Assembly: GCF_036669915.1 (NCBI RefSeq) | Contig: NC_089320.1 | Location: 15,979,874 to 16,043,873 of the forward strand | DNA from: Pocillopora verrucosa | Taxonomy: Eukaryota | Length of the DNA: 64,000 bases | Direction of reading: 5' to 3' | Shown: one piece after another, positions 1 through 64,000 of the stretch | How the letters are laid out: every line of letters starts with the position of its first letter | How positions within the stretch are numbered: the stretch's first letter is position 1 | Position numbers and translations under genes: made by a program | Notes under the pieces: model-generated | What the model saw: the letters and a program-made list of their open reading frames with translations, nothing else | Told to the model about the DNA's origin: nothing | Database searches by the model: none

Positions 1-999
1 TTGAAGATCATTTAAGTAGAACTACCAGAGATGGTTATGAATAGTTTGCCTTGTTTGCCACAAAAACAAATTAAGAGTGGGTAATCTCAATTATTAAGTG
101 TTATCAAATATATTGATCTGTTTCATTTTGCTGCCGCTGAAGGAATTCAATCACCAAGACAGTCCAACAGTTAAAGTTAAAATATCAGGCGATGGAGCTA
201 GAATGTCTCATTTCCTTTGTTCCTTTTCCATCTTATATGACCATCAACATGTTCTCTGTAGTGCTAGTACAGTGCATTGATAGGTAATTATTTTGAATTC
301 ATGCAATTACAAGGCTAACTGGAAGATGCAGACAGTACAAAACAGTGCAGGTAAAACTAATTCTGACTACGTGTATCATTAATAATTGTGACAACATTGA
401 AAAAAAATGCTGAATTCTAATCACACCTTTAGAATAACCATCTATCAACCTTGCTTATTTTGTCACAACAGGCAACCACACCATTGTTGTACTAAAAACA
501 TCTGAGGTTTTCAAAAACCTGAGAACTGGTCTGGCAAGTGTAACGCAGACGGTAAAAAAGTTAATTGATGATGGATTCATCTTGATCAAAGGTAGAAAGT
601 AAATTTGTAGTTATACCTTGGTGGCAACTACAAAGTAGGTACAATGTATCTGACTATATACATGTGACAACCTTTAAGTTTGTTATTTATAATACCTGGT
701 TTTTCTTTTTTTTCAACAGTTTCTGCTTCTGGCAATGGGTATTAAAAAAAAGTCATTTCAAACAATTCATGCATTTGGTGCCTAATCCGCAAAAAAGACA
801 GGTTCTTTTCAAATTATATTATGTCTTTCATCTCTTGAAAACATGTTTTACAATACTGTTCTCTTTTTCTCATCTTAAGGTGCAACATGGATGTTTCATA
901 TTCATAATACCAGGCGGAAATTTTGAAATGAAAATTGGGCCCGGACGGGCACAAGCAAGTTGGATGCTTGCATCAACCATTATTTGAAATACTTCTTAG

Positions 1000-1090
1000 C
1001 AACATTGCCACTGACGAACTTCACTTGATGTTAAGAGTGATGGACAGACTAGAGACAGGGCTAATCCTTAAAGATGTTGATCGGGATGAG
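1000..1090 (+). CDS. Exon of an unidentified multi-exon gene: (x)NIATDELHLMLRVMDRLETGLILKDVDRDE
   Basis: acttcttag| acceptor, GAG|gtaaat donor. Phase-compatible with the exons at 1564-1638 and 1736-1889. Confidence 0.35.
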
Positions 1091-1563
1091 GTAAATTATA
1101 TCTTTCGTTGTCTTATTATCTAAAGAAATTCAAAGCGAGTATTGCAAGAGTTTCACTTTGTAATGCAATTTACTTTTCATGAAATCAGGCTGACAACCAA
1201 GGCAAGCCCCCATCAAAGAGGTACTTTCCCCATTTAGATGCACTACTTGCCATCATACACTCCTTAAGAATCTCTCTCAACATGTGGAAAACAAGAGAAT
1301 CAAGCAGGACCCTTAAAAGGACATCCTCGCTGGGAAGAGAGAAGTGACTGCTCCTGGAAAAGCTTCCCTGTCATTTTACAAGTTTTTGCGCCTAGAAAGA
1401 GCACATGTTGTTCAAAAACTGTAGACAGTGAGTAAATGATTGTTTAGTAATAAATAAATAAATTCATCTTGTGTTGAAAGGAACCCACAACCTTGGGTTT
1501 AAACAGATTTTTGAACAGTTTCAATCAACTTTCACTCAATAAATGAAAATCCTCTCTTTTCAG

Positions 1564-1638
1564 TGCTTTCAGGAGATATTAGAACTCCTACGCAAAGATA
1601 CCCACGGCAAAGATAAAGTCGTTAAACTACAGGATAAG
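1564..1638 (+). CDS. Exon: CFQEILELLRKDTHGKDKVVKLQDK
   Basis: ctcttttcag| acceptor, AAG|gtttgt donor, phase 0. Confidence 0.4.
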
Positions 1639-1735
1639 GTTTGTGTTAAAAAAAGAAACTTTTTTACTTCAATCCTTAGTACTTTTTGTAAAAAGACATT
1701 CCAATTTTTATAACCATTCTTTCTCAAATACACAG

Positions 1736-1889
1736 GCTAAAATGTGGAGAGCCTATTTGATATGGATGCCTGGAACTGGCTCAGGTTACACCAATGAAAT
1801 AATGACAACTCCGTATATTCACATCTTGGTATACTACAATCTAACAATGATACGCAACCATGGCTCACTCAAGTACTTCAGTGGTCAAG
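1736..1889 (+). CDS. Exon: AKMWRAYLIWMPGTGSGYTNEIMTTPYIHILVYYNLTMIRNHGSLKYFSGQ
   Basis: atacacag| acceptor, AAG|gtaatc donor. A possible next exon is 1952?-2134 (DEEDGENNALKHYSPIALLRLCFLSIICNNTIGNTQGKPQNTIKLFDQKSFHLTSDK|gttagg). Product unknown, possibly transposase-derived. Confidence 0.4.
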
Positions 1890-3463
1890 GTAATCATGTA
1901 TAATTTTGATCAATGGAACAGCTCTACTTTCATTGATTCTATATCCATGACGTGATAAGAGACGAAGAAGATGGAGAGAACAATGCTCTCAAACATTACA
2001 GTCCTATTGCCCTTTTGCGTCTGTGCTTTCTCTCGATAATTTGTAACAACACCATTGGCAACACTCAAGGGAAGCCGCAAAATACCATCAAATTGTTCGA
2101 CCAAAAATCCTTTCATTTGACATCAGATAAAGTTAGGTTACCAAAAAAAACACGGCAGTCAAAAGTCGCGCATGCCTCATCGCCCAGAATTCAGCGACAT
2201 ATCCGGGACTTTCATTGAGACGCTGGCGCTAAATTTAAAAGCTAATTAGAAAATGATTGTCAAACAATAAAGGAAAAGGGCTGAAAATGTCGAGGAAGGC
2301 TTACGTTCTCTTCGTTTACGTATAAACTACTTTTCAAATGCTACTTTTACCATATGGCTTTTAAAGAAGAAAGTTCAATTGAACAGTGTATCATTCTCAC
2401 TTTGTTCTTGCGCTTTCAGAAGAGGTCGCAAATTTGCCTTGAAAATTGACTATGTTAGCATCCTGCTTGTATGAGAAGTCGATCTCCACGCACTTTCAGG
2501 CGTAATTTATCTTCACTCAATTGCTAGATTTCTCTTTTACCATATGGTTATTTTTATTTGATATTCTAGAAAGCGTCATAGAAATTTTCAAGGGATTCCA
2601 AACTTTGGAAGTAGTCGCAAAACGCGAATTTCGAAAACGTTTGCTCAGCATCGTAGTGTTCTATCCAAATTTGTCCTTTGGAGACCCCCACGAGAATACA
2701 AGTGACCTATTTTAAACTTCCCGCGAGAATATCAAGGTATGCTAAGCTCCGCCTCCGCAAACAATCGCGCACACGCCGCCTAATTAGTATTGAAATTGAG
2801 GTGGTAACTAGACAATGCTTAAAAAACTGTAAAAGCTTTTAAGATATGATCGCTGAGATCGCTGCAGAAATATTCAGCAATCGTTACTATCATATGGAAA
2901 CCACACTCCTATTATTGTCGCAAGATAGACTTCTATCTCGACGATCGTCGCACTCACAAGCCGGTTGTTGGAAGCATCGCTCATATTTTTCTCTACCGAT
3001 TGAAGCGATTTTCACGAAATAGAAAATAGGCAATAACATAAAACAGAACATCCGGCTATCGACCTCAATCCTTGGTTGGAGGTTCATGGAACCTACTTTT
3101 TTGGCGAGTTCGATTGTTGAACTAATCGAACTTTAAAGATACCATTATTCTCTTACATGCCCCCTATTTGGATTTTTCCTTTGGCTGGTCTTTATGTTTG
3201 ACTCAGAATGAAGTTACTTACTTAAATACGTCTAGCAATGTTTGCAAAATTCAGTATAACCGTTCATTAAAGAAAAGTGTTATTTACAGACAAATGTTAT
3301 GAATTCAGATGCGTAACTATTGGCTACTGCTGTCTAATTGGCTCTAATGTCGCAACTATTGTTCCCTCGAAACAATTAACTTCGGGGAAAAAAGCTGCTT
3401 TAATCATAAGTCTTCTTCAATCGCTAAAGCAACCTAAGTTTCAAGAGTCTCATAATTTCAGTC

Positions 3464-3952
3464 ATGTGTTCCGTACAAGAAATGCAGCGTATTGATCGGG
3501 AGCTCTCATCAGAGCTCGTAGAATCCCCGATCAATCCTGCTTTCATAAATATCTCTGCACCGTTTATGGGTAAGAAAAACCCATCATTTTCTCTTCAACT
3601 CAATGGAGAGGGCCTCTGGCAATGGAGGAAGCTTCATAGCCACAACCAAGTTTTCGATAGCCTACAGGCCAGCTTGGTTAAAGTCGGCTACGAATTATCG
3701 TCGTCTGCTCGCTCTCGAGTTGGGATGGCCGTCTACAGAAGAGTAGACTACATCGTGAAAAAGGCACGTAGCGTCAAAAACAATACAACTCGCCGAGCAG
3801 AGCGATCTCAGTACTGGTGTCAAGTTGCTCTTCACCCAGACGAGATCACCCAAATGCCTGGGGACATTATCCATCAGCTGAAAAGGGAAAATGAAGAGCT
3901 GATTAGCGAAAACCAAGAACTACGAAATGAAATGGAAGGTACGAAAATAATA
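3464..3952 (+). CDS. Unknown ORF/exon (~163 aa, coiled-coil C-terminus ..IHQLKRENEELISENQELRNEMEG|gtacga)
   Basis: Longest ORF in the left 8 kb and ends at a canonical donor. No recognisable domain. Confidence 0.25.
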
Positions 3953-6900
3953 GAACATTGTTAGTAAGTGTGCTGGATTACATGCAAGTTAAACCAAGGT
4001 TGACACCAGCTTGAACAGTAGCTTTTGAATTCTGAATGGTCAAATTAGTTTCTGGGCTAATGTTTTTCTTGTATCGACTTTAATTTTAACTCCAGGTGAA
4101 AACCGTACGTATGTAGACTTAAAGTTTCATGTTCACCAATCACCAATTTTTACTACACAGAACTAACACACCGCATACAACTTTAGATGACGAATCTGTA
4201 TTAGTTAACTCTAGTAAAAATATACTTGACTGACTTCTACCCATATGTTACCCTTTGCATAGACAAGGCATCGCAGCTTTACGATGCAATGGCCCAGCTA
4301 AGATGGGGATCTGAGGGGATCAATTTTGGACAGATAGCGTTTTAATTGAGACTTTTGGACCGCAAAGCTTATTCAAGAACGGTTATCCTGTCGATTTAGC
4401 TTTCTGTTTTGAGCTTTATCAAGAGAGTTATACGCCTCTAAAACACCGTGACTTAGTGGTTGTTTGTAACTTTGTGGTGGTACTAGTTGAAACAAACATG
4501 GTTCATTTGACGAAGAGAAAATTAACCTTATGCGTTGTATGTTATTAATCAATGGATTTGCAGAGTCAAAAGGAGAGGAGGAAAACAGGGATTCAACGAG
4601 GATTGGATAAATGGAATGGGAAACAAATAGAAAAATAAAGAAGAACTCGGCGAAATGTAAGTTGTTTGCATCATTGTTTTGTTTTGTAAATAATTCAAGG
4701 CAACAGTTACAATAGGAATTTAAGAACGTCGCCAAAGTTTTTATTCTTCTGATGATTCCGTCGCTTTTTCTCGTTTAGTGCGAAAACACTAAGGTGAAAA
4801 CACCAAGGTGGAAAAAAATCAAATCATTGAAAGTTACATTTTTCGATGTGGAAAAAATTTCCAAGGAAATAATAGTAACCATTTTCATAATAAATTTAAA
4901 ATAATTTTATGACTAAAAAAAATCACCTATTATATTTTCTAGTGGAAAATTAAAGACTGAGCTTAAACAAAGTGAGCAGTTACAACCAGTTAAAAGGTCA
5001 TTTTCAAATAAACAAGTATATGCAACAGATAATACATGTAAGGCGAGTAGTGCAAAGCAACCATTGCCATAAGAATGTAGAAACGCCGCCAACTGATACT
5101 CATTAGTATAATTGCTCAGTTGGATATTGAAATTCTAGCGCCCTGATTGGTCGAGGATTGCGTCATATCTCACTATAATCACCTCACCTAAGATGATTAC
5201 TGCAGGGTTGCGAAATTTTAAAATGACTACCTCGCATTTTGTCGATTTCACCGAGGAAGAGTGAATTTCAATTTCAATTCCTAGGAACCCAAAAGGTGCC
5301 ACTTAGTTTGGCCTAACACTTCTCAAAAGTACCATAGAAGTTTTTGATGTTAAATTCCAGATGAAACTAGTTGCTTATCTCGACACGAGAAACCATAACA
5401 TTTGGAGCAAAACATGCACAAAGTTTTTCCTATTTACAGAATGGTTTCGACGACAAGAAAAATTTACAACAGAATTCGAAAGAATCTGAGCAATTTTATT
5501 AAAATAACTGTTCCCCTCTTTGAATCGGGTGAAAAGCGTCGGAGGAGAAGCTTCATAAGAATTAGTGAAGCGAAGTAATTTAATCAATGTCTGATATATT
5601 GGAAGATTTCCTAACGAACAAACCTTTATAGTTTCCGTATTTTCTAAAGTTCGAAAAAGCTACTGTGGAAATAATAAATATGGTCCCTCAATTTCTCTTC
5701 CAACCACTTTCTTCCTCTGGAGGACCTGAAATACTCCCACATTTACCTCTCCAAGCATTCTCTTTCGAAACGGAACAATCAGAATCATTAATTTTGTCAA
5801 GTGTTGCCTTAAAGTTCTACAGATGGGATAAAAACATATTTTCATTGAATGTCGTCTTAATTTAAGCATATCATCATCAACTTTTCAAAAGGAGGTCTCA
5901 CTTGAGAGATTACAAAGTCAGTTTTGTCTGGCACTTAAGCCGTTTTCAAGCGAACGCAAAGATATCGGCAGAATTAAGATTGCGCTTTCTTCGCAAATTC
6001 AAGTTCCGATTTGAAAAAAGGATTTATTGGTACAGGTTGATAGAAATTTTGCCCAGGAGAATTTGTTTAAGAAACATTCTTGGCTAAAAGCATTTATTTT
6101 TACAGCTTAAAGTAATTTCTTTACTTATTGCTGAGCAGAGCCTCGGCTCTTTTAGCAAGAGAAAAGCATTTCCTGAGTAAAAGCTCTTTTTGCAAGAGAA
6201 AAACCTTTTCTGAGCGAGGGAGGATTATCATCAAGAAAGAGGGCCTTTAACCCCAAAACGGCATTTCTAAACATGGTTGTACTTGTCATTTTAAATCCTA
6301 AATGTTAACCAGTTGTAACTCAAAACTAGTGCTGAACAAATCATAGCAAAGACTTTGGAAGTGAAACACATGACGTAAGAGATAGATAATCAAATGCGTT
6401 ATTGTTTCAGATCCGACAAACTGTGATGGGAGAGTAAGATCTATCGAGTCACTGATGGACGTAACTTGTACATTTACAGATATTACATCAAAAGTTTCAT
6501 CCTTAGGTAGCTTGTGAATCAAATGGTGTATCCATTATTTTTTAAACGAACGGAAAATATTCGAGAAAATCGTTTGAGAACACTCAACATGGCGAGAGAA
6601 TTTTTTTGTTTTATTTCTTCCGGGATTTGTTTGCAAACAAAAAAAATAACGTTCTCTCTTTTTTTTTTTTTTTTTTCATTCAAAAACCATAACAACTTTG
6701 CTTGGATTAAACAATTTTTTAACTTGTTCATTAGAGTCCCTCAAAAGTTAAACAGTTTTGTTTAACACCATACATTCAGAAAAAGCAAAATATTACCAAA
6801 CTTTACCTTTACAAATCTGCTACATAAAAGTAGAACAACAAAAAGTTGGCGAGCGAGATCATGACCTCTGGATGCAACATTCAAAATTATACAAACTAAG

Positions 6901-8599
6901 ACAGTCACTTTTTTAGTGCAAGGGATAACTCTCTGACTCTTCCTGAACTTCTCAAGAGAAGTCGTTCTATAGAACATGATTCCTTTTTCCCTTAAGCCAT
7001 TTGCATCGACAAAAACAGTGGATGTTATATTCAAAATTAGCAGCAAAGTCAAAGTTCTCTCCTAATTCAGGTTGCCACGTGCAATTTGTTGAAAAATAAA
7101 TTTGGAGTTCGGGAGACTTTCATCAGTAAAAGTGGATTTTTTTTCATATAAAATGACACAGGTTTTTAAATGAAAAGGATACTTCTCAAATTGAATGGGA
7201 CCTTTTTTACTAGAAACTGAAATATTTCACACACAAACAATAGTTTCTAACTGATATTGCCAACAACGTGAATTTCCACTATTATATTTCGGGAAGTAAA
7301 AAAAAACTTGTTGTCGGAATTGGAAATATTTTCCCTTCACCAAAAAAAGATGATATTGACGTTTTGACGTCTTTTGTAGCAAAATGAAAATTATCCTAAT
7401 CGTTTGATAGATTTTGAAAGAAAGTATATAGCGCGTGGATGGCGGAAAAATTTTGAGCTTCATAGGAAAAGCTGTGATTTACTCTATGAAATAAAATTAG
7501 TGCTTTCATTAGTTATAGTGGATTTGTTTAAGAATCTTAAAGGACATTTGGAAACACATGGTGTATTTTATTAACGGTAAGAGATCATGACAATTGGATA
7601 ACGGAACAACTTAAACTACATAATTAGGCTGTTTTTTTTAATAAATGGAAAATTCAATAATTTTAAATTAGTAGTCCGCGAAAACTTTTGGACAACTTTG
7701 AAAAGAATTGAAATCTCTTCTGACTCAAGCAACTCACTTAAATAAAACCATGAAGCTTTTTTCGCAATAACACAGAATTGAACCTCATAATGACAAGTAT
7801 TTCAACGCTATGTATTTCTCATTAAGGAAGTTTTCATACAAAATGAACCCAAAGAGGAAAATCTAAAAATTCCGTCACTTTAAAATTTTTTTAGCTCATT
7901 TAATTTTTGTGCGTTATGCTATGTCGTTTTAAGCCTTTTAAATTGAAATCTTTAAGAGAGATTTTGATGTGTTCCTTTAGTGCTCTAGCTGTCTATCAGC
8001 CTATCTGTCTATCAAATAGAGAATATATTTTTGTTTCAAATATACAGATTGAAAATATTGACCCTTCTTTACTTAAAAGGACGGTAATATTTCACTAAAA
8101 AATAACAAAAAACAACTGAGCAGAGGCAAAAGTTTTGTTAGTAAAAAATTTAAAACCAAAATAAAGATACAAATATTTCTTAACACTTGTAAAACAATTT
8201 CTAGAAGTTATTAGAACTATTTGAATCCAAACAAATAACTTTTGAAATTACCTTATCGCCAATATCACTAAAATTTAAATCTAACAGCAAACAAAGTTGA
8301 AAAAATAGTGTTCATCAGACAAACTGGAAACAAGCAAAATGTCTCCTAGAAAAAGTAATGTATGCCTTTGAAAGAGGAAATGCTCTGCATGTCGAATGTT
8401 AAATGATAATCATTTTTACATTTCAAAGTTTTTTTCCCAAAGATATTCTTCTTTTATCCCGTTTTCTCTTGCTTCTTCTGGTAATGCAAATTGCTTGGCT
8501 CGTTCGACGACCGTATCCTTCCATCGTAGTTTAAATTTAAGCTGTAGCTTTGCAATTCTGAGGAGCTTTAATCTTAAAAGGAACAGAAATTTGCTTAAT

Positions 8600-11500
8600 T
8601 TTAACAGCCGCGAGAATTTTTTTCTGAAAAAATAAAAGAAAGAAATCAGAAGAAAGTTCTCGGAGCTCTTGAAATTAAATTAATTTCTGCTTCTTAAAAG
8701 ATTAAAAGGAAAAAGAAAACTGACCAACGGGGCCTTAGGCCCCTTGGAGGTGCTTTAACAACTTAAATTAAACGACGGCGGGGATACGGCCGTCGCCTAA
8801 TTTGAGTTGTTAAATGTGCACTACCGCTAGACCACAGAGGCTTTTGGTAAGAAGACATGGCAAAATTACACTAGAAGTAGGTTTGCTCCCATTGTTAACA
8901 GAAATAATAGCTTGTGAATAGTATTTGATTCTAAGTGCTATCATCCTCCTGAGACTTGTAATTCTATTGTGTTTACATTACATTTTTGCGTTCTTTTTTG
9001 CAGCTTGCTTGAATTTTATTACTGAAGGAAGAAACCTCTGAAAGTCTCTGTGGGGTTAGTGGTGCAAGTCAAGAGTCGTTTTAAAACCTGTCAAAGTATA
9101 GCAGTAGTAGTGCGAGAAAAAAAGACGTTCAGAAATCTGTGAAGATCTTGTAGTAGTAGTAGTGATGCAAGTGAGAAGTAATTTTATAAAGAAGTGTAGT
9201 AGAAAAGTACAAGTAAAACATTTTAGAATCTATTCGTGAGTGAAAAATCTTTCAAAGTATCTTGTTGTGAAAGTAGTGCAAGTAAAGAGTCGTTCAAAAA
9301 TCTGTCAAAGTCTAGCAGTAATGGTACTAATAGACAATCGGTGAAAAAGTCATTCAAAATCTAGTGCAAAATTAAAAAGTCGTTCTAAAGATCTGTCAAA
9401 TATAGAAGTAGTCGTCAAAAAAACTGTCGAAGACTAGCGGTAGCATTATTCGTAGTGCAAACAAGAAAGTAGTTAAAAATATGTCGTAGTCCAGCACTAG
9501 CAGTGCGAATATAACGTTTTTTAGAAGGTCTCTTAAATGTACAGGTAGCAGTGCAGGTAAAACGTCGTTCAAAGATCTGTCTTAGTCCGGCAAAAAATTA
9601 CTAATAGAAAAAAGTTGAGAAAGTCTTTCAAAATTCAGCAGTAGTGCAAATAATATCTCGTTCTAAAATTTTGTTAAGGTCTAGTAGATGTTGCACAATT
9701 TGAGAGTTGTCGTGCAAATGAAATACTCGTTCAAAATCTGATAAAGTGTAGTAGTAGTGGAAGTACAAATAAAACAAAAATCTTTTAGAGAGGGGTAGTG
9801 TAAATAAGACTCGATCAAAATCTATCAGTGTAGTAGTAGTAGTGTAAATAAGACTCGATCAAAATCTATCAGTGTAGTAGTAGTAGTGTAAATAAGACTC
9901 GATCAAAATCTATCAGTGTAGTAGTAGTAGTGTAAATAAGACTCGATCAAAATCTATCAGTGTAGTAGTAGTGTAAATAAGACTCGATCAAAATCTGTCA
10001 GTGTAGTAGTAGTAGGGCAAATAAGAGTCGTTCAAAATCTGTCAGTGTAGTAGTAGTAGTAGTGTAAATAAGAGTCGTTCAAAATCTATCAGTGTAGTAG
10101 TAGTACTGAAAATAAGAGTCGTTCAAAATCTATCAGTGTAGTAGTAGTACTGAAAATAAGAGTCGTTCAAAATCTATCAGTGTAGTAGTAGTAGTACGAA
10201 TAAGAGTCGTTCAAAATCTATCAGTGTAGTAGTAGTAGTGCAAATAAGAGTCGTTCAAAATCTGTCAGTGTAGTAGTAGTAGTGCAAATAAGAGCCGTTC
10301 AAAATCTATCAGTGTAGTAGTAGTAGTGCAAATAAGAGTCGTTCAAAATCTGTCAGTGTAGTAGTAGTAGTGCAAATAAGAGTCGTTCAAAATCTGTCAG
10401 TGTAGTAGTAGTAGTGCAAATAAGAGTCGTTCAAAATCTATCAGTGTAGTAGTAGTAGTGCAAATAAGAGTCGTTCAAAATCTATCAGTGTAGTAGTAGT
10501 AGTGCAAATAAGAGTCGTTCAAAATCTATCAGTGTAGTAGTAGTAGTAGTGCAAATAAGAGTCGTTCAAAATCTGTCAGTGTAGTAGTAGTAGTGCAAAT
10601 AAGAGTCGTTCAAAATCTATCAGTGTAGTAGTAGTAGTGCAAATAAGAGTCGTTCAAAATCTGTCAGTGTAGTAGTAGTAGTGCAAATAAGAGTCGTTCA
10701 AAATCTGTCAGTGTAGTAGTAGTAGTGCAAATAAGAGTCGTTCAAAATCTATCAGTGTAGTAGTAGTAGTGCAAATAAGAGTCGCTCAAAATCTATCAGT
10801 GTAGTAGTAGTAGTGCAAATAAGAGTCGCTCAAAATCTGTCAGTGTAGTAGTAGTAGTGCAAATAAGAGTCGTTCAAAATCTATCAGTGTAGTAGTAGTA
10901 GTGCAAATAAGAGTCGCTCAAAATCTATCAGTGTAGTAGTACAAGTGCGAAAAAGAGTCGTTGAAAATCTGTCAGTGTGTTGTAGTAGCAGTAATAGTGC
11001 AAATAAGAGTCGTTGAAAATCTGTCAGTGTGTTGTAGTTGTAGCAATAGTGCAAATAAGAGTTGTTGAAAATCTGTCAGTGTGTTGTAGTTGTAGCAATT
11101 GTGCAAATAAGAGTCGTTGAAAATCTGTCAGTGTGTTGTAGTTGTAGCAATAGTGCTAATAAGAGTCGTTGAAAATCTGTCAGTGTGTTGTAGTAGTAGC
11201 AATAGTGCAAATAAGAGTCGTTGAAAATCTGTCAGTGTGTTGTAGTTGTAGCAGTAGTGCAAATAAGAGTCGTTGAAAATCTGTCAGTGTGTTGTAGTAG
11301 TAGCAATAGTGCAAATAAGAGTCGTTGAAAATCTGTCAGTGTGTTGTAGTTGTAGCAATAGTGCTAATAAGAGTCGTTGAAAATCTGCAAGTGTGTTGTA
11401 GTTGTAGCAATAGTGCAAATAAGAGTCGTTGAAAATCTGTCAGTGTGTTGTAGTTGTAGCAATAGTGCTAATAAGAGTCGTTCAAAATCTGTCAGTGTGT

Positions 11501-13440
11501 TGTAGTAGTAGCAATAGTGCAAATAAAATCTGTCAGTGTTGTAGTTGTAGCAATAGTGCAAATAAGAGTCGTTGAAAATCTGTCAGTGTGTTGTAGTTGT
11601 AGCAATAGTGCAAATAAGAGTCGTTCAAAATCTGTCAGTGTGTTGTAGTAGTAGCAATAGTGCAAATAAGAGTCGTTGAAAATCTGTCAGTGTGTTGTAG
11701 TAGTAGCAATAGTGCAAATAAGAGTCGTTGAAAATCTGTCAGTGTGTTGTAGTTGTAGCAGTAGTGCTAATAAGAGTCGTTCAAAATCTGTCAGTGTTGT
11801 TGTAGTAGTAGCAATAGTGCAAATAAAAGAGTCGTTGAAAATCTGTCAGTGTTGCAGTAGTTGTAGCAGCAATAGTGCAAATAAAAGAGTCGTTGAAAAT
11901 CTCTGAGTGTTGCAGTAGTAATAGTGCAAATAAGAGTCGTTGAAAATCTTAGAGTGTTGTAGTAGTAACAGAGCGAATAAAAGAGTCCTTGAAAATCTGT
12001 CAGATTGTAAGACTCTTTTATTTGCAATACTACTACCACACTCTGAAAAAAAGAGTGTGATAATGGTACTCCAAATAAAAGAGTCATTCAAAATCTGTCA
12101 GGGTGTTGTAGTAGTAGTGAAAATAAAAGAGTCGTTCCAAATCCGTCAGAGTGTAGTAGTGGAAGTGCAAATAAGAGAGTCGTTCAAAATCTGTCAGTGT
12201 GTAGTAGTAGTGCCAACAAAATAGTCGTTCGAAATCTGTCAGAGCGTAGATGTAGCAGTGCAATTGAAATGTCTTTCGAAGTCTAATAGTAGTAGTAGTG
12301 CAAGTAAAAAACTCGTTCTAAAAGTATGTCAAAGTTTCGCAGTAGTAATTTAGGTGAAAGTCATTAAAAATATTTGTCGACTGTAGAAGTAGTAGTGCAG
12401 TTGAATAGTCGGTTTAAAATTTTTCAAATTCTAGCGGTGGTAGTGCAAATTAAAGTCTTTGATAAAAATCTGTCAGTCTAGCAGTAGTAATGTAAATAAG
12501 AAAAAAGTCATTAAAAAAACCGTTAGACTAGTAGAAGAATTGCAAGTCAAAAGTCTGTCACACTGTAGAAGTAAAAAATGGAAGAGAAAAATTGTTATAT
12601 AATCTTTCAAAGGTAGAGTGTAGCTGCAGTGTTAGTAAGAGAAAGAAAAATAAACACCAAAAACGTCACAGTTTCGACTAAAGATTTATTCACATATTTT
12701 CATTTATATTTGTCAATGTCTTGAACTTCTTCCTTGTCAGAGTTCTAACCCTAAAGAGATCGAAAACAAATATTTTATTTTTGAAAGTTCACTACGATAA
12801 TTGCATGCAGAGTTTAAACCACAAATCTCACGTACGTAAAATAAATGTTTTATGTTAATTCTAGTTTCCACGCTTTTCTCGACCCTTGTGTAACCCTTTG
12901 CATTAAATTCGTAAGGAAATTGTTTAGTTTGAGTTTTGAGTGGCAGGAATTATTTTGGGCTGAAAAGTTTACCATAAAGTTAGAGAGCATTTATTTAGAG
13001 GAGAGTGGGTCGATCATAAAACGGTTGTTCAACATATGTTTTGTACATAGGTAAGGATGCAAACAGTGCATGTTTAACATTCCCAAGAGGGTGATACATG
13101 TACTGAGTGAACCTATTGTTTCTATCAACAATGGGAGCGAACCTACTTCTAGTGAAATTTTGCCATGTACTCTTACCAAAAGCCTCTGTGGTCTAGCGGT
13201 AGTGCACATTTAATAATTCAAATTAAACGGCGGCTGGATCCCCCCAGCCGTCGTTTAATTTAAGTTGTTAAAGCACCTCGGAGGGGCTCAGGCCCCATTG
13301 GTAAGTTTTCTTTTTCTTTTTAATCTTTAAAGAAGCAGAGTTGATTTTAAGATCTCAAAAGATATCTGCTGGAATCTTTTTTCTTGGAAAAAAAATTTCC
13401 AGACAAAAATTCTCGGAGATCTTAAAACTAAAAATATTCT
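8600..13440. mobile_element. Composite foldback-like element: ~350-bp inverted arms (8600-8935 and 13070-13440, about 90% identical as reverse complements) around a 3.6-kb minisatellite
   Basis: Direct comparison. The rc of 13120-13300 matches 8700-8935 (..accaa[c/t]ggggcc..gaggtgctttaacaacttaaattaaacgacggc..aatgtgcactaccgctagaccacagaggcttttggtaaga..ctcccattgtt..). Similarity decays outward toward 8600 and 13440. Confidence 0.85.
8990..12600. repeat. Minisatellite array. The 42-bp unit GTGTAGTAGTAGTAGTGCAAATAAGAGTCGTTCAAAATCT[A/G]TCAGT is homogenised over about 9790-10925 (~27 copies). A ~60-bp variant GTGTGTTGTAGTTGTAGCAATAGTGCAAATAAGAGTCGTTGAAAATCTGTCAGT runs over about 10925-11960. Degenerate units lie at 8990-9790 and 12000-12600.
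   Basis: Visible periodicity. All units share the same orientation. Confidence 0.95.
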
Positions 13441-15039
13441 GATTACGGAGTAAAAGGAAATTTACAATTTTAAATAAACAACTGAGGATAAAATGGCTGC
13501 CGTGTCGTGCGCTTTAAGTTTTGCACAAAACCACAAAAACACGGTGGAAACAGTTACTAAACATAAATGGGAAACCATTACAGTATCTGGAGAAGGAGAG
13601 GGGTCTTTGCATTATATTCGGTAAAATTGAACATAAAAATAAGTACTGGTTTAAACAAACTTGGGCAGGGTTTACTTTTTGAAGTATTGAGAAAAACTAA
13701 TGGCTCTGCAAAATGTGCATAAAAATAAAAATATTTCTGTAAACTTAAAGAACTTGAAATAAACCTGTAATCCAACGAAATTTTGGTACTTGGAAACTAA
13801 AAGGAAATTATTTTTCCCCCACTCCCCGCCCCCGTAAAAAAAAAAAAAGAAAAAAACGGAAATCCAATCATTTCTTCGCCTTACTAAATGCAGTCACAAC
13901 TTTTACCCCGTGGTTTTCTGTTTTTGTATTTTAGCAAAATACCATTTCAGTCAGAGTATGTTATTTTTTAATTCCTTTTTTACCGTGGGAAATATTTGCT
14001 TAACCTTAACCAAATTCTTGATTCTTTAGTTAATAGCTCCTACGTTAAAGATACAGAATTTTCAACTTCACCACGATCTTGAAATAGATTTAAAAAACGG
14101 TTTTTGAAACTTTGATCAAGTGGTCAGCTGTTTAGGTTCTTAACATACAACTTCATGAAAAACTAAGCAGTCCCCATCAGGCTAAAAAGCAATCACTCCA
14201 TAAGTAAAACTGGGAAGTCCAACTCGTAAATGCATTTACGCAGTAATCATTTTGTGGATTAAAAAATTACCATTACTAAAACTTTCTCGTCAAAACTTTT
14301 TTATGGACAGTCATAAAAAATAGTCCATTGGCTATTTTATGCAACATCTACCCCGTCAGAAATTTGAAATTGGTGAAAAACTTTTGGCATCCATTCTACG
14401 GACTAAAATTTTCCTAAGACAAACTGAATGACATTATGCTTCATGCTAATTTGTTGTAGCGTGCTTCCCTTGGTAATTGTGGCTGTCCTTGGTGAGTTCT
14501 AATAACAAAGTTGAGAAATCTCCTGCGTGAGACAAATGCCTGGGTTTTTTAAGCATGATTAAACACCCACCTTTCTTTGGAAAACATTTCTCTTATAAAA
14601 AAAAATCACTTCTTTTTCAAAACTATTCACCCGACAAGTTTAATTGCAAGACAAGATATCGTTCCTTTTGTTTTCACAAGTTGAAGCATAAGTCATCATC
14701 ATTTCCTGTTTTTTGTGAAATGTGCTTCCATGAGAATTTCAGGAAAAGGTTAAAAATTAATTCTAAGCGCACACGATATTTAAAGAAAAGAAATCGCTCT
14801 AATTGGTGAAATTTCACAGGATGGTTCACAACCTGGCTCGTCTATAGATGACCCTCCCAGCGTTCTGTTTTTTTTTTTTTTTTCTGCTTGTTTCTGTTTT
14901 CGTTCGTTTACCCTTCCTAAATGTTCCATGCTTGCTAAAGAAAATGTAGTTAATATTTTGGGCCTTTCTAGGAGGAAAATGGTTCCGAAAATTTTAGAGT
15001 AAAAAAAAGCAGATAAAATAGCAACCCTCGAGGCAAGCT

Positions 15040-15570
15040 CAAGAGAGAGATTTAGGGAACATACCTTTAACTGCCGCTTATAAGTTCGAGGCTGATACAA
15101 CTTTGTAAGGATCGAGTTTTTGGAGGGCGTATATCCGAGTAGGCTCATAACCGGACTAGAAAAAGCGCTTCGAAACGAGCTACATAAGTGCTGGTCAAAA
15201 TACATTTTTTCTTTACTTCTTTTAATTAACCTCAAAAACGTCAGTATAAATCGAATTCATTTCAATAGATTGGAACATAATTAAAGGTTTAGTAAGTACA
15301 AAAGGATTTGATAATTTAAATTTATTATTCTGCAAAAAATTTCAAATTTTCTGTTAAAATTACAGGTGTAGTACTGAGTTCCTGTCTCAAAACAAGAAAA
15401 GAAAAGCTAGAGGAAGGCTTACGGACGGATATGTTTTTTTTTGTTTTCGGGCTAATGGGCCGATATCCAGTAAGGGGGGGGTGGGATATAAGTGAGGGGA
15501 GGGGTGGGGTATAAGTGAGGGGAGGGCTTTTAACTGGCGGGAGGCTTATAAGCGGCAGTTTACGGTGTAT
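15040..15570. repeat. Inverted-repeat-bounded ~530-bp element (AACTGCCGCTTATAAG at 15067-15083 and its rc at 15548-15563) with an internal 23-bp tandem GGGTGGG(A/G)TATAAGTGAGGGGAG x2
   Basis: Direct observation. Possibly a MITE. Confidence 0.4.
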
Positions 15571-18299
15571 TTCTAACGAAAGTTTTTTTTGCTCCTCGCG
15601 AAAAGTAAACAAAAAAGGGAAATTCATTTTGTTCTCTACGAAATTCTGAAAACTCGTCAGCTATCCAACAAATTCCTTTTTCCTCACCAAAAGCATTCAC
15701 AGACAATACTCCGGGAGCTTTAAACTTTTACTTTTTTCTTTTTGCAATAAAGCCATCACTTGGAGAAAATAGATGCCACATAGTGAAACTGAAAATTTGA
15801 GAAATTGTCATTTTTCCAAATAATCTCCAAAAACTATTTCTGGTTCAACAGTAAATTATTTAGATTTTAGATATATGAAAATTCACATATTTGCACTGCG
15901 GTGGAAAGATGAAAAAAGGGACCTCGCAGCTAAGAACACTACTGGAACGAGTAGTTGTAAATAGGACCTGAAAAAAATTCAGGCCCGTACGGGGGCCTGA
16001 TACGATATCTTCTGATAAAAATATAACAAATGTTATGTATTCGTTTTCAGTTGAATTGTTTTTCTTTCACTCAGATACCTGCAGGGACGCTCAGTTCATT
16101 GCATGATCTCAAACAATATTCTTCAAGGTTTAGAAAGTATATAATTTGAATCATCGCGCAGAATGCTGCTGTCTTTCGTGACATGTACTTACAGTGCCCA
16201 GTTTATCAACGGGCGGAATATCAATTTGCTTGTCTAGAACTAGTCAGCTGTGATTGGTCAACAGTTCTTTCTACTGATCCTATGTCTTCAATGATTGATT
16301 AATTGAAAATACCCAAGAAATTTAACAATTTACCACGTGTATGAACTTACTTCAGATAAAAATTACGTTTACGCTTGGTTCTACCATATATTTTAGTCAC
16401 ATCTGCGCAATTTTAAGCAAAACCTTTCCGTTTTTAATGTAACTCGGTTGAGAAATATTCCTTTTGAACTCAAAGCCTGTTAATCTAGTTTTACGAAGTT
16501 TTAAGCGGTCATTTTCCGAAGCTTTTTTAATTCCTTCAGCTCTGAAGTTCATCTGTTTCAAAATTTTCTGCCGTAAGAAAATAGTTTTGATTTTTCAGTT
16601 TTAAAACTTTTGCAACTAACCGGAATGTTCCTGGAACTTAGCAACGAGAAGCAAAAAGGTAAACACAACGCCTTGAAAACGTCCCTATATCAACTTAATA
16701 CTTTGTCATTGTTAAAATTTTTGGCCACGTTCTCCAAGTTACATTGTAATGGATTGCCTTGGTTCGTCGATGAATTCAAAGCTTCAACATCCCCCCGGGC
16801 AACTCGTTGGGTATTTGAACTTTTGAATATTGGTTAGTTCAAATTGTCGTACTCGGGATTAAAATTATGTTCAATTGCCACACTTAAGGGCCGTATTTGA
16901 AGGTCAATATTTTCGTAAAAGGCAAAATTAGCGACCGTGACTTTCTTCTTATATACCAAGCTTGAAAACCTACAAGTTGTAGACCTTTTGTTCTGAGCCA
17001 TTTACTCGCGATAGTGAACTCTTTACTTTTAAAAACCTCCATATTAGGAGATAAAACTTGTGTATTTCACTGGAAATACTTGACACTTCCGCTTCAAATT
17101 CCCCAACCCAGCCAAGCAAGGTTCAAATTCTCCGCCCATCGGGCACAGACGGCCGTCAAGTGCCCGTGGCTTGCCCTGGGGGAGGGGATGTTCAAGCTTC
17201 AAATCAATCGGGGCATCATTACATTGTAGTTGACTGCCTTAATTTACCAGAAAAACAAAACAAAACAAAAAAAAAAATTGAACAACTCACGTTTAGCTGA
17301 GTTCTTTGCTTCACTTCGTTCGTTTCATATTCTCAGTTTCCAACCCTCTATTCCATAACAGTTTTCTTGTCTGTTTCCACCTCATTATTCTGCGAATCCA
17401 ATAAGTACGTTGATTACTGACATGATAAGCCAAATAAACCAACAAATAAGAATAGAAACAAAGAAAAAACACCGCCAAATGTTTGACTATTTAATTCTTT
17501 ATCCGTGAGCTAAGCTGTCTAGTACGTTGCAAACTTGTTCTACTAATCTTGTTAGGGTCTTAATAGTTGTACTTTTAGACGGCGTCGGCTGGAAAGATTA
17601 TTCTAGAAGTCATCTGTAGGAATAGATCTTTTTTTTTCTTACAGTGTCCTTAGTGGTCTCGTCAGAGATATTCAACAAAAGCAACGAGGCTAACAACAAC
17701 CGGAAGATAGTGGCTTCCTAATCAAAGCAGTTGAAGATCTTCGTTTAAGTTCTCCAAACGTCGGTAATTTTTATTGACGACAGTTCGAACATCAGTAAGT
17801 AAGAACATCACAGTAAGTAAGAACATAAGAACATCAACATCACGTCAAACAATAAATAGTTTTCGTCTAACATTATCAAATGTGTTTCTAAGACAATTAA
17901 ACAACACTGTGCTATTCTCGCTAGGGAGAACAAGGTTTAAATTTTGCAGCATTTGTTCATGTATGGTTTATTTTTATTCTTTGCAGACTGACTGGTGAAT
18001 GTCCTTGGTACTTCAAGCAAAAATCAAACAAGAAAGACTGATCCGAGTGAAATACATAATCTATTCTAAGGTACATAATAGATGTGGCGCATTTCTTTCA
18101 AGATTTTCGTCTCTGCTCACGTTGTAATAACGTCAGTTACGGCGCCTCGCATGTTTTCAAACCTTTGTTTGGTTCTTCTGTTGCTATTTTCAAGCTTGCC
18201 TGTTCGAAATTTCACTTTTAATTAATGAAAAAAAACTAGAGAGAAGTCGCGGAGAAGGTCGGACATAGTACAATTTTGCAGATGGCGTGACAACTTTAG

Positions 18300-18480
18300 C
18301 TCAGCTTTTTTCTATTTAACAAATAGATTCCAAGTTGCCGTGCGTCTGTTCAGTAATAGATCACAGAGGACGTCAAAATGTGGTAAGAACATCAGTGACA
18401 CACTCGGCTGCGCCTCGTGTGCCACTTTTTTGTTCTTACTACATTTTGAAAAATCAGGAAGGAATAAGAAATAACTGCAT
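18300..18480 (+). repeat. Repeat family X, 3' module, best-preserved copy: ..AATAGATCACAGAGGACGTCAAAATGTGGTAAGAACATCAGTGACACACTCGGCTGCGCCTCGTGTGCCACTTTTTTGTTCTTACTACATTTTG..
   Basis: The outer stem CAAAATGTgGTAAGAAC pairs with GTTCTTACtACATTTTG. The inner stem GTGACACAC pairs with GTGTGCCAC. Related copies lie at 38395-38620 and 40265-40470. Copy A shares ..ATCAATCACAGAGTAGG.. and copy C shares ..AGTGACACGAGTTTTTTT. Confidence 0.6.
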
Positions 18481-18724
18481 TAACTTAGTTCTTGCTTTCT
18501 TAAATTATGACTCAAATAATTCGCAAAGTCCTTATGAAAAAGAAATGCTGCTTTCTTGTTCAAATTTTCGACGAGAGAGCCAAAGAAGTAAATTTTCCAT
18601 AAATATTTGCGTTCGACGAAGGAAAACGCATACTAATCGTGTCGTTTTTACGGAAATCACTCTCGAGGGTTTTATAAATCAGTCCTGAGGGGATCGATCG
18701 TGGTACCATGCGATTTGAGGCATT

Positions 18725-18838
18725 GGGCGCCATTTTGGACCGGCGGACTGGCTGTGTGGCACAAATAGCCTCGATCTCATATGCAAATGTTCTCTTGGCC
18801 GCTTTGAGCTGAAGACACCGATTGCAAATATGGCGGCG
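18725..18838. promoter_or_regulatory. Inverted pair of ATGGCG-core motifs (GGGCGCCATTTTGG at 18725-18738; CAAATATGGCGGCG at 18825-18838). Candidate bidirectional promoter without an assignable gene.
   Basis: Motif architecture resembles the SRRM1/SURF6 pair. A similar pair lies at 19488-19496 and 19748-19761. Confidence 0.3.
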
Positions 18839-21800
18839 AAAATGCAAGTACTTAAAGTGAAGTGAGCATATTTTTGTTCGTTCGGTGATTTGAAAATCCT
18901 TCGAAACATCTCTCCGAATTTCGATAAGCCAGGTCTATAAACATAATGTATTGTATGTATTTAGATACAAACTGTATAAAATCAGAATTTCTTTACTAAA
19001 ACCACAATAGTTTTAGAAAGTAGCAAAAGTTAACTTCAGTTTTGATGGATCCTCTTTTGAAAGACATTAGTAAGTGACCTTTCTAACATCTGCATCTACA
19101 TAATATCCTGTCTTACAACACATCGGTACACATCAATTATCGGGCATACTTCACTGGGATTTCGACAAAAGAGAAATTGGTAAAGCGCTGCTCAATATAA
19201 AAACGCTAAAAGGAAAACAGCATAAGCCACAGTTTACTAGAAGTTTAAAGGTTTATAAGACAATGCGATATTCATTACAATTGACGCATTTCCTTTGCAT
19301 AGGCCTACACATGGGACAGGAAAGCTAACATTTATAACATAACTATGTCTTGAATCGTCGCTATACCCGTATTTCTTTTACGCTTAAGTATATTTACAAG
19401 CATATCCTTGGAAAATACAGAAAAAATAAAGATCCTGCTGGCGATTGTAAGCGATTCTTGTCTCGGAACTCCTAATATAAATTTCACGATGGCGCCCGTT
19501 TACGAACATTTGCATAACAAAAGGCTTCGCAAACAAAATGGGATGAGTCTACTGACCTTGAAATGCCTCCCAAGTATTTTAAAAAAGATTGATGAGCAAT
19601 TCTTTCCGTACCTGTATGTGTGCTGTGGGAATATCTTCGAAAAACACGCTTCAAAAAATTGTAAACAACTCGAACTCGCACAGAGAAACGATTAACAGCT
19701 TTTGCCTTAGCAACAGTTGCTACCGAAAACCTCGCTTTCGTGCACACGCCGCCATATTTGGAATCGGTGCTACACTTGTACGTGAAATTGCCGCTCGAGG
19801 TGTCGTTTGAGGTGGAAAGATTGCAGCCAGCTATTCCATATTTTCGTTTTTCGATTTGTTCAATTTTGTCCTACTAGTTGTTTTGGCCACTGCCATTGTA
19901 TCAAGTACATTACTAAGATGTTTAACTATTAAACCTTATTGTTGTTTTCAACTTTGCAACTGGTTTATGACACTGACCGAAAGCACCCTACAATCCACTT
20001 TCCTTGAATATTTCTGCGCAATTAGTACAATAGAAAAATTCTTTTACTAAAGATCGAACGCACTTTACAAATCTTTGATTATTGCTAGTTTCTCACGATA
20101 AAGTATCTTTAAGCCGGCCGACTGTACCAACATCTAACACTAAAATGAATTGAAAAGCACGAAACGAAGTTAACAAAAAATCAATTTTTGAGCATACTCT
20201 TTCAGTTAGTTTAAGCCTCAAGAGCTCAGAATTAAAAAAAATTGGTTCGGAGATTGAATCGCATCACAAAGACGCAGTTGATGTCAAACTCTATTAGCAA
20301 TTTGAGAGACAATGACCAACTTCTGAACATACTGTTCACTTTGGTTGAAACCTAGCTAAGACCTCAAGCATTTTTAATGATTAGGTTCGTATATTATGCA
20401 TCAGTTGATGATAAACCTTAGCAGCAATTTGAGAAACAAGCACTGGTAAACTCATGGAACATACTTTTCCAATTTGCTTTAAGTTCTGCGAGCTCAAACG
20501 TTTCAAATAATTAGTCGCTAAGAAATTTATTGAAATCGCTTCATGTGTCAGTTGATGTTAAATTTAACAAGCAATTTGCGACACAAAAATCAATTTGGAG
20601 AATACCACCACAAAATACCACCAGAAAGTGTTAGTACTCAGGCTCGAAGATTTTTATTAAATCATGTCAAAAAAAGACTCTGTATAATTGGACGGAAAAC
20701 GCAAGAATAACTTGTCAATAAAATCTACTTTTGGAGTATACACTTTTAGTTTGGTTTAAACTTAACTTCATAACACTTAGGCTCCAAGGGTTTTCCGTTT
20801 GAATTGAAAAAAGGTTAATTCTTGTAAGAAAATGTAAGACTATTAACCTTGTCAGAGATGTAAAAAAGAATTCAGGAAAAAAAGATAATTGTAAGAGCAT
20901 ATTGATATTTTTTTTCAGTAATTTTAAAGCTCCAAGAGCTATATTGAAGGAGGTAAAAGAGTGAGAACTTACCAGACTATAACCTATCGAAGATCTAAAA
21001 CAAAATTCTATAACTTAGTCGGAGAAAAACAAAATATGACATCGTGTTTTGCCTTAAGAGCCGAGACATTCAGGCTTTAGGTTGACCGAAATTTGTCATC
21101 AAATGAACGCCCTACTTAGCATTTTATGTTGAGATATTTCGTTGACAGTGGTGAGACAAATAAAAAGTATTCATGGTAGGTTAAAATCGTTAAACGCAGA
21201 CAAACAGGCCTAGATAAATTATATTTTGCAAAAAAAGGAAGTAATCTGACCTTGTTAGGAGTTGTCATGTATTTCCTTCCTTCCTTGAAGTTGTTGATTT
21301 CGTAGTGCTCTAATTTTCTTCTTGATAATGTCCAATGGAGAAAAAAAAAGAGACAAATATATTATGAAGACTTACGCACCTGAGTGCTATTCGTTCTAAA
21401 TGATAAATGTCAACGTCTGAATTAAAAAACTCATTTATAGCCACCAAATTTTTTTGTTGACAAATTTCATGTCCTTTACTCTTACTGAACAAAGGCATTA
21501 GGGAATTTACAGGTTTCCTGACAATGCAGATTAAGGTAAGGACTACCCTCCGCGGCCTCTGTATGAAAGATGGGAACCAATTCTCTGATAAACAGATACA
21601 GAGTCTATGTTATTAGGCTTTCTCGATTACCGTCTCTCTCTGTTGGAATTGAAGGTAAAGGAAAGAACAAGTGCGTTTGAAACGCATTTCAGGTCAAAAC
21701 GCTATAATCATAAAAGCTAGTTGAAAAAATATGCACAGAAATGAAAAGAGAAATGAATAAACAAGCGGTAAGTACACAAACAATATACAAGTAGTAACAA

Positions 21801-22804
21801 CTTCTTGCGTTGTCACTGAAGTCATGTTCAAGAAGAGCTGTCATGGCGGTTGCTAATTAGGATTTTTCCTGCACAATGCTATGTGCATTACGCTCTTCCT
21901 TGTCACATTTAACTCTATATATTTATTTTACAATGCCCACAACGAGAAAGACGAACACTGTCTTTCTATCCACACACATTTTTCCATTTACCTGAAGAAA
22001 CGACGCGACAAAGTGAAAAGCACAAATCCTCGACATGGTATCTAGACCACTTGATCCAGCATAAAGACACTGGCAGACCTGGACAGAACAGATAGTATCC
22101 AAGGTAATAGGGTCGAAATGACGTGTTTCTTGACTCCTTAGAAGCTGAAAAAGACGCTAAAAGTTGTCGTAGTTTGCAAGCTCTTTGCACGTGCAAGACT
22201 GAACTGACCGAGCGCGGTCGTGAATATCAATTTTGAAAGTTATTTGCAATTCAAATGAGTTTTACGACTTGAAAAGGTGAGTTCAAAATAATCGACACAG
22301 TTCTTCGGTCGTATAACGAAATAGGATTCCTTGCTTTCCACTGATATTCTACTTGAAAAAGTTGAATAGGGTTGTAGTCTCAAAAATATCTTCTAAACTA
22401 AACTAAAATGAGCTTAAACTTAAAATTTTGCTTGAACAGCATTTTTAAGTCATTACAGAAGCCTATAACTTGGGCTTGCCATGACTTCCTGGTACTTTTT
22501 TTGTGTTTCTTTTCCATGGACACTGATTTCGAGTTAAAATGGTGCTGCTATTTTCCAATCTGCATCAGTGTCGACGAAACATGTTACAGACGAAGGAACT
22601 GTTTTATTCGGCTATTCGAGGCACGTATATGATTTCAATAGCGGAGCTTAAATCGAGCGTCAAGTTCAAACGCCACGAGGCCCCATACTTGTAAAAAGTA
22701 CTAGTTACCCATCAAAATTTGGTAGAGTATGACTGTACGACCGTACGTACAACGAGCTACTTCTAGCATACGCGGCCAACAGCATTGCGGGAACGTCTAC
22801 ACCA

Positions 22805-23035
22805 AAGCAAAGCCACTAAGAACAACTTAATCACGTTTAATTGGTTGCTGTTTATATTAGAAGTTTACCAACATATCAAAAACTTACAGACCAACTAAAA
22901 CTTACAAAGCAACTAAGAAAATAAAGCAAAGCAACCAAGAACAACCTAATCACGTTTAATTAGTTGCTGTTTATATTAGAAGTTTACCAACATTTTAAAA
23001 ACTTACAGACAAACTAGTGATTTACAAATTTTTAT
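22805..23035. repeat. Tandem duplication, 2 x ~116 bp (..aagcaaagc[c/a]a[ct]aagaacaac[t/c]taatcacgtttaatt[g/a]gttgctgtttatattagaagtttaccaacat..)
   Basis: Direct observation. A separate ~130-bp x3 tandem lies at 20265-20600. Confidence 0.8.
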
Positions 23036-24002
23036 TTCAAATCTCCATCATGTGTCTATACGTAAGATAATGTTCTCTGTAACATTTTCCATGTTCGCTG
23101 AAGACAGAATTGCAGTAAACATGAATATCAGTTTTTCGTATTTATGCAAAGGTTTGATTAATTTAATTTCACACCTTTGAAATTTTCAAGAAGTGCCTTG
23201 ATCTTGCTTCCCCTTAATATCCCTTTACAAAAATATTATCTTAACTGTCGATTCATCGACAATTGAGCATTAGACATGGTAGAGGACTTTCCCGTGTTGA
23301 TATAGCCTCACCTAAACGCGAGAGGAGTTGGAAGAATTCAAGAAAGTTTAGCGAATCCAAGATCCAGTCGAGGGTTTGCATAACTTTCGAAAATTTTTGT
23401 TCATGTTGCGTATTTGGATAAGGCTAAGAACAGTCCTATAATGCTTTTATGACCTATTTCTCAAAAATGTGCACAGATTTAAACGTCACAACCATGTTAT
23501 TTTTTCTCATGTTAACCCACCAATCGACAAACGAGAGCACGCGTTCTATAATCAATACACTACAATATCTAATCTCATTACGGTAGATCGTTATCATAAA
23601 GCGAAATCATTTACTCATTTATTAAAATCTTTAAATTTGTAAACATCAAGAGCACAAAAACAAGCTATCTGTTGGTCTCCTTAGCATCCGTTCTGAGTGA
23701 TGTCACGCGAGGTGTTGCGTAACATCTTGGAAAGCGGCTGCGGAGTAAGGGCCGGTTATTTCGATGAGATCCTACCCAAACCGCAGTTTTACGAAATCAG
23801 TGGGCCTCAGGGATCCCCTATGAGAGGGTTAATTAATTAAATAAATGTCTTTCCACAATTAGCTTTCGGCCCTATTGACACTGTCCACATAAAAAATGTT
23901 CGAATAAAAGGTTCGGCTAAATTGAAGATGGCTTAGATCACGGTTTTGTTAAACAACGGTTAAACTTTGTTTAAATAACCCGCCCTAAATTTTTGTTGGA
24001 TT

Positions 24003-24180
24003 TCACTGGTAGTTCTTACTGACGTATTTCCTATAAACGTCAACACTGACTGGCGATGTCCAAAAGCGACCATTTTGTCCAGCATGAACGTATGCTGTGT
24101 ACAAAGCCTCCGACGGACGGTCTATTGTGGGCAGTCTAACTTTATGATTACAGTCCGACGCAAAAGGTTTGTGTGCTTCC
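24003..24180 (-). CDS. FIG4: FIG4 terminal exon: (W)EAHKPFASDCNHKVRLPTIDRPSEALYTAYVHAGQNGRFWTSPVSVDVYRKYVSKNYQ*; stop at 24003-24005
   Basis: tggtttag| acceptor with the correct phase. The C-terminus ..DVYRKYVSKNYQ parallels human ..SMYREYIRNRYL. A candidate poly(A) signal (plus-strand tttatt) lies near 23619. Confidence 0.75.
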
Positions 24181-24300
24181 CTAAACCAACAAAACACAAG
24201 ATGATTAGTTTATTAGTTTTCTTTCCGTCCATCGCAGTTTACATCGTAAGAAAAAAAATTTGTGAAAAATAAGTTAACCGTTCGTAAGTAAATTATTTAC

Positions 24301-24372
24301 CAATTGTAATGGATGTGTTTCACTCCAGGATTTTCCTTGTCAGGTAGTGAAGTCTTTCCAAATTGAACAAAC
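24301..24372 (-). CDS. FIG4: FIG4 exon: RFVQFGKTSLPDKENPGVKHIHYN
   Basis: ttatgcag| acceptor, TG|gtaaat donor. Matches human SRFVQLGQSQHKQDKN.. Confidence 0.75.
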
Positions 24373-24639
24373 CTGCATAAAAACAACCCTTGATTAAGAT
24401 TTTCTTATAAATATACTGATTCAGGAATCATCACGATAACATGGATTTAAAACTCAGGAAATTAACTCAAATGGAAACACAGGTCTTATTTTCGCGCTTG
24501 TTGCAGATATTTTACAATTAATTCAAATTCTCACAGGTCATTCGCTCGACGAAGGGCGATGTTAGTTTCATAAACTCTTTACGGCAGTCAATTTCCATTT
24601 TAAACTTGATAAAACCAAATTATCTGTTAACTTAAGTAC

Positions 24640-24719
24640 CTTTGGTAAGCCTCCATACTTCGATCCTTGGGTTCCTTCAGTCCAACACCATATATATCCT
24701 GCATAGATGGCAACAGCTC
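24640..24719 (-). CDS. FIG4: FIG4 exon: ELLPSMQDIYGVGLKEPKDRSMEAYQ
   Basis: ttag| acceptor, AG|gtactt donor. Matches human ..[23 protein letters not shown].. Confidence 0.7.
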
Positions 24720-25068
24720 CTAACCAGAGGAAAAAAAAATTTACTAAGTGTTAGCACAGTAATTAGGTTTCCATGAGCAGTTTGTTTAACTAGATGGTTT
24801 TCTTCTTTCTTTCCTTCTTACAGTCAATCATCACCAGCAACGAATATCTAGATTCTGTTAACCTGTCAATCAATCAATCAATCAATTAATTGAAGAAGGC
24901 ACATTTTGAAATGTCAATGCTTGCGATCAACATATTTAAGAACAAAATTTCATAAACGCTGGCGCAATTTTTTTTTATTTGATGCTCGATGTTCAGTGTA
25001 TTCTGGGATCCAAAAGCCTGCACAAATTTTTCAAAGTGTGAACGCCTTGTAAAATCTCTGTAGCACAC

Positions 25069-25228
25069 CTGAAAAGAGACAACACAAGTGCTTGTGCTGT
25101 TAATCCTCTCCAGAAGAGATATGGCTGAACTGTCATCATCTGAGCTGGAGCCGTCATCGGAGCTGTCTTCCACACTGAGCGGTTCAGGAGCAGCACCAAC
25201 CGCTCTACGAGTCGGGACAGGGCGTCGG
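25069..25228 (-). CDS. FIG4: FIG4 exon: RRPVPTRRAVGAAPEPLSVEDSSDDGSSSDDDSSAISLLERINSTSTCVVSFQ
   Basis: cttatcatag| acceptor, CAG|gtgtgc donor. Corresponds to the acidic Ser-rich stretch of FIG4 (..[20 protein letters not shown]..). Confidence 0.65.
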
Positions 25229-25589
25229 CTATGATAAGGAAATCAATTTTTTTCATCTTCACAGTTATCATCACCATTACTAACAACGTGGTTTTAGGAG
25301 GAAGTGAAAATGTCATGTAAATAATTACACTTTTTACTTGGCTCGGATGATGACATCCACTTAGGGTATTGAGACTTCCCTCACTACTCAGACAACAGTC
25401 CTTCCAGGACTATTCTGACATTGACAATTGAAACTCCACTGAAATCATCGGAGATGTTACTTAAACTGTTCACTGCACAATAATTACATAATGGCTTAAG
25501 TTTGTAGCCTCCATTTTGGTAAACGGCCTAAAGCATTTTAGTTGAGTGTCAGAGAACCAAAACCAAAAGAATCAAAATGGCAAATCAGA

Positions 25590-25770
25590 ACCAGGAGAAA
25601 AATCACACGGAGCCAAATAAAACTCAAAGTAAAACAAGTAAACTGTTGGAAGCGCGGGAAAACGCGAGTAACCAACCTGTAATTGGTTTAGCTATGCATC
25701 TGATTGGTTGGATAGAAAGCGCAACTTTTTCTGGATCAATCACAGAGTAGGGAGCAGTTAAGTCCAAGTA
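25590..25770 (+). repeat. Dispersed repeat family X, copy A: core AAGCGCGGGAAAACGCGAGTAACCAACCTGTAATTGGTTTAGCTATGCATCTGATTGGTTGG (E2F-like GCGGGAAAA plus two CCAAT boxes, written ATTGG)
   Basis: Core at 25649-25721. Aligns with copy C at 48399-48472 and, as reverse complement, with copy B at 27632-27693. Confidence 0.75.
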
Positions 25771-26396
25771 TTTATTATACTTTATTTATATTTTCTCTAT
25801 TTATTTTATTCGCATTACTTTCGACATTAGATTCAATATCACTCTGAGAATTAAAACAAATTGGATGTCCGTCGAGTACTTACCCAGGTGACTTTGCAGG
25901 AGCTCTAACTACAAAGGGACTATGATTGTGAGCAGTTGGTGGCATGAAATCCCTGAAAATAAAAACAGCTCTTATTTTTGATATTGTCCATTATACATTC
26001 ACCGTTAATTTCCGATAAACTTTTTCTCAGGTTAAATATCAGGACAAGATCTAGCTTCCAAGAAGAACGACGAAGATACGCGAACACCATTCAGTATATA
26101 TTCAACCAAAGTCCAATCGAACAAAAATCTTTGTGAGGTTCCCTCTTGCTATCCCCGGAGCTCGTTACACTGCGCATTGTAGAACACAGACACACACCAA
26201 AGACCCAGTCAATTCCTTCCAAAGAGTCTCCCGAAGTTGGCGACAAATCAAGGTAATAACTAGACTTCAGGAAAAGAAGAGGCTGTAAACAATACACATA
26301 AGAATAAATTTTCCTTATTCTCAAAACCTGTTTACTTGAGATTGAACTGACACACTAATGAGATACCATACTTTGATCGCTTACCTACAAGACTTC

Positions 26397-26549
26397 TGCA
26401 TACGATGAGGATACACTGTCTCAAGGACGGTCAAGTTATCCGGGTGATAATACTCTGAAAACATATCTACCGATTCATGATCTGCATAGTCTGAGCACTG
26501 CCAGGGGTCTTCCCTTTGTTCCTTGTTTCCTGCGTCGTCCAGTGGCGTT
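26397..26549 (-). CDS. FIG4: FIG4 C-terminal-region exon, approximate: ..EDPWQCSDYADHESVDMFSEYYHPDNLTVLETVYPHRMQKS..
   Basis: Flanked by attttgcag| and AG|gtaagc. Same strand and open frame. Loose similarity to human ..HNEFFRPYELSSFDD.. Confidence 0.45.
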
Positions 26550-27282
26550 TCTGCAAAATTGTTATTATAGATTTAACAATGACGTCGCAAAAGTTCAAGG
26601 GCGAAGTCGCGCGCAAGTGGAAAAAACCAACTCGTGTGCGGTAGATTCCGCGTACTGTGGCGTCCCAATTTCATCTCTAGTTGTATTATTGTCCTTCGCC
26701 ATGATTCTTTGGGGTGTCACGCAGCACTGCGTTACATCCCAACGCGCGAGTGACAAGAAGACGACAGTTTTCTTTTGCAAATCTTCGACTATATTTGCGC
26801 ATCAAATAATTCAGCTTATTTTCTTCAATGATAATTAAAAGAAACCCGTACGTGTACATAACAGAGTCGTTTGACACTATCTCGCAGTTGTACCAAGGAA
26901 GTTATGAAATAGCATGATACCGCCCTCTTGAATCACTGTGAGGAAAAGTTCCAATGAATTCAAATCAAGGAATGGAAAGGTTGAGATTAAAACATGGTAG
27001 TATTTAACTTGACTAATATAATACATTTAATGTCTCACTGTAGTACGATAAAAGTATACAAACCATCAGGGGTGGGGTGGGGCAAAGAGTTGACCACAGC
27101 CTGATCCCACCACTTGGTATAACTGCAGAGACGAAAACGCGAAGAAAAAAAACAACAACAAAATTAACAGAACGCAAAGCAACGAAACAAAAAAGGCAAA
27201 ACAAAACAAAACAGATGAGCAAAAACAACGCTATTATTTTGATCTAACGACTCTTAATCAGAAAATCAGAATACGCTTTAAG

Positions 27283-27436
27283 CTCTATCACCTTTTTCTG
27301 TTCTTGGACGCTCTCAAGTCCCATGTTGTGTTGTGGTGCAAATAATAATCACTAGGCAGTTCCCAAATTTTGTGTTTTTCCTGTCGCGGTGAAAATATCC
27401 CAAGGAACAGATTCATGGCTTGTTGCTTGTCAGCAT
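27283..27436 (-). CDS. FIG4: FIG4 exon: DADKQQAMNLFLGIFSPRQEKHKIWELPSDYYLHHNTTWDL..; the low-coordinate end is uncertain
   Basis: Matches human DADRQDSINLFLGVFHP..LWELPTDFYLHH. ctttgcag| acceptor. The donor was not fixed; candidate AAAAAG|gtgata near 27283. Confidence 0.75.
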
Positions 27437-27589
27437 CTGCAAAGGGCCAGCAAAGAGACAAATAGAAAATAATGCGCTGATGTTATTAAAAAAAACAAGC
27501 AGAGGGTTGTGGGTAGGGGGAGGGCACAGCTGAAATTTCGAAGAAACGCCATATTGGTAAAAGGGCCATTTTGTTGCATTAGTCTACTT

Positions 27590-27720
27590 GAACTACACGC
27601 TGTAATTGCTTCAGAAATTTGTACAATTTTCTCGACCAATCAGATACAAAACAAAACCAATGACGACTGGGTCACTCGCGTTTTCCCGCGCTTCAAGCAG
27701 TTTAATATATACATTTAGCC
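27590..27720 (-). repeat. Repeat family X, copy B, reverse orientation
   Basis: The rc reads GAAGCGCGGGAAAACGCGAGTGACCCAGTCGTCATTGGTTTTGTTTTGTATCTGATTGGTCGAG. Confidence 0.75.
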
Positions 27721-27774
27721 AAGCCTAAAATCGGAGCTCGCATTTTTTTTTTCCCGCACGTCTCAAGGGCACAA

Positions 27775-27860
27775 CGCCTTCCCCCGGCCAGGACTAGAAC
27801 CCGGGTCGTCTGACTCGGAGCCCAGTGCACTGACCACTGGACTACTGAACAATGCCGTGG
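27775..27860 (-). repeat. tRNA-derived SINE-like fragment with A-box-like TAGTCCAGTGG and B-box-like GGGTTCTAGTCC
   Basis: The minus strand reads ..GTTCAGTAGTCCAGTGGTCAGTGCACTGGGCTCCGAGTCAGACGACCCGGGTTCTAGTCCTGGCCGGGGG.. The acceptor stem does not pair, so this is not a functional tRNA. Confidence 0.4.
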
Positions 27861-28155
27861 CGTTGGCATACCCGCTGTACAGTTGACCACGCATGTTAAA
27901 AGTAGCACCTTGTAGGGTCGTACATCCAAATTTTTTTGGCTTCATGGGTTACTGCTATCTTGTATAATTATGGGGCTACGTTCTGCGAGCTCCGCTATAA
28001 TTTGAATCCCATTCCCTTCCAGTAATAAATCCTTTCCTTTAATTGGCCGTTGTGATTACTCAAACGAAACGCGCTCCATGAAGAGACCCATGCTAAGATG
28101 ACAGGGAAAAAAATATAGCGATAAACAACTTGGATGCAAATTAGAGTTCTCTTAC

Positions 28156-28247
28156 CCGTGAATGCGTTGCTGTAATAGCGAGATACTGTCTGCATTATAT
28201 CCCTTGAGTGAGAAGTGAACGGCGACACCTTACGATACGTGCGAATT
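28156..28247 (-). CDS. FIG4: FIG4 exon: (G)[31 protein letters not shown]
   Basis: Matches human [32 protein letters not shown]. tcttctcag| acceptor, G|gtaaga donor. Confidence 0.9.
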
Positions 28248-28414
28248 CTGAGAAGACAAGGACCGTGGGATAAGGAAAAACACATCGCTAAATGGAGAGA
28301 ATTCAGGTACCAATTGCAGCGTCAATCTCACTATATTTATTGGTCTACTGGATTGACGTGCATTGCTATCAATGGTGTATACGATTTCTCTTGCTCATAT
28401 TACAAATGCCTCAC

Positions 28415-28489
28415 CCGTGCACAAGCTGGGATCCTCCATACTGTAAAGCAAGAGTATCGCCATGAGCTTCGTAAAGATCTTCCAAAATC
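28415..28489 (-). CDS. FIG4: FIG4 exon: [24 protein letters not shown]
   Basis: Matches human [24 protein letters not shown]. tttttcag| acceptor, GG|gtgagg donor. Confidence 0.9.
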
Positions 28490-28954
28490 CTGAAAAAACA
28501 AGGCAAAATACTTCAATACAACGGTTACAAATAGTTTACATTTCAGGACCAGAGTGGCCTGCCGAACAGGCCTATTCAAGATAATTTTAGAGAGATAAAA
28601 CAACTATGAACAATTATAGTAAAACTTCCTTTGATAGGTCACTCGTCGACCAAGTAGAAAGCAATTCTTGGACCCTCTGTTAATTTGATAGTATACCTCA
28701 TTATACTCCTGGCCCCGGTTGATCGGTTGGTCGGTTAACGCTATCCACAGGATAAATCTCTATCCTGTGTATAACGCTATACGTTTTGCTATCACTTATC
28801 CGCTGGATGGCGATTTATCCGTTGGGTAGCTTTATCCACCTTTTATACAACTGGGCCCTGGATGGAGGGGGAGGGGGGACTAAGAAGGGTTCGGTGTATT
28901 GCCCAAAAACAAGCGTGCTAAGAATTGAGCCAGCACGTTTTCCTCAACAAGTAC

Positions 28955-29166
28955 TTAACCCTCTAACTCCCAAGATCTCATTAGCAATTCTCCTAACTGT
29001 CTACCATGCAGTTCTTGTGATGTTAGTTTGGAGAATTTGATATTGGATCAACTTATAATCTCCTAACTGATATTTTTCTTTATTCCCATCACTTGTCTAC
29101 TTGATATTGTATTGATATCGTTAAGAGAAATTCTGTCTTGATCACTTATGGGAGTTAAAGGGTGAA
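28955..29166. mobile_element. MITE (TTAA-flanked; TIR TTAACCCTTTAACTCCCAAGATC...GATCTTGGGAGTTAAAGGGTTAA), copy 1, in a FIG4 intron
   Basis: Terminal inverted repeats read directly. Shares its internal sequence with copies 2-4. Confidence 0.8.
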
Positions 29167-29235
29167 ATAAGCAGTAATTTCAGAGTGTATTTTATTCCAC
29201 AGTGCTTTAAACAAGGCGGAAATGATCAAACATAC

Positions 29236-29294
29236 CTCACAGCATCGGAGTCAAACTGAAGAAACGGTTTGTCAATCACTCCTAACGCATGCAA
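29236..29294 (-). CDS. FIG4: FIG4 exon: LHALGVIDKPFLQFDSDAVR
   Basis: Matches human [20 protein letters not shown]. tttccag| acceptor, AG|gtatgt donor. Confidence 0.9.
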
Positions 29295-29702
29295 CTGGAA
29301 AGAAAAGCAGCGGATATTATAGCGTATAGTAACCGTGTGATAGCAGGTAATCTTAGCTACAGGGATGTAGGCTGTTAATCAAGATCTAAATACAAATTAT
29401 TGGGTCCCTAGAGCTCAGTGTACTCATTAAAATCTAACAATCTGTGACTGACGAATTAACGATCACTACCGACAACATCAACTCATTCCCCGACACATTA
29501 ACGACGCGTTCACAGACACACTGCCAAATGCGCCTCTAAACACAGTGTGTCCGTGAACGTGTGAACATTTTGCAGAGAAATTACGTAAACGCTTTGTCAA
29601 CGTTTTAGTGGTGTATCTGTGAACGTGGTAGCAGTTTGTAGGTGAACACCGCCCACACACTGTTTCAACTTTTGAAATTTCATCACAATATAATATACTC
29701 AC

Positions 29703-29816
29703 CTGAAAACCAAGAGCACATTTACCGACCATAAACTGTGCAGTGTTTGTTCTGTCCAGACAATCTACGCAGTTTGTCCGGAGTACACCATTCTTAGGAT
29801 GAGAAAAAAAATCACG
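29703..29816 (-). CDS. FIG4: FIG4 exon: [38 protein letters not shown]
   Basis: RTNC(M/V)DCLDRTN is the Sac-domain catalytic CX5R(T/S) motif. cttacag| acceptor, CAG|gtgagt donor. Confidence 0.95.
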
Positions 29817-30894
29817 CTGTAAGCAGACTTTGGTGACATGATATTTTGGCATTTAAAAAAAGGAAACTGTACATTGTCATTTCTTAGTTTATCATGACGT
29901 GCAAACGTAAGTACGCTTTAGCTTGAGATAGATTAGAAAATTTGTATCCCAAGTGACGTTTTCAAGACAATGTAAACTGCAAGTAACACTACTAGAAACA
30001 ATAACAAAACAGGGTGCACACTGGCAACTAATTAATAGAATATATCCAAAGAGTTGAACTAAAGAAAAATGAGACTAAATTCATTTATCGACAAGATGAA
30101 CTAATCACAAAGGCAATAATGCACAAAAGTACAATGTGGATGTTATTGGGAGGAAAGAAGCCAACTGCCTTAAAGTAACACTTTGGTCTCTAAGAGTTAC
30201 TAGCATCTAATTTCTCTTTACAATATCACCCCTGAATCATGCTCACATTAAGGTCACGAGAATAAAGGAAATGATCAGTTCTGGATTGTTAAACATATGT
30301 TCTACTCGCCAGCACCATAGGAAATTTCGTGAGAAAATTACTAAGAAAAATGGCTACTGATGTTAGTGTGTAAACGGTTAGGATTGGTTTAATGATGCAT
30401 TTGATTTGTTGAAAAGCTTGTGCAAATGTTCCAGTACAAAAACGAAGAAGATTTCGGCAAAGCCAATGGATCCGAAGTTCTTATTTCTTACGACGATCTT
30501 GAAAACTGCTATATGTTTTGGAAGCGGAATAAAACTGAGTAAATGAGCTTAGACAAGAATACTGAAAAAAAAAGTCTGATCAAGGTTTGGGTAATTTTTG
30601 GATATGTAAAATTCAACTCTGTAAGAAGCACGCACAATGAGTAACGTAATTAAACAAGTAATACCAACACTAATTATAGATAGCCAAAGCAAATGACAAT
30701 TATAAACTATACCTGTTCCCTTCCCAGACAATCGTCAGAGTATCCAGTGCCACACATACCGTTAAACCTAGAACAAAGTACTGTCATCTTCAAAAATTTC
30801 CACAAAAGGAACGTTTAAACTGAAGCTTTGACTCTTTGACCTAAGATAGAATACTTTGGGCATGTGGCTATTCTGAAAAATCTTAAAAGTGGGC

Positions 30895-31075
30895 CAGGGT
30901 CTGTCCGTCTATCTGTACGTCTGCTGGCCTGCTTATCTATCTGTCTGTTTGTCTGTTTATCTATCTAACCGTCTGTCGGTCTGTTTGTCTGTTTATCTAT
31001 CTATCTATCTATCTATCTATCTGTCTTTCTGTCTGTCTGTCTGTCTATCTGTCTATCTATCTGTCTGTCTGTCTA
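30895..31075. repeat. (TCTR)n tetranucleotide microsatellite (TCTG/TCTA/TCTT), in a FIG4 intron
   Basis: Direct observation. An (ATT)8 tract lies at 31437-31460, a (T)25 tract at about 6657-6683, and a (TA)9 tract at 34355-34372. Confidence 0.95.
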
Positions 31076-32011
31076 GAAGACTCATACCTTGAATCTTTTC
31101 TTATCTGATTGCAATACAATTCCTGTCCACTGTGGAAAAAGCCAGTGGATTTGAAAACCTGAAACAGTTTTACTCATAGTTAGGAAGAACAAAAGGAGGC
31201 ATTTAACGTTATCACTCATTCAGTCAGAATTCAAATAGAACATACAATTGATGAATAAGGCATTAATAATAAACTGTAGCGGAGGAGAGGAAAACGCATA
31301 CAGACTGAAATACAGTCAAAGGAATGGAGTGGAAAAGATATGGTTGGTTATTTAACTTAATAGCCTTAAGTGGCCTCTCGCGCGAGGAGGCATGATGACA
31401 AGTCAACCACTAAACTTAAGAAGTCAATAGTGCTTTATTATTATTATTATTATTATTTTAACACAAACCTCATCAGCTATGACAGTCAATTTCTCCATGA
31501 CATTACAGTCTTTACTGTAAAAGAAAAACACAGCAATTATTTGATTCAGCAACTTGATAAGCTCAAATTTAGCAGAAATGAGTAGGCATGTAGTAATCAC
31601 ACAAGGTGCAACAATATTGTGACTTGTCGGGTATTTTTGGTGGTATCTGTGACTTGGGGTTGCTAAAAGTTACTGCGAGAGACTGAAAAAACATAACTTT
31701 AACAACAACATCCACAACATCTTTACGGTCCACAAGCTCTTTGCGGTGGCCATTTTACGTTATCAACCCACTTGATACTATCAAATTACCCTGTTATACT
31801 CTCCACCGACGCGTCACCTCAGTTTCTTGAGAAACTTAACTCCTTTATTTTTAAGTAAATTCAATGTTTATAGCAGAGGTACAGTACGGCCAACATACAT
31901 ACAGACTATACACTAGACAGCGACTCTTAATCGAGAGACAAACGAGTAAACATTTGTCCATCATTATCACCAAACACACATTTTACAACAAAACTCCCTC
32001 CTTGAACCAAC

Positions 32012-32145
32012 CTCTTATTGTATCGCGCCATGTCCCACGCTTTATATATTATGGCATGTTGTAATGGCAAAAACTGGTTCAAATACGTCACTGCTCTTTC
32101 CAATTCCTCACTGAGAATCTGTTCGTGTCGCTTCCTTTCCCTCTT
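32012..32145 (-). CDS. FIG4: FIG4 exon: [44 protein letters not shown]
   Basis: Matches human [45 protein letters not shown]. ttttatag| acceptor, AG|gttggt donor. Confidence 0.9.
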
Positions 32146-33032
32146 CTATAAAATAAGAAGTATACATAGGTTATATGTTGGAAAGAGACCTCTAACAGTT
32201 CACGAACAAGAGAAAAACGGATGCTTATTTGATATGAATTGCTTTTTCGGGAAAATCGAAAGCTCGTAAAATCAGGGATTTAAGTATAGCGTCCTTTACA
32301 TATAGGTATTTTGCGGACTTTCCAACACTATTTACTCTTGCTCGGGAAAGGGTGCTTCTTGCAATGTGGGTGCTTTTTCGAGGAAATGCAGTTACGTGTT
32401 GTGCAGACTTTCCAACACTTAAGACGTAGAAAGTATATAACCCACCTTTACAAGATTAAGAATGACCACAGGAGAACCAAACCGTCTAAGAAGTTGGTTA
32501 AAATGTTGCCCAGCGGCCGAGCAGAATGGATCTGCACGATCAACTTAAAATAAAACAGCACACATTATGTTAGACAAGTGAAACTCTAATCCCGAATATA
32601 ACTGAACAATGAAAAAGAACAATCATCACAAATCACAACTGCTTGAACACAGACATGAAGCATGCACGGTTTCATATAACTCATTCAAACGGTCAGTTAC
32701 AATGAGGCTTTAAGGTCTTACAACCCTTCCACTCTATGGTCACTCATGGGGGTTAAAGAGCTAGCAAACTGCACAACTTCTAATTGGCTTTCTATCACAG
32801 ACCTTTTGAACCATAAACCAACATTTTTCCTACAAATACAAAATCAACATAGCGATGATTTTTGAACAAAGTATCTCTCAAAAACAGCAGGATCAACATC
32901 ATAGAGCAATTGCAAAAAGACCCAAATCTTACTGTGATTTTCACCAGAATCACTGACAACTAATTTAGATAATTACTACACAAGTACTGTGTACAAGTGA
33001 AAATAAAGGTCATGTACTTGATTGTTACCCAC

Positions 33033-33072
33033 CTATTATTTGTGGCTTAGGCACCATTACTTGTCTTACATC
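33033..33072 (-). CDS. FIG4: FIG4 micro-exon: DVRQVMVPKPQII
   Basis: ttttcag| acceptor, G|gtgggt donor. Matches human ..MMPKPPITL. Confidence 0.7.
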
Positions 33073-33128
33073 CTGAAAAAATAAATTCTCTCTCAATTAG
33101 AGAAGATGTTCAACAGACATGGTCAATC

Positions 33129-33340
33129 TTGACCCTTTCACTCCCAAGATCTCATCAGCAGTTCTCCTTGGTATCTGCCATACATTTCTTATAATGTTAG
33201 TTCAGAGAATTTGAAATTGGATCCACTTATAATCCTCTAATTGATATTTTTCTTCATATGAATCACTCGTCTGGTTGATATTGTATTAACATTGTTAGGA
33301 GAAATTCTCTTTTGATCAATTGTGGGAATTTAAGGGTTAA
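33129..33340. mobile_element. MITE copy 2, filling 212 nt of the 351-nt FIG4 intron 33073-33423
   Basis: ttgaccctttcactcccaagatc...gtgggaatttaagggttaa. Internal similarity to copy 1 (..tctcatcagca.ttctcc..gatattttct..gttgatattgtatt..). Confidence 0.8.
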
Positions 33341-33423
33341 ATGGCACAAAAAAGATCATTTGAAATGGCCCAAAAATTAGGAACAAGAGTTGAATGGTGG
33401 TGAAGCAAAATATATCATTGTAC

Positions 33424-33549
33424 CTGTGACCAAAAAGATGGAACGGATCCTCTGAGCTGAACATAAGATGTAAATCTTCCACTCTTGAATGACAAAACAG
33501 AGGCATCGTGAACAATTTGTTCTGTTTCAACCTCATTGGCTACATTTCC
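33424..33549 (-). CDS. FIG4: FIG4 exon: [42 protein letters not shown]
   Basis: Contains the Sac catalytic-region motif RGS(V/I)P(L/S)FWSQ. ttttag| acceptor, CAG|gtacaa donor. Confidence 0.9.
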
Positions 33550-33931
33550 CTAAAAGAACAAAAAAAAAACAATCAACTGTAAATCTTGAGGGCTGTGAGG
33601 GTGAAGTCTCAATTTTTTATGAGATAAATTTCATTTAAACTGTGGATTGAAAAAAATCTGACCAGGAAAGTAATGCTCCTCGCAGGTGAGCTGAAATTTA
33701 ATAAGTAATTGTAGAATAGAAGCCTGAAAACTTTAGGATTTGATGAGAAGTAATAATGCCAAGGGTCTTGCCCAGGAACACAATGCAACCACCCTGACCA
33801 GCCCTAAGCATGGAACTTTTTGAGTCAACCATATCAGCAATAGGACCACTACTTCCCTTGACTCCATTAACAAAAATCTTTCTAAAATAGTGAGAAGGTG
33901 TTCAAGCATTGAACAGTTTTTTGGTACCAAC

Positions 33932-34032
33932 CTCATCATTAGCTCCTCTCTTTAAAAACCTAGTTCCAGCAAATTCTTTTGACCTTCGAGCAATCAGTGT
34001 AACATATATGGGCCGACCATACACACAAATAT
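33932..34032 (-). CDS. FIG4: FIG4 exon: (D)[33 protein letters not shown]
   Basis: Contains the Sac core [17 protein letters not shown]. acttcag| acceptor, GAG|gttggt donor. Phase links the upstream and downstream exons. Confidence 0.85.
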
Positions 34033-34839
34033 CTGAAGTATTATGTATCACAAGTTAAAGGTGCATCAACAGATTTTGTAGTTTTTCACTCATATTTATG
34101 TTTCTAACAGCAATACATCAATTTTGTTGTTGAAATGATGGACAGGGCAAACCACACTGAAAACATCATCAAACAAAAGAGATATTTCCTGACTCACTTG
34201 AGCTGATCCTTTCCAAATTTAGAACATTAGCTTACTTCTTTAACATACCCTTCCTTTTGGCCCAATGTAAGAATACAACATTTTTTTAAAAAAAAACTAC
34301 ATCTGAGTTAATTTTATGCCATCCAACATAACTTTATCACACTGAGTGTATATATATATATATATATGTATATTTTCCTGTTTTTTAAACAATGTTTGGA
34401 TTTCACCTGAAGATTTTCGGTAGTTGTTGGTGTTTGAGACAGCAGGGTTGTGGCAACAAAAACACTAAATACCTAAGCTGTCAAGATCAAGGCTTTGTCA
34501 GGGTCTTAAAGTTAGCAAACTTTTTAAAGGTTTTTTCACTTTCTCTAATTTGGACAACTGATCAAAGACTAATGATTTGATCTACAAGCCTAAAGTTTAA
34601 AAAGATAAAATCCCTTACCCAGGCCAAATCTGCTATCTTTAAAGCCTATTCACCTTACTCTTACATTCTTCCAGCAGCTCTAACTGCAAGAGTAGAAGAC
34701 ATTTTGTGTTCAAACTGTGGATGAAAAGCTCGCTAATATGCTGTTCCTTCCTTCATGTGTACATCTGATTCAATAATTATCTTCAATATCTGAACATCTG
34801 ATATTTCTCCAAAATTATTGATAATAAATGAAAGGATAC

Positions 34840-35600
34840 CAGATTGTCCAACAAAGCCATTCACAATGTGCAGAATCCAGTCAGAGTGGACAGCTCCTTC
34901 AAAACCTTTCAGCAGATATCTGTTCCACACAAACTTGCTACATGATTTGCTCTTGCTCAAAAAAGGCCTCTCTCTTTTTTGCCTCAATTTCTCACAGTCA
35001 GGGCAAAAGGGAACTTTTCTTTCATCTTTACTGACACAAGAGTCCCTTGCCAGCTCTTGTTTCTGTGTAGAATCAGTTGCTTGTCCTGGTTTCTTTGGTG
35101 ATGACTGAATCTCTTTTGATGATGAAGCAACAACATGATCAGCAGAAAAATCTTGTTTTGTGGTACCAACTTCTGTTATTTCACTCCTCTGATCACATGC
35201 ACTGGATATCACAGTATCTGAAGTTTCAAAATTTCCACTTTGCTCAGTGATCCCATCATTATTTTGAATTTGCACATCACTTGCACCTTTGTCACTTGCT
35301 AGTTCACCAGTTTCTTTACTCCCGCCCAGAGCTTGATCATGTGTTCCATTTTCATTGGCATTCTGAGGATCAGATTTATCTTTTGTGCCCTCTGGCACAG
35401 CTAACAAAGCACATGCATCTTGTGTTGTTTCTTTGTCTAAGTGAGTGCATAGTCCCCAAGCCTGCCATGAATGTGCAGTACTAGAGTAAGCTGGGGGATT
35501 AATGATGGGAGCCATTTGACGCTGGAGGTTATGAGTCAAATCATAACTGTAGCTATAACACAATAAAGAGCAAAAGTTGGAACCAATTGACCACTCAATA
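34840..35600 (-). CDS. FIG4: FIG4 large Sac-domain exon: ..SNFCSLLCYSYSYDLTHNLQRQ..[~130-aa low-complexity acidic/Ser/Thr insert]..KFVWNRYLLKGFEGAVHSDWILHIVNGFVGQS; the 5' (high-coordinate) boundary is unresolved
   Basis: This is the 276-aa ORF 34733-35563. It carries the FIG4 motifs YSYSYDL and (Y/F)VWN..DW(L/I)L(Y/H)I(I/V)(H/N)GF(C/V)GQS. Donor CAATCTG|gtatcc at 34840. The reading frame stays open upstream to about 35640, and I could not place a phase-compatible acceptor. Confidence 0.7.
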
Positions 35601-36189
35601 AGACAAACTTGCAGGAAAAGATCAAAGACAACGTTAGGTCAGATCGTTAATCATGAAAAGCATAGTTGATGGTTGTGCATGCAGATGCCTTTAAGAAATA
35701 GAAAAAGTTGTTACAAAATGTAATGGCTGCTTAGAAGAATGTGTATATTTATTTGTTGAGTTCAATTTTTTCCTTGGTTTTAGATTTTTTATTCTAGGCT
35801 ATTTTTTTTTTTTTGGGTTTAGTAATATTTAAAACAGGAACAAAATTGAACCCCGACATGTACATTCCTCTGTAGATTTAAACCTGCTTATGACTGTATT
35901 CATGTTATTATAATAATAACATATAAAACTCAATACAGAAACAGTGGTCTCTTTTGTCTTGATTACTTTGGCAAAATACAAACTTACAAAGAGAATAAGA
36001 GCTTTACATACCTAAAATAAAAGTTACTAGAGAGATCAACATTCTGAAAGATCTTGACATATCTGAAGAAAGAGAATGTACTCATTGAATATTTTCAAGA
36101 ATTACTCATATCATAATACTGCCACTGGCCTGCTTGTAAAGGAAATAGAAAAAAACATGTTTTCATGTTTTTGCAGTAACAACATTTAC

Positions 36190-36297
36190 TTGCTCTCATC
36201 AGGGTGCTGGAACTTCTGTCTGACGAGTTCATTTGCTATTGGAATTAACTTTGTATCTTCAATTTTATAGATGCTGTGTCCTCCAATCTCAGCCTGC
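36190..36297 (-). CDS. FIG4: FIG4 exon 5: (K)QAEIGGHSIYKIEDTKLIPIANELVRQKFQHPDES
   Basis: ttttacag| acceptor, AA|gtaaat donor. Matches human [28 protein letters not shown]. Confidence 0.8.
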
Positions 36298-37367
36298 CTG
36301 TAAAATGTAATATTTCATATTCTTTTAAAAAGTTAAGTTAAATCAAAAAAGCATTTCTGGGTTAAGCCAAAATTCAGTAAAACAATCATGACAACACCTC
36401 ATATTTCTCTTTAACCTAACTTTTTCATGCACAACTGAGCTCTTTAAACAGTTTACTGTAATTTTTGCAAAACAAAATGAAAATCTGTAAGTTGAGAAAT
36501 GAAAATCTGTAATTTGCAAAATGTAAATCTGTACTTTGTGAAACGAGAATCCCCATGGAAAAACCCACCAGCCATAAGGTTAAATTTGTCAGTTGACCAT
36601 AAGTGTGTATTGCTTATGCAAACTCGCGAAGGTGAAAAATGTAAAATCTCTTGAATGTCGTTTGCAAAATCTTCCTTAAGTTTGGGAATGAATCAGTGCA
36701 TTGGCTAAGAAGAATTGCGCCAATAAGCCATCAAAATGAAAATCTCTAATTTGAAAAATGACCAGACATACACTTAGAAGATGTTGCTGCCAAAGGTGTA
36801 TGCAGCACGTTTCTAAATGAAATATCATGTTTGGTGGGTAAATGAAACTGACTCAAGCTCTTTGATATTCTTAAGCTTCAAGAATTTTTATGATTTGATT
36901 TGCATACCAAAACATTTTAATGGAATAATAATTGAGTATTGCAGTTTTTAACCTTGATATTGGTCACAAAGACTGGTGTGACCTTTTGACACAGAGAAAC
37001 TGAAACTCAAGCTAACTTTACCTCAAGTGAACTTGAGTAAATTTGCCTCCAAAATATACCATCAAAATGAGCTTGAGGAAAACAGTCAGTGAAACAGGCA
37101 TTCTCTTTTCACATTTCACATTTCCTTTTTCAAATTACAGATCTTCATTTCCTTTCATTTTGCAAATTACAGTCAAGCCCTTTATCCCTTAGAGTGACAA
37201 GCATCAAATTCTCTTTCCAGTAATATTGCCTAACCATTCATTATGATGATGAAAACTTTGATTGTTAAACAAATTCTCCTTGTCAGTACCAAAGGAAATC
37301 CATACAAAAGAGTATGGAGAATATCGATATTAATGTAAGGGTGTAAAAGGTTAACAAGTAAACTTAC

Positions 37368-37422
37368 TTCCTTCTCTCTGTGATCAATATGATATAATAC
37401 CCCTCAAGAAATCTCACAAATC
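37368..37422 (-). CDS. FIG4: FIG4 exon 4: FVRFLEGYYIILITERR
   Basis: ctttgcag| acceptor, |gtaagt donor. Matches human FVRFLEGYYIVLITKRRK. Confidence 0.85.
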
Positions 37423-38023
37423 CTGCAAAGAATATCCACTTCACATAAGTTTAAGGAGAAATACTGAACTGTACAGTGCAATAGTCTGTTCTCAAACCTA
37501 GTGGCCCAAACAATCCTGGAGCTGCAGTTAATATCAATTCTGCTCTGTTTTCCTTACAATAAATACATTTTCAGACTCCTAGTGTGAGATTATAGTAGGT
37601 TGCCCAAGAACACTTCACAAAGACTAATTTATTTTAACTAAGACAGTCTGTACCAAGTACAGAGTTGTTCAAGACTTATTCATTATTCTAGGACTCTCTC
37701 TGTCATGCCTGGTATAACAACTCTCATCTATTATATTGGGTCTTTCCCTCCCTGGGTCAGACAAGAAGAAATTTCTTCCAATCTTACTAATACAAGAAGA
37801 GAGGTCAAGAACAGAGGTAAGGGATCAAATGGGAGTTCTTGTTTGTTTGATCTAAAGACAAATATCAAATGGAAGTTCTTGTTTGTTTGATCTCATGACA
37901 AATTCTCAGAACTTAAATTGGAAGAAATGTTTAATAGATAGAGAAGAGAATTAATATTGAGATCTAAGGGATTTAGAGGTGAAAGAGTTGAGAGAAAAAT
38001 AATCTTGCAAGATTAAGACTCAC

Positions 38024-38156
38024 CTACAATACCATAAGCAGATATACTCCTGTGTAGACCTTTATTTGAACTCTCATGTGGTTTGTTTTTATTTGGCAAA
38101 TTGCCAGCATTGATCATGGACAACAAATCCTTGATCTGCCTTTGATTGTACTCAAC
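38024..38156 (-). CDS. FIG4: FIG4 exon 3 (..AYGIVG)
   Basis: Polypyrimidine acceptor ..tttttcttgttag|, donor G|gtgagtc. Ends AYGIVG, like human SAFGVVG. Phase is consistent with its neighbours. Confidence 0.7.
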
Positions 38157-38394
38157 CTAACAAGAAAAATAAAATAAAATAAAATCATGACGCAGTTTAA
38201 GACAAAATCCATTCAGCTCCAATATCTAAGAGGGAACCTGTCATTAATTATTATATGTCCACTTCATACAGCCATTTCTTGTTCAAACAGGACATTTGAA
38301 TTGGACTTGAACATTTTAATTACTACAAATGTAGACCATGTACAGCAGTGACAGTGTCAAGGTTCCAACTTGACAACATAATCACTGCACATTA

Positions 38395-38620
38395 TATGAA
38401 AAGCTGAATTGCACATACATTTTTGATTGGTTCTTGTTCATGATCTACTGAAATGGCATCACCATCCATAACATTTTGCTTTTTTACCATACAAAATAGA
38501 CTCCATGTTGCCGTGGGTTAGTACAATAATAGATCAAAGAAGACTAATGAATGAGGTTAAGGAAAATCAGAGACGCACTCGGCTCATCTGCCTTCTATTT
38601 CTGAACAGATGCACAGCAAC
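38395..38620 (+). repeat. Repeat family X copy, CCAAT module plus 3' module, in a FIG4 intron
   Basis: ..TTTTGATTGGTTCTTGTTC..AATAGACTCCATGTTGCCGTGGGTTAGTACAATAATAGATCAAAGAAGAC..CAGAGACGCACTCGGCTCATCTGCC.. Confidence 0.55.
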
Positions 38621-39514
38621 ATACAATCTATTTGTTTAAGTAGACTAAGCACAACAAAAGCAATGTTTAGGTTCCAACTACTAACAAGATAATCATTGCA
38701 CTTGAAGACCTTGCAAAGCAACAGCAGTTTTTTGGGTTCAACCACCAACATCATGATCATAGCTACACATAGCAGTAGTGGTTTTTCAAATTCTAGTCAT
38801 CCACATAACAAACACTACACTTTTAGACCATGTTCCACAGAGGAAGTGTTTAGGTTCAAAAAATCAACATAACAATTATCATAATGATTTCCTTTCAAAA
38901 AAAAAAATCCAAAACATACTCATGAGCAAAAACCAAGTGCAAATTTTTTGAATTAGAACACAAAATATTTGATGAATTTTAATTTGACCCATGAACATCT
39001 ACATTTGTTGTGATTTGCAGTTCTGTCCAATCCATGATGGGTGAACTGTCCTTTCAAATCAGTCTGTTTGAAACCAATCACATTTGAGACTTGTGTTCTT
39101 GTTTTGAAATAGTCTGCAGAGTATGGCAGAACTCAAAGAGATCTGGTGATTTTGGTGTGCAAAATCTCAAAGAGATATCGTGATTTTGGCATGCAAAATG
39201 GAGGTTTAAAAAAGTACTTGTTTAAGCACCTGCCATACTCTGTGTGACTGGGTTTTGGACAAGAGAACTATTATCTTAAGGGAGGAGGGTATAGATTGTT
39301 CTAACACAAATATCTTAGACACGAAGAAATAAACAGAAGAGAGTAAGGAGAGTTAATAATTAGATCAAAGTAGTGAAAGAGTTAAAGAGATTTCTGATTT
39401 TGATCACTCATATCATTTCAACGCACGGGATCTTTGAGTCGCTTAGGGTGATGACGTTCATAAATGGGTTATTTACTTAAAATAATTCCTAAAGTAAACT
39501 GTTTTGAGACAAAC

Positions 39515-39613
39515 CTTATCGTCGAAAAATACCAGTTCGTACGGTTCAGTCCTATCTATTTTCAAAACACGAAAGCGAGTTTCTGCATTATTCGAGCCAA
39601 CGAGGAAGAACCT
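39515..39613 (-). CDS. FIG4: FIG4 exon 2: [33 protein letters not shown]
   Basis: Acceptor cttgcag|, donor AAG|gtttgt. Near-identical to human [24 protein letters not shown]. Confidence 0.85.
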
Positions 39614-39690
39614 CTGCAAGAAGGACGAAAAAAATTGTTATTATAACATATAACTAGGTTTTTATCTCTTATCCTAAATATGATATTTAC

Positions 39691-39750
39691 CGCTTTCGTC
39701 TCGTAAAGTACAATTCGCTGGGTGCAGCAAATTGAGTAGAGGTCCGCCAT
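39691..39750 (-). CDS. FIG4: FIG4 (Sac3 polyphosphoinositide phosphatase) exon 1: MADLYSICCTQRIVLYETKA; ATG at 39748-39750; donor GCG|gtaaat
   Basis: Translation matches the FIG4 N-terminus (..LVLYETRA..). The start codon is embedded in AAGATGGCGGAC. Canonical donor. Confidence 0.8.
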
Positions 39751-39844
39751 CTTGATATCTTGATGAATGTTATTATTAGATCCCAGGTCTCTCACGGGCT
39801 CCGCTCCGCAACAGAGAATCGATGCGTCCTCTTTGATTCTTTCA

Positions 39845-39846
<2 letters not shown>

Positions 39847-39914
<68 letters not shown>
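39847..39914. repeat. (TA)34 microsatellite, about 95 bp upstream of the FIG4 start codon
   Basis: Direct observation. Confidence 0.98.
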
Positions 39915-39916
<2 letters not shown>

Positions 39917-40264
39917 TATCTGTACTTTCAAAAATCCTCAAGGGTACTTTAGGTGGAAGATGAAAAAGATAGTCTAATGGGGGAGGGGGGTTTAATCCGA
40001 GTCTTCAGTCCGCCTGCTCTCATCTGGTTTTTAAATGTGAACAACGAGTGTACAGGTGGAAACATAGCTCAGGAAGTTGAAATTGCACTCCTTGATATTC
40101 TTGGCAGGGATGTGCTGTCCACGTTCTCCAAATCTTGTCTCAATTTTTTTTAACCAAATCATGCCTCTTTCTAAATCCATTTTCAATTTGAAAATTCTTT
40201 ACTCTTTTGCAGACCAAAACAGCTAAAAAGCCTTCCCATTTGGGTTGAAATGTTCCTATTTATA

Positions 40265-40470
40265 TGACAACCTGAAGTATACATGCATTTTGATTGGTTC
40301 TTCTGTTTGGTAATAGATGATGGAAGACATCAAATTGTTATAAGAATGTCAGTGATCCCCCTAGCATTACCTTGTGTGCCATTTTTTTGTTCTTCTCTTA
40401 CTCTTAGAAACATTCTATGCCTTAGATTTGAAAACAACACAAACTACACCACACCTTGGAAAAGTTAGAC
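40265..40470 (+). repeat. Degenerate repeat family X copy, upstream of FIG4
   Basis: ..TTTTGATTGGTTCTTCTGTTTGGTAATAGATGATGGAAGACATCAAATTGT..GTCAGTGATCC..CCTTGTGTGCCATTTTTTTGTTCTTCTCTTAC.. Confidence 0.5.
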
Positions 40471-40864
40471 TTCAGCCTTATTCACAGAATTGATTAGCTG
40501 ATCAATTTTATTCACAAATGTTCCTATTATTTACTACTGCTTTAAGTAAAGTTCATTCTACATTTCACAACTATTCATGAAATTAAAAATTTTACAAATT
40601 ATTATGAATAAAAAACACAAGATGGTGCAAGAAATAAATTTGTATCTGTCCCTAAATTCAAAACTAGTATTTACTGTATGGTGATAACAGGGATATTTTT
40701 CCTGTATCCTGGAGAGTTGGCCTATAAACATCTGTTAAAAAAAATTGAGTTGTATGCCATGTGAAAACATCTGAACAGCTGGTTTTAAATTGACTGGCCA
40801 GCACAAGGTGGAAAACTGATATATGACTATTATGAAAGAGCAAAACTTCGCTTTTTGATTCCAA

Positions 40865-40965
40865 AGTATTCAAATTAACCCCTTACTTCCAAGGGTGACC
40901 AAGAAATAATTTCTCGTTACAATGTCAATACAATCTCAAGCAGACAAGCAATGAGAATATGGAAA
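40865..40965. mobile_element. Related MITE subfamily fragment (..ccccttacttccaagggtgaccaagaaataatttctcgttacaatgtcaatacaatctcaagcagacaagcaatgag..)
   Basis: About 80% similar to 41883-41975 (..cccccatgagtgaccaagacagaatttctccttacaatatcaatacaagatcaaacagataagtgatgag..). Confidence 0.55.
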
Positions 40966-41450
40966 TTTATAAATTAGGGGATTATTTGTTGATAAATTGT
41001 ATTATAGACAGTACAGAGAATTACTAAAATGAGACTTTGGGAGTGAAAGGAAATGAATGTAAGAGTAATCATTAAACTAGCTGAACAGGGTTCCATCATA
41101 TTTTATTTTTCTTGTAGTACATTCATATCAAATTATGTCTGGCCAATAGTCAACAGAGAAGTTAATAGCATTTTTGCTGCAAATTAAGCAAACTGTTTTT
41201 ACACTCCAAACACCATACAGAGAATTTCATGTTATCTAACCAGAGATGACAGTGGACTACAACCAGTGCCTGGTAGCTGTAGTTTTCAAGCTTTCAAACA
41301 CTTAATCATGTGGTAAACTTTGTCAGAAGGCTACCAAATAATTGTGTTTGATTCCATGCCAAGTACAAGTGGTTTCTTGGCTATTGTCTGGGATAACTAC
41401 ATTGACCTGCTAACATTGGTGATGACTTTGCAAGATTTTATGAAAGGTGG

Positions 41451-41543
41451 TTACTTTTCTGGAGGTGGTTGCTTTTCTCTGTTGGTTCCAAGGACATCTG
41501 TTTCAATATCTGAAAGATCTATATTTTTCTCCTTGATGGCCTT
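41451..41543 (-). CDS. TRIAP1: TRIAP1 exon 2: KAIKEKNIDLSDIETDVLGTNREKQPPPEK*
   Basis: ctttctatag| acceptor, phase 0. Matches human QKAIKEKEIPIEGLEF.. Stop TAA at 41451-41453. Confidence 0.8.
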   Translation of the reverse strand, partial: KAIKEKNIDLSDIETDVLGTNREKQPPPEK

Positions 41544-41882
41544 CTATAGAAAGAGATACAAACATATAAGGACCACAGAAATATATCACACAAGCATTAA
41601 GTCTCTGGAAGAATAACTTGAGATGAACTATTGTCTCTATATATGGCCTAGAATATTGGATGTTGTTGTTGAGCTAACAGAGCCTTGGTTTAGCAAGTGA
41701 TAAAAGTACCTTTGTTATCAAATCAGAGGAGCAAAATTTCAGTTGAGTTGCTCATAGACCAACTCGCCCAAGTCAACAAGCCACACTTAAAATTTCTTTT
41801 CTACTGCCTTTAAAGTAGTGGTCATTGCTACAAAGATCCTTCTCATAATCATTTATTAATCAGCAGTTCACATATACGATTT

Positions 41883-41975
41883 TTGTCATTCACAGTCATT
41901 AACCCTTTAACCCCCATGAGTGACCAAGACAGAATTTCTCCTTACAATATCAATACAAGATCAAACAGATAAGTG
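41883..41975. mobile_element. Second copy of the related MITE subfamily, in the TRIAP1 intron
   Basis: See the 40865 entry. Confidence 0.55.
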
Positions 41976-42611
41976 ATGAGAAAGAAGAAAAATATCAATT
42001 TGGGGATTAGTTGATCCATCAACATCAAAGTGTAACATGACATACATGACAAAAAGAAATTGTAAGATACAAACAAACTGAAAGCTGTTGTTCTGAAGAT
42101 ATCCACATTTCCACAAAGGTGTTAGAAAGTGTCCATGGCATTTAAGTGTTTATGTGTAACGGTATACCAGATACTAAACACTTCAGTTTGTAATGCAACG
42201 GCATAAAGCCAACAAATTGATGTTGAAACTTCAATTATTTTATTATCATTTCATAAGATATCTGACCTTAACTTAAAACAAGACTAATTCTGTAATGAGC
42301 TTGGCTTGTTAAAGTGATTTTATGCATGGATGAGTTGGCGTGGGTGAGCTGGTCCAGGGGCAACTAGATTGGATACCAAGGAGCGCATGCCCACATTGTG
42401 GCTATAAACAGGGACTCGACCCACCCCAGCCCCAACCCCTTCACTTCCCCTTCTACCACTCATCAATCTTCGGTGTGCAACGTAATGTAAGAGAGGCAAG
42501 CTTCTGATTAGAAAATGTTGATGATGATGAACTCATGGAATTCATTGATAACTCGTCTACCCTCGTTAGGAAAAATATTTTCTCTTCAAGGGAAAAATAT
42601 TAAGTATCTTA

Positions 42612-42943
<332 letters not shown>

Positions 42944-43624
42944 ATGGCGGGCAGTCTAACACGAGAGGTGATAACTCTCCAATTTGGTCATTACTCCAAC
43001 TTTGTCGGTACTCACTGGTGGAATATTCAAGAATCTAGCTTCTGCTATGACCCTAGTTCTTCATTTCAACAAGAAATTAACCACGATGTGTTGTTTAGGG
43101 AAGGTTTAACTTTACAGGGCGACCAAACTTACACTCCAAGGTTGTTGGTGTTCGATTTGAAAGGAAGTCTAAAAAATCTACCAAAATATGGAACTTTGTA
43201 TCAGACTCCATCTGACGGCCACGAAACCTTGTGGGAAGGGGCAGTTTCTGTACATGAATCAGAACCAGAACCTAAAAATGAATTTCAAATGGACTTAGAA
43301 GCGGTACTGGAGTCTGAGAACGATCGCGAAACAGAAGTTTCTGTTGACAATAGAACGCTTGATCAGGATCCTGTCGATAAAAACCCAAGAGAAAAGTATT
43401 ATGACCTGGATAAAAATGTCTCTGTGTGGTCAGACTTCTTAGGAACCTGCTTGCATCCGAAATCAATTCAGCTTGTGCGGGATTACCTGCATGGTGGAAG
43501 CACTAGTCCATTTGATGTGTTTGGATACGGACAGTCTGTAGCCAAAGATGAACACTTTTATGATGAGTTTGAAAGCAATCTTCATTTCTTTGTCGAGGAA
43601 TGTGACAGTCTACAGGGATTCCAG
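42944..43624 (+). CDS. MSTO1: MSTO1 (misato, tubulin/FtsZ-like) exon 1: MAGSLTREVITLQFGHYSNFVGTHWWNIQE...ECDSLQGFQ
   Basis: The ORF begins like human [28 protein letters not shown] and ends ..HFYVEECDYLQGFQ. Donor CAG|gttaga. Confidence 0.9.
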
Positions 43625-44217
43625 GTTAGAATTATACCGCTTGGAAAAATGAATTTGTGGTGAGGTCCATAGAGTGTCTGGAAGCTATCAGACCAAAGTT
43701 TTGATCATTTCGCCATTTTGTTCACTTAGTGATTTTGTAAGTTGAGAGAGGTAGTTGTCTGTTTTCAAGTGATTCTTAACGCCTTATGGATTGTAATCCA
43801 GGTCTGTTTAACCTTAATCTGGGTCCTTGCTTCTCAGTGAGGAACAGAATTGATAATAGGAAAACAATCTACTGCCCATTTTCCCTCCCCCTAATATTTT
43901 CTTGCTTTTTTCAATTCCTTCCTTCTACCTCTCCCAACCCCTGCCCCCCTTGACCAGTGATCCGGCCTAATTGCACTTAGGAGCCTGGTGCTTGTCTAGC
44001 TTTTTGTGTGCTTAACTTTCATCTGTTATTAGTTCAGAAAACCTGTGCTACATATGCAATCAATTAGATATAAACTAATCATAGCTCAGCCATTCACACT
44101 TTCCTGTGCCTGAGGCCATCGATGTGTCTGTAGTTTAAGTTTTCTTTGGCTTCATGTGATATTTTCCTATGTTCTGATTGAGCATAGTGAAAACTATAGT
44201 GTTAGTTTTGCACTGCT

Positions 44218-44386
44218 TAACCCCTTAACCCCCAAGATCTGATTGTTAATTCTCTCCTGTATCTGCTACACATTTCCTTTTAAATTAGTTATGAGAAATT
44301 AGTTCTGATTACCTGTTTCCTGAAGAATGTATGGATATTGTAGGGAGAAGTTTTATGTTAATCACTTCTGGGAGTTAAAGGGTTAA
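44218..44386. mobile_element. MITE copy 3, in MSTO1 intron 1
   Basis: ttaaccccttaacccccaagatc...cttctgggagttaaagggttaa. Confidence 0.8.
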
Positions 44387-44478
44387 TGTGTAAGTGTCCA
44401 GCTTCAGTTATAGACACTTCTTTAAGGTCTCTGCAATGTCTGCTCAACTGATGTCAGTTTTATATTTTGTTCCTACAG

Positions 44479-44757
44479 ATATTCTCTGATGTATATAATG
44501 GTTTTGGTGGCATAAGCAGCCAGCTACTTGAAGACCTAAGAGATGAGTATGGGAATAAATCGTTTCTTACATTTGGAGTTACACCAACTGAATTTCCCAA
44601 GGAAGCACATAAAGATGCTGTTCATAGAATCCTGAATTCAGCTCTGAGTTTTGGTCAGTTGGCATTAAACAGTGATCTGTTTGTACCTATGTCACTTGCT
44701 CAAGAGGTGTGGCCACACCTGGGACAAGCCAGGGATTTTCCTCTTTTAGATTACAAG
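44479..44757 (+). CDS. MSTO1: MSTO1 exon 2: IFSDVYNGFGGISSQLLEDLRDEYGNKSFLTFGV...PLLDYK
   Basis: tcctacag| acceptor, AAG|gtgatt donor, phase 0. Matches human [34 protein letters not shown].. Confidence 0.9.
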
Positions 44758-44850
44758 GTGATTTAGTTTCCTTTTATGAGCATTATAGAACCAGTAATCA
44801 TCTCATAAGCAATTGTTTGCTAAGGTATTTTTTTTGTTTTTCTTTCCCAG

Positions 44851-45615
44851 CCTGCTTTGTCATACCACACCAGTGCAGTGTTGGGAGCATGTGTGGACAC
44901 AATCACTATGCCTTACCGGCTCCTCACACCTCAGGCAGTCAACATGAACAGCTTTGTAAATAGTGTGGCATTTGGAGAGAGAAAGATTGCCAGCCTCTCG
45001 TTGACTTTCCCTTTACCCATAGAAGATGCTATTCCTTTGTCGTCCCTTCTAGGCTCTACACTGAGTAGAAATGGAACAGAACTTTTTCAGTCAGTAACTC
45101 CTGGTATTTCACATTCTTCCTCTCTTATATCTCAGTCTTCAGTCATAAGAGGCATCCCTGCTTCTTTCACCCATACACCTCAACAAAACATCCAGTCCCA
45201 GAATTCTGTGTTGCATGAGAACCCATTTGAAGTTTGCACAACTGCTAGTGAAATGGTTCAAACATTTCTGCAAAATTTACACCCTCAGACTCAACCTGTG
45301 TGTTGGAATGTCAATCAAACTTGTATGGTCAAGCCTCCTTTTCCAAATATTTTCGGCTCAAGAGTAACCAATGATGGACTTGTTGTTGATGGATATACAA
45401 GACCAGAGAGTGTACGAGTGAGTCAGACAAGTGTTCTTAGTCGTCTCGAGACAAATTCCGGCATCGCTAGTATGCTTCTGTCATTGATTCAGTGGGCAAA
45501 AAGAGTAAATATCAGTAAGCATCATTTGTTTTTGGAATCAGGTACTGAAGAAGAAACATTTAAAGAAATGCTTGAAGATTTGACTAGTTTGTCTCAGCGT
45601 TACGTGAACCCGTGA
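44851..45615 (+). CDS. MSTO1: MSTO1 exon 3: PALSYHTSAVLGACVDTITMPYRLL...SLSQRYVNP*
   Basis: tttcccag| acceptor. Matches human ..[22 protein letters not shown].. Stop TGA at 45613-45615. The three exons total 574 aa, against 570 aa in human. Confidence 0.9.
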   Translation, partial: PALSYHTSAVLGACVDTITMPYRLLTPQAVNMNSFVNSVAFGERKIASLSLTFPLPIEDAIPLSSLLGSTLSRNGTELFQSVTPGISHSSSLISQSSVIRGIPASFTHTPQQNIQSQNSVLHENPFEVCTTASEMVQTFLQNLHPQTQPVCWNVNQTCMVKPPFPNIFGSRVTNDGLVVDGYTRPESVRVSQTSVLSRLETNSGIASMLLSLIQWAKRVNISKHHLFLESGTEEETFKEMLEDLTSLSQRYVNP

Positions 45616-46465
45616 TACAGTAAAATAGAGAGTTCTTTAAAGAACAGATTCACTTCGTTGTAATAGCCCACGAAAATTTCGCCTGAAAATCCCAGGCAAT
45701 CTCTCATCTCCTGGGTAAAATAACAAATAAAAGGAAGCGTTTCAATTAGTGCTAGAATCTTTTTATCTTTAAATTAAAGAAAGTTTCCTCTGTCTACGTA
45801 TGTTACAATGAAGTGAAACCAAAATCTTTAGATTCAGTGACTGAAATTTCTCCTCGGTGAAATAATGCATCTTTCCCACGAAAATTGATAAGGCTTTTAG
45901 GAATTGGCAACGTCTCACGATTTTTACCTATAGGTCTCAGACTGCGATAGACGTTTGCTTCTGGTTGTTGTAATCTACATGAAACGACTTCCTAAGTTTG
46001 CGCACTATCTTACCGGTCGGCTGCGATGTACACCCTGTAGGAAAACTCCGGCTTTAAAACCACCTTATCCACTTTCTGTGTCTTCGACGGAAGAACAAAT
46101 TAGTTTGAACTGTTTCTGCCAGTTAAAAGAATTGTTTTTCTGTGCGAATCAGTGTAGCAGACATCTCAATACTAAACGGAAAAAATGACGTTTGAATCGA
46201 CGGATTGTACGCCACAAAGATCTACGTCAAGCGCGAGAAAAGAAATGCACGCGCGCGGTAGTTAGGGTCGCTTTACAAAATTCATTTAATCCATGATAAA
46301 GTGTTTTAATTTACAAATAAAAAAAAAGCTCGAGATACTAGTGCTGAGCCTTGATTTTGCCCCAACAGATGAATGTAAAGGTTTCACTTGCCATCCCATT
46401 CTCACGGTACTTATTTACAGAAAAATACCCGTAATTGGCGTGGTAATTTGTTATGTACTTAAGGA

Positions 46466-46665
46466 AAGTTTAGACTACGAGCAGTGCCATCTTTAAGGCG
46501 ACGTCCGTCGGGGGAGTGAAAAAGAAGAAAAAAGAATAAAAAAACATTCAAGGAAAAAAAAAGATCTTATCGAACTGCGTGGAACTCTGGGAGGGCTGAA
46601 TTCTTTAGACTCGCGCGACGGACCCGCCGAAAAGGAGGGACTGCTCGTAGTCTAAGAAGCGTTAA
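46466..46665. repeat. Long imperfect palindrome: arms of about 50 bp (46466-46520 and 46608-46665) around an ~87-bp A-rich spacer
   Basis: The left arm TTAGACTACGAGCAGTGCCATCTTTAAGGCGACGTCCGTCGGGGGAG matches the rc of the right arm TTAGACTACGAGCAGTCCCTCCTTTTCGGCGGGTCCGTCGCGCGAG. Confidence 0.8.
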
Positions 46666-47824
46666 GTTTTCGGGTCGTTTGGAAGTACAAGTCCAGAAAA
46701 TATAGCCAGAAATGTGATTTTTTTTGGCAAGAGTGTTGAAACATATCAGGTGGAACAGTGGATTCCGCCCAAATTGACTTACAATTAAATTTAATTCAAC
46801 CAAGTTCAACCTCGTGGCAATGACCCTCAAAAGGTAACAACGAGACGGCTCATTACAAAGAAAATAAGATTACAGTCGGTATCGTGCGGGAAAACGCACG
46901 TATTCAGGGACCCGTTTCCCATTGGAAACCCTCTTGCCTAATGGGGCGACATCAACCATAAGTAAAGAGATTCACCGGTTATATTTTGCAAGAATGACTT
47001 TACTACAGATTTGTTTACTAAATTACAACAAAAGTTAATAAAAAAAGACTCGCAGGTTGATCATGGTTGCCTCACTTGTCTTCTTCTCAAAAGATAAAAC
47101 TTAGTGTGCGGAAAATAAAATACCTCGAAATAATGTTCGTTTGTTGGCGTCTCTTTCCACTTATCACACACGGTTAGGAAAATTAATGCGCATAATAAAT
47201 ACCTATGCTTTAGAAGAAACACGTCCCGACACAGAAACCTGAAAAAGCTTTACGTATCGTAGGACGTTTCATTACAACCAAGAAGCGCGGTGCACTAAAA
47301 ACCAGGCTCTACTATTTTGAATTCCACGCACAACAGTAACCTGAAAGGTTTTTCACTGGAGTCATGACGTGTAAGAGCCCTTAACTAGAACAAAACATTG
47401 CTTGGTGCAATGCCACTGGAAAGGTATGCTATTGAACCAAAATTCTTCTCTGTTCTAAACTCGAAAGCCGCAATGTGCAAAACTGATTGGCAAGTTGAGA
47501 ACGTTTTTTTTCGCCTAATGGTTGTATATTGGGTAAAGAGGAAAACAAAACTCTGGAGGCATATAGACGATCTTAAGCTAGCACGCACTCTACCGCTTGG
47601 CGGTGAATCACGTTTGAAAAAAAAGGACTGAAATCAAGTCCTTTTGTGTGGGAGGAGGTCAGCTAAAAAATAAAGAACAACTACTAATACTGTGTACGAT
47701 AACTGCGCTATTTCAAGAGAAATATCAAGATATTAAACGCCTGGGTAATGGCAGGGTGTTTCTCTCAAAGATAGTCGGTCGGTCTCTACTTTTGAATTTT
47801 GCCTTTTGTTAACTTTTCAGCGAA

Positions 47825-47950
47825 TCAATCGTCGTCGTTCTCCTCCTGTCCTTCCGGTGATTTGGCGTGTCTCTGCATCGATTGAAGAGCCTTCTCTCTT
47901 AGCTTTCTCTCCAAGGTTTCTGTGTCATCTTCGTCCATGCTATCCGAGTG
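47825..47950 (-). CDS. SRRM1: SRRM1 terminal exon: HSDSMDEDDTETLERKLREKALQSMQRHAKSPEGQEENDDD*
   Basis: tttcacag| acceptor. Matches the human C-terminus ..EDNLDDLEKHLREKALRSMRKAQVSPQS. Stop TGA at 47825-47827. Confidence 0.9.
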   Translation of the reverse strand, partial: HSDSMDEDDTETLERKLREKALQSMQRHAKSPEGQEENDDD

Positions 47951-48329
47951 CTGTGAAAAAGGAAAAACAAATTTAGCATACGATTACTGGAGAACGATTA
48001 AAACAGTCATCAAACAGTTGAAGGCCATTCCCTCATTGTGTAGAACGTATCTTACGGTTAATCTGTTTACAACCTTAGAACCTTATAAACGACTATCCCA
48101 GAAAAAAAGGGCTCTGTCAGGGAAAACCTTCAGACAAACTAGACCCGAGAAATGCCCCTTTTATCAATTCTGACGGTCATCATGTACAAAAGAGTGCAAA
48201 TTACGTGGACATGTGGGCGCAGGCAACACCCGCGCGCTAACTAGGACGTCGGTGAATACGATTCCCATTTGCAAAATGGAGCGGTTTTCGATGAAGTGTC
48301 ATAAAGCCAAACTCAAAGGTATCACAACA

Positions 48330-48520
48330 ACCGATGAGATGAAAGGGAAATACCCTTGGGAAATAACGAGAAATCAAAGTCAATCAAGCAAGCTGTCAAA
48401 AGCGCGGGACAACACGGGTGTCCAATTCGTGATTGGTTTAAGTTTTGCATCTGTTTGGTTGAGAGAGTGACACGAGTTTTTTTAGACCAATGACAGAGCG
48501 AAAAAAACCAAACCCGATGC
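48330..48520 (+). repeat. Repeat family X, copy C, in an SRRM1 intron
   Basis: AAAGCGCGGGACAACACGGGTGTCCAATTCGTGATTGGTTTAAGTTTTGCATCTGTTTGGTTGAGAGAGTGACACGAGTTTTTTT. Confidence 0.75.
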
Positions 48521-48600
48521 AATATTCCGGTCTACTTTCGATACTCAATTGCAAAAAATTTCTCTTAAAGCGCAGCGTTAACACGTAAGTTACTACTAAC

Positions 48601-48756
48601 CCCAGGTGACTTGTCCTTGTCTTTGTGTTTCTTGTGTTTTGAACGCTTATGTTTGTGTTTCGAGCTCCCATGTTTCTTGTGTTTCTTATGTTTCTTTTTC
48701 TTTTCACCTTTTGCTTCCTTTTCCTCTGGTTTCTCTTGTTCCTCAGCAGAGCTTTC
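48601..48756 (-). CDS. SRRM1: SRRM1 exon: ESSAEEQEKPEEKEAKGEKKKKHKKHKKHGSSKHKHKRSKHKKHKDKDKSPG
   Basis: ctttaacag| acceptor, GGG|gttagt donor. Corresponds to the human poly-K/H stretch ..KKKKKKDKKHKKDKKHKKHKKHKKEK. Confidence 0.85.
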
Positions 48757-48782
48757 CTGTTAAAGGTTACACAAACCAAGAT

Positions 48783-48935
48783 TAACCCTTTAACTCCCAG
48801 AAGTGATTAACATGAAACTTCTCCAATAATATCCATATATTATCCGATACAAAATTCTCCAAACTTACATTATGAGAATCATCTTGAAGACAGTAAAGAG
48901 AATTAGTACTAAGATCTTGGGAGTTTAAAGGTTAA
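48783..48935. mobile_element. MITE copy 4, occupying 153 of the 226 nt of SRRM1 intron 48757-48982
   Basis: ttaaccctttaactcccagaag...gatcttgggagtttaaaggttaa. Confidence 0.8.
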
Positions 48936-48982
48936 GATCGCCACATAACTGACACCGAATACTATGAGAGTATTTATAATAC

Positions 48983-49403
48983 CTTAGCAGGAGCAGGAGG
49001 GGACTTGCTAGGAGACTTTCTCGGCGGCTCTTCTTCCGGCACTGAGGGGCTTTTTCGGGCCTTTCTTGCTGAGGGCTCGGGGGATTTTTCCTCACTAGAG
49101 GTCCTCTTGGCTGCCGCTTTCCGTTTGACCCGTTCACGTGATGGGGATGCCGAAGGATTCCTCTTGGTCGCGTGCGATTGCTGACGAGTTTCGGGTGAGG
49201 CAGGCGAGGATTGCTTGGCAGCGCGAGATCTAGGTTTGACTTCCCGTTCAGGAGAAGATGACGGCGATCTCCTTGAGGCGCGTGACTTTGAAGCCTTCGC
49301 GGGTGAGGGCTGGGGCGAGGCTGAAGCAGAACGCTTTGTACGAGATTTGGTTTTGGGGCCAGGCGAAGCAGAGGCACCTTGTGCTGATCTCCGACTTTTG
49401 GGC
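48983..49403 (-). CDS. SRRM1: SRRM1 exon: (R)PKSRRSAQGASASPGPKTKSRTKRSASASPQPSP...SPSKSPPAPAK
   Basis: tgttttaag| acceptor, AAG|gtatta donor, 421 nt (1 nt plus 140 codons). SP/RS-rich like the human C-terminal half. Confidence 0.8.
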
Positions 49404-49642
49404 CTTAAAACAAATTAAATGTTGACTATCCTAAGGAAACCAGTTTTTTCATTTTCCACTAAGTTTCAATACAAAAAAAAATCACTGTTAATTAAGAAAT
49501 AAGTAATTATGTAAAATGCAATGCACACACAATATACTTTCTGAACCATAAACAATGAAGTAAGAAAAGAGAAGATTTGATATCGGTAGGAGTTTTGTCA
49601 ACCATTTATTACCGCGCTCAAAATAACAGCCTAAACATCTTA

Positions 49643-51029
49643 CCTCTTGGGTGACATGGACGGCGACTTTCTTTCCCCTCGTTTCCTATCACGAGAATCT
49701 TCTCGAGGAGAAGCCGAACGTTTCCGATCCCGAGCATCCTCGCGAGGCGAGTTCGACCTTGATCGTTTTCTTCCCTCTCCTTTTCCTCGAATTGCGTCCC
49801 TTGGAGGAGACTTGACGGGAGACTCTCGAGTCTCACGCGTCTTTTTCTTAGCCGATGACGGCTCAGGGGAAGCAGACGAAGAAGATGATCGTTTATCTTG
49901 ACGAGCTTTTAACTTCTTCGCTGAATCAGGTTCGGCCTGTGGCTTCTGTGGTGACACTGGCGAGCCTGAAGAAGACCGAGACCTCTCCGAGCGCTTTCGT
50001 CTCCGACCAGCTACTTTCTCTGGTTCTGGAGAGCGGCGACGCTCTTTTTGATCTTGTTCGTCGGCACGACGACGACCCGATGGTTGTGGCGATTCTGACC
50101 GACGAGTTACAGGAGGTGACGAACTTGACCGAAGGCGTCTTCGCAGTGGCGGGGACGGTATTCTTTCCTTTCTACGCTCTCTACTTCGTGGCGGCGATGG
50201 CTCAGGTCGTCGTCGCCTTTCCCTGGGAGATGGTGATTGCGAATGTTCTGCTTTTCTCCTCCTTCGAGGAGAAGAAGAACGTCTCTCTTGGCGCCGTCTT
50301 CGGGGAGAAGGCGAACGGGAAAACTCTCTTCTTTTTCGTCTGGGTGGGGAAGGCGAGCGTGAATCGTCTCTCCTTCTTCGTCTGGAGGAAAGTGACTCAT
50401 CTCGGGGCTTTCTTCGCCGATCCCTTGGTGACTCACTTCGTTCTCGTTCCTTTCTCCGATCTTTAGAGGAGTCAGCTTTCTTCTTCCTCTCTGGCGACCA
50501 CTCCCCTTCAGACGAGGATGGTGACGGCGAGTGTTTGCGGTAGCGGCGGCTTGTCGTTTTCTTGGATTTTGGTAAAGGCGGCGACTTCTCTTTCTCTTCC
50601 GTGACTTCTTTCTCTTGTTTGATCTGAGGGGGTGGTGGCGAGGCAGAGGATGACGAGGACGGGGAAGGCTGTTTGACCGGTGAATGAGGCTGTTCCTGCT
50701 TTTTGTAGGATGATCGATGATGCGTCGGTGGAGGGCTGGGAGTACCCTTTGATTTCGCTTTTTCCGGACTGGCCGACTTTTCCTTTGATTTAACTTTATT
50801 GTCTTCTTGCTGTTCTTCTTTTTCCTTCTCAACCTCCTTTTCCTTTTCTTTACCCTTTTCCATTTTCTCTGTTCGTGTTGTGTCGGCTCGAGGTGATTTT
50901 GAGCGTGAGCGTGACGATCGTGAGCTGAAACTTGCAGAACGTGACCGTGATGACGCTGACGCTGAGCGTGATCGGCGGCGAGGAGATGGAGATCGACGTG
51001 GCTTCCTGCGCGGTGAACGAGAGCGAGAC
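49643..51029 (-). CDS. SRRM1: SRRM1 giant RS/Pro-rich exon (~460 aa: SRSRSPRRKPRRSPSPRRRSRS...RSASPREDSRDRKRGERKSPSMSPKR)
   Basis: This is the 491-aa ORF 49640-51115, trimmed to tgtttctag| at the 5' end and AG|gtaaga at the 3' end. Coordinates are about +/-1 nt here. Confidence 0.85.
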
Positions 51030-51581
51030 CTAGAAACAATAATGCTTAGTTCGTTACACAATGATCCCCTTGGATATTTCAGAATTTGAGTTAGTTCAGA
51101 CCCTTCCGCGTGCAATGGGACTTCTTAAAAAACAAAACAAAACAGCGACAACAAAAGACAGCTGTTAGAGTAGACTCAGTGCAAGAGTCTACCTCGTGAA
51201 CCATATTCAAGCTCTCTTTATTCGCGTTCCATCCGAAGCTGAAATGATATCATCCAAGAGGCTCGAGTTCTTTTCTAATACATAATCGTTATCTTTGAGG
51301 AAATAAAGTTAATTCCACAGTACGAAGCGCTTATCTGTCGAATGACTTTAATACAACGAAAACTGGAATAAAATACCAAAACCAAACCGGGAAAAGATAA
51401 ATACAAAGGAACCAATTGATTCAAAGTTAAATCTCAACGGCCTCAAGTGTTCGAGATGCAGTAAGTATTATTTGCGCAGTCGATTAGAAGAGAGACTTGC
51501 ACGAATTCTCTTAACCAATCAAAGAGAGCGGTAAAGAAACTGCTCTAAATGTGATCAAAATCGAACTTAACTATCATGTAC

Positions 51582-51920
51582 CTTCTACGTGGTGGTGATC
51601 TTCCCCTTCTAGGTGGCGACCACCTCCTTGGGGAAGGCGTTCTACGGCGTCTGCGAGGTGACCATCGACCTCTGTTGTACGAAGAAACACGACGGGGCGA
51701 GCGAGAACGAGACCTTCTCCGCCTTTCCCGACTGCGTGATCGTGATCTTGAGTACGACCGGGAACGTGACCGAGAAGCTGAGGACTTGGACCGACTACGC
51801 TTACGTCCTTTCTTGTCTCTTGACCGTGTTCTGTCTCTTCTGTCTCTTGAGCGAGAACGTGAACGTGATCGAGAGCGTGATCCTGAACGTGACCGCGAAC
51901 GTGAACTAGAGTTTCCTCTT
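51582..51920 (-). CDS. SRRM1: SRRM1 RS-domain exon: ..SSSRSRSRSGSRSRSRSRSRSRDRRDRTRSRDKKGRKRSRSKSSASRSRSRSYSRSRSRSRERRRRSRSRSPRRVSSYNRGRWSPRRRRRTPSPRRWSPPRRGRSPPRRR
   Basis: ttttcag| acceptor, AG|gtacat donor. The end phase (2 nt) joins exactly to the next exon, giving R+SRSRSP.. Confidence 0.8.
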
Positions 51921-54300
51921 CTGAAAATTTCATAAACGATAGACATCAAAGGTTGAACCCTGAATATTTGAATTTCTAAATCTGTAAACCTTGTTCACCT
52001 TATCGTCGCCTATATCATCGCTTCTCATTCCTTTTCTTTTTTTCAGACACTTTTAACATTTACTTGAGTTATATCTTAACAAAGTATCCTTCCTGAGTTT
52101 CTTTTCCTGTTTATCTGTCTTCTTCATTGAGATGTAAATTTGCCGTGGAATATGATGCGTCGGTGGGAGAGTATAACAGGGTAATTTTGTATTAACAACT
52201 GAGTTGATAACGTAAATTGGCCACTGTAAGGACGCTCTGACGAAGAGTTAACGCTCGAAACGTTGGCTTAGCCCTCTTTACGGTGGCCAATTTACGTTAT
52301 TACCTCAGCTGATAATACTAAATTGCCCAATAATGAAAAACATAATTAATAAAACTTGTTAGTAAGTTATACAACTTACTTCATATCTTTGTTTTCAGCA
52401 GCCTCTGCAGAAGCAAAACAAACAAGATAATGACAAGTTTTAAGAAATAGTAAAGGAAACAAATCAAGCCAACATATCCTTTTGGGGACATTTGTGTTAT
52501 GAAGAAACAGTTTTTTATTAATTTTTGCTGAAATCATTATTATCATAATAATCAATATTAGTAATCTCATAATAACTACATCATCATCATTTGGAAGTCA
52601 GTGACTCCGGCGTCCAAGAATTTGCGTATTTGCGCACATGTTACTCAAAGGGGCTTGTCTGAAGGGACAGAAACAAAGATGAAAAAAAAAGAGTTTTGTG
52701 GTCTTTCATCTTCTGTGACGAGGAGTATTCAAGCAGACAAAACCTTATTAGGCCTGCTTCACCTGCAGAGAGGCAATTTCTTTATCTACGACTGTTCAGA
52801 GCAAAAATTTCAATTTGCACTACGACTAGAAATGGTACTCAAAATTGCTGAACTTTAACGCTACTAAAAGTTTAGAATGTAGTTTAAGAAACACTGTTAT
52901 AATGTCATAACTTGCACCTACCTTTCTTGGCCTTTTCAGCTCTTTCAATTTCATTTTGCTGTGGAGAGTAACAGAGAGAGAAAAGAAAATTCACTTTGGG
53001 CCTGATATATTTTCTTTTCCTGGAGAGTTTTGATGGTTTTAATGGTTGATGCATAATGGGAAAAACCATAGATTACTTAATATAGAGAACAGAAACAGTT
53101 TTAATTTTGCTCAGTGGACACAGCAGCCAGATGCCACTTCTTTTCTAGATTGTAACTACCTGTTAAACTGCTTTTCCATGAGCACTGGCCCATTACATTT
53201 CACTGTCAATTGAAAAGTTTAAAAAAAAACATTTTTCATATCTAAATGCATCGTGTTGATACAATAGAGAGACAAAACAAAAATAATGCTACCTCAAATA
53301 AAAAAATCAAAACCTCTCTGACATGTACATGAAAAAAATGCCGAATTAAATACACAACCAGTACATATTTTCTCATTTAAGTAAAATTAAGATGAAGGAA
53401 AAAGATAAAAATATTTAGAAACAACTAGCAACACAAGCACATATTTAGCTAAATACTTTTCTGACATCCTCTATCCTTTTACCTTGCTCTTCCCTTCCCA
53501 ATCTACCCCTCCCCAAACTCTTTTTTTGTTACAGTGCAAAGGTAAACGTGGGTGGAAAGAACAAGAGATCGAATGCAGAGGTTAAGAGAAGTATTTCTTC
53601 ACATTTACAGTAAAAACACAACTTATTTTCTTTTATAAACAGGCTTTAGGTTCAAGCTAACTGGTGTTTGTATAAATATTCTATGGTTTTAACAACCCCA
53701 AATCAGACTCATCTTTGACACAGAAATGATGGTGAACATCTAAGGCAAAGTAACTTAGCATGGAGAGTGAACACACCACCAGTTTTGTGATGGGGTAAAT
53801 TTTCTTAGGCAAGCTGATTTTCACAATCATTTGTTGCTGCATGACTAAATCACAATCCCAACCATACTTAGTCATGCAATTTATTGCTTGATTCGACATC
53901 TCTGAAACGATATGAAAATCTCCTGCAAAAAGGGGTCCACCTTTACATGCAAGTACAAGTAACAATAGAAGTGAGACATGGCATTTGTAGACCTTTAGCA
54001 CATGTGAATTAATTTTACAGTGTAGAATCGGGATAACAGTACTTTAACATGTATATCACTCTTTGAGTGAATTTTACAGAAAGCATGGGTCTTCCTTGAA
54101 GAATCAGTTATAATGATAACAACATGTTAGTACATGATAATCTAAACAATAATGATGAGAGGAAGAAAAGGTGTTATGTAAGGTTGGAAAAAAGAGTGTT
54201 AATGCAAGTATTATCACATCAGAGGGACTATTGCAAAAGATTTTTGACTTTGTGGCATGGCTAGATGACTGTGTTGTTTTCTTAGACAAGCAACTAAGCC

Positions 54301-55352
54301 TCAGTGCCTCTCTTCACTTGAGACTGTGAAGGATGTCAAAAAACTGTTGGGGAAAACTTGATGTACTGCTTGAGTTGTATGGAATGGATTAGGACCATAT
54401 CCAAGGGGAGTGGCAATACAAATGAAGATATATACCTTAATGAGCTTTTTGTTAGGAACAGAACTGTCTCCTTCTGTATCATCAGATTTAAGAAGCTCTT
54501 TCACCAAACGTGTGATTGATTTGGCAAGCTTCTCGTCTCCTTCCTCTACAAGATGTAAGTGATCTTTAAAGTAGAGATTTTTGTCAAGTTCACCTCCTCT
54601 GACAGTCCAGCCCTTCTCTGGTGGTAAGAAATACACATTCTCATTCTGCAGCTCTTCTGAATAGCTTATATACTGAAACAGTTCCTCATTGACATCATCA
54701 ACCTTGTTGCGCCTTGAGCTGGGGTATAAATCCCTGGGAAGGATTCCACACACAATGATGTTCACATTGGGCTTTTTGTTCCGAATGAAGTCAACAATGG
54801 CCAATATACCTTGGGCAATTTCACTTGAACTGTTTTTGTCTATGTTGTTGGTGCCACAAAGTACAACAATTATTTTAGGGTCACACTCAAGTTCCCCATT
54901 CTGGAGTCGCCAAAGAACATGCTGAGTTTTGTCACCACCAATACCAAAGTTCAGTGCTTTCAGCGGGGCAAAGTACTTTCTCCAGATTTTTGGATAACGA
55001 CTCAATCCTTTGATGATAGAGTCCCCGGTCAAGACAACATTGATGTCAGGGGTTGCTGCGAGGGCAACATTCTGCTGATGCTCTTTATCCCATCCAGGTT
55101 TATCTCTGTCAACTGGCTGGGCAGCTGAGGACATGAGCCGAGACCTCCATTTTGGTTGGAGGAGTTTACTGGGTGACTTCACCTCTGCATCTTTTTCCTT
55201 TTTCACTTCCACAACTGATGTAAGGTCAGACGTATCTACTCTTGTGTCTGACCCACTCTTTTTCCTGGAGGCCCTCTCATCATCACTCTCACCACTGTCA
55301 GAATGAGCAGAGTCTTGCCTGGACTTCTTGTACTCTCTTTTTGGGTTGTTCT
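54301..55352 (-). CDS. PAF-acetylhydrolase IB catalytic-subunit-like SGNH/GDSL hydrolase: ..VVLTGDSIIKGL..FAPLKALNFGIGGDKTQHVLWRLQNGELE..IIVVLCGTNNI..DHLHLVEEGDEKLAKSITRLVKELL..; a 5' mini-exon probably lies near 55545-55566 (MASFIHS..), and the 3' end may splice at AAG|gtatat near 54436
   Basis: The 368-aa ORF aligns with human PAFAH1B2 (FSPLHALNFGIGGDGTQHVLWRLENGELE; catalytic GDS, GxND and DxxH blocks). tttcaacacag| at about 55352. A poly(A) signal lies about 415 nt downstream (plus-strand tttatt at 53883). Confidence 0.75.
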
Positions 55353-57374
55353 GTGTTGAAATAAATAACATAATTTGTAACTCTAACACAAAAAATCTCA
55401 ATTTCAAAGTTAGCTTACCTTAGTAAAGTTTGTAAAATAAAAAGTAAATAGAAAATGAAATAGCAACATAGAAATTCAAATAACCAAAACTTATCCATGA
55501 CAACTTATATTATAATATTCTTACCTGAAGATACTTAAATAGAGTATTTCTAGTCTGCTGTGAATAAAAGAAGCCATGCTCAACTTCAACCACAAAGCCA
55601 GCACATTGCAGTTACAATTTCATCTCGCAGGACATGTTCATGAGACAAATTGCCTGATACATTGCTAAGTTGTCTTTATATTGAATAGGTCACTTTAAGC
55701 TACAATGTATTGGGAGTATTTGGAGCCTAATAACTAGTCTGAATGTGAATGCTGACAGGTATAAGTACTTTTTTCATTCATCCCAATGGAGAAGTTTGTC
55801 ACAAACGAATGCTGAATTAGGTGTATTACTGAGTATAGCCTAGCTTACAATCATGATCTCTGTAGCTCACTTAGAACATCTAACAATGATATAAAAACTG
55901 GCTGAAATTCTTTTACATCTTGAGGAACTACTAATTTTTTTCCCAGTGCTTGTTCAGAATATAAACATCCTCCTTTAATGCACCTTGAACTACATACAAA
56001 TGGACTGGGTTACATCTCAAACTATAGAACACATACACACCAAAGTAATAGTGCATATGTAGCTCTTTACATCAGGGCAAAAATCAAATATTACTGAAGT
56101 AGATGCAGAAGCAGCTCACTTATGTTTCTACCTTAAGAGGCATTAGCCAGCCACCAATGTCCAGCAAGAGTAACATACACTACACTTGGAGAGAAATGCT
56201 ATTCTAAGAAACATTTCTTTTCATTCAGAGGATGTGTTAAACCTCTCCAGAAGACCTCTTTCCATGAATTTAATTGAGAATCTCTCTTTTGAAGTATCCC
56301 TGTTCAGGAGACAACTCTCTTGGTCCTGAGAGTGGTAGTGCTGTATCATTGTTGTATATTGAGCTTGTGTTGTCAACTTCCATTTCAAACTCTTACAATA
56401 TGTTCTGATTGCAACTTCACCTTCCTCTATCTCACAACCAGGCACTTCCAACATTGTAGATCCTTGAAGCATGCATTGCATATGGCCTTGTTCACCGACA
56501 AGTTCTTCCAAACTTAGTTGAAGTAATCATGTGTAAAATTGGCAGTGGCTGGGGTTAGAATCAACCAGTGGAAAACAGATTTTTATTTTTCCCATAATGG
56601 TGACAAATATGAAACATCTTTCTTGATTTTATTATTATGATCAGTTGTTCATTCCAGGGAAGATGTTGTTTACAATTAGAGAAATTCATTTCATGAAGCA
56701 CCTACTCAGAAATGCATTTTCCTGACATTTCTGACAAACACCAGTGTACAAAAAGTGTTACCTAACATGAGTGAATGCATAATTTTCTATAGCATACAAG
56801 TTATACCCATTTTTATCAATTTTGTTCCTTTTTATTCTTATTATTATTACTATTTTTAACAAAGCCTTTTCTATTCAAAGATGATGTGGTCTGTCACAAT
56901 ATTTGGAATTACTTTTGTGACCTACCACCCTTAACTTGTCAGAGACAATAATGCTAGTTAATTAAACTAAGAAAATGAAAAAAAAAAAAAAAAAGGCAAT
57001 TGTAAAAATTGATAGAAACAAGGACAGTTAAAGGTGGAGATGGTTAAAAAATGAACTTGAAAGATAATAGCTACATTTTCAAGAGGCTCAAATAGTAACA
57101 CAGTGACTAGACCAGAACATGTTAGTCGCACTGGTGCCAGCATCAGTTGCAATCTCAAGCCCTGCTTACAATCTCAATTTTTCTAACCACCTTGGTTCAT
57201 CAAGAACAGGGTATAGAATGTGTGAAACCTGTGAACACATGTAATATGATTACCTGACGTGTCAATCTACTGCATCTGAACAATGAGAGCCTCCACAAGA
57301 TTCTTCCAATTCTTGTTAACAGTTCTCTATCACTATGGTTAATCAATTGTAAAAAGAAATTAAGAAATGCTCAC

Positions 57375-57560
57375 TTCTTTCCCTGCTAGTTGCTCTGCCA
57401 GTTCTTTAGCTTTCCGAAATTCCTCTGTAATGTCAGCAGATGCAGGTGCAGATCCATTTTCATTGCCTACATTATCATCTGTTGCTGTGCTGTCTGGCTC
57501 TGTTTGCTGCTGATCTCCTTGATATCTCTGAAGGTTAGCTTGGATACGCTCTTGTTCCAG
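57375..57560 (-). CDS. SRRM1: SRRM1 exon 5: LEQERIQANLQRYQGDQQQTEPDSTATDDNVGNENGSAPASADITEEFRKAKELAEQLAGKE
   Basis: cttgatag| acceptor, GAA|gtgagc donor, 186 nt, phase 0. Position matches the post-PWI linker. Confidence 0.7.
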
Positions 57561-58693
57561 CTATCAAGAGAAGAAGACAACAGCCATAATTATCAAAAAT
57601 GCAAATAAACATTTATTCATAACAACTTTATTTAAATAATAACATATAACATATTATTATTAAAAAAGGGTTATAGAAGGGAGGAACTTAATCCTCATTG
57701 TAAACTATATCCCAGATATAAAAATTTAATACTATGCAATATACATATACATACTGAAACATTTTACACACAAGCATATATCTATATCAATATAAGATCT
57801 AAATAAAGAAGACATATCTAAGATAAAAATTTTGTTTAAAATGATAATTAAATAATGTATAATACATAGAATAATTTAATTTTGTAATTACAGGCCTAGT
57901 TAAATAATGTTGATTTTAGTGCTTTCTTAAAAGCATTCATTGAGTCAAATTCAACTACTGATGATGGTAAACTGTTCCATGTGTCAATATATCTGTGCCA
58001 AAAATACTTAGAGATATCTGTAGAGCAAAATGGTTTATATAGTTTAAACTGATGACTTTTTCTTGATTGCCTGTTACTTAAGGATATCTAATCATTAGTG
58101 TTTACAGAAGAGTATTCTTTAATGAACTTAAAAAGCTGAAACAAACTAAGAAACTCTCTGTGCTGAACTAGTGTCGCTAGTTTCAAGGATTTCAGTTGGT
58201 CTTTATATGGAGAGAGAGAGAGCTCTAATTCACAGGAAAAGAACACTGAATCAAAGAGCTCAAAACAGTAATCAGGTTTTTATCAGGCTTGAATATGATT
58301 TATGGATTAAGGAGGTAAGTTTCTAAAGAGACTGTGATACTACATTGGTGGAGGGTGTTACAAGATAATTTGGGTTTTATCAACTGAGTTGATAATGTAA
58401 ATTGGCAATCTGCTGTTAAGAGTTTGTAAAGTTGACATTTTGAGCATTAGCCCTTTGTCAGGGCACTCTAACAAAGGGGTAATGCTCTGAAGCAAAGCAA
58501 ATATATTTGCCAACTACTAGGGACACACAATTGAATATTGCTCTCAGTGAAGATAGTCATGAGAGCAAAGTTAAAACAAAAATAACCCAGCCCAAGAGTA
58601 AAAATATCAATCTACAATTTGGATTCCAAATGCCCCAAGAATCATTCTTTATTGAGTATCCTAACAATTCCTCTTCCAACAGAGAATTCAAAC

Positions 58694-58864
58694 CTTTCTT
58701 TGCTTGATTTCCTCTTTCTTTTTTTCCATAAATTCAGAAGGAATACCACCAATATTTTCTTGTGCACTTAAAAGAAGAGTCCATAACTCCTTCATAAATT
58801 CACGGGCATTTTTGGATTGCAAAAAGCCAGTAATATTTATTTGCATGAACTTTGGATCTGGACT
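58694..58864 (-). CDS. SRRM1: SRRM1 exon 4 (PWI domain part 2): SPDPKFMQINITGFLQSKNAREFMKELWTLLLSAQENIGGIPSEFMEKKKEEIKQRK
   Basis: Near-identical to human KMMQINLTGFLNGKNAREFMGELWPLLLSAQENIAGIPSAFLELKKEEIKQRQ. tttcag| acceptor, AAG|gtttga donor. Confidence 0.95.
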
Positions 58865-59361
58865 CTGAAAAAACAAATACATAAAAAATAAATAGGTAAT
58901 ACTTTAAAATCCCAATGTTTTTCTCACAGCTGAAATCACAGTTTTGTAAATAAAGAAAGGCAGTTGTAATATATAATTGGAAAGGGAAGAAACAGTAACT
59001 GATTAGTGAGTAAAACAATAGCTTAATACCAGTATGAAAAAACCCTATCATTGTACCAAATACATGTTCAAAAATGCTGTATAATCCTGCACAGTTTACA
59101 TTTTTCCTGCAAGATTTCAATTTAATTTTCCCATACCCTGTCAAAAGACTGTAAAATGCAGTCACCTCTGGAAGGTTTCAACTACAATAATTCGACAAGG
59201 GAGACTTGGTATCCTGGTTAAGAGGTTGCTTCCTGGGTTCTCTACTTGTATTCTATGTTGTTCTTTACCTATTTCTATTAGAATGTCACTCTGTAAGGCC
59301 CCCTGAGTGAAACTCAAAGCTCAAAAGAAAGTGACTGTAAAATGAGTAATCATTATTTCAC

Positions 59362-59487
59362 CTTTTCTGATTCTAGCATGTTAAAGACATACTGCATAAC
59401 CACATCATCTTCAGCTCCAAGTATATCAATCAACTTCTTTGTTATCCAAGGTTTTATTATATCAAGGTTGACCTTTTCCATGTCCAC
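59362..59487 (-). CDS. SRRM1: SRRM1 exon 3 (PWI domain part 1): VDMEKVNLDIIKPWITKKLIDILGAEDDVVMQYVFNMLESEK
   Basis: Matches human VDMSKVNLEVIKPWITKRVTEILGFEDDVVIEFIFNQLE. gtgtcag| acceptor, AAG|gtgaaa donor. Confidence 0.95.
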
Positions 59488-60470
59488 CTGACACACAAAA
59501 ATTCAGAAGAGAAAAGACATGTTAACGAAAGGGCAAGGCTCTCTATTATTTCTACCATGTTGTGACAGTTACTTGAAGGCTGTATAACACAATTCATGGA
59601 ATACATTTTCATTGATCTATCCATGATGGTTAAAAACTAGTTTACCAAAATTGGATTGCCATTCACCTACAGGATAGCACTATCTACCCTTAAAAAAACA
59701 AGGGCCTGAACTAGAATCTTAGCCCTTTCACCAATGAGAGTGAGAAGCTTAGATCTAATTTCTTGCAACAGCATCACACCTGAATCAGATATCAAGGTCA
59801 TGAGAGTAAAGGAAACAATAACAATGGTTGGTAAAGAAGCTCTTACTAAAGCAAATAATCCTTGTAAGTACCATGGGAAAAATATAGAGGATGGTAAGGA
59901 GAACTTGGAGAACTTGCAAACTGATGTTATGGTGTAAATGAGTATTGTTCATTTTGCCTACATGACAATAATACAAACGGCCTTTATTGCCGTCTTGGTC
60001 TATCAAGTATGCTCAAAGCTATAAGTCAAAGAAACATTTGAAAATAAAGAACTCTTTCTGTACAGTGCCTCAATGATGTGGCCCATAGTGGCAGCTTAAG
60101 ACTTTACGTCCTTGGTATACTCATTAAGGTCACTCCTTAATGATAATTTTCGAGCCAAAAATAAAAAGTATTGATGTATCGTACTAAATTTAAAAGTTTT
60201 TTCGATGAAAAATACGTAAATTGTTAACATTTTCAATTTCCTTAGTCAACTAATTTAAGCTTCCCCTAGGCTCATAAACACAATAGCGTTTGCACGTGAA
60301 CATGATAACACAATTTTGCTGCATGCATGTTAATACTGCATGTGTCCATATTGACTGAAAAATTTCGTAAGTCTTCGAAGTACCTTAAGTATGTAGTACT
60401 CGTGAAATATGTTACAGTTACCCATGTAGTTTGAAAGAGAAAATCAAACGCCAACAAAGCACTGGCTTAC

Positions 60471-60560
60471 CTTTTTGTTGAGAACGTCGTCAAATCGCAT
60501 TGATTTCAACAACTTCTTTTGCTTGTCAAGAAATCGATTGTCCTGTTCTGCACTCGTACC
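60471..60560 (-). CDS. SRRM1: SRRM1 exon 2: GTSAEQDNRFLDKQKKLLKSMRFDDVLNKK
   Basis: tctacag| acceptor, AAG|gtaagc donor. Matches human GTSAEQDNRFSNKQKKLLKQLKFAECLEKK. Confidence 0.9.
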
Positions 60561-60652
60561 CTGTAGAAAAGGGAAACCTCTAGAATTTTAGCTAACCAAA
60601 CCCTCAAAAACAGCGAGTGAAAGCTTAGATATCAAGCTTAGTTTTTGCTCAC

Positions 60653-60676
60653 CCGAAAGAAACCAGCGTCCGCCAT
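60653..60676 (-). CDS. SRRM1: SRRM1 (SRm160) exon 1: MADAGFFR; ATG at 60674-60676
   Basis: Human SRRM1 starts MDAGFFRGTSAEQDNRF. Donor CGG|gtgagc. The start codon is embedded in AAGATGGCGGACG. Confidence 0.85.
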
Positions 60677-60800
60677 CTTGAAAGCCGCCTGGTCTGGTCT
60701 GATCACATGGCTTTGTTCGTTCGGCAAATCAATGGCCTATCGGAAAGTGTCATCGATGCGAGGCTCTAATACACATGTGGGAAGTAAGATGGCGGACGTT
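60664..60800. promoter_or_regulatory. Ultra-compact bidirectional SRRM1/SURF6 promoter, with 112 bp between the ATGs. An exact 13-bp inverted repeat AAGATGGCGGACG sits at 60667-60679 (minus) and 60786-60798 (plus), each supplying the start codon.
   Basis: Direct observation. The motif matches the YY1-type core AAnATGGCG. Confidence 0.7.
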
Positions 60801-61787
60801 GAGAGACTTGAGTTGGAAGAGCGGTTAGCGAGCCATTCCGCTTATTTCAATTCCCTGATCGAGTTGATACCAGTGAAATATTACCTACCTATTGATGAAG
60901 AAGAGAAAGCAAACAAGTTTTATAAAAATCGTTCGAGGAAAGCACCTAAACAGACTATTAAAGAGGCATCAAGGAAAGCCAAACGTGCAAGACTCGATCC
61001 GAACCAGCATAAAACAATTCAAGAAATACAAAAAGAGGCTGAGGGAAATGCTTCCACCGGAAATCAAATTGATCTAAACGATGAAGAAAAAATAGAGAGT
61101 CCTAACTTTAGTGTCGAAAGGGTGGAAAGCAAAAGTCTGGAGGACCTAAGATCTCGCCTGCATGCGAGAATAGAAGGCTTGCAAAGAAAACGTAACGCAG
61201 GAAGTGGGAGGCCAGATGGCTTACAACAACCACGTGCGAAGAAATCGAAGAAAGAAGTAAAAGAAAAAAATAAGCAGAAATTGGCTGCTACCTTTAAGGA
61301 ATCGAAAGGAAGTAGACAAAACGATTCTTTACCCAGCCAGAAAATATTAAACGAAAGTGGAGATGTTGTTTTTAGTAAATTTGATTTCTTGGAAGCTAAG
61401 AAAGAACCAAGACCTGGGATGAAAAAGAAAAATTACGAAAAACTGCTCGCTAAAGCTGAAGCTCGAAAGAAAAAGCTGGAATCTTTGAGAAAAGAGGATT
61501 TGTCGAAAGCTAAAGAATTAATGGATAAACTTTCTTGGAGTCAGGCGATTGAAAAAGCTGAGGGTATAAAACAACACGATGACCCTAAACTTTTAAAGAA
61601 GGCGATGAAAAAAAGAGATAAGGCGAAAACAAAAAGTAAAAAGCAGTGGGAAGAACGGATTGGTTATCAAAAGAAAATGGCAGAGGAGAAACAAAAACAA
61701 AGACGAAAAAACATTAAAGAAAGGATTGAAGCCAAGAAAGGAAAAAAATCTGGCAAAGGAAAGAAAAAGCACAGACCAGGATTCTAG
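60789..61787 (+). CDS. SURF6: SURF6/RRP14-family nucleolar protein, single exon, 332 aa: MADVERLELEERLASHSAYFNSLIE...HDDPKLLKKAMKKRDKAKTKSKKQWEERIGYQKKMAEEKQKQRRKNIKERIEAKKGKKSGKGKKKHRPGF*
   Basis: The basic coiled-coil C-terminus has the SURF6-domain pattern DDPxLLKKxxKxxxKxKxKSxKxWxER...QKKRxxNIKxR. This is recalled from memory, not searched. The ATG at 60789 is preferred over the ORF-track start at 60645, whose N-terminus is antisense to SRRM1 exon 1. Confidence 0.6.
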   Translation: MADVERLELEERLASHSAYFNSLIELIPVKYYLPIDEEEKANKFYKNRSRKAPKQTIKEASRKAKRARLDPNQHKTIQEIQKEAEGNASTGNQIDLNDEEKIESPNFSVERVESKSLEDLRSRLHARIEGLQRKRNAGSGRPDGLQQPRAKKSKKEVKEKNKQKLAATFKESKGSRQNDSLPSQKILNESGDVVFSKFDFLEAKKEPRPGMKKKNYEKLLAKAEARKKKLESLRKEDLSKAKELMDKLSWSQAIEKAEGIKQHDDPKLLKKAMKKRDKAKTKSKKQWEERIGYQKKMAEEKQKQRRKNIKERIEAKKGKKSGKGKKKHRPGF

Positions 61788-64000
61788 TGGTTATGATGAA
61801 ATATTTTTGAGACCAACACAGCAATAACAAGCAATTTAAAGAATAGTAGATAAGTGAACTTGACCCTTCAAGGCATAACGTTTGAAATTTTCACGACTAG
61901 GATTCAGTACCAAAGGGTGTACACGAGAACAAGGACAAGCTCAGGGCAAGTCTAACCTGAGGGTCTCCTCAAAGCATGATAAACAAGGAAAGTCATTGTC
62001 CTCTTTGTACTAAGACTTGTGATTCATTCTCTGGATTAGAGCTGTCTACTTGAAGAAGTATTACATGTCCAAGAAACTTATCTTCATTTATAAAACTAAG
62101 AACCAAATTTGTGCAGTGCTCACGAGGTCTTCCTTCAAAGTAGGAAAAAGGAGATAAGAAAAATGTGAAAAATGTGATGCAGTGACAAGTGTCCTTACAT
62201 CCATAATGAGCCATTAACATTCAAAAGGTCTGGTCTTATCTTTTCCCTTTTTAGTTCTATTAAATTATGACATATAAAGAAAGAAAGCTCAGATTTTTCA
62301 TAAGGTGTAAGGAATCTAGGCTTGAGCTGGCTCTCTTCCCTCTTTCTTTTTTTGAGTCTAAATTACAAATTTAACAACAAATAAAATATAGTTTCTTGTG
62401 AAGAGATGTTTACTCTCTCCTTTTTTTTTAATTACAATAGTATTTTACAAATAATTTAAAGGGTACTTGAGTACTATTTTGAACAGTTCTGTACAGTGCT
62501 CTCCCTTATGACTTGTTTATGTAAGTAAATCATGTCAACCTTCCAGCCCTTTAAAAATGCCAAGTGGAAAAGATAACCCCTTTATCCCCTAACATCAGTA
62601 TACATATTCTCCATACTGTTCTCCATACATTTCCAAAGGGGCTGACAAGGAAAATTTGTATAGCAGTCGAGAGCTGCTCTAGTTGGTGATCATCTCTTCT
62701 ACTCTCATTACTTTCATGTTTGGTTCAGGGGTGATATACTTAGGAGAAATAAGATGCTAGTCACTCTTAGGGACTTAAGGGTTAAAGTCAGACGGTGAAC
62801 ATTATAAACCTTTCCTGGCTTAAGCCTGTGTATTGGGTGAAATGTTCTCCCTTACAAATCTGATTGGGTCATTTCTTAGATACACAAGCCTGTATTTTAT
62901 AATGAAATGTAAAATGAAAACCCACATTTACAAAAAAATAATTTTGTGCACCTGGCTTCAATGTGAAAGTGAAAATTTTTGGGAACTGAAAAAGGCTTCT
63001 AGAAACCCCTGGTATATGCATGAAGAGCATGTTTTGAATAGAGAATTTCTTTAGCTGGGCTGACAAGGAATCACTTGAATGGGCTGCTCATTTGCTTTCA
63101 TAAGGTATTGTCTCTATGCATGCTGACTTGATGTCATGAATTGTTAAAAGGAAATAAGTTAAACAAGAACTTTCATCAGGTGTGGGAAGATTATATTTCT
63201 AGGGCAGTCATGGCTGTTAAATCAAGGCTCCTTTTTCTAGTCAGGAAGAAGGTCATCTCCAATTTCTTCATCACCAAATTCATCCTCAACTTGCTGTGGC
63301 CTTTGCCTGCCAGCAGTCTTTGGCCTTGCTGGAGCTTCTCCAAGAGGATCTGCATAAGTGGCATCTACAAACCAGGATGTTTAAACAGTTAATTATTGGA
63401 AAGAAGATACTTTGTGAACTAGGTAACTCAAAACTTCATAACCTACTACCAAGCATTCCTTTAAATCAGTGCATAATTCAAGGAAGGGTACCTAACATTT
63501 CCCAAAGAGTTTCACCTACATGCACTACCTGGGTTAGGCCTTTAACTCTAGATGTCTGATTGGTAATTCTCTCTTCAATCTGTTATGTGCTCTCAGTAAA
63601 TAAGCTAAGAAGTTTTGTTGTTACACCAATGTAGGACTATCTTACTGATAAAATTGTCTGATCAAATCATCAGTTCACCTATTTTAGATTATGACCAAGG
63701 AGTCTGAGTCAACTAGATAAAATTATTCACTGAAGTAGAGGTGAACAATTGTGGATATTTACAGTGTGTGCCTAGCCTCAAAATAGTGACTGAAGAGAGT
63801 AATATGTTTTTTAGTCATACAAATAGATGGAGTGTCTCCAAAGCTACCAACTAAACTAAATTTATACTTAAAAACTGTGGTATTAAAAACCTGACCCAAG
63901 GAATAATTCTCTACCAACTCACCAACTTCTTTTGATCCACTAAAACTAAATGAGTCATCATTATCTGGAATGAATGGTTTTGTTCGTCCAGCAGAGCGGT

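Follow-up and report, generated by a model that had tools for sequence, protein, structure and literature searches.

A minus-strand open reading frame (ORF; 54301-55407, 368 codons) that encodes a PAFAH1B-type SGNH hydrolase in Pocillopora verrucosa very probably represents a coding exon internal to SRRM1, one that preserves its reading frame, as judged from comparative analysis of the window, i.e. the whole 64,000-nucleotide stretch of DNA considered here. An earlier note had described this hydrolase as an independent gene nested in the same orientation within an SRRM1 intron; that reading is not supported, because the exon lacks both a start and a stop codon and is in frame with SRRM1 on either side. 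The hedge attached to it, an alternative chimeric transcript, is the version that we favor, as two NCBI models from Montipora capricornis (XP_068755231.1 and XP_068755230.1; P0011 and P0215) join PWI exons, the SGNH exon, and RS exons.

Table 1 Features of the SRRM1 locus and its predicted esterase exon in the window
Feature	Position	Strand	Remarks
SURF6/RRP14-like gene	60918..61835	+	Reading-frame match; divergent from SRRM1 exon 1; synteny anchor
SRRM1 exon 1 with start codon (MADAGFFR)	60653..60676	-	
SRRM1 exon 2	60471..60560	-	
SRRM1 exon 3, PWI domain first half	59362..59487	-	
SRRM1 exon 4, PWI domain second half	58694..58864	-	
SRRM1 exon 5, LEQERIQANLQRY..LAGKE	57375..57560	-	Ends phase 0; 83% identity to Montipora P0011 residues 138-201
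Host intron, part upstream of SGNH exon	55351..57374	-	2024 nt
Predicted SGNH-hydrolase exon of SRRM1	54436..55350	-	915 nt = 305 codons, phase 0-0
Linker, ..SRQDSAHSDSGESDDERASRKK..	55126..55350	-	~70-75 codons, Ser/Lys/Asp/Arg/Glu-rich, predicted disordered
Folded PAFAH1B-type SGNH domain	54466..55125	-	Exon codons ~76-295, ~220 aa
Predicted catalytic Ser111, block I GDS	55018..55020	-	At least 90% conserved, 51-sequence alignment
Predicted oxyanion-hole Gly136, block II NFGIGGD	54943..54945	-	Invariant in alignment A1
Predicted oxyanion-hole Asn168, block III GTNN	54847..54849	-	Invariant in alignment A1
Predicted catalytic Asp263 + His266, block V DHLH	54553..54564	-	At least 90% conserved
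Intronic run-on of ORF beyond donor, VYIFICIATPLGYG..ERH*	54301..54435	-	45 codons to stop at 54301; outside exon
SRRM1 micro-exon A, QNEIERAEKAKK+G	52922..52958	-	37 nt, acceptor phase 0; present in P0011
SRRM1 micro-exon B, EAAENKDM	52380..52404	-	25 nt, phase 1 to 2; matches EAAVEKEV in P0011 and L002:23165
SRRM1 first RS-domain exon	51582..51920	-	
ORF with large RS-domain exon of SRRM1	49640..51115	-	491-codon RS ORF; conserved motif KSPPLPKSKKTTSRRYRK

The SGNH exon within the SRRM1 reading frame

The exon begins at the acceptor atttcaacacag/AACAAC (cag/AAC) and ends at the donor ATTAAG/gtatat, and these two sites (..LQ/ and ..IK/V) are exactly where conservation breaks off in >20 related genomic ORFs; the run-on tail after ..IK/V is unrelated between species. 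The catalytic domain does lie in a single exon as previously described, with the exon at 55350-54436 rather than 54301-55352 and a fold of ~220 aa rather than ~270 aa. Prokaryote-style ORF callers return this exon with intronic run-on at both ends. The first in-frame Met of the exon is codon 73 (55134), which is Met in the window and Leu in about half of the orthologues, and the only start codon shown to be in frame with the hydrolase exon is the ATG of SRRM1 exon 1.

The SRRM1 exons previously named as flanking the hydrolase (57560-57375 and 51920-51582) were confirmed and are indeed on the same strand; they are not a directly adjacent pair. Because the hydrolase exon is separated from the 51920 exon by micro-exons A and B, the complete host intron is 57374-52959, and micro-exon A is the exon that the SGNH donor joins. 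The SGNH exon has a length that is a multiple of three and is flanked by introns of the same phase, as in a cassette exon; because it is phase 0-0, and exon 5 ends and micro-exon A starts in phase 0, inclusion and skipping both read into the RS domain, and in conceptual translation both products stay open. Whether or not the SGNH exon is included, exons A, B, and 51920-51582 translate as ..KRGNSSSRSRSRSGSRSRS.., such that the C-terminal Arg/Ser-rich region is in the same frame as the N-terminal part of SRRM1. Conceptual translation of exons 1-5 gives a PWI domain (PF01480) at residues 47-117 (E=1.7e-29), and the conceptual inclusion product scores for both PWI (E=1.7e-29) and Lipase_GDSL_2 (E=1.5e-15). 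An Rfam scan of the window returned no families.

In the mechanism that we propose, transcription would start from the SRRM1 promoter, which SURF6 would share head-to-head, at ~60.7 kb, after which exon 5 (ending at 57375) would be spliced to the acceptor at 55350 and the donor at 54436 to micro-exon A at 52958. Inclusion would give a protein composed of the PWI domain, an acidic/Ser-rich linker, a PAFAH1B-type SGNH esterase, and the RS domain; skipping would give canonical SRRM1 (..LAGKE/QNEIERAEKAKK..). The PWI and RS domains would bring the esterase to spliceosomal or nuclear-speckle RNPs, and we infer that the SRRM1-esterase product is nuclear. Whether the SGNH exon would be alternative rather than constitutive is, from its sequence, close to an even call. 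Because its donor lacks a G at +5, which is the case in all seven species (GTATAT in the window), and because it is unusually long for an internal exon, its usage could be low or conditional.

Conservation of the arrangement among related loci

The order SURF6 (in reverse orientation), SRRM1 PWI exons, SGNH exon, and RS exons is shared by Montipora capricornis, Nematostella vectensis, and four further assemblies, with the Pfam-annotated SURF6 neighbor on the opposite strand seen in Montipora, Nematostella, and L004. Per locus, support consists of an SGNH exon with PWI exons upstream and/or RS exons downstream on the same strand; where a locus contains both ends of SRRM1, the SGNH exon lies between the PWI and RS exons. 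The earlier note had asked whether orthologous SRRM1 introns contain the hydrolase: the SGNH exon was inside SRRM1 in all six to seven other loci of the clade examined, with none unlinked in that clade. The exon varies in length (915 nt in Montipora L002; 1272 nt in Nematostella L006, where exon 5 ends in phase 0 and RS ORFs lie downstream; 1218 nt in L004; 855 nt in L003, with RS exons downstream; 1014 nt in L008; and 888 nt in L009, where an in-frame TAG itself forms the acceptor). In 6/6 other loci its length is a multiple of three, with flanking introns of the same phase, and its donor is AAG/GTA. In both L003 and Nematostella L006, the SGNH exon is followed downstream by ORFs homologous to the RS ORF at 49640-51115.

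At the transcript level, support consists of automated NCBI models from one species, covering inclusion only, with two model isoforms. These Montipora models read PWI, SGNH, exon A(/B), and RS start, and differ at exons A and B, X1 having a longer exon A without exon B and X2 having both A and B. Because the RS exon of that assembly carries a frameshift, at which the model ends early, no complete PWI-SGNH-RS protein is annotated among the records seen. A second protein combining PWI and SGNH was found neither by a word-indexed search nor by comparing the Montipora fusion exhaustively with 1.84 billion representative proteins, where multi-stretch matches were tandem SGNH repeats. A degenerate exon-A pattern for spliced transcripts gave one AT-rich chance match only in JGI metagenome contigs, and literature searches for SRRM1 with SGNH and for PWI with GDSL found no paper describing such an architecture. 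As an independent precedent, in another lineage an SGNH domain of the same subfamily and an RS domain are encoded in one uninterrupted exon (L010-L012; L011 and L012 extend the L010 view of this exon downstream only).

We considered whether the SGNH exon might serve as an alternative last exon, with the acceptor at 55350 used and the donor not, so that translation would run to the stop at 54301 ahead of polyadenylation and yield a shortened PWI-SGNH protein that lacks the RS domain. The ORF does continue for 45 codons beyond the donor, the donor GTATAT is suboptimal in having no G at +5, and the Montipora models end without an RS domain, but through the RS-exon frameshift; in these same models the donor is spliced to exon A, with exon B following in X2. 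Moreover, the run-on tail is unrelated between species, whereas the AAG/GTA donor is conserved at every locus, and no AATAAA or ATTAAA occurs downstream of the ORF before 53885, ~415 nt past the stop. We regard this use of the exon as unlikely, although it may coexist with the cassette mode.

A separate gene on the same strand within the SRRM1 intron, having its own promoter, 5' ATG exon, and 3' end, is highly improbable. The distance of the SGNH exon from its SRRM1 neighbors (2 kb and 1.5 kb) would suit such a gene, a paralogue of the SGNH module outside SRRM1 (P0121-P0123, L005) suggests that the module is able to function within a different gene, and in the 2007 Nematostella annotation the PWI and SGNH parts were called as two proteins, the SGNH part as 'predicted protein, partial'. 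The exon is prone to such mis-annotation as a separate gene. Against a separate gene, the candidate ATG exon suggested previously (MASFIHS..; 55525..55577, minus strand; phase 2, 53 nt) does not share the frame of the 55350 acceptor and, spliced to it, runs into a stop after 56 codons; no in-frame Met is conserved; and no stop precedes the donor, itself conserved in seven taxa. Comparison of the upstream intron (55351-57374) with the Montipora intron by blastn-short and tblastx gave no collinear conserved block and no conserved coding exon, although the same tblastx comparison detected the 37-nt exon A as a positive control (E=0.01); the idea of a retrogene to which a 5' ATG exon was added later is likewise not supported. 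In addition, no poly(A) signal of its own lies close by, the first AATAAA being that at 53885, the phase matches SRRM1 on both sides, and the 5' exons in the Montipora models are those of SRRM1.

The esterase domain, its selection, and its relatives

Within the internal SRRM1 exon, the N-terminal extension reported earlier (~100 aa, Ser/Asp/Glu-rich) corresponds to a predicted disordered Ser/Lys/Asp-rich linker of ~70-75 aa. Its residues 6-66 have pLDDT <50, and its length varies from ~75 to ~220 aa among taxa. The assignment as a PAF-AH-IB-like SGNH hydrolase was borne out: the ORF matches Lipase_GDSL_2 (PF13472; E=4.6e-16, 60.3 bits against a cut-off of 32.9), and the best solved structure by sequence is PAFAH1B2 (1fxw_F/1vyh), with E=5e-38 over the whole domain. 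The blocks recognized previously (GDSI, NFGIGGDKTQHVLWRLQNGELE, GTNN, and DHLHL) are all present and supply blocks I, II, III, and V with Ser, Gly, Asn, and Asp..His. An AlphaFold model has pLDDT >90 over residues ~75-295 and adopts a flavodoxin-like alpha/beta/alpha fold; in Foldseek it matched many SGNH structures with a probability of 1.00, with target-normalized TM scores of 0.93 for 1fxw_F and 3dt6 and 0.92 for 3dt8 and 1wab (rmsd 1.4-1.6 A). Because the full Ser-Gly-Asn-Asp-His set occurs on a PAFAH1B-like predicted fold, we consider it reasonably likely that the domain is active as a short-acyl (acetyl-type) esterase. With PAF-AH Ib and the ZfL2-1 ORF1p esterase as models, candidate substrates would be an acetyl ester or acidic phospholipids.

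DNA conservation between the window and Montipora is confined to exons. For the SGNH domain, dN/dS in this comparison is 0.123/1.56, or ~0.08, and it is ~0.10 for the entire SGNH exon; for the linker it is likewise ~0.10, with dS saturated. On this codon-level evidence, the SGNH domain is under purifying selection. Together with the intact catalytic residues, the dN/dS value rules out a pseudogene.

Outside the SRRM1-locus clade, the closest relatives of the domain in a word-indexed search were esterases from ORF1 of CR1-like retrotransposons (transposable elements, TEs), with 45-51% identity. Over the trimmed domain alignment, identity to the TE esterases is 41-49% vs 38-41% to vertebrate PAFAH1B. 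A neighbor-joining (NJ) tree built without cnidarian PAFAH1B orthologues split the SRRM1 clade plus the TE group from vertebrate PAFAH1B plus microbial-like sequences with 100% bootstrap support, and in it the TE esterases were monophyletic (100%) with the SRRM1 clade outside them. When coelacanth PAFAH1B2 (P0109) was used as a query for cnidarian PAFAH1B, the best 120 matches were all vertebrate or unassigned, with at least 63% identity. From the identity of 38-41% and the split in this NJ tree, orthology with vertebrate PAFAH1B2/3 was not supported; nor was a free PAFAH1B-like protein of ~230 aa, as the SGNH sequence is an internal exon without start or stop. The retrogene origin proposed earlier finds a partial echo in these data, in that the nearest non-SRRM1 relatives are intronless TE ORF1 esterases; the SRRM1 clade is not nested within them.

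An element of this type is represented by P0134 in L007, in which SGNH and a PHD-like finger are followed by Exo_endo_phos and RVT_1 ORFs (CR1-like). Neither the L007 endonuclease ORF nor the RT ORF had a tblastn match in the window, where the CR1-like layout of esterase, PHD-like finger, and ORF2 with endonuclease and RT was not found and the SGNH domain occurs in one copy; the lack of RT/endonuclease similarity and the single copy rule out a recent TE insertion. That the exon is a relic of a CR1-like ORF1 esterase, fossil or occasionally exonized and without host function, is barely credible and was rejected as an account of its present-day function: sequence similarity to such esterases (as in P0134), the 100% split that unites them with the SRRM1 clade, and the intronless domain favor it, but the single copy without RT or endonuclease, the orthologous position in Nematostella and corals with conserved splice sites, the dN/dS of ~0.08, and the monophyly of a TE group in which the SRRM1 sequences are not nested argue against it. 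A TE origin of the SRRM1 esterase exon, if any, would be ancient, and transfer may have run from host to TE or from TE to host.

A proposed esterase in a splicing protein and its counterparts

SRRM1 is regarded as a non-enzymatic scaffold of PWI and RS repeats that bridges splicing factors, and the split between Nematostella and scleractinian corals dates back roughly half a billion years. If the internal SRRM1 exon is what we propose, an esterase conserved within SRRM1 would give a core splicing protein a new architecture. We tentatively suggest, as a possibility that we hold in considerable doubt, that one SRRM1 isoform of sea anemones and stony corals has a catalytically competent esterase between PWI and RS, that this reflects an unrecognized partnership of esterase and RNP, and that the exon lineage is a host-side relative of the retrotransposon esterase. 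The partnership is suggested because members of this SGNH subfamily are likewise linked with an RS domain in a single exon of L010 and with the Arg-rich ORF1p in CR1-like elements; at nuclear speckles it might involve, for instance, deacylation or the binding of acidic phospholipids, and would open a route to testing small-acyl or lipid chemistry on spliceosomal/speckle RNPs. The exon lineage would then be a source or a sink of the retrotransposon esterase domain. Why an SGNH esterase is present in many non-LTR retrotransposon ORF1 proteins is a long-standing puzzle (PMC3905857). A homologue carried by the host in single copy, within an RNA-processing protein and open to genetic study in Nematostella, would bear on it.

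Compared with SRRM1 (SRm160) elsewhere, the coral gene has the same N-terminal PWI domain and long RS-rich C-terminal exons, its PWI region is ~70% identical to named tick and fish SRRM1, and its exon-skipped product would be canonical SRRM1; it differs by the 305-codon exon for a folded esterase between the PWI and RS regions. Neither protein search found a hydrolase domain in SRRM1 proteins outside the Montipora cluster. SRRM1 is a splicing coactivator associated with the spliceosome/EJC. With PAFAH1B2 and PAFAH1B3 of PAF-AH Ib (1wab, 1fxw, 1vyh), the coral esterase shares the GDS / G / N / DxxH set, the fold, and the N-terminal W..H helix ahead of block I. Those are free ~230-aa proteins that dimerize, bind LIS1, and hydrolyze the sn-2 acetyl group of PAF, whereas the coral esterase belongs to another clade and is encoded by one exon inside another gene.

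An esterase (ES) domain in ORF1p of CR1-like non-LTR retrotransposons was described by Kapitonov & Jurka (2003), as cited in PMC3905857, which reports the structure of the ZfL2-1 esterase and its attachment in ORF1p to an Arg-rich ARM. The ZfL2-1 esterase chain was absent at E<=0.001 from a PDB sequence search with the SGNH domain. As in these proteins, the coral domain is intronless and forms part of an Arg-rich, RNA-associated polypeptide (ARM there, RS domain here); unlike in the CR1-like elements, there is no PHD finger, no ORF2, and no multiple copies, and the position is fixed, orthologous, and bounded by splice sites. Finally, the OSK domain of Oskar, an organizer of germ-plasm RNPs, has an SGNH-like fold that has lost the catalytic residues (PMC3905857). 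Both cases would place an SGNH-fold domain within a protein of RNP biology; the likeness, drawn by description, is one of fold and context, and in contrast to OSK the coral exon keeps all catalytic residues.

A probable SRRM1 exon encoding an esterase domain

An ORF scan of the window places a hydrolase on the minus strand at 54301-55407, and the claim of such an ORF in the earlier note is borne out: the product contains the blocks GDSI, NFGIGGDKTQHVLWRLQNGELE, GTNN and DHLHL, matches Lipase_GDSL_2 in Pfam (E=4.6e-16; 60 bits, where the cut-off is 32.9) and, in a sequence search, matches the PAF-AH Ib catalytic subunits 1fxw_F/1vyh over their full length (E=5e-38). While the observation stood, the boundaries had to be corrected to 55350-54436. 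The exon so defined has 915 nt (305 codons), and both of its ends lie on codon boundaries; it has neither an ATG at its start nor a stop, and its first in-frame Met is codon 73. Past the donor, the reading frame runs on into the intron for 45 codons before it meets the stop at 54301.

We reconstructed the 5' exons of SRRM1 by tblastn with a Montipora protein together with splice-site reading. The SRRM1 exons previously named were confirmed and share the strand of the hydrolase; two micro-exons 3' of the hydrolase exon, A and B, had been overlooked. In conceptual splicing, the frame is open into ..KRGNSSSRSRSRSGSRS.. regardless of whether the hydrolase exon is included or skipped, and a domain search of the conceptual inclusion product returned PWI (E=1.7e-29) followed by Lipase_GDSL_2.

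Features of the SRRM1 locus in the window and SGNH exons at other fetched loci (a slash marks an exon border)
Feature	Position or locus	Strand	Length	Details
SRRM1 exon 1, holds the ATG	60676-60653	-		phase 0-0
SRRM1 exon 2	60560-60471	-		phase 0-0
SRRM1 exon 3	59487-59362	-		phase 0-0
SRRM1 exon 4	58864-58694	-		phase 0-0
SRRM1 exon 5	57560-57375	-		phase 0-0
Hydrolase exon, 3' splice site	55350 (first exon base)	-		atttcaacacag/AAC; sequence reading
Hydrolase exon, 5' splice site	54436 (last exon base)	-		ATTAAG/gtatat; sequence reading
Micro-exon A, 3' of hydrolase exon	52958-52922	-	37 nt	phase 0 to 1
Micro-exon B, 3' of exon A	52404-52380	-	25 nt	phase 1 to 2
SRRM1 RS exon, after exon B	51920-51582	-		splice-site reading
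Nematostella vectensis SGNH exon	L006, scaffold DS469818.1		1272 nt	ttgttacag/CAC .. AAG/gtatta
SGNH exon, related assembly	L004		1218 nt	SURF6 and PWI exons present
SGNH exon, related assembly	L003		855 nt	SRRM1 RS exons 4-5 kb downstream
SGNH exon, related assembly	L008		1014 nt	after exons 1-5
SGNH exon, related assembly	L009		888 nt	after exons 1-5; acceptor AG within in-frame TAG

Judged from sequence, the hydrolase exon very probably belongs to SRRM1. Our working model is that the SRRM1 promoter would drive its transcription and that exon 5 and exon A would be its splice partners, with the frame kept on both sides; in the inclusion product, the PWI and RS domains would be separated by a flexible acidic/Ser-rich linker followed by an esterase, and skipping would restore canonical SRRM1. 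The chances that the exon is alternative rather than constitutive appear about even; we infer alternative use because the exon is frame-neutral, its suboptimal donor is conserved, and SRRM1 is found elsewhere without the domain.

Divergent from SRRM1 exon 1, across a gap of ~240 bp, lies a SURF6/RRP14-like ORF (60918-61835, plus strand), and this head-to-head pair is also kept in Montipora, Nematostella and L004. Two long plus-strand ORFs (42944-43663 and 44857-45615) may represent a misato (MSTO1)-type gene. An Rfam scan of window positions 1-64000 returned no family at gathering score, and in particular no snoRNA at that score in the SRRM1 introns.

Conservation and selection

At every fetched locus of its clade, the hydrolase exon lies inside SRRM1, and all SGNH exon donors read AAG/GTA without G at +5. 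In Nematostella (L006), SURF6 is encoded by the other strand, exons 2-5 of SRRM1 were found, exon 5 ends in phase 0 (GCG/gtaagt) and RS-domain ORFs lie downstream. The annotated eukaryotic match is Montipora capricornis XP_068755231.1 (PWI and GDSL domains), which shares the NCBI name "uncharacterized protein" with its cluster-mate XP_068755230.1 and runs through SRRM1 exons 1-5, the hydrolase exon, exon A(/B) and the first part of the RS domain. The hydrolase exon of the Montipora locus (L002) also has 915 nt (acceptor ctctag/AGC, donor AAG/gtactt); exon 5 there has 186 nt, and both micro-exons, A and B, are present; the isoforms diverge at exons A/B, X1 having a longer exon A and no exon B. 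A frameshift in the RS exon of the Montipora assembly makes the model stop at 547/548 aa. In the protein search, many genomic ORF calls also matched the hydrolase exon, with 66-91% identity; they are prokaryote-style gene calls on coral DNA in metagenomes. One ORF, 99% identical, lies on a Tara Pacific metagenome scaffold (L001), by which we place the source of the window among the corals sampled on that expedition. In all related ORFs, similarity starts after ..LQ (CAG acceptor) and stops at ..IK followed by V (AAG/GTN). At the level of genomic sequence, the predicted in-frame SRRM1 esterase exon has been retained in Nematostella, in two stony corals and in four related assemblies (L003, L004, L008 and L009).

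The Montipora frameshift lies in the first RS exon of SRRM1 copy 1 (L002 ~23700) and may reflect either a fault in the assembly or a genuine loss of the RS domain. A second, tandem partial copy (L002:31306-33726 against L002:12702-15056) is 95% identical in nucleotides, introns included; it is annotated as a 1288-aa product and starts in exon 3.

The window and Montipora resemble each other in DNA only at exons. For the 2 kb of intron that precede the hydrolase exon, blastn-short and tblastx found no collinear conserved block; the same tblastx picked up the 37-nt exon A on the downstream side (E=0.01). In this species pair, dN/dS was 0.123/1.56 (~0.08) for the SGNH domain, 0.18/1.78 (~0.10) for the whole hydrolase exon and 0.066/1.81 (~0.04) for SRRM1 exons 2-5, ratios that are rough because dS is saturated. 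Across a 51-sequence alignment, G109, G136, N168 and N169 are invariant and D110, S111, D263 and H266 are at least 90% conserved.

In the L009 protein P0018 (L009:10001-10738), block I reads GNS for GDS and block II GISGD, while Ser, Asn and DxxH are kept; the GNS is a lineage-specific change beside the nucleophile. The SRRM1-embedded exon has a paralogue at another locus in the sample of L004 (L005:10007-12292, P0121; relatives P0122 and P0123). This paralogous exon is terminal, with a stop of its own (directly after ..EEGSSD) and acceptor ttgcag/TCG, and it has a ~560-aa disordered S/K/R-rich stretch ahead of the SGNH domain and no PWI nearby. The linkers of the Nematostella-grouping exons (P0027-P0030) carry a motif like KEARAKRFG, DRAKRFA or DRARRFS, which we take to resemble the RAxRFG repeats of SARNP/Tho1-type mRNA-export adaptors; L004 and P0121 have RKRRF(Q/R)E instead, and the scleractinian linker in the window is without a KEARAKRFG-like motif.

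Other readings of the locus

Read-through of the donor would make the hydrolase exon an alternative last exon, perhaps alongside a cassette mode. This is unlikely: the donor is conserved but the run-on tail is not, and a nearby poly(A) signal is absent. The nested gene of the earlier note, which hinted at a retrogene origin, is less probable still as an independent gene: start codon, stop codon, phase and conservation all speak against it. The suggested ATG exon (55577-55525) is 53 nt long with phase 2, and joining it to 55350 leads to a stop after 56 codons. We replace that proposal with an in-frame SRRM1 exon encoding an esterase. An inert TE relic, contradicted by both selection and orthologous conservation, is scarcely credible.

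Neither a word-indexed search nor 1.84 billion representatives contained a second PWI+SGNH protein, a pattern scan of JGI metagenomes for spliced exon-A junctions gave one chance match only, and full-text literature searches for SRRM1+SGNH or PWI+GDSL found nothing relevant.

Kinship with PAFAH1B and retrotransposon esterases

In NJ trees of the domain, in which PAFAH1B is represented by vertebrate PAFAH1B2/3, these and microbial-like SGNH proteins split from all others with 100% bootstrap. On the other side are the SRRM1-locus sequences and a monophyletic group (100%) containing retrotransposon proteins, among them P0134, an ORF1 with SGNH and a PHD-like finger directly followed by endonuclease and reverse-transcriptase ORFs (L007). 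The window domain is 50-83% identical to the SRRM1-locus clade, 41-49% to the retrotransposon-containing group and 38-41% to PAFAH1B. Because the SRRM1 sequences are not nested within the retrotransposon-containing group and their own monophyly has 49% support, the trees support shared ancestry of both after the PAFAH1B split but not its direction. The window itself has no reverse-transcriptase or endonuclease similarity and a single SGNH copy.

Three metagenome scaffolds (L010:442-1599, L011:499-1653 and L012:86-1240), all ending upstream of this exon, encode SGNH and RS domains in one uninterrupted exon (ttttag/TTG ... RTPPRRR/gtaaaa), with a 600-codon K/R/S/E-rich ORF next. Their SGNH domain, of the same subfamily, shares 43-47% identity with the window exon; in the NJ tree, the trio falls outside the SRRM1 clade and clusters with CR1-like ORF1 esterases (85% bootstrap).

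An AlphaFold model built from the 51-sequence alignment has a disordered stretch of ~66 residues at its start and a confident domain (pLDDT above 90), which superposes on the PAF-AH Ib alpha subunits with target-normalised TM 0.92-0.93 and rmsd ~1.5 A. Because the catalytic set is intact, we consider it moderately likely that the SGNH domain is an active short-acyl esterase; its putative substrate could be an acetyl ester, as for PAF-AH Ib. By analogy with the ZfL2-1 ORF1p esterase, which hydrolyses pNP-acetate and pNP-butyrate and binds PA and PIPs (PMC3905857), it could also bind acidic phospholipids. The layout of P0134 fits the esterase/PHD arrangement that Kapitonov & Jurka, cited in PMC3905857, describe for ORF1 of CR1-like elements.

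What the first reader, a model, noticed from the sequence alone, without database searches (positions are those of the whole stretch)
60664..60800. The same 12-mer AAGATGGCGGAC supplies the start codon of three genes, as an exact inverted pair at the SRRM1/SURF6 promoter
SRRM1 reads caAGATGGCGGACGctgg at 60667-60679 on the minus strand. SURF6 reads tAAGATGGCGGACGttg at 60786-60798. FIG4 reads cAAGATGGCGGACCtct at 39742-39753 on the minus strand. All three begin M-A-D. MSTO1 has the variant AATATGGCGGGC at 42941-42952. AAnATGGCG is the YY1-type core, and in mammals YY1 motifs are known to sit just downstream of TSSs overlapping initiation codons. Here the motif is a perfect 13-bp inverted repeat 106 bp apart driving two divergent genes. 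This suggests a shared initiator and translation-context element. It also suggests very short 5'UTRs, or overlapping antisense 5'UTRs.
Basis: partly seen in the sequence, partly recalled or inferred. Interest (0 to 1): 0.6.

Follow-up and report, generated by a model that had tools for sequence, protein, structure and literature searches.

The report
YY1/TISU start-codon motif in coral
Four housekeeping genes in this stony-coral window start translation inside the same short DNA motif, which matches a mammalian element (TISU, a YY1 site) that serves as both promoter element and start-codon context; it is a well-conserved but ordinary example of a known kind.

Summary
AAGATGGCGGAC occurs exactly three times (0 expected by chance). 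Each copy supplies the ATG of a gene: SRRM1, SURF6 and FIG4. MSTO1 has the variant AATATGGCGGGC. The SRRM1 and SURF6 copies form a perfect 13-bp inverted pair 106 bp apart.

The window comes from a pocilloporid coral. The motif matches mammalian TISU (SAASATGGCGGC) at 10-11 of 12 positions. It is exact over ATGGCGG, the part needed for YY1 binding.

The constraint is on the nucleotides, not only on the protein. All four genes use GCG for Ala2, although GCG makes up only 16% of Ala codons. GCG-GAC never changes in nine SRRM1 sequences out to Nematostella, while neighbouring codons change synonymously.

YY1-family motifs are already reported in 40-51% of active Pocillopora promoters and in Nematostella constitutive promoters. 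I therefore file this as a new member of a known kind.

The inverted repeat is simply two outward-facing elements flanking a compact, conserved bidirectional promoter. TSS position, 5'UTR length and YY1 binding could not be tested.

Two corrections:
- TRIAP1 lies head-to-head with MSTO1 and lacks the motif.
- The two further AATATGGCGGCG hits, near 18.8 and 19.8 kb, are terminal inverted repeats of a decayed THAP/Harbinger-type transposon.

The parts
60667..60679 (-). TISU-like YY1 motif cAAGATGGCGGACg supplying the SRRM1 start codon (ATG = 60676-60674)
   Evidence: The sequence is invariant from -8 to +12 in 8 coral sequences and reads AAGATGGCGGACGC in Nematostella.
60786..60798 (+). TISU-like YY1 motif tAAGATGGCGGACg supplying the SURF6 start codon (ATG = 60789-60791)
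   Evidence: It reads AAGATGGCGGAC in 7 coral sequences, AACATGGCGGAT in L007 and AACATGGCGGAC in Nematostella.
39742..39753 (-). TISU-like motif cAAGATGGCGGACc supplying the FIG4 start codon (ATG = 39750-39748)
   Evidence: The orthologous start in L021 reads AAGATGGCGGAT.
42941..42952 (+). Variant motif cAATATGGCGGGC supplying the MSTO1 start codon (ATG = 42944)
   Evidence: L020 has the same AATATGGCGGGC and Actinostola has AATATGGCGAC, while L021 has lost it (ATGACT).
60680..60785 (.). 106-bp bidirectional SRRM1/SURF6 promoter between the two ATG motifs. It holds conserved blocks: TGGTCTGRTCACATGGC, a CCAAT box (ACCAATCGG in other corals, CCTAT in this window), ATCATCGGTGCGAGGCT and GCACATGTGG.
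   Evidence: Alignment A1 of 8 coral sequences. The head-to-head PWI/SURF6 arrangement is present in all loci fetched, out to Nematostella.
60653..60676 (-). SRRM1 coding exon 1 (MADAGFFR), followed by the splice donor GTGAGC at 60652-60647
   Evidence: The next exon encodes GTSAEQDNRF..., and a PWI domain exon lies at 58691-58903.
60789..61787 (+). SURF6 single-exon coding sequence (332 aa plus stop)
   Evidence: Pfam RRP14 and SURF6 in all homologues.
39691..39750 (-). FIG4 coding exon 1 (MADLYSICCTQRIVLYETKA)
42944..43660 (+). MSTO1 first coding exon (open frame; the exact exon end was not determined)
42633..42776 (-). TRIAP1/UPF0203 exon 1, head-to-head with MSTO1 and 168 bp from its ATG. 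The start context is ggaATGAAC, so this is the one identified gene in the window without the motif.
   Evidence: UPF0203, E = 1.7e-20.
18816..19769 (-). Decayed deletion copy of a THAP plus DDE_Tnp_4 (PIF/Harbinger, ISL2EU-like) DNA transposon. Its 23-bp terminal inverted repeats (18816-18838 and 19747-19769) contain AATATGGCGGCG. These account for two of the six AANATGGCGG hits and are not host gene starts.

Best explanation
These are TISU-type YY1 elements of a stony coral. At the DNA level, ATGGCGG and its flanks form a binding site for the coral YY1 orthologue. The site sits just downstream of the transcription start of constitutive (housekeeping) promoters, in sense orientation. The embedded ATG is the start codon, so the mRNAs should have very short leaders. 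On such mRNAs the AAG-AUG-GCGG context would provide accurate cap-proximal initiation, as shown for mammalian TISU. The inverted pair arises because two head-to-head housekeeping genes, SRRM1 and SURF6, each carry their own outward-facing copy. The copies lie on either side of a compact 106-bp bidirectional promoter that also holds a CCAAT box and E-box-like blocks.

Shown here: the motif match, its excess over chance, its use as the start codon, nucleotide-level conservation, and conserved synteny.

Inferred: YY1 binding, TSS position, short 5'UTRs and the translational role.
For: - Three exact 12-mers occur against 0 expected, and six AANATGGCGG against 0.1-0.2 expected.
- All four gene sites keep ATGGCGG exactly. 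These are TISU positions 5-11, which are required for YY1 binding and transcription in PMC2518114. The sites match SAASATGGCGGC at 10-11 of 12 positions.
- The ATG is the start codon in 4 of the 5 genes identified. In human, the ATG is the start codon in 64% of TISU genes.
- Ala2 is GCG in 4 of 4 genes, although GCG is 35/217 = 16% of Ala codons. Asp3 is GAC in 3 of 3 genes, against a 37% background.
- In SRRM1 exon 1, codons 4, 5, 6 and 8 change synonymously across nine sequences, but GCG GAC never does. In SURF6, MAD is the only conserved part of a variable N-terminus.
- Positions -3 to -1 are conserved: AAG, or AAC in the two most distant SURF6 orthologues.
- The gene functions fit the TISU classes: RNA processing, ribosome biogenesis and mitochondria.
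- Published data agree. A YY1-family motif is found in 40-51% of highly active Pocillopora damicornis promoters together with NFY/CCAAT and bHLH motifs. YY1 is enriched in Nematostella constitutive promoters. A YY1/Kozak motif lies about 10 bp after the TSS in a sponge.
- The YY1 zinc fingers are 97% identical between human and the octocoral Paramuricea.
Against: - No TSS, 5'UTR or binding data exist for this locus, so the defining positional feature of TISU (+5 to +30 from the TSS) is untested.
- Position 12 is A or G rather than the consensus C.
- Part of the pattern is expected anyway, from the common Met-Ala N-terminus and the preference for G at +4.
- The element is dispensable in some lineages. 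MSTO1 lost it in L021, and SURF6 has AAC rather than AAG in L007 and Nematostella.
- TRIAP1, also a housekeeping gene, lacks the motif.
Confidence: 0.72

Rival explanations
1. Coding and Kozak coincidence. The 12-mer only reflects three proteins that begin Met-Ala-Asp, plus a generic good initiation context (A at -3, G at +4). There is no transcription-factor site and no special translation mechanism.
For: All three exact copies encode M-A-D, and Met-Ala is a common N-terminus. The strongly conserved bases overlap coding sequence.
Against: GCG is a minority Ala codon (16%) yet is used 4 of 4 times, and it is invariant in all orthologues while adjacent codons vary synonymously. The non-coding -3 to -1 positions are also conserved. 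The same core occurs in a non-start context in a transposon terminal repeat. YY1-family motifs are independently reported as the top promoter motif in this coral genus.
Confidence: 0.1
2. The element acts only at the RNA level as a translation-initiation context, or only at the DNA level as a YY1 site whose ATG overlap is incidental. On this view it is not a dual-function element.
For: Nothing here separates DNA-level from RNA-level selection. In human, 36% of TISU motifs are not start codons. The transposon copy sits upstream of the real THAP start.
Against: In mammals the same positions (5-11) serve both functions. Four of five genes in this window use the ATG, more than an incidental overlap would predict.
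Confidence: 0.13
3. The inverted repeat is itself the functional unit. It would act either as a cruciform or hairpin, or as a paired site for a dimeric factor controlling both genes. Alternatively the two genes have overlapping antisense 5'UTRs.
For: There is a perfect 13-bp (15/16 over 16 nt) inverted pair with spacing conserved at 106-113 nt between arms (ATG-to-ATG 110-118) in all eight coral sequences. The single strand can pair the arms.
Against: - FIG4 and MSTO1 carry single copies.
- In Nematostella the two copies are 344 bp apart.
- The fold z-score is only -1.97, with a 106-nt loop.
- Similarity stops at the motif.
- Leaders that overlapped would contain uATGs at 60708, 60732, 60756 and 60775 and would sequester each AUG in a stem.
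Confidence: 0.05

Closest known systems
[quoted passage not shown]
   Same: The core AAGATGGCGG is the same, with an invariant ATG used as the start codon. The element is in sense orientation only. Positions 5-11 are intact. The genes fall in housekeeping classes (RNA processing, ribosome biogenesis, mitochondria).
   Different: The organism is a cnidarian rather than a mammal or fish. Position 12 is A or G rather than C. TSS distance, 5'UTR length, YY1 binding and scanning-independent translation are all untested here. A search of the held paper library for 'TISU' together with 'cnidaria' found no paper that uses the TISU concept for cnidarians.
YY1-family motif of cnidarian constitutive promoters (Pocillopora damicornis ChIP-seq preprint 10.64898/2026.09.10.745915; Nematostella, 10.1101/2025.07.01.662323; YY1/Kozak motif in Amphimedon, PMC4773876)
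   Same: The genus or family is probably the same. The motif lies within +/-200 bp of the TSS of highly active core-function genes and co-occurs with NFY/CCAAT and bHLH-type motifs. All of these are seen in the SRRM1/SURF6 promoter.
   Different: In the passages I retrieved (searches for YY1, Kozak, TISU and 'constitutive'), those studies describe genome-wide enrichment and do not mention use of the motif's ATG as the start codon. I did not read the papers in full. This window adds locus-level detail and conservation between species.
Mammalian bidirectional promoters with YY1 and NF-Y sites (from my own knowledge, e.g. Surf-1/Surf-2; not checked here)
   Same: Compact head-to-head housekeeping gene pairs with YY1 and CCAAT elements.
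   Different: Here both start codons lie inside the YY1 motifs, and only 106 bp separate them.
YY1 site inside the ProtoRAG transposon TIR (PMC7481187)
   Same: The transposon at 18816-19769 carries a YY1-type core (CGCCGCCATATTT) inside its terminal inverted repeat. ProtoRAG's TR5 element GCCATCTTG is likewise bound by YY1.
   Different: The superfamily differs (THAP plus DDE_Tnp_4 Harbinger/ISL2EU-like rather than RAG-like), and there is no functional evidence here.

Membership tests
TISU element | Sequence SAASATGGCGGC with an invariant ATG, and positions 5-11 intact | tested here: met
   SRRM1 and FIG4 match CAAGATGGCGGA at 11/12. SURF6 (TAAGATGGCGGA) and MSTO1 (CAATATGGCGGG) match at 10/12. 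ATGGCGG is exact in all four (consensus).
TISU element | The motif's ATG is the translation start codon | tested here: met
   The conserved N-termini of SRRM1, SURF6, FIG4 and MSTO1 begin at this ATG in all orthologues. The in-frame upstream ATG at 60732 is specific to this lineage.
TISU element | Located +5 to +30 downstream of the TSS, in sense orientation only | not testable with these tools
   No CAGE or RNA data are available. Orientation is sense at all four genes. The 106 bp between the two ATGs limits the sum of both leaders plus the core promoter, unless the transcripts overlap.
TISU element | Very short 5'UTR (median 12 nt), with cap-dependent, scanning-independent initiation | not testable with these tools
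   Inference only. All contigs retrieved were genomic, not transcript-derived.
TISU element | Bound and activated by YY1 | not testable with these tools
   Support is indirect. The YY1 zinc fingers are 97% identical in an anthozoan, and a YY1-family motif is enriched in Pocillopora promoters.
TISU element | Enriched in housekeeping genes (RNA metabolism, protein biogenesis, mitochondria) | tested here: inconclusive
   The four genes fit the classes, but four genes are not a statistical test. TRIAP1, a mitochondrial gene, lacks the motif.
PIF/Harbinger (ISL2EU-like) DNA transposon (for 18816-19769) | DDE_Tnp_4 transposase with HTH_Tnp_4 (plus a THAP domain in ISL2EU), terminal inverted repeats and a short TA-containing target duplication | tested here: met
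   The family copy L025 has DDE_Tnp_4 at 3.9e-41, HTH_Tnp_4 at 5.7e-14 and THAP fragments. The TIRs are 23 bp. All 11 metagenome copies are flanked by TA. The window copy aligns to L025 at 70-74% in four segments, plus the second 23-bp terminal repeat at 100%. However, it has no intact ORF and no recognisable target duplication.

The most novel reading that the evidence does not exclude
TISU, as a combined promoter and start-codon element, may predate the cnidarian-bilaterian split and may have been retained at the same orthologous start codons for hundreds of millions of years. SRRM1 keeps AAGATGGCGGACGC from corals to Nematostella. A THAP/Harbinger transposon family would then have copied the same host element into its terminal repeats to obtain housekeeping-type expression or YY1-assisted transposition.
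Probability: 0.4. Interest if true: 0.5.

Novelty: new member of a known kind. Interest (0 to 1): 0.3.

Why it matters
The locus is a clean, conserved example showing that the mammalian TISU architecture also exists in corals: a YY1 site whose ATG is the start codon of a housekeeping gene. That would push this coupling of transcription and translation back to early animals. It also has a practical use in annotation. Coral genes of this class probably have leaders of only about 10-25 nt. Gene callers can mis-extend their N-termini, as happened with the 351-aa SURF6 call. It does not change current understanding, because YY1-motif enrichment in coral and Nematostella constitutive promoters is already reported.

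Tried and rejected
- An exact-protein look-up of the window's SURF6 found nothing. I reached orthologous loci through homologues instead.
- I hoped that Logan contigs would be transcripts giving 5' ends. All of them contained SRRM1 intron sequence, so they are genomic.
- I first treated the AATATGGCGGCG pair near 18.8 and 19.8 kb as a second pair of promoters. I rejected this when a metagenome scan showed a multi-copy element with TA flanks and a THAP/DDE_Tnp_4 transposase.
- Rfam and tRNA scans of the window, and an E-value scan of 17-22 kb, found nothing. A snoRNA-host-gene explanation for that cluster was dropped.
- Pfam scans of ORFs in 3-26 kb and 63 kb gave no further genes. The gene map for 1-26 kb remains open.
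- ATCGAT looked like a co-motif, since 4 of the 9 copies in the window lie within 75 bp upstream of motif sites (132 bp for 18693). It reads ATCGGT in the orthologous promoters, so I did not pursue it.
- The supplementary file of the TISU paper does not list SRRM1, SURF6, FIG4 or MSTO1. Conservation of the element in the human orthologues is therefore unverified.

Full report
**Observation**

The 12-mer AAGATGGCGGAC occurs exactly three times in the window: 39742-39753(-), 60668-60679(-) and 60786-60797(+). None of 100 dinucleotide-preserving shuffles produced a single copy. The relaxed core AANATGGCGG occurs six times against 0.23 expected, or 0.09 under a first-order Markov model. ATGGCGG occurs 8 times against 1.4 expected.

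The two copies near 60.7 kb form a perfect 13-bp inverted pair, AAGATGGCGGACG. The repeat finder extends the pair to 16 nt at 15/16, with 106 nt between the arms.

**Organism and genes**

The SURF6 open reading frame (60789-61787) has its best matches (98%) in Tara Pacific coral metagenomes. The 87% cluster contains Stylophora pistillata XP_022796092.1. Sea anemones, including Nematostella, match at about 50%. I infer that the window comes from a pocilloporid stony coral, probably Pocillopora.

Gene identities were verified as follows.
- SURF6: all homologues carry Pfam RRP14 and SURF6.
- SRRM1: exon 1 encodes MADAGFFR, is followed by a GTGAGC donor, and a downstream exon matches PWI at 5e-14.
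- FIG4: exons 1-2 match PDB 7k1w_F Fig4 at 6e-17, and a later exon matches Syja_N.
- MSTO1: homologues carry Misat_Tub_SegII.

In each gene the motif's ATG opens the conserved N-terminus.

It lies head-to-head with MSTO1 and starts at ggaATGAAC, without the motif. So four of the five identified genes start inside AAnATGGCGG.

**Conservation**

I fetched orthologous loci for seven further anthozoan lineages through SURF6 homologues. SRRM1 (PWI) and SURF6 are head-to-head in every one.
- The SRRM1 start reads AAGATGGCGGACGC in all of them, including Nematostella.
- The SURF6 start reads AAGATGGCGGAC in seven coral sequences, AACATGGCGGAT in L007 and AACATGGCGGAC in Nematostella.
- The distance between the two ATGs is 110-118 bp in corals and 344 bp in Nematostella.
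- FIG4 in a distant coral (L021) starts AAGATGGCGGAT.
- MSTO1 keeps AATATGGCGGGC in L020 and AATATGGCGAC in Actinostola, but has lost the motif in L021.

An alignment of the intergenic region (A1) shows further conserved blocks between the two motifs:
- TGGTCTGRTCACATGGC
- a CCAAT box, ACCAATCGG (mutated to CCTAT in this window and its closest relative)
- ATCATCGGTGCGAGGCT
- GCACATGTGG

This is therefore a compact, conserved bidirectional promoter with one outward-facing motif at each edge.

**Is the constraint on the DNA/RNA or on the protein?**

In pooled coding sequence from the window and its orthologues, GCG makes up 35/217 = 16% of Ala codons and GAC makes up 37% of Asp codons. Yet Ala2 is GCG in all four genes (about 7e-4 if the genes are independent), and Asp3 is GAC in all three.

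Within SRRM1 exon 1, codons 4, 5, 6 and 8 show synonymous changes among nine sequences, whereas GCG GAC never changes. In SURF6, residues 4-10 differ even at the protein level, while ATG GCG GAY is fixed. The three non-coding bases before the ATG are also conserved. The selection therefore acts on the nucleotide sequence.

**What it is**

[quoted passage not shown] It is exact over ATGGCGG, positions 5-11, which are the positions required for YY1 binding and promoter activity in human cells (PMC2518114).

In human, TISU has these properties:
- It lies at +5 to +30 from the TSS, in sense orientation only.
- Its ATG is the start codon in 64% of the genes that carry it.
- Those mRNAs have a median 12-nt leader.
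- The genes are enriched for RNA processing, protein biogenesis and mitochondrial functions.

SRRM1, SURF6 and MSTO1 fit those classes.

Published data also support the YY1 link:
- A 2026 preprint reports a YY1-family motif in 40-51% of highly active Pocillopora damicornis promoters, alongside NFY/CCAAT and bHLH motifs.
- YY1 motifs mark constitutive promoters in Nematostella.
- A YY1/Kozak motif sits about 10 bp after the TSS in a sponge.

The YY1 zinc-finger domain is 97% identical between human and the octocoral Paramuricea, so conserved binding specificity is plausible.

**Mechanism**

I judge the following model most likely (confidence about 0.7). Each gene has its own YY1/TISU element just downstream of its TSS, and the element's ATG is the start codon. 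The mRNAs then have leaders of roughly 10-25 nt, and the AAG-AUG-GCGG context secures initiation close to the cap.

Shown here: motif identity, excess over chance, start-codon use, nucleotide-level conservation and synteny.

Inferred: YY1 binding, TSS positions, leader length and the translational role.

On the SRRM1 side, a conserved TCAGACC matches the YYANWYY initiator pattern (recalled from my own knowledge). It would put the TSS 24 nt before the ATG. This is only a reading of the sequence.

**Rival explanations**

- Pure coding/Kozak coincidence is contradicted by the codon-usage and synonymous-site results.
- The inverted repeat acting as a unit, or overlapping antisense leaders, is unlikely for several reasons:
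  - FIG4 and MSTO1 have single copies.
  - The spacing is 344 bp in Nematostella.
  - The single-strand fold is unremarkable (z = -1.97).
  - Overlapping leaders would contain upstream ATGs at 60708, 60732, 60756 and 60775 and would bury each AUG in a 16-bp stem.
- I cannot separate a DNA-only role from an RNA-only role.

**The other two hits are a transposon**

The AATATGGCGGCG copies at 18827 and 19749 lie in a 23-bp inverted repeat, CACCGATTSCAAATATGGCGGCG. A metagenome scan found 11 further copies. In each one the flank is unrelated and ends in TA, while the internal sequence is shared.

The longest copy (L025) encodes THAP fragments, HTH_Tnp_4 (5.7e-14) and DDE_Tnp_4 (3.9e-41). It is therefore a PIF/Harbinger, ISL2EU-like DNA transposon.

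The window copy (18816-19769) is a 954-bp decayed deletion derivative. It aligns to L025 at 70-74% and keeps a THAP remnant.

A YY1-type site inside a transposon terminal repeat has a precedent in ProtoRAG (PMC7481187).

**Verdict**

The YY1/start-codon interpretation is supported as far as sequence comparison can go. The idea of the inverted pair as a unit is not supported. This is a new member of a known kind (TISU/YY1 promoter elements) in a lineage where YY1-motif enrichment is already published. It is well conserved but not surprising.

Noticed in passing
window 18816-19769 (TIRs 18816-18838 and 19747-19769); L023-L033: This is a decayed 954-bp copy of a multi-copy THAP plus HTH_Tnp_4 plus DDE_Tnp_4 (Harbinger/ISL2EU-like) DNA transposon. 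Its 23-bp terminal repeats contain a YY1/TISU-like AATATGGCGGCG. In intact copies the TIR's ATG opens a short ORF (MAAYARKRGF...) upstream of the THAP start.
   Followed up: yes
window 18725-18737 (-): A canonical YY1 consensus, CCAAAATGGCGCC (CGCCATTTT on the other strand), lies about 80 bp outside the transposon's left TIR. No gene could be assigned to it.
   Followed up: partly
window 42633-42776 (-): TRIAP1/UPF0203 exon 1 lies head-to-head with MSTO1, 168 bp between the ATGs. The pairing is conserved in L020, L021 and Actinostola. Its start (ggaATGAAC) lacks the motif, so the MSTO1 motif may be the only YY1 site of that bidirectional promoter.
   Followed up: yes
window 60727-60740; L001 9996-10010: The CCAAT box that other corals keep in the SRRM1/SURF6 promoter (ACCAATCGG) reads GGCCTATCGG in this species. 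The change creates an in-frame upstream ATG at 60732, which led a gene caller to extend SURF6 by 19 residues (P0001, 351 aa).
   Followed up: partly
window 18693, 39818, 42928, 60752: Four of the nine ATCGAT palindromes in the window lie upstream of YY1-type motif sites. Three are within about 75 bp of a motif-bearing gene start; 18693 sits beside the canonical YY1 site at 18725-18737 and 132 bp from the transposon repeat at 18827. In the orthologous SRRM1/SURF6 promoters the site reads ATCGGT, so its relevance is doubtful.
   Followed up: partly
window 9795-12242: A large minisatellite with a 44-nt unit (about 43 copies, with 88- and 132-nt higher-order periods) and a strong GC skew (+0.40).
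   Followed up: no
window 39847-39919: A (TA)36 microsatellite lies about 100 bp upstream of the FIG4 start motif.
   Followed up: no
window 60696-60712 and 60770-60779: Conserved E-box-like CACATG/CATGTG blocks flank the promoter. GATCACATGGC lies toward SRRM1 and the palindromic CACATGTG lies 9 nt before the SURF6 motif. The second is conserved out to Nematostella (GCACATGT).
   Followed up: partly
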